NCBI GenBank assembly: GCA_025058225.1
Contig: JANXEE010000022.1
Span: forward strand, 1 to 14,886
DNA from: Candidatus Calditenuaceae archaeon
Lineage (GTDB): Archaea > Thermoproteota > Nitrososphaeria_A > Caldarchaeales > Calditenuaceae
Length of the DNA stretch: 14,886 bases
Direction of reading: 5' to 3'
A program made the position numbers and the translations under genes. Below the pieces are notes generated by a model. The model was not told where the DNA came from, did not search any database, and saw only the letters and a list, made by a program, of their open reading frames with translations. Below, one piece after another: positions 1 to 14,886 of the stretch. Numbering within the stretch: position 1 is the first letter of the stretch; each line of letters starts with the position of its first letter.

Positions 1-419
1 ACGAGGAAGATCAGGAAGGACCCGAACTTGACCCTCTCCGCGAACGCACCCGCGATCAGCGCGGGCGTGATCACGGCGAACATCATCTGGTATATCGCAT
101 ACGTTGAGTGTGGCACGGTCGCGGCGTAGTCGGGGTTTGGATCAGGGCCGACACCGTTCAGGCCGAACCATTCCAGACCACCGATGAGACCGAATCGATC
201 AGGTCAGAAGGCCAGGCTGTATCCCCAGAGTATCCACACGATCGAGATGACGCCGACCGCGGCGAAGCACTGGAACAACGTCGATACGATGTTCTTCTTC
301 CTCGCCAGCCCCGCGTAGAAGAAACCGAGCCCAGGCGTCATTATCATCACCAGCGCTGTCGATATCAGCAGCCACGCGGTATCTCCCGTGTCGATTCCCA
401 CCGACATCGACCCCCACAT
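1..419 (-). pseudogene. amt: Ammonium transporter (Amt/AmtB family), N-terminal part. The frame is interrupted by an in-frame TGA at 204-206, and the gene runs off the left edge.
   Basis: Minus-strand translation from ATG 419 gives MWGSMSVGIDTGDTAWLLISTALVMIMTPGLGFFYAGLARKKNIVSTLFQCF...WILWGYSLAF, then TGA (204-206). I translated onward in the same frame and it continues PDRFGLIGGLEWFGLNGVGPDPNPDYAATVPHSTYAIYQMMFAVITPALIAGAFAERVKFGSFLIFL down to position 3. Both halves carry Amt hallmarks (TAW..STALV..MTPG..FFY.G..RKKN and YQMMFA.ITPALI.GAFAER.KF). A TATA-like TAAATAAG at 431-438 fits better with a leaderless start at the second ATG (407, MSVGIDTG...). The interruption could be a true nonsense mutation or a sequencing error. 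Confidence 0.8.
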
Positions 420-492
420 CCGCGACTTGTAAATAAGAATTCAGAAAGCCGACGATCAATTGTAGATCAAAGACCTGACTTTATGGATGAGA

Positions 493-504
493 TTTTTAAA
501 AATA
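493..504. promoter_or_regulatory. Perfect 12-bp palindromic TATA-like element ATTTTTAAAAAT in an AT-rich intergenic region
   Basis: Read directly: ATTTTTAAAAAT equals its own reverse complement. It lies about 75-85 nt upstream of the amt start on the minus strand. No plus-strand coding gene follows it. Function not established. Confidence 0.3.
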
Positions 505-633
505 GGTCAGAATTTTGAACATACATCGAAAAGCTTGAGCGAATTTGCTCCGTAAAAGGGCCTTTCCTTTGACGAACAGCCAGAGACTGACCTGACTGCC
601 CGGTCATTTAACGAGAAGATAGACGGCGAAGCC

Positions 634-677
634 TGTACTTGTGAAGTACAGTCTGAATCGGTGGCGCGGACGCCACG
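634..677 (-). terminator. Two tandem perfect hairpins just 3' of the HTH-protein gene (candidate terminator or structured RNA)
   Basis: Hairpin 1 is CTGTACTT-gtg-AAGTACAG (634-641 pairs with 645-652, 8 bp). Hairpin 2 is CGTGGCG-cgga-CGCCACG (660-666 pairs with 671-677, 7 bp). They start 9 nt after the TGA stop (686-688) of the minus-strand gene. T-rich runs flank them on both strands. Archaeal termination normally depends on T-tracts, so the role of the hairpins is uncertain. Confidence 0.35.
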
Positions 678-685
678 TCGTCGTT

Positions 686-1114
686 TCAGGTTTTGGTCTT
701 CGTGAGGCCGACCTTGTGACCGTACTGGGAGCTATGCCTTACGGCGCCGAGTACCTCCTCTGCGGTGGAGAGCATGAGAACCTTGTCGAGCTTCCGCACG
801 TAGATCGAAGCCCTCTTGACGCTGACGTTGAGCCTTTTCGAGAGCCGCGCCAGGTCGTAGCCGAGTGGGGTGTGGAACTCTGAGAGGTCTACAGTGGGCT
901 TCGGTGGCGAATAGTTCCTGACTTTGAAGTATGCCTCGAGCCATGCTGCCGCCTCCTCCCTAGATGCGACGTGCTTCTTGGGCCACCTCCTGAGCAGGTT
1001 CGACTTCTCGGGGACGAGCTCACACGCCAGCTCCGTCAAAGCCTCCCATGTACCTTCGTGGCGGGGTTCAGAGAGGAAGGCGCCGTCGGTCGCGCAGATG
1101 ATCAGCCTCGGCAT
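686..1114 (-). CDS. Hypothetical small protein (142 aa) with a C-terminal helix-turn-helix, a putative DNA-binding regulator
   Basis: Taken from the ORF 686..1162, with the start placed at the internal ATG 1114 (MPRLIICATDGAFLSEP...). A GGTGG Shine-Dalgarno-like motif lies about 8 nt upstream. The 16-aa extension from 1162 would run through the promoter palindrome. The C-terminal segment GYDLARLSKRLNVSVKRASIYVRKL resembles resolvase or regulator-type HTH motifs. I do not recognise the N-terminal domain. Confidence 0.55.
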   Translation of the reverse strand: MPRLIICATDGAFLSEPRHEGTWEALTELACELVPEKSNLLRRWPKKHVASREEAAAWLEAYFKVRNYSPPKPTVDLSEFHTPLGYDLARLSKRLNVSVKRASIYVRKLDKVLMLSTAEEVLGAVRHSSQYGHKVGLTKTKT

Positions 1115-1143
1115 CGTCGGACCACCTTCGTCTGCGTTGAAAA

Positions 1144-1159
1144 CGTTATCGTGATAACG
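1144..1159. promoter_or_regulatory. Perfect inverted repeat CGTTATC-gt-GATAACG, a candidate operator in a divergent promoter region
   Basis: 7-bp arms with a 2-bp spacer, checked base by base. It sits about 30-45 nt upstream of the HTH-protein ATG (1114, minus strand), overlapping the only AT-rich TATA-like stretch for that gene. It is about 105 nt upstream of the oxidoreductase ATG (1263, plus strand). Confidence 0.4.
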
Positions 1160-1229
1160 CATTTGAACGACTTATCCGCCGGAGGCTGCAGCAGACGCTG
1201 ACCCAGCGGCCTGAACTCTCTGAAAAAGA

Positions 1230-1237
1230 CTTTAATT
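1230..1237 (+). promoter_or_regulatory. TATA-like box CTTTAATT for the oxidoreductase/VKOR operon
   Basis: AT-rich octamer centred about 29-30 nt upstream of ATG 1263, consistent with a leaderless or near-leaderless archaeal transcript. Confidence 0.4.
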
Positions 1238-1262
1238 GCCGAGACCACTGGTGCGATCGGGA

Positions 1263-1853
1263 ATGGCTAGAAAGAGGCTCAAGAAGAGGACGGAATCCAG
1301 AGGGAGGGACCTGATCATCGCCTTCATCCCCGCTGCGATTCTCGTGGGCCTCTTGGTCTACCTCATCTCTCAGCCCGTGAGCCCAACCCTAACCACACAG
1401 CAGAGGACCATAACGCAAGGCGAGACGGTTCCGGACTTCACCGGAAAGGTCCTCACGCCTGATGGCCTGACGGACAGGAACTTCGCGCTCTCCGAGTACA
1501 AGGGATCCGTGATCTTCCTGGACTTCGTCTTCAGCTGGTGTCCGCACTGCAACAACATGGCCCCCAAAATCAAGAGTCTCTACGAGGAGTTCTCCACCAA
1601 GGGAGTTCGGTTCGTGACGATCGCTGGAAGCAGCCGCTCCTCTCCCGAGGCCTCGGCGAAGTTCCTTAAGGACCATGGCGTGACATGGACAGCGGTGTAC
1701 GACTCCGACATGGAAATCTTCCGTAAACTCGGCGTTCGCGGTACACCGACTTACGTCGTCGTTGCGAAGGACGGAAGAATCGTTACGAAATTGGAGGGAG
1801 AGCAGCCCTATGAGGTCCTCAAGTTCTACCTCCAGCAGGCCCTCGGCACCTAA
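1263..1853 (+). CDS. Membrane-anchored thioredoxin-fold thiol:disulfide oxidoreductase (TlpA/ResA/redoxin-like)
   Basis: WCPHC (CxxC) active site within FLDFVFSWCPHCNNMAPKI. A cis-Pro loop motif is present in GVRGTPTYVVVAKDGRIV. The N-terminus has a basic stretch MARKRLKKRTESRGR followed by one hydrophobic helix IIAFIPAAILVGLLVYLI, so the positive-inside rule predicts an extracytoplasmic Trx domain. ATG 1263 is preferred over the TTG at 1236 given in the ORF track. Confidence 0.85.
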   Translation: MARKRLKKRTESRGRDLIIAFIPAAILVGLLVYLISQPVSPTLTTQQRTITQGETVPDFTGKVLTPDGLTDRNFALSEYKGSVIFLDFVFSWCPHCNNMAPKIKSLYEEFSTKGVRFVTIAGSSRSSPEASAKFLKDHGVTWTAVYDSDMEIFRKLGVRGTPTYVVVAKDGRIVTKLEGEQPYEVLKFYLQQALGT

Positions 1854-1863
1854 CTTCGATCCC

Positions 1864-2274
1864 ATGGCGATAGCTTCGGCCATCGCCTCAGCAGCTGGTG
1901 TAGCAGTTAGCGTTTACCTCACTTTCCCAGAGCAGGTGACAGCAAGCCCGCTCTGCGACATCAGCGCTACGTTCTCATGCACCTCTGTCCTTTCGAGCCA
2001 GTACGCCGAGTTCCTCGGGGTACCAGTCGCCGTATATGGAGCAGCGTGGTTCTCAGTCTCGTTGTTTCTCTCAATCATAGCTACCTCACGCGAGCGGGCA
2101 GTGAAGTTCCTGTTCTTATGGTCGGTGTTGGGGATGCTGGGAGTCGGGGCCCTAGTCCTTGTGGAGGCGTTCCTCATAGGGAGCTTCTGCATCTACTGCA
2201 CGGTCGCACACGTGCTAGCTGCACTCGTCTTCGCGAACGCCTATCTGATCAGGTCTGAAGCAGGAACTGACTGA
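1864..2274 (+). CDS. Vitamin K epoxide reductase (VKOR) family membrane protein, a DsbB-like quinone-dependent thiol oxidase
   Basis: Translation from the internal ATG 1864 is MAIASAIASAAGVAVSVYLTF...PLCDISATFSCTSVLSSQYAEFLGVPVAVYG...GSFCIYCTVAHVLAAL. It has the loop cysteine pair C-x7-C, the conserved S..Y.....G.P segment, and the CxxC (CIYC) at the start of the last of about 4 hydrophobic helices. The gene starts 10 nt after the oxidoreductase stop. The upstream part of ORF 1762..2274 overlaps the preceding gene and is Ser/Arg-rich junk. Confidence 0.8.
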   Translation: MAIASAIASAAGVAVSVYLTFPEQVTASPLCDISATFSCTSVLSSQYAEFLGVPVAVYGAAWFSVSLFLSIIATSRERAVKFLFLWSVLGMLGVGALVLVEAFLIGSFCIYCTVAHVLAALVFANAYLIRSEAGTD

Positions 2275-2288
2275 GCCGGGTCGGTGCT

Positions 2289-2987
2289 TCACCTGCGCCT
2301 CTCCTCTGCGACGATTTGACCGTCCCTTATCCTGAGGACCCTCTCAACGTATTCCGTGACCTCTGGGTTGTGGGTGACCACCACCAAGGTCTTCCCCTGC
2401 TCGTTCAGCTCCTTGAAGATCTCCATCACCTGCTTCCCCGTAGCCGTATCCAAGTTCCCCGTGGGCTCGTCGGCTAGCAACAGTGAAGGGTCGTTCGCCA
2501 GAGCACGAGCTATGCTCACCCTCTGCTGCTCCCCCCCGCTCAGCTCAACGGCCTTGTGGTTGATCCGGTGACCCAGCCCCACTGTTTCGAGCAGCCTGAT
2601 AGCACGTTCCCTCCTCTTATCGAGGGGCACCTTATCGACGAAGGTCATAGAGAGCAGCACGTTGTCGAGGGCCGTCAACCTCGAAAGCAGGTTGTAGTTC
2701 TGAAAGACGAAGCCGATCTCCATCCCCCTTATCCTTGAGAGCTCGTTGTCGTCGAGCCTTGAGACGTCGGTGTTCCTGAACAGCAACTTGCCGGAGGTCG
2801 GTCTGTCGAGCAGCCCCATCAGGTTCAGGAGCGTGCTCTTACCGGAGCCACTGGGTCCCATGATAGCGATCGACTCTCCCCGACGAACCACCATGTTGAT
2901 GCCCCTCAGGGCATGGACCTTTAACCTGCGCTCATCGTAGACCTTGTGAACGTCTACCATTCTCAATACCTCGTTATCCTCTTCCAT
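2289..2987 (-). CDS. ABC transporter ATP-binding protein, MacB/LolD/FtsE-like subfamily
   Basis: Walker A GPSGSGKSTLLN, Q-loop region FVFQNYNLL, ABC signature LSGGEQQRVSIARAL, Walker B LLLADEPTGNLD, and H-loop VVVTHN. The N-terminal VLRMVDVHKVY matches the usual first beta-strand. The start ATG 2987 overlaps the upstream gene by 14 nt. Confidence 0.9.
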   Translation of the reverse strand: MEEDNEVLRMVDVHKVYDERRLKVHALRGINMVVRRGESIAIMGPSGSGKSTLLNLMGLLDRPTSGKLLFRNTDVSRLDDNELSRIRGMEIGFVFQNYNLLSRLTALDNVLLSMTFVDKVPLDKRRERAIRLLETVGLGHRINHKAVELSGGEQQRVSIARALANDPSLLLADEPTGNLDTATGKQVMEIFKELNEQGKTLVVVTHNPEVTEYVERVLRIRDGQIVAEERRR

Positions 2988-4953
2988 GCCTGCGGACCCT
3001 CCTTACGACGAGGACCGCTATCAGCACCGCTAACAGAATAACCGCACCAAACAGAAGGACCAGCTCCGATGACCGGATGGGCCTGTTCGCGACTGGCGAC
3101 GTGACAGTTTGAATGGGTGGAGGTATCGAGATCGACTCCAACCTGATCCTGTGCTCGAAGACTTCGCGATCTCCGAACCGGTCTTCGTAGAGCACCCTGA
3201 TGACTGCCTGACCGGATGACTTTCCGTCCCTCAGAGTGACGTCGATTGAGAACGACTTCTTCTCACCGGGTGCCACGTCACCTAAGAAGGCGTTGCTGGC
3301 GTTCAATACGTCCGAGCCGGACGCTTCCACCCAGACGTTCCTCACACCGACGTTGCCCTCGTTGAGGAGTTCTCCAGCGACCACGACAGTTCCCTCCGCG
3401 CCGAGCCCAGGGACGGCCTCGACGTTGAGAATTCTCAATCTCACGAGCCCTTTCAGTTGCAGTCCGATCTGCCTGACCTCTGAGAGCCTCCTGCCATAGA
3501 CGTCATCATAGGCGAGCGAAAGCGAGACTCCGTAGACACCTTCCTGGGCCCCTGGGGAGGTGGCCAACCTGAAGACCAGTTCCACTACGTCACCCGGGTT
3601 GAGGCTCGCGATCTGCTGCCTGTCGGTACCCCCCATAACCGCAATCGGAGGAGAGGTGGTGAGCGATGCCACGACGTTCCTCACAGACTTATCCGAAACG
3701 TTCCTGAGGAGGACCTTAAGGTCACCGGACTGTCCGATCCTTAGGACGCCTCCTACCACCGTGACCTGAAAGACGAGCTCTTCAGGCCTTGTCACGACAA
3801 GCCCCAAGGCCTCGCTGCGGACCCTCTTAAGCCCCGTTCTGTCGAAGTACTCTGAGGTCAAGCTGAGACTGTAGGCGCCCGATGGTGACCCGGGAGATAC
3901 GTACACCCTGATGACGTCCTGTAACTCGACGACCTCCCCGGCCCTCACCTCTTCAAGCCAGACAGTCGAAGGCGTGAGGACGACCAGCTGTGAGCCGGGC
4001 TGAGAAGAGATTGTCAGGAGGAGCTGATAGACCGTCTCTGTTCCGTAGTTAATCACGCGAAGCTTGAGCTGGTTGGTGGACCCGGCCACGAGCTCCCTCG
4101 GCACGACTTCAAAGGCCAGCCTGACGCTGCCCCTCAGGTCTACCTCGAAGGAATAGACGTAGGACCTTCTTGTCCCCCATTCCAGAGAATAGGTGAGGCT
4201 GAGGGTGACCTGAGACGATTGGGCTGCGGCCCTTGAGACCAACTCAAAGGTGAACGTGATGAGGGTCCCCGTCACCCGACCGAGCACGGACTTAGCGACT
4301 CTGGACCCTGCTGGCGTCTCCAGACTGGCAGGCAGTCTCAATTCGCCAACTACGTCTGCGATGGGCAGGGGCTCGGGAAGCCGCATGGAAACCACCAACC
4401 TGCCTACAGATCCCAATTCAGGAGGTTGACCGCCGGACCATGAGAACTCGATCAGCTCCGGCCTCCCAGGGGCCTCCGTCAGGTAAACCTCTACGTAATC
4501 AAACTTCGACTCGGACTCGACTTCGCCGCGCTGGTTCAAGCGCTGGTAACTCAGTAAGACGTTGAACGTGTAACGACCCGGCCTCGCATCGGGGTCAACG
4601 TTCACCTCGAAGGTCAGATAGGCTATCTCGCCTTGTCTGAGGGGCGCAGGGTTGTATGCAGAGATTCTAGAACCGCCGTCGGCAGACTTGATGGGCACTC
4701 GTTCGAGCAGAAGCTCCCCAAAGAGGAAGAGCAGTGTATCCTTCTTCGTGTTGGCAATGACCAGTGTGAGAGGGATAGACCTGTCGCCCGGACCGGCGTC
4801 CACCTTCAAGCCCGGCCTGCCCCAGAAGGCGTCGATCACCGAGACCGAGTCGGTCGGCGGGGGAAGATTGGCCAGCGACGGAACCGTAAGAAGGAAGGAA
4901 TGCACAAACACCGAGCACGCGAGAACAGAAGCGACCAGGAAACTGAGCCTCAA
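2974..4953 (-). CDS. Large secreted, C-terminally membrane-anchored surface protein with tandem beta-sandwich (CARDB/NEW3/COG1361 S-layer-like) repeats
   Basis: N-terminal Sec-type signal MRLSFLVASVLACSVFVHSFLLTVPSLA. The C-terminus has a Pro/Thr linker, one TM helix (LVLLFGAVILLAVLIAVLVV) and a basic tail (RRVRRHGRG). About 5-6 recurring modules of roughly 100 aa end in related motifs: PGRYTFNVLLSYQ, PSGAYSLSLTSEYFDRTG, EGVYGVSLSLAYDDVYG and QAVIRVLYEDRFG. The start is a TTG at 4953, preceded by GGGAG about 7 nt upstream. Family assignment is by pattern only. Confidence 0.6.
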   Translation of the reverse strand: MRLSFLVASVLACSVFVHSFLLTVPSLANLPPPTDSVSVIDAFWGRPGLKVDAGPGDRSIPLTLVIANTKKDTLLFLFGELLLERVPIKSADGGSRISAYNPAPLRQGEIAYLTFEVNVDPDARPGRYTFNVLLSYQRLNQRGEVESESKFDYVEVYLTEAPGRPELIEFSWSGGQPPELGSVGRLVVSMRLPEPLPIADVVGELRLPASLETPAGSRVAKSVLGRVTGTLITFTFELVSRAAAQSSQVTLSLTYSLEWGTRRSYVYSFEVDLRGSVRLAFEVVPRELVAGSTNQLKLRVINYGTETVYQLLLTISSQPGSQLVVLTPSTVWLEEVRAGEVVELQDVIRVYVSPGSPSGAYSLSLTSEYFDRTGLKRVRSEALGLVVTRPEELVFQVTVVGGVLRIGQSGDLKVLLRNVSDKSVRNVVASLTTSPPIAVMGGTDRQQIASLNPGDVVELVFRLATSPGAQEGVYGVSLSLAYDDVYGRRLSEVRQIGLQLKGLVRLRILNVEAVPGLGAEGTVVVAGELLNEGNVGVRNVWVEASGSDVLNASNAFLGDVAPGEKKSFSIDVTLRDGKSSGQAVIRVLYEDRFGDREVFEHRIRLESISIPPPIQTVTSPVANRPIRSSELVLLFGAVILLAVLIAVLVVRRVRRHGRG

Positions 4954-4983
4954 TTTTCGACTCCCTCAGGAGAGGATGAGGTG

Positions 4984-5703
4984 TTAGACGTCGGAGTCCC
5001 ACTCCTCAACGAAAACCACCTTCGAGACCCCCTTAACGTGCTCGAGTATTTCCTTCGCGACCGTTCTCTTGATGAGCTGTATACCGGAGATCAGGTATAC
5101 CTCTCTGGGGAGCTTGACAACCAGCTTCCCGTCCTCGACGCGGACTTCGGTGTTACTCCGGTTCACCTCCGGAATACGCGAGTGAAGCAGGGCGTAGACC
5201 TTCTCCAGGTCATCGGTTATCACGCGTCTTACGCGGAGGTCGCAGATCAGCGTCTTCCCCGCTAGGTGATGATTGAAGTCCACCTGTACCCTGCCCGAAG
5301 AGATACTCCTCACGACGCAATCCTTTCCATCGATGACGAGCCGTGTACCCACCGTGATCGGTTGATCGACGTCCTTCAGCCTCCTCAGCGGAATCACCTT
5401 CACCTTGTTAGGATCCCTCTGCCCGAAGGCCTTCTCAGGTGGAATCTCGAAGGTCTTGATCTCTTCCTCACGCATCCCCAGCATCTCCTCCTCTACGGCC
5501 CTGAGCAGCATTCCCTTACCGACTACGGTCAGGCGGGGCTCGAAGAGGCCGGCGGACGTCTCGACACCCGCGCCCCTCGCCACCTCCTCAACGGTCGTGT
5601 CGACGAGCTCGCCCGTCTCCTTAACCTTCAAGGTGTAGTCGACCTCGACGAAGCTACCCTGCTCCACGGTCTTACCCGCGCCCTCGGCCTGCGGCTCAGC
5701 CAT
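4984..5703 (-). CDS. Long-type archaeal FKBP peptidyl-prolyl cis-trans isomerase/chaperone (FKBP plus IF insert plus C-terminal domain)
   Basis: GSFVEVDYTLKVKETGELVDTT, PPEKAFGQRDP and VDFNHHLAGKTLICDLRV match the SlyD/archaeal FKBP core. An extra domain of about 90 aa at the C-terminus matches the 26-30 kDa archaeal long-type FKBPs. The first codon in the ORF track (5706) is GTG, and ATG at 5703 is the likelier start. Confidence 0.85.
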   Translation of the reverse strand: MAEPQAEGAGKTVEQGSFVEVDYTLKVKETGELVDTTVEEVARGAGVETSAGLFEPRLTVVGKGMLLRAVEEEMLGMREEEIKTFEIPPEKAFGQRDPNKVKVIPLRRLKDVDQPITVGTRLVIDGKDCVVRSISSGRVQVDFNHHLAGKTLICDLRVRRVITDDLEKVYALLHSRIPEVNRSNTEVRVEDGKLVVKLPREVYLISGIQLIKRTVAKEILEHVKGVSKVVFVEEWDSDV

Positions 5704-5726
5704 CACACAACTGGTCCCATCACGTC

Positions 5727-5737
5727 AATAAAAATTA
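5727..5737 (-). promoter_or_regulatory. TATA box for the FKBP gene (TAATTTTTATT on the minus strand)
   Basis: A strongly AT-rich 11-mer ending about 22 nt upstream of ATG 5703 on the minus strand, which is leaderless-type spacing. Confidence 0.5.
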
Positions 5738-5888
5738 GTAGAGGAGTGAAACTCAACGTGATGTTACGCCTAGTTGAGGTTTTCCACGGCCTGAATCCCT
5801 ATGGTGCGCGACACGGAACTCACTTCATAGTCCCAACGAAACTCAGCAGGAATCGTTAATACGGGAGCGAATCCGCTGACCTTGAGAG

Positions 5889-6197
5889 ATGAAGGAGACC
5901 GTTGAGGTCGTGAAGGGGGTTGAGGAGGAGCTCGACCGATTGGAGGCCAGAGTCGAGGACTTCACCAGACAACTGGAGGGACGGATCGCCAAACGAATTG
6001 AGGAGCTGAGGAGCAGGGTGAGGACGCTCGTGGAGGAGGAGCGGAGGAGGATGACCGCAGAGCTGGAGGAGCAGCTCAGGGCCTTTTCAGCCGACGTGAC
6101 GGTCAAGTACGCCAAGAAAATCGAAGACCTCAGGCGGAGGTTCTCGGAGAACGAAGCCGAGATAACGAAGGCCCTCGTCAAAGCGATACTCGGCTGA
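5889..6197 (+). CDS. atpH: A-type (A1AO/V-type) ATP synthase peripheral-stalk subunit H (V-ATPase G-like coiled-coil protein)
   Basis: 102 aa, almost entirely a charged E/R/K/L heptad coiled coil, ending ...EAEITKALVKAILG as archaeal AtpH proteins do. It lies 6 nt upstream of an atpC-like gene. The call rests on size, composition and context. Confidence 0.6.
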   Translation: MKETVEVVKGVEEELDRLEARVEDFTRQLEGRIAKRIEELRSRVRTLVEEERRRMTAELEEQLRAFSADVTVKYAKKIEDLRRRFSENEAEITKALVKAILG

Positions 6198-6203
6198 AGG
6201 GCC

Positions 6204-7244
6204 ATGGACTCCAGGTACGTCTCCGTACTGGCCTTCGCGATGAGGGGGAAGCTGCTCGACAAGAGGGCCTTGGAGGACTTAACGGATTCGAAGTCCCTCG
6301 ACGATCTGGTGTTGGCTCTCAGGGCGACTCACTACTCCGAGACCATGTCGGAACTCTCGCCGCCGCTCTCGGCGAGGAGGATCGAACAGGCACTGAGGAG
6401 GTACCTTTACCGTTATCATTACTCCCTGATCAAATACACGTCTTGGAACTCCGCGATGGTTTCCCTCTTCGAGAGATACCTCGTGAGGGAGCTGAAGTCC
6501 GCTGTGAGGGGTGTAGTTTCGGGTATGGTGACGGATGAGTTACTGAGAGAGATCGATTTCACTCCTGCTGAGCTCACGGGCAGGAGGGACCTCTTAGCCA
6601 GGACAGCAGCCTGTAGGTCTGCCACAGAGCTTCCGTCTGCGCTGAGAGGGACCGACTACGAGAGACCAGTCAGGACGGCCCTCGAGTACTTCGAGAGGAC
6701 CGGAGACCTAGCTGCCATAGACATGGAGCTGGACAAAGTCATCGCCGGATCGTTGACGGAGTCCATCCGAAGACTGAGGCAGTACGACAGGAGGTGGATG
6801 AAGTGGATGACCGACCGCTATCTGAACTCAATCGTCGTGGAGGCTGTTCTCAGAGCTAAAGCTTGGAGGCTCGAGCCCAGAGAGATAAGGAGGGCAATCG
6901 AGGGGATAAGGACCGATGTTCCGCGTGCGATGATGGACGTGCTGCTAGAGAGCGCAGACGCGGAGAGCATCTCCAGAGCGCTCAAGGTGTTAGAGGGCAA
7001 GGGCATACCGCCCATTTCAGAAAGAGCGAACCTCAACGCGATGGCCTCACAGCTGAGGGAGAGGGCATGGAGGGACTTGGTCTCGAGGGCACAGAGGGCT
7101 TTCCTTCTGACCGATTCGCACATCGTTCTCTCGGTCGCCTCAATATTCCTCCTCGAGGACGAGGTATCTAGGTTGACATCAGTCGCTACGGGCATAGAGA
7201 TGCGGCTTCCCAGAGAGGAGATATTGGAGGTAGTGCTGTTTTAG
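6204..7244 (+). CDS. atpC: A-type ATP synthase subunit C (homologue of V-ATPase subunit d)
   Basis: 346 aa. The N-terminus YVSVLAFAMRGKLLDKRALEDLTDSKSLDDLVLALRATHYSE matches the Y..aR.Ra....LL......L.....l.e....L..t.Y signature of archaeal/Thermus subunit C. The protein is all-helical with a repeated architecture, and the C-terminal ...EVSRLTSVATGIEMRLPREEILEVV pattern is also typical. Confidence 0.75.
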   Translation: MDSRYVSVLAFAMRGKLLDKRALEDLTDSKSLDDLVLALRATHYSETMSELSPPLSARRIEQALRRYLYRYHYSLIKYTSWNSAMVSLFERYLVRELKSAVRGVVSGMVTDELLREIDFTPAELTGRRDLLARTAACRSATELPSALRGTDYERPVRTALEYFERTGDLAAIDMELDKVIAGSLTESIRRLRQYDRRWMKWMTDRYLNSIVVEAVLRAKAWRLEPREIRRAIEGIRTDVPRAMMDVLLESADAESISRALKVLEGKGIPPISERANLNAMASQLRERAWRDLVSRAQRAFLLTDSHIVLSVASIFLLEDEVSRLTSVATGIEMRLPREEILEVVLF

Positions 7245-7267
7245 GGGTTAACGGGAGGGGATGAGGT

Positions 7268-9625
7268 CTAACGGGCTGCTGACTTGATGGCCCTGAATAC
7301 CTTCTCCGGTGTCAGCGGCATGTCGATGTGCCTCACGCCGAGATGCGCCAAGGCGTCTAGGACGGCGTTCACGACTGCGGGTGTCGACGCAATAGTTCCG
7401 GCCTCCCCTATCCCCTTCACACCCAACGGGTTGTGTGGCGACGGTGTAACGGTCGAGTCGCTGACGACATCGGGCATCTCAACTGCCGTCGGGACCAGAT
7501 AGTCATTCAGGGAAGAAGTGAGCAGGTTGCCTGAGGAGTCATAGAATGCCTCCTCGTAGAGGGCCTGTGCGAGCCCCTGCGCTATGCCTCCCTGAATCTG
7601 CCCTTCAACGATCATGGGGTTGATCTGATGGCCGCAGTCGTCAACGGCTACGTACCTCAGTACCTTGACCTGCCCGCTTTCGGGATCGACCTCGACCACG
7701 CAGACGTGCGTCCCGAACGGGAACGTGAAGTTCGGTGGGTCGTAGTAGACGGTCGCCTCTAGGCCGGGCTCGGTTCCGCTGGGCAGTTCGTTAGCACCAG
7801 CACCGTAGGCAGCGAAGGCCACCTCCTGTATCGTCTTGGACTTCTCGGGGGCCTCTCTAACGTGGAACCTGCCAGCTTCGAAGACCAGGTCCTCTTCCCT
7901 CACCTCGAGCATGTGGGCCGCTATCTTCCTCGCCTTCTCCAGCACTTTGTTACAGGCGAGAGCCACCGCCCCTCCCGCGACGGGTGTGGTCCTGCTGCCA
8001 TAGGTCCCCATCCCGAAGGGCACCTGATCGGTGTCGCCGTGAATCACGTCAACGTCCTCCAGCGGCACGCCCAACCTGTCGGCCACGATCTGCGCAAACG
8101 TCGTCTCCTCTCCCTGACCGTGCGGATGCCCTCCTATGTACACGGAGACCTTACCCGTCGGGTGGACCCTGACGATCGTGCTCTCCCAGAGACCGAGCCC
8201 GAAGCCCAAGGACCTGACCGCTGCAGAGGGTCCCATGCCGCAGACCTCGACGTAACTAGAGATGCCTATGCCGATCAGCACGCCCCTCTCCCTTGCCCTT
8301 TTCTGCTCATCCCTCCATTTACTGTAACCCAACAGCTCCAAGGCCCTTCTGTGGGCCCTCTCGTAGTCGCCGCTGTCGTAGACCAGCGCTATGGGCGTCT
8401 GATACGGGAATCGGTCCCTCGGAATGAAGTTACGGCTCCTCACCTCTGCGGGGTCCACGTTTAGCTCCCTCGCGACCAAATCCATCACCCGCTCGAGAAT
8501 GTACGTGGCCTCAGGCCTGCCCGCACCTCTGTAGGCGTCAACAGGGGCGGTGTTGGTAAGCGCACCGATCACTTCAACCGATATGCCCTTGATCGCATAT
8601 GGGCCGGAGAGCATGGGCCCGAAGAGTATGGTTGGGATGCCGGGTGCGGCCGTTGAGATGTAAGCTCCCAAATTGGCGAAGGACTTGACCCTGAGCCCGA
8701 GAACCCTGCCGTCCTTGGTGGCTGCGGCCTCGACGTACTGGACGTGGTCTCTGCCGTGGATGGTGGACTTGAAGTTCTCCTCCCTCGTCTCGACCCACTT
8801 GACTGGCAGCTCGAGCCTCTTAGCCAGGTGAAGGACAACCGCCTCCGGACCGTAGCAGTGAATCTTCGATCCGAAACCGCCACCGACGTCATGGGATACG
8901 ACCCTGAGCTTGTGCTCGGGAATACCCGTCATGGCCGAGAGCAGAAGCCTGTGGACGTGGGGGTTCTGGGTCGTGAGGTAAACCGTCGCCTTGTCGTTGA
9001 ACCTGTCGTACACAGCTAACGCCGCCCTCGTCTCGATCGCCGTCGGCTGGAGCCGTGAGTTGACCATCCTCTGTTTCACGACCAAGTCAGCGCCGGAGAA
9101 CGCGCCCTCGACATCGCCGCCCGCAGCTTGCCAGACGAAGGCGGTGTTGTTCGGGACCTCGTCGTAGAGCAGGGGGGATCCGGGCTGAACGGCCCTCTCC
9201 GGGTCGGTGACGGCCGGGAGCGGTTCAAACTCGGCGCTGACAAGGCCCGCTGCGTCGGCAGCGACGTAGGGTGAGCGTGCGACGACCACCGCGTAGGGGT
9301 CTCCGACGTACCTAACCCTGTCGACCGCAACCGCCGTGTAGCGCGGAACCTTCAGATTTGATGCCGGTATCTGCCACGCAGTGGGCACAGGGGCTATAGC
9401 GTCCGCGAGATCGCGCCCCGTGAGTACCGCGATCACACCGTCTACCTTCAGTGCCCCCGAGACATCGATCGACTTTATTCTCGCATGTGCGTATGGGCTC
9501 CTCACGAAATGAGCGTAAACCGTGCCTTGGGGCGTCAGGTCGGCGGTGAAATTACCTCTGCCGGTGATGAGCCTCGGGTCTTCCTTTCTCTTAACCCTAG
9601 CACCAAACAGTTTTGAGACGGCCAT
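7268..9625 (-). CDS. Molybdopterin-binding large subunit of the xanthine dehydrogenase/aerobic CO dehydrogenase family (form II CoxL-like)
   Basis: 785 aa. The N-terminus is GARVKRKEDPRLITGRGNFTADL. The motif AYRGAGR (residues 364-370) is encoded at 8516-8536 and was verified at nucleotide level (gcc tac aga ggt gcg ggc agg on the minus strand). This is the form II signature rather than the form I AYxCSFR. VGGGFGSK and GIGE motifs are also present. AGGAG lies 8 nt upstream of the ATG. Confidence 0.9.
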   Translation of the reverse strand: MAVSKLFGARVKRKEDPRLITGRGNFTADLTPQGTVYAHFVRSPYAHARIKSIDVSGALKVDGVIAVLTGRDLADAIAPVPTAWQIPASNLKVPRYTAVAVDRVRYVGDPYAVVVARSPYVAADAAGLVSAEFEPLPAVTDPERAVQPGSPLLYDEVPNNTAFVWQAAGGDVEGAFSGADLVVKQRMVNSRLQPTAIETRAALAVYDRFNDKATVYLTTQNPHVHRLLLSAMTGIPEHKLRVVSHDVGGGFGSKIHCYGPEAVVLHLAKRLELPVKWVETREENFKSTIHGRDHVQYVEAAATKDGRVLGLRVKSFANLGAYISTAAPGIPTILFGPMLSGPYAIKGISVEVIGALTNTAPVDAYRGAGRPEATYILERVMDLVARELNVDPAEVRSRNFIPRDRFPYQTPIALVYDSGDYERAHRRALELLGYSKWRDEQKRARERGVLIGIGISSYVEVCGMGPSAAVRSLGFGLGLWESTIVRVHPTGKVSVYIGGHPHGQGEETTFAQIVADRLGVPLEDVDVIHGDTDQVPFGMGTYGSRTTPVAGGAVALACNKVLEKARKIAAHMLEVREEDLVFEAGRFHVREAPEKSKTIQEVAFAAYGAGANELPSGTEPGLEATVYYDPPNFTFPFGTHVCVVEVDPESGQVKVLRYVAVDDCGHQINPMIVEGQIQGGIAQGLAQALYEEAFYDSSGNLLTSSLNDYLVPTAVEMPDVVSDSTVTPSPHNPLGVKGIGEAGTIASTPAVVNAVLDALAHLGVRHIDMPLTPEKVFRAIKSAAR

Positions 9626-9650
9626 GCATCATACTCCTGATTAACCGATA

Positions 9651-9662
9651 GAAATTATTTTT
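9651..9662. promoter_or_regulatory. AT-rich TATA-like element shared by the divergent CoxL-like and Nudix genes
   Basis: GAAATTATTTTT is the only AT-rich block in the 95-bp divergent intergenic region. It is flanked by ACCGAT ... ATCGGT inverted 6-mers (9644-9649 and 9670-9675). Both genes would have short 5' UTRs carrying SD-like motifs: AGGAG for CoxL-like, and GGGAG before the second Nudix ATG. Confidence 0.35.
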
Positions 9663-9720
9663 GTTGATAATCGGTGGAACGGTATGTTAGTCATGGCGAT
9701 GCATCCAGCTTGGTCGGGAG

Positions 9721-10212
9721 ATGGGGTCGATGCGGAGGGAGAGATCGGCCGGGTGCGTCGTGTTCTACGTCTCCCCTGACGGTGTTAGAAGACACCTGGT
9801 GCTCCACTACCCCAACAACCACTGGGACTTCCCGAAGGGTCATGTGGAGAGGGGCGAGGACGACTTCGCGGCTGCTCTCAGGGAGCTCCGTGAGGAGACT
9901 GGCATCTCGGAGGTTGAACCGGTGCTTGGGTTCAGACGCGAAATCTCATATTTCTTCACCGAAGCGGGCGAGCGCGTCGCCAAGACCGTCGTCTACTTCG
10001 CGGTCAAGGCTCTGAGACCCGAAGTGACCCTCTCACGAGAACACCTGGGTTATGAGTGGTTGACCTATGACGAAGCGATTCGTAGGCTGTCCTTTAAGAG
10101 TTCGAGGGAGATACTCGCAGAGGTGGAAAGACTGGTCGATTCACAGGCCGCCTCAAGAGGATCCAACGACGATGGTGGACCTCGATCGTCAGAACAGGAC
10201 CACCTCCCATAA
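9721..10212 (+). CDS. Nudix hydrolase, NUDT2/Ap4A-hydrolase-like
   Basis: Nudix box GHVERGEDDFAAALRELREETGI (Gx5Ex7REuxEExGu). The flanks CVVFY...HWDFPKGHVE, KTVVYFAV and LSREHLGYEWLTYDEA parallel asymmetrical Ap4A hydrolases. The start may be the second ATG at 9730, which has GGGAG 9 nt upstream. Confidence 0.85.
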   Translation: MGSMRRERSAGCVVFYVSPDGVRRHLVLHYPNNHWDFPKGHVERGEDDFAAALRELREETGISEVEPVLGFRREISYFFTEAGERVAKTVVYFAVKALRPEVTLSREHLGYEWLTYDEAIRRLSFKSSREILAEVERLVDSQAASRGSNDDGGPRSSEQDHLP

Positions 10213-10215
10213 CAG

Positions 10216-10224
10216 TTTATATTA
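10216..10224 (+). promoter_or_regulatory. TATA box TTTATATTA for the DUF169 gene
   Basis: Centred 26 nt upstream of the GTG start at 10246, which implies a leaderless transcript using a GTG start. The nearby ATG at 10238 opens only a 3-codon ORF. Confidence 0.5.
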
Positions 10225-10245
10225 TGAATTACAAAATATGGATAC

Positions 10246-10926
10246 GTGAGTTATCGGGAAGTCGCGCAGAACATCGAGCGCCTCCTCAAGCTGAGGAGGC
10301 CCATAGTGGCCATCGCGTACGTGAAGGGTGATCCGCAGGACCTCAAACCCGTTGAAGCGGCACCGCCTTCCAGCTGCACCTTTTGGGCGCTGGCGCAGCT
10401 GAGCTCGTTCAAGACATACAGAGAGCACCACCTTAACTGCAGCATCGGTTCGGTGACCCATGGAATTCGTAGCGCGGAAGAGGTAAGGCCGGGATGCGGG
10501 TGCGCCGACATCGATTTCTTGGTCGAATGCGAGTGGATTACGGAGGAGGAGTTGAGACGTATGCCATCGGTTAAGTTCTCCGGCGGGACCATCTGTTACG
10601 GCCCCCTCAGACAGATCGAGTTCGAACCCGACCTGATACTCATGTTCTGCAACGCCGAGCAGTCGATGTACGTGTCGTCAGCTTTACCCGTGAAGCCCAA
10701 GACGGTGGGGCGCCCCTCGTGCGTCGGCGTGCCCGTTGCGCTCAACGAGAAGGTGCCGGTGATGAGTCTAGGATGTAACCCCAGCAGGCTGAGGGCTGGT
10801 TACGGTCCGGACGAGCTGGTGGTCTTCATTCCAGGCGAGATGATCAGACCGTTCCACGACAACCTCCTCCGAATCATTGAGATCGAGGACAAAGTCGCGG
10901 TCGCGGTGCTACAGGGAAGAGGTTGA
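10246..10926 (+). CDS. DUF169 (COG2043, 'ArCR') family protein of unknown function
   Basis: 226 aa. The pattern RPIVAIAY...C.FWA.A......H..C.IG...HG...FEPDLILMFCNAEQSMYV...RPSC.G.P......V.MSLGC..SR.....DELVVFIP matches my recollection of DUF169 proteins. The protein is Cys-rich (10 Cys). Confidence 0.7.
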   Translation: MSYREVAQNIERLLKLRRPIVAIAYVKGDPQDLKPVEAAPPSSCTFWALAQLSSFKTYREHHLNCSIGSVTHGIRSAEEVRPGCGCADIDFLVECEWITEEELRRMPSVKFSGGTICYGPLRQIEFEPDLILMFCNAEQSMYVSSALPVKPKTVGRPSCVGVPVALNEKVPVMSLGCNPSRLRAGYGPDELVVFIPGEMIRPFHDNLLRIIEIEDKVAVAVLQGRG

Positions 10927-10994
10927 ACGCCGGAGAGAGAGCTCGCGTTCGGCCGTATCACGAAGTCCCACAGCCCACGCGTAGGCCGGACCCT

Positions 10995-11345
10995 TCAGAG
11001 GACCCTAGCTCCGTCCTGAATGTCCCTCTCTGGGATCAAGGGTACCACATCGGTCTCATCGGTCATCGCGGCCAGTATCATGCACTCCGATACGAGCCCC
11101 CTCACCTTCTTGGGCCTGAGGTTCGTCACGAAGACGAACTTCCTGTTGATGAAGTGCTCTGGACCGTACAGGTGCCCTAGTCCCGCGAGCGCCTGCTTGC
11201 GGAAGGCCCCGAAGTCGACGGTCAACCTGATCAACTTGTCCGTGCCTTGAACCCTCTCGGCATCGATGACCCTCCCTATCCTGATGTCGACGCGCCTGAA
11301 CTCCGCGATGTCGAGTTCCGAGCTCAAACCCCGATGTCTCGGCAT
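10995..11345 (-). CDS. Stand-alone tRNA-binding domain protein (Trbp111/CsaA/EMAP-II-like OB fold)
   Basis: DIRIGRVIDAERVQGTDKLIRLTVDFG...GLGHLYGPEHFINRKFVFVTNLRPKKVRGLVSECMILAA...VVPLIPERDIQDGARV aligns by eye along the full length of Trbp111/CsaA. The start is placed at ATG 11345 (116 aa). The ORF track extends to 11444 (GTG) and there is an ATG at 11396, so the exact start is uncertain. Confidence 0.8.
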   Translation of the reverse strand: MPRHRGLSSELDIAEFRRVDIRIGRVIDAERVQGTDKLIRLTVDFGAFRKQALAGLGHLYGPEHFINRKFVFVTNLRPKKVRGLVSECMILAAMTDETDVVPLIPERDIQDGARVL

Positions 11346-11448
11346 AGCTGGTAGATTAATTGTGCGAGCTCTCCGAAGGATAGGAGCGGATCGCATGAAG
11401 GTGTTTCGGATTACCTCCGGAGCCCGAACCCTGCCACCACGCACTCCC

Positions 11449-11455
11449 TTTAAAT
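11449..11455 (+). promoter_or_regulatory. TATA box TTTAAAT upstream of the SMC-like gene
   Basis: The only AT-rich heptamer near the gene, centred about 34 nt upstream of ATG 11486. The TTTAAA core is palindromic, so it could in principle also serve the divergent tRNA-binding gene. Confidence 0.45.
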
Positions 11456-11485
11456 CATGGACGGGCAGACGGCCCTCGGGTAAGG

Positions 11486-13228
11486 ATGGTTAAGGTCCAC
11501 GGGCCTCTCGAGGAGACGAAAACGGTCCTCAGGAGGGTCCACATCAGGGAGGTGGTCCTAGAGAACTTCATGTCCCATGAGTACTCGAGGGTGAAGATAT
11601 CGCGGGGCATCAACCTGATAACCGGCCCCAACGGTGCCGGCAAGTCGTCTATACTGCTCGGCATCTCTGTCGCGCTGGGCCAGAGTTACACGGAGAGGGG
11701 CGAGAGGCTCGCGGACCTGATAAGACGGGGTCAGGACTCGGCGAGGATCTCGGTGGTGCTGGACAACTCGCCGATCGAGGGCGAGCGCCCCGTCAGGTCG
11801 ATCCCGCTCGACACCATCACGATCACCCGGTACATCAAGAGGACCGGAGAGTACTGGCACTACGTCAACAACAGGTTCAGGACCAAGGCCGAGGTCGACC
11901 AGCTCCTCAGGTCCCTGGGGATCAACCCGAACAACCTGCTCATCGTGATGCACCAGAACATGATAGAGGAGTTCGCGGCTAGGGACGACTCGGAGAAGCT
12001 CAGGATGCTGGAGGACGCCGTCGGGCTGTCGTCGATGAGGGAGAGGATCCTCCAGGCCGCCGCAAAGCTGTCATCGCTGATGGGTGAGGTCAACACGGTC
12101 AGGAAGGCCCTCGAGGAGGCCGGGGCCTCGGTTGAGTACTGGAAGGCTGAAGTCGAGAGGCTAACCAGAAAGCGCGAGCTGGAGTCACGAAGAGAATCCC
12201 TAGAACTGGAGTATCTATACAGCCTTGCAAGGACGACCGAGCTGGCCCTGAAGAGGAAGACGGAGCTGCTGGAGCGGGTGAGGTCCGAGCTCTCCAGCCT
12301 GAGGGATGAGGGCGCCGAGGTCTCAGAACAGCTGACTTCCAGAAGGGCCGCGTTGGTGAACCTCCTCAGAGGTGGTCCGCTGGACGTCGATGCGGTCATG
12401 AAGGAGGTGGACGTGCTGATTGAGCTGGCCTCGAGAAAGGGCGTTATCGCTTACAGGTCTGATGAGCTCGAGAGGGAGAGGAGGGAGCTGGAGAAGGAGA
12501 TCAGGGCCCTCGAGAGGGAGCTGGAGGAGCGGATCAGGATTGCGTCGGAAAGGGGGCCACGTGTGGAGACATCCAGGGAGCCCTCGGAGGTGCAGGAGGA
12601 GCTGAGGTTCGTCACCCTTCAGCTCTCGTCGATAGGCACCGTCATTCAGGAGGCAGAGGAGATGTACTTCATGGCCGACTCGAAGTTCAGGGGCATACAG
12701 ATCAAGGCCGAGGAGCTCGAGCAGAACGTCAAGAAGGCCCTCGAGGAGGTCGAGCACAGGAAGCGGATATGGCGCGAGAAGCTCGAGGAGCTGATCGGCG
12801 AGGTGAGCCCCGTCTACGACGAGATCCTCTCGAGCGTCGGGGGAGCAGGCACGATTCGGCTGAGGGGGTTGGAGGACCCGTCGACTGCGAGGCTTGAGCT
12901 GTACGTGGGCTTCAGGGGTAACCCGGCTACATTACTCGACGCTAGAACGCACAGCGGCGGTGAGAGGGTCCTGGCCACGCTCGGCTTCCTGCTGGCCGTC
13001 CAGTCGAGGGTCAAGTCGCCCTTCAGAGCGGTAGACGAATTCGACGTCCACCTCGACCCCCTCAACAGGGAGAGGATGATGACGATGCTCCTCGAGACCG
13101 CTCGGAGGCACGGAGACGTTCAGTACCTGATCATCACGCCCGGCAGGGTTCCCGAGATGGACGGCATCAACGTGATACTCGTGCAGAACGTCTCCGGCCG
13201 CTCGATCGTCACGGGTCGATCCCCATGA
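11486..13228 (+). CDS. Short SMC-superfamily ATPase (580 aa) with an Smc5/6-like head, short coiled coil, and no hinge or zinc hook
   Basis: Walker A GPNGAGKS is at 11624-11647, within VVLENFMSHE...INLITGPNGAGKSSILLGISVALG. Signature SGGER is at 12953-12967 and Walker B DEFDVHLD at 13034-13057. About 270 aa of heptad-rich E/R/L sequence separate the head halves, with an apex near LLRGGPLDVDAVMKEV. There is no Gly-rich hinge domain and no CxxC hook. Confidence 0.85.
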   Translation: MVKVHGPLEETKTVLRRVHIREVVLENFMSHEYSRVKISRGINLITGPNGAGKSSILLGISVALGQSYTERGERLADLIRRGQDSARISVVLDNSPIEGERPVRSIPLDTITITRYIKRTGEYWHYVNNRFRTKAEVDQLLRSLGINPNNLLIVMHQNMIEEFAARDDSEKLRMLEDAVGLSSMRERILQAAAKLSSLMGEVNTVRKALEEAGASVEYWKAEVERLTRKRELESRRESLELEYLYSLARTTELALKRKTELLERVRSELSSLRDEGAEVSEQLTSRRAALVNLLRGGPLDVDAVMKEVDVLIELASRKGVIAYRSDELERERRELEKEIRALERELEERIRIASERGPRVETSREPSEVQEELRFVTLQLSSIGTVIQEAEEMYFMADSKFRGIQIKAEELEQNVKKALEEVEHRKRIWREKLEELIGEVSPVYDEILSSVGGAGTIRLRGLEDPSTARLELYVGFRGNPATLLDARTHSGGERVLATLGFLLAVQSRVKSPFRAVDEFDVHLDPLNRERMMTMLLETARRHGDVQYLIITPGRVPEMDGINVILVQNVSGRSIVTGRSP

Positions 13229-13977
13229 AGTTCATCGAGGTAAGGATCGAGGAGCTTCGCAGGATGGCCGCTGCACTCGAGTCGGTCCTGAACATGAAGG
13301 TCGAACCCTTCACGGTCAACGTCAGCTCCCTCCTCAAGCGGCTGAGGTCCATCATCGAGGAGAGCAGGGATTTCGAGACGGTCGTGCTCGACGCGGAGGT
13401 GCTCTACAGGGTCTCCGTGGTCCTCGGGCTCCAACAGAAGTACATACTGCAGAGCGCATCTTCGCTGCTGGTCGATTCGCAAGTGATCGTCGCGAAGGTT
13501 CTGAGGTCGGAGCCACACGAGCTGGCCGCGGCCTTCATGACCGCCTGGCGCCCTCTCGCGAGGCTCGAGCACGTCACCACGCCCCTACTCATCAGGGCCT
13601 ACGAGCACTTCCTCTCTCTACCCGGGAAGCTGGTGAGACCCGAGACGGTCACGGCCTCCAACGAGAGGGCGCCCGGATGGGACGTTTACGAGGCCCTGTT
13701 CGAGGAGGAGCTCAGGTCCCTGAGGTCGGAGCTCGAGTCGGAGACCGGCTGGGTTGACTACTGGGAGTTCATATCGAGGGCCGGCGGGCGCTCAAGGACC
13801 AACAGGGCCTACCTGCTGAGCTTCCTCATCACCAGGGGCGAGGTGGAGGTCCAGTATGACCCCCTCAAGGAGGAGATCCGCGTCAAGGCTTCTGCCCCTT
13901 CCCCGTCACGGAGGGAGGGAGGGGTGCTGTCCCTGGTGATAACCTTGGGGCCGACCGGATCGGAGGTCACAGGCTGA
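13225..13977 (+). CDS. ScpA/kleisin-like protein (250 aa), putative partner of the SMC-like ATPase
   Basis: ATGA start/stop overlap with the upstream gene (13225-13228). The length and layout resemble ScpA. The N-terminal FTVNVSSLLKRL ... LDAEVLYRVSVVLGLQQKYILQ parallels PLDLLL.LI ... A.EYLVMAATLL.IKS..LL. The C-terminal WVDYWEFI...RAYLLSFLITRGEVEVQYDPLKEEIRV parallels the winged-helix ...VVTFLAILEL.K...v...Q...F.dI.i. Similarity is by pattern only. Confidence 0.55.
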   Translation: MKFIEVRIEELRRMAAALESVLNMKVEPFTVNVSSLLKRLRSIIEESRDFETVVLDAEVLYRVSVVLGLQQKYILQSASSLLVDSQVIVAKVLRSEPHELAAAFMTAWRPLARLEHVTTPLLIRAYEHFLSLPGKLVRPETVTASNERAPGWDVYEALFEEELRSLRSELESETGWVDYWEFISRAGGRSRTNRAYLLSFLITRGEVEVQYDPLKEEIRVKASAPSPSRREGGVLSLVITLGPTGSEVTG

Positions 13978-14018
13978 GTCACCCGGCGACCTCTATGGCC
14001 AATCTCTGGGTCCGCGAG

Positions 14019-14080
14019 GCCCACTTTCGGCGAAGTTGACTGGCCGAGCCACTTTCGCGGGCCCCTCGGACTTTCGGCCG
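14019..14080. repeat. Three spaced copies of an ACTTTCG-core motif in the intergenic region upstream of the 93-aa ORF/PolB unit
   Basis: The copies are GAGGCCCACTTTCGGCG (core at 14023-14029), GAGCCACTTTCGCGG (core at 14051-14057) and CTCGGACTTTCGGCCG (core at 14070-14076). A degenerate GGACTTCTGAGG lies at 14107-14118. Core spacings are 28 and 19 nt. Confidence 0.4.
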
Positions 14081-14121
14081 ACTCTCCGTGAATTTCAGGC
14101 ACCAAAGGACTTCTGAGGTCG

Positions 14122-14403
14122 ATGGGCAGGACCGTCCCCACCTACAGGCAGAGGCTTCACGAGGAGCTGGAGAGGTGGAGGTGCTTCAGGTCGGCGCTCC
14201 TCAGGGACGAGAGGGAGGACTTCGACCGACTCTTGGACCAGGCCTTCAGGTACGTCCACGCCGGCTCCATGTGCCCCGAGAGGGAACCCTTCGAGGTCCT
14301 GGTGATCTCGCTGCTGCTGGCCCACGAGTCGAGGCTCAGGTCGATCGAGAGGGTGCTGAGAGTCGAGGTGTCCGAGTCCGGAGCGAGGGGACTTGATGGG
14401 TAG
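14122..14403 (+). CDS. Small conserved-looking helical protein (93 aa), function unknown, translationally coupled to the PolB gene
   Basis: MGRTVPTYRQRLHEELERWRCFRSALLRDEREDFDRLLDQAFRYVHAGSMCPEREPFEVLVISLLLAHESRL has balanced, amphipathic-helix composition. The two competing ORFs (14088..14396 plus strand, 14095..14325 minus strand) are G/R/P-rich junk. A weak TATA-like GAATTTCA lies about 29 nt upstream. The stop TAG at 14401-14403 overlaps the next gene's ATG (14396) by 8 nt. Confidence 0.6.
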   Translation: MGRTVPTYRQRLHEELERWRCFRSALLRDEREDFDRLLDQAFRYVHAGSMCPEREPFEVLVISLLLAHESRLRSIERVLRVEVSESGARGLDG

Positions 14404-14886
14404 GCTGCTGGACCTTAACCTCTCTCCCGACGGTGAAGCTGTGGAGCTGTGGGTCAGGACCGATGGGCTCCGTGTCGAGAGGTTCCGAGTGGGCTGGAGG
14501 CCCTCGATTTACGCCGTCGGACCAGAGGAGAGGCTCGAGGAGCTCGAAAGGACGTTCCAGGATGATTCGGAGCTGGTGATGGCCTCTGAGGTGCCGGAGA
14601 AGGAGCCGAGGCCGGCGCTGAAGCTCAGGGTGAGGCCACGGGAGAGGAAGGAGGTGGCCCGGAGGATCGAGTCGGCCTTCGGGAGGGAGGGAGTGAGGCT
14701 CTACAACGTCGACGTCCCGGTCCTTCAGCAGTTCCTATACGAGCGGCGTCTTTTCCCGACGGCGCTGGTGGAGGTCCGCGAAGATCTGGGTGAGCTGAGG
14801 GCCCTTGACTCGAGGGAGGACACCGACTACGACGTCTCGTGGATCAGGGTTGCGGAGCTCGAAGTGTCTGCAGTCCAACGGTTCGA
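14396..14886 (+). CDS. polB: Family B DNA polymerase, N-terminal domain (partial, continues off the right edge)
   Basis: This ORF is not in the supplied track because it is open-ended. My translation from ATG 14396 is MGRLLDLNLSPDGEAVELWVRTDGLRVERFRVGWRPSIYAVGPEERLEELERTF...REGVRLYNVDVPVLQQFLYERRLFPTALVEV...DVSWIRVAELEVSA. It parallels archaeal PolB N-termini (iLDvdY...g.pvi.lf.k..g......d..frPYiYa ... v.i.E.DIpf..RyLiDkgl.P). No stop codon occurs for 163 codons. Confidence 0.65.
   Translation, partial: MGRLLDLNLSPDGEAVELWVRTDGLRVERFRVGWRPSIYAVGPEERLEELERTFQDDSELVMASEVPEKEPRPALKLRVRPRERKEVARRIESAFGREGVRLYNVDVPVLQQFLYERRLFPTALVEVREDLGELRALDSREDTDYDVSWIRVAELEVSAVQRF

Follow-up and report, generated by a model that had tools for sequence, protein, structure and literature searches.

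The window analysed here, a 14,886-nucleotide stretch of DNA from a Candidatus Calditenuaceae archaeon, carries two overlapping genes which probably encode the ATPase and the kleisin of an archaeal 'SMC5/6-related' complex, the kite being encoded at another locus; we consider it likely that this complex is a hinge-less, head-proximal, ATP-gated clamp or sensor. The pair is the Aigarchaeota version of a published Smc5/6-related family, and its membership of that family is not new. The missing hinge and arm length of the ATPase appear to have gone unremarked in the accessible portions of the papers that define the family (Yoshinaga & Inagaki; van Hooff et al.), and coiled-coil regions were taken out of the alignments in published SMC5/6-related work.

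The ATPase head is closest in sequence to Smc5 and Smc6

The ATPase gene and the elements of its head are as follows.

11486..13228, + strand: SMC5/6-related archaeal SMC-like ATPase, 580 aa (Pfam SMC_N, Smc5/Smc6 structure matches, Foldseek)
11540..12025, + strand: N-terminal half of the ATPase head, aa 19-180 (AlphaFold2 secondary structure, motifs, low column entropy in 82 homologs)
11558-11581, + strand: LENFMSHE, aa 25-32
11624-11647, + strand: Walker A, GPNGAGKS, aa 47-54
11954-11974, + strand: Q-loop region, QNMIEEF, aa 157-163
12842..13180, + strand: C-terminal half of the ATPase head, aa 453-565 (motif positions, alignment to Smc5/Smc6)
12953-12967, + strand: signature, SGGER, aa 490-494
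13034-13057, + strand: Walker B, DEFDVHLD, aa 517-524
13133-13141, + strand: ITP at the switch-loop position of the C-terminal head half

The sequence-only reading had described a 580-aa SMC-type ATPase with the motifs GPNGAGKS, SGGER and DEFDVHLD, and all of these were located in the ORF at 11486-13228. Its product matched Pfam SMC_N with E = 5e-32 and was 100% identical to P0001, the same protein being annotated in assembly GCA_033581515.1. The Walker A, Q-loop, signature and Walker B columns were invariant among 47 homologs; of the features by which SMC proteins are strictly defined, the ATPase thus possesses the split ABC head, in N- and C-terminal halves, with all four motifs.

When the single ATPase sequence was compared with solved structures, yeast Smc5 was the top match at 132 bits, with Pyrococcus SMC at 91 bits and Rad50 at 32 bits or less. 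The family profile scored 179 bits against Smc5, 155-160 against Smc6, 120 against Pyrococcus SMC and approximately 85 against Smc2/3, and the C-terminal half of the head alone gave 54-55 bits with Smc5 and human Smc6 and 44 with SMC. In the alignment, DEFDVHLD and ITP of the window ATPase correspond to DEFDVYMD and LTP of human SMC6, and the motifs SPFR-DEFDV-D-NR and (I/L)TP are common to the ATPase, SMC6 and Smc5. A Foldseek search with the ATPase model returned SMC heads at E ~1e-20, the top match being 5xei, a Pyrococcus Smc structure comprising head, coiled coil and joint. Judged by sequence, the head stands nearer to Smc5/Smc6 than to either canonical SMC or Rad50, this affinity being a ranking by score rather than a phylogeny. 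The Smc5/6-like character proposed earlier for the head motifs was therefore borne out with both the single sequence and the family profile, for which Smc5 and Smc6 were the best structure matches; the profile and structure searches placed SMC and Smc5/6 heads on top, far above Rad50.

The arm is predicted to be a short hairpin without hinge or hook

About 270 aa separate the two head halves, and AlphaFold2 modelled the ATPase with a mean pLDDT of 87, placing the N-terminal head at aa 19-180 and the C-terminal head at aa 453-565. The following elements were predicted between them.

12029..12370, + strand: ascending arm helix, aa 182-295, 114 residues, ~17 nm (AlphaFold2, pLDDT mostly 88-96)
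12371..12385, + strand: arm tip, a 5-residue turn, GGPLD, aa 296-300, at the place of a hinge or hook (AlphaFold2 loop)
12386..12832, + strand: descending arm, helices at aa 301-356, 366-383 and 390-449 (AlphaFold2)

No globular hinge was present in the AlphaFold2 model, in which the antiparallel arm strands turn via the 5-residue loop, nor was any Pfam hinge-domain match to the ATPase reported up to E = 1. The breaks in the descending arm at aa 357-365 and 384-389 may, in this model, be equivalent to the SMC 'joint'. A CxxC hook is impossible, as the 580-aa protein contains no cysteine, and CxxC was found in none of 82 sequences of the family. Among these 82, which range in length from 563 to 629 aa, the arm tip was the most variable block (entropy 3.0; indels of 0-30 aa) and no conserved interface was found there; the neck portion of the arm was better conserved than the distal portion. 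Taken together, the model and the alignment indicate a hairpin arm, lacking both hinge and hook, across the ATPase family. Two further features of a strictly defined SMC protein are accordingly missing from the ATPase, namely a dimerising globular hinge and a long arm of ~300-350 residues per strand, the predicted strands having ~114 residues.

These results agree with the earlier claim of a protein with neither hinge nor CxxC hook and with head halves approximately 270 aa apart: in the model, a helix of 114 residues leads through a 5-residue turn into a return arm, with no hinge fold, the sequence has no cysteine and the tip is variable. The arms had also been described as much shorter than canonical ones, which held, and as roughly a quarter of their length, which did not; at ~114 residues (~17 nm) the window arm is nearer one third than one quarter of the canonical SMC arm.

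The overlapping gene encodes a kleisin of Nse4 type

The ATPase stop codon overlaps the start of a second gene.

13225..13977, + strand: Nse4-type kleisin, 250 aa (family profile, Pfam Nse4_C in relatives, Foldseek)
13225..13617, + strand: N-terminal helical domain of the kleisin, aa 1-131, putative SMC-neck binding site (AlphaFold2)
13678..13890, + strand: C-terminal winged-helix domain of the kleisin, aa 152-222, putative SMC-cap binding site (Nse4 profile alignment, Foldseek, model)

The 250-aa ORF and its ATGA overlap had been noted from the letters of the DNA and were confirmed at 13225-13977, with the kleisin ATG at 13225-13227 and the SMC TGA at 13226-13228. A profile of the kleisin family (A3) matched, across the C-terminal domain, yeast Nse4 and the human Nse4 paralog EID3 (E = 8e-6 to 1e-5), and Pfam Nse4_C was present in 43 of 84 family members (best E = 7e-9). 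No direct match of the window kleisin alone to Pfam or to a solved structure was significant, and for this reason its assignment to the Nse4 type rests on the family.

AlphaFold2 modelled the kleisin (pLDDT 86) with helices in the N-terminal domain and a winged helix in the C-terminal one, the two being joined by a short linker. Kleisins made up eight of the ten top Foldseek matches of the 250-aa model, the TM-scores of whole-chain matches to Nse4 being low; for the C-terminal domain, target-normalised TM-scores were 0.6-0.7 against the C-terminal winged helices of ScpA and Scc1. The conserved winged-helix motifs VDYWEF and RAYLLSFLITRG lie inside the profile alignment to the Nse4 C-terminal domain. 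In the N-terminal domain, aa 1-80 were modelled at pLDDT 86-98, with a long helix at aa 50-82 bearing a conserved LDAE-LYR motif, and the family profile weakly matched the N-domain of ScpA (6ivh_A; E = 0.18). The kleisin identity suggested by the sequence-only reading is upheld by the Nse4 profile (E ~1e-5), by Nse4_C in 43/84 relatives and by a Foldseek list led by kleisins, and the family profiles and the model mark the 250-aa protein as a kleisin of Nse4 type. By analogy, its N-domain presumably sits on the SMC neck and its C-domain on the SMC cap.

The kite gene has moved away from a conserved three-gene operon

More than 2,000 homologs of the ATPase exist, and 164 species genomes matched it; neighbourhoods and lengths were counted in the best 80 of these 164. 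Within this best 80 of 164, a kleisin homolog was the gene immediately 3' of SMC in 76 of 80 genomes, and an Nse1/3-like kite, a tandem winged-helix protein, was encoded directly 3' of the kleisin in 74 of 80. SMC, kleisin and kite form a three-gene operon across the family, its order being conserved in related genomes, and the system is found in Thermoproteota chromosomes of the Caldarchaeales/Aigarchaeota and the Methanomethylicia.

A tblastn search found no kite gene in the window, as had been claimed for the immediate neighbourhood of the pair. The kite, P0384, is intact in the same assembly on another contig, JAVQTC010000001.1, and matched Pfam SMC_Nse1 with 27.9 bits (cut-off 23.3) and MAGE with 19.8 bits; it lies away from the kleisin in the window genome and its two closest relatives. 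The proposal of a two-gene module consequently fell, both on the 74/80 genomes in which a kite follows the kleisin and on P0384 itself, and where a kite has relocated, an operon survey that finds none adjacent does not imply a two-subunit complex.

The sequence flanking the pair contains three features.

11449..11454, + strand: TTTAAA, a TATA-box-like element ~35 nt 5' of the SMC start codon (read from the sequence)
14122..14403, + strand: 93-aa ORF (DUF8156 in precomputed Pfam hits; a separate Pfam scan gave no match)
14396..14886, + strand: 5' part of a family-B DNA polymerase gene whose product has 723 aa in the full contig (Pfam DNA_pol_B, 70 bits; full-length product from L003)

The upstream minus-strand gene, with a tRNA-binding domain, ends at ~11327, so that TTTAAA at 11449..11454 lies in a divergent intergenic region, and we infer from its sequence that it is a candidate archaeal promoter of the operon. 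The 93-aa ORF occupies the usual place of the kite but is outside the SMC system: it bears no similarity to the HR02 kite, and is found in the kite position only in the window genome and two others (L005 and L006). A PolB gene had been placed downstream on the same strand, and it is there; as a conserved association the arrangement did not survive, being seen only in the window genome and its two closest relatives, and the adjacency is a rearrangement specific to this clade of three genomes.

The family has been described before

The module had been thought poorly characterised, a view overturned by two earlier studies. Yoshinaga & Inagaki (2021; PMC8665677) described the SMC clade as 'SMC5/6-related aSMC', and van Hooff et al. 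(bioRxiv 10.1101/2024.01.07.573240, Suppl. Table 3) listed the ortholog of HR02 (Ca. Calditenuaceae) as an SMC5/6-related SMC with an Nse4-related kleisin and an Nse1/3-related kite; the published phylogenies in both group the SMC5/6-related clade with SMC5/6. The HR02 protein P0033, 58% identical to the window ATPase over its full length, is BEHE01000017.1_4, and the window kleisin shares 48% identity with its HR02 counterpart, BEHE01000017.1_3. P0033 is the fourth gene from the start of BEHE01000017.1, and genes of 241 aa and 201 aa come after it; these three are BEHE01000017.1_4, _3 and _2 of the 'Gene cluster examples' in Suppl. Table 3, the gene numbers being deduced from gene order. The automated sheet of the same table gives HR02 zero 'SMC-kleisin neighbours', while the examples sheet gives _4, _3 and _2 as a cluster; because of that zero, the exact short HR02 protein may have been lacking from the preprint phylogeny.

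Other explanations for a short SMC-like protein

The source is a metagenome-assembled genome and canonical SMCs are about twice as long, and the short length might accordingly be an artefact, arising from a truncated or fused gene call, from misassembly or from the decay of an SMC gene into a pseudogene. The frame is uninterrupted, however, both head halves are whole with invariant catalytic motifs, a length of 563-629 aa recurs in 80 independent genomes and in >100 protein clusters drawn from several data sources, and the AlphaFold2 model is confident over the entire arm; with length and sequence thus conserved, this reading is refuted and its probability negligible. It is also unlikely that the family is as we describe it with its arms swapped, the ascending helix of one subunit pairing with the descending arm of another in a rod-shaped dimer that has composite heads at its two ends. 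With no dimerisation element at the arm tip, other dimerising means are needed, and a monomer prediction does not distinguish intramolecular from intermolecular pairing, but the 5-residue turn was confidently modelled as a hairpin and a kleisin bridge from neck to cap fits two adjacent heads. To our knowledge, the arms are intramolecular in all SMC-family structures solved so far.

A role as an SMC-like sensor of anti-plasmid or anti-phage defence, akin to Lamassu LmuB, MADS mad3 or Wadjet, instead of chromosome maintenance, would be in keeping with PADLOC matches of the ATPase to mad3 (113 bits) and LmuB (65 bits), with the similar size of LmuB, ~650 aa with short coiled coils, and with the restriction of extrachromosomal DNA by eukaryotic Smc5/6 itself (PMC10586767). 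We judge it very unlikely: the PADLOC matches fall on generic parts of the head, with scores below those for Smc5/6 and SMC, the kleisin and kite have none, LmuB itself lacks kleisin or kite partners, and no nuclease or other effector gene adjoins the SMC pair. Each of the 80 genomes kept (the best 80 of 164, from two archaeal classes) has one locus, flanked by housekeeping genes, which is unlike a patchy defence island. Scarcely credible, and in effect refuted by missed cut-offs and a missing hook, is an archaea-specific SMC-related protein (ASRP: coalescin ClsN, Sph1/2) or a member of the Rad50/arcadin-4 branch, all short coiled-coil ABC ATPases. Although the lengths are alike (593 positions in the NCBIfam ASRP model) and weak NCBIfam matches exist to ASRP (66.9 bits), Rad50 (up to 69) and arcadin-4 (32), these fall far under the curated cut-offs of 300 to ~1000 bits (ASRP NF045487, 300; Rad50, at least 700), and are greatly exceeded by the matches to SMC and Smc5/6. 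A zinc hook is a feature of both ASRPs and Rad50 (PMC9389158), whereas the window ATPase has no cysteine and its 82 relatives no CxxC; it is partnered by a kleisin and a kite instead of Mre11, and the 10 kb to each side contain no Mre11-like gene.

A proposed head-proximal clamp and its known counterparts

By analogy with Smc-ScpAB and Smc5/6, the SMC5/6-related complex that we favour would contain two ATPase subunits holding two ATP between their heads. One kleisin would bridge them asymmetrically, its N-terminal helices contacting one subunit at the neck and its C-terminal winged helix the other at the cap, and a dimer of kites would be placed on the kleisin; DNA would be clamped atop the engaged heads, within the kleisin compartment. 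Because the arms are predicted ~17 nm hairpins with a variable tip, a large hinge-closed SMC lumen is probably beyond this complex, and its role would be that of an ATP-gated DNA clamp or sensor near the heads in genome maintenance, not that of a long-armed loop extruder. More tentatively, and with some doubt, we propose that the closest prokaryotic relatives of Smc5/6 in Caldarchaeales and Methanomethylicia could be natural 'headpiece-only' complexes, reduced to head, neck, joint, kleisin and kite with ~17 nm hairpins and neither hinge nor hook. Unable to hold DNA in a lumen closed by a hinge, they would work as a pure, ATP-gated kleisin-head clamp or through a new mode of dimerisation; such an architecture is apparently unremarked by the authors who defined the family.

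The window pair shares family, TACK lineage and a Smc5/6-affine head with the archaeal 'SMC5/6-related' complexes, from which it differs in having its kite split from the operon. With eukaryotic Smc5/6 (Smc5, Smc6, Nse4, Nse1, Nse3) it has in common head motifs that include SPFR-DEFDV and the (I/L)TP switch region, the Nse4-type C-terminal winged helix of the kleisin and a kite of Nse1/MAGE type. The eukaryotic complex, however, is a heterodimer of ~1,100-aa subunits, whereas the window system is presumably a homodimer of one 580-aa subunit, hinge-less and with arms approximately one third as long; Nse2, Nse5 and Nse6 were not seen, and the kite of the window system has no RING domain. Smc-ScpAB, which is condensin-like, is alike in presumed stoichiometry, in operon logic (SMC, kleisin, kite) and in a kleisin of ~250 aa, but the window head is nearer Smc5/6, its kleisin and kite are of Nse4 and Nse1/3 types rather than ScpA and ScpB, and it has no hinge. 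ASRP/coalescin, Lamassu LmuB and RecN resemble the window ATPase in size (~550-650 aa) and in arms of ~15-20 nm; in contrast, they dimerise by zinc hooks or arm-end contacts, without kleisin or kite, and scored much lower.

Significance for the Smc5/6 lineage

What marks out an SMC protein, as the field defines it, is a hinge in combination with kleisin and kite or HAWK partners (PMC10586767). The present family, large and conserved, has retained the SMC partners, yet is predicted to be without the hinge and two thirds of the arm, and the translocation and loop-extrusion models of today depend on the arm-hinge compartment. If confirmed biochemically, the complex would be a natural minimal SMC machine in which head, kleisin and kite could be tested alone; were the headpiece-only reading true, it would provide a minimal thermostable system for learning which SMC activities need arms and hinge. 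Current work treats the archaeal SMC5/6-related complexes as the likely source of eukaryotic Smc5/6, and the short arms raise a question of polarity: they may have arisen by truncation among the TACK archaea, or the Smc5/6 lineage may have been short-armed ancestrally. The headpiece-only reading, if true, would bear on whether the Smc5/6 ancestor was long- or short-armed.

The SMC ATPase carries an Smc5/6-like head

The window comes from the chromosome of a Caldarchaeales genome (Aigarchaeota, Ca. Calditenuaceae) assembled from a metagenome, and its 580-aa product is identical to protein P0001 on contig JAVQTC010000003.1 of assembly GCA_033581515.1. The sequence-only reading had described two overlapping genes, the first bearing SMC-type head motifs; both ORFs and the overlap are present in the sequence, and the motifs lie where that reading placed them in the 580-aa protein.

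11486-13228, +, SMC ORF, 580 aa (ORF reading)
13225-13977, +, kleisin ORF, 250 aa, with ATGA overlap with the SMC stop

The SMC protein matched Pfam SMC_N (E = 5e-32), and in NCBIfam the leading models were the SMC equivalogs, at 167 and 135 bits; both scores fall far short of the cut-off, since the protein lacks the hinge and most of the arm. When the single protein was searched against all solved-structure sequences, yeast Smc5 was the top match (132 bits), with Pyrococcus SMC and human Smc6 at 91 bits each and Rad50 at no more than 32. A family profile gave 179 bits for Smc5, 160 for human Smc6 and 155 for yeast Smc6, followed by Pyrococcus SMC (120) and Smc2/Smc3 (about 85); judged by these sequence scores, the profile sharpens the single-sequence ranking, and the order of matches was unchanged when the C-head alone was used. 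The motifs common to the two C-heads are directly visible in their alignment:

window, SPFRAVDEFDVHLDPLNR...QYLIITPG
human SMC6, SPFRCLDEFDVYMDMVNR...QFILLTPQ

At the switch-loop position of this alignment ITP is found in Smc5 as well; canonical SMCs carry a histidine there. Foldseek placed the window SMC model among SMC heads (E ~1e-20), with the Pyrococcus Smc head with coiled coil and joint (5xei) as top match, Smc5/6 head regions at ranks 3 to 7 and Rad50 at rank 30. The earlier reading of the head motifs as Smc5/6-like is thus upheld.

The arm ends in a short loop instead of a hinge

An AlphaFold2 model of the window SMC, built on 47 homologs, had a mean pLDDT of 87, with the arms mostly at 88-96, and was divided as follows:

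aa 19-180, N-head
aa 182-295, single arm helix
aa 296-300, arm-tip loop GGPLD, 5 residues
aa 301-356, 366-383 and 390-449, return helices
aa 453-565, C-head

The modelled chain passes from helix to loop to return helices and therefore has no globular hinge, as had been proposed from the sequence; the proposed lack of a Rad50-type hook is likewise borne out, the protein being without any cysteine. The arm measures about 114 residues per strand in the model, roughly 17 nm, or about a third of the canonical SMC arm length. Among 82 non-identical sequences the relatives were 563-629 aa long and none contained CxxC; variability peaked in the arm-tip block (mean entropy 3.0, indels of 0-30 residues), and the head-adjacent neck was clearly more conserved than the distal arm. 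The absent hinge is thus a trait of the whole family.

These observations bear on several other readings of the protein. Its shortness is no artefact, given that both length and sequence are conserved. Assignment to other families of head-bearing ATPases was rejected, as the hook is missing and all scores fell under the curated NCBIfam cut-offs: ASRP reached 67 bits against 300, Rad50 at most 69 against at least 700, and arcadin-4, RecF and RecN were also well below theirs. PADLOC did return matches to the defence proteins mad3 (113 bits) and LmuB (65 bits), which could place the SMC in a defence system; however, these are generic head matches only, the distribution is that of the core genome and no effector gene is adjacent, and we reject defence as the main reading.

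The downstream gene encodes an Nse4-type kleisin

By itself, the 250-aa protein returned nothing significant in Pfam, NCBIfam or solved-structure sequence searches, and Nse4 was reached only with family profiles. Such a profile recovered 215 clusters, nearly all of 230-280 aa, from 1.84 billion representative proteins. Pfam Nse4_C was detected in 43 of 84 aligned family members (best E 7e-9), and the best four solved-structure matches of the 84-member profile were to human EID3, a paralog of Nse4, and to yeast Nse4 (E = 8e-6 to 1e-5). They extend across the C-terminal domain with its conserved Y-W-F...RAYLLSFLI-G motif, and the N- and C-domains of ScpA were matched more weakly. The AlphaFold2 model (pLDDT 86) showed the following parts:

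helical N-terminal domain, containing a long helix (aa 50-82)
poorly ordered linker, about 20 residues
aa 152-222, C-terminal winged helix

Kleisins (Nse4, ScpA-C, Rad21, Brn1, Scc1-C) made up eight of its ten best Foldseek matches, with modest E-values, as expected because the protein is extended. Together these data sustain the earlier suggestion of a kleisin-like partner, and the protein is accepted as an Nse4-type kleisin; we infer that it binds the SMC neck and cap.

The system comprises three genes, with a relocated kite

One genome per species was scanned, and 164 genomes contained an SMC relative; the two DNA patterns of the scan retrieve only close relatives, and the best 80 of the 164 belong to Caldarchaeales, Methanomethylicia and a few other Thermoproteota. 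Matches spanned about 1.7 kb in all of these 80, and at 76 of the 80 loci a kleisin gene lay directly 3' of the SMC gene. Two further loci stop at the edge of their contig. In one Nitrososphaeria genome (L048, 2771-4852), two metabolic genes, for an HpcH/HpaI aldolase and a malate/L-lactate dehydrogenase-family protein, separate the SMC gene from the kleisin and kite genes, a further example of a split operon. In one Thermoprotei genome (L083, 1-2374), a 564-aa SMC relative is followed by a 208-aa ORF, which HMM and profile-profile comparison ruled out as a kleisin; the partner may lie elsewhere in that genome or be too divergent for detection.

At 74 of the best 80 loci the kleisin gene is followed by one for a 180-230 aa protein with weak matches to Pfam SMC_Nse1 and MAGE, an Nse1/3-like kite. 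Among loci of complete sequence this order is broken in L083, where no kleisin gene adjoins the SMC gene either, and in L005 and L006, the window's two nearest relatives, whose arrangement the window's own contig (L003) shares, with a 93-aa ORF and a family-B polymerase gene in the kite's place. As the earlier reading had noted, no kite adjoins the window pair: searched against the window with tblastn, the kite sequence produced chance matches only. The 93-aa ORF shows no similarity to the kite of HR02, a Ca. Calditenuaceae with a published ortholog cluster, and was rejected as a truncated kite.

The window's own assembly does encode a kite, the 204-aa P0384 on contig JAVQTC010000001.1, which matches SMC_Nse1 above the Pfam cut-off and whose gene adjoins those for UbiA and a DNA ligase; the L005 genome has a copy (P0401) at the syntenic place. 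P0380, considered as the window's unlinked kite, lies in a different assembly (GCA_025058055.1). Throughout the window's clade the kite gene is separate from the SMC and kleisin genes, on its own upstream of UbiA and close to a DNA ligase gene:

L090, 5001-5615, stand-alone kite gene (GCA_033581515.1, contig JAVQTC010000001.1)
L091, 5001-5615, stand-alone kite gene
L085, 8001-8615, stand-alone kite gene

The kite has been relocated in the window's genome, not lost, and the proposed two-gene module gives way to a system of three genes, SMC-kleisin-kite.

Genomic surroundings

The neighbours of the SMC and kleisin genes are ordinary housekeeping genes, encoding thioredoxin-fold and VKOR proteins, an ABC ATPase and FKBP26, V-type ATPase subunit C, a molybdenum hydroxylase, NUDIX and DUF169 proteins, and a protein with a tRNA-binding domain. 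A TTTAAA element, read from the sequence about 35 nt 5' of the SMC start codon in the divergent intergenic region, may be its promoter. A 75-aa ORF (+) that overlaps the SMC start and two further plus-strand ORFs upstream (window 11266-11493 and 10923-11250) overlap the minus-strand tRNA-binding-domain gene, which in the NCBI annotation encodes 110 aa and ends near 11327. None of these plus-strand ORFs had a family match, and they are probably not genes.

The link to the polymerase unit is a local rearrangement.

14021-14029, 14049-14057 and 14069-14077, copies of the CCACTTTCG / GACTTTCGG motif, spaced 28 and 20 bp
14122-14403, +, 93-aa ORF, DUF8156 in precomputed Pfam hits
14396-14886, +, family-B polymerase gene (723 aa; full in L003 12911-15082)

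A separate Pfam scan of the 93-aa ORF, which overlaps the polymerase start by 8 nt, gave no match. In the polymerase, Pfam detected a polymerase domain (aa 337-669, 70 bits) and no exonuclease domain; the protein may represent a PolB paralog, diverged or inactivated, that has a small partner. The three motif copies, in the intergenic region between kleisin and 93-aa ORF (13978-14121), are largely retained in L005 and L006, and could be a regulatory site for the DUF8156-polymerase unit or a chance feature of closely related DNA.

About 8 kb past the window's right end, L003 carries an actin-family gene (19941-21206, 421 aa, Pfam Actin), preceded by a 67-aa ORF. It may encode a crenactin-type archaeal actin homolog, and has no link to the SMC genes.

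Relation to published complexes and implications

The 'SMC5/6-related aSMC' clade, defined by Yoshinaga & Inagaki 2021 (PMC8665677), clusters with eukaryotic SMC5 and SMC6 and occurs mostly in TACK archaea. Kleisins related to Nse4 and kites related to Nse1/3 were added by van Hooff et al. (bioRxiv 10.1101/2024.01.07.573240), who give the HR02 SMC5/6-related cluster as BEHE01000017.1_4, _3 and _2 (Suppl. Table 3). P0033 (579 aa), the fourth gene product from the start of BEHE01000017.1, is 58% identical to the window SMC; the next two genes encode 241 and 201 aa, the former product sharing 48% identity with the window kleisin. Because both match on the cluster's own contig, the window pair is orthologous to the published example. 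In HR02 the short complex exists alongside a canonical SMC. The system belongs to a known, published family; the earlier observation is confirmed and its interpretation mostly right.

In the same table, HR02 receives a 0 for SMC5/6-related 'SMC-kleisin neighbours' on the automated sheet, whereas _4, _3 and _2 appear side by side on the examples sheet; on account of that zero, this exact short protein may be absent from the published phylogeny. The supplementary text of van Hooff et al. reports SMC-kleisin adjacency in 2 of 9 species, in contrast to 76 of 80 here (best 80 of 164), and their downsampled SMC set probably missed many short proteins.

By analogy with Smc-ScpAB and Smc5/6, the heads would form an ATP-dependent homodimer, with a single kleisin spanning from one subunit's neck to the other's cap and carrying a kite dimer, and DNA would be clamped on the engaged heads. 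Lacking a hinge, such a complex probably could not form a large SMC lumen, which would make a genome-maintenance role as a clamp or sensor close to the heads likelier than loop extrusion. The subunits might instead dimerise with arms swapped between them, a less likely, intermolecular arrangement with which the monomer model is compatible.

In the papers defining the family, coiled-coil columns were stripped out and proteins of 500 to 1,500 aa were all admitted, and a review whose definition of SMCs combines a hinge with kleisin and kite or HAWK partners (PMC10586767) makes no mention of a hinge-less member. Nor do the family-defining texts mention one, in a search of the open literature. The hinge-less architecture of the window's branch thus appears not to have been remarked on previously, and is the part worth pursuing. 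The relocated kite carries a second lesson, since operon-based surveys can wrongly score such a complex as kite-less.
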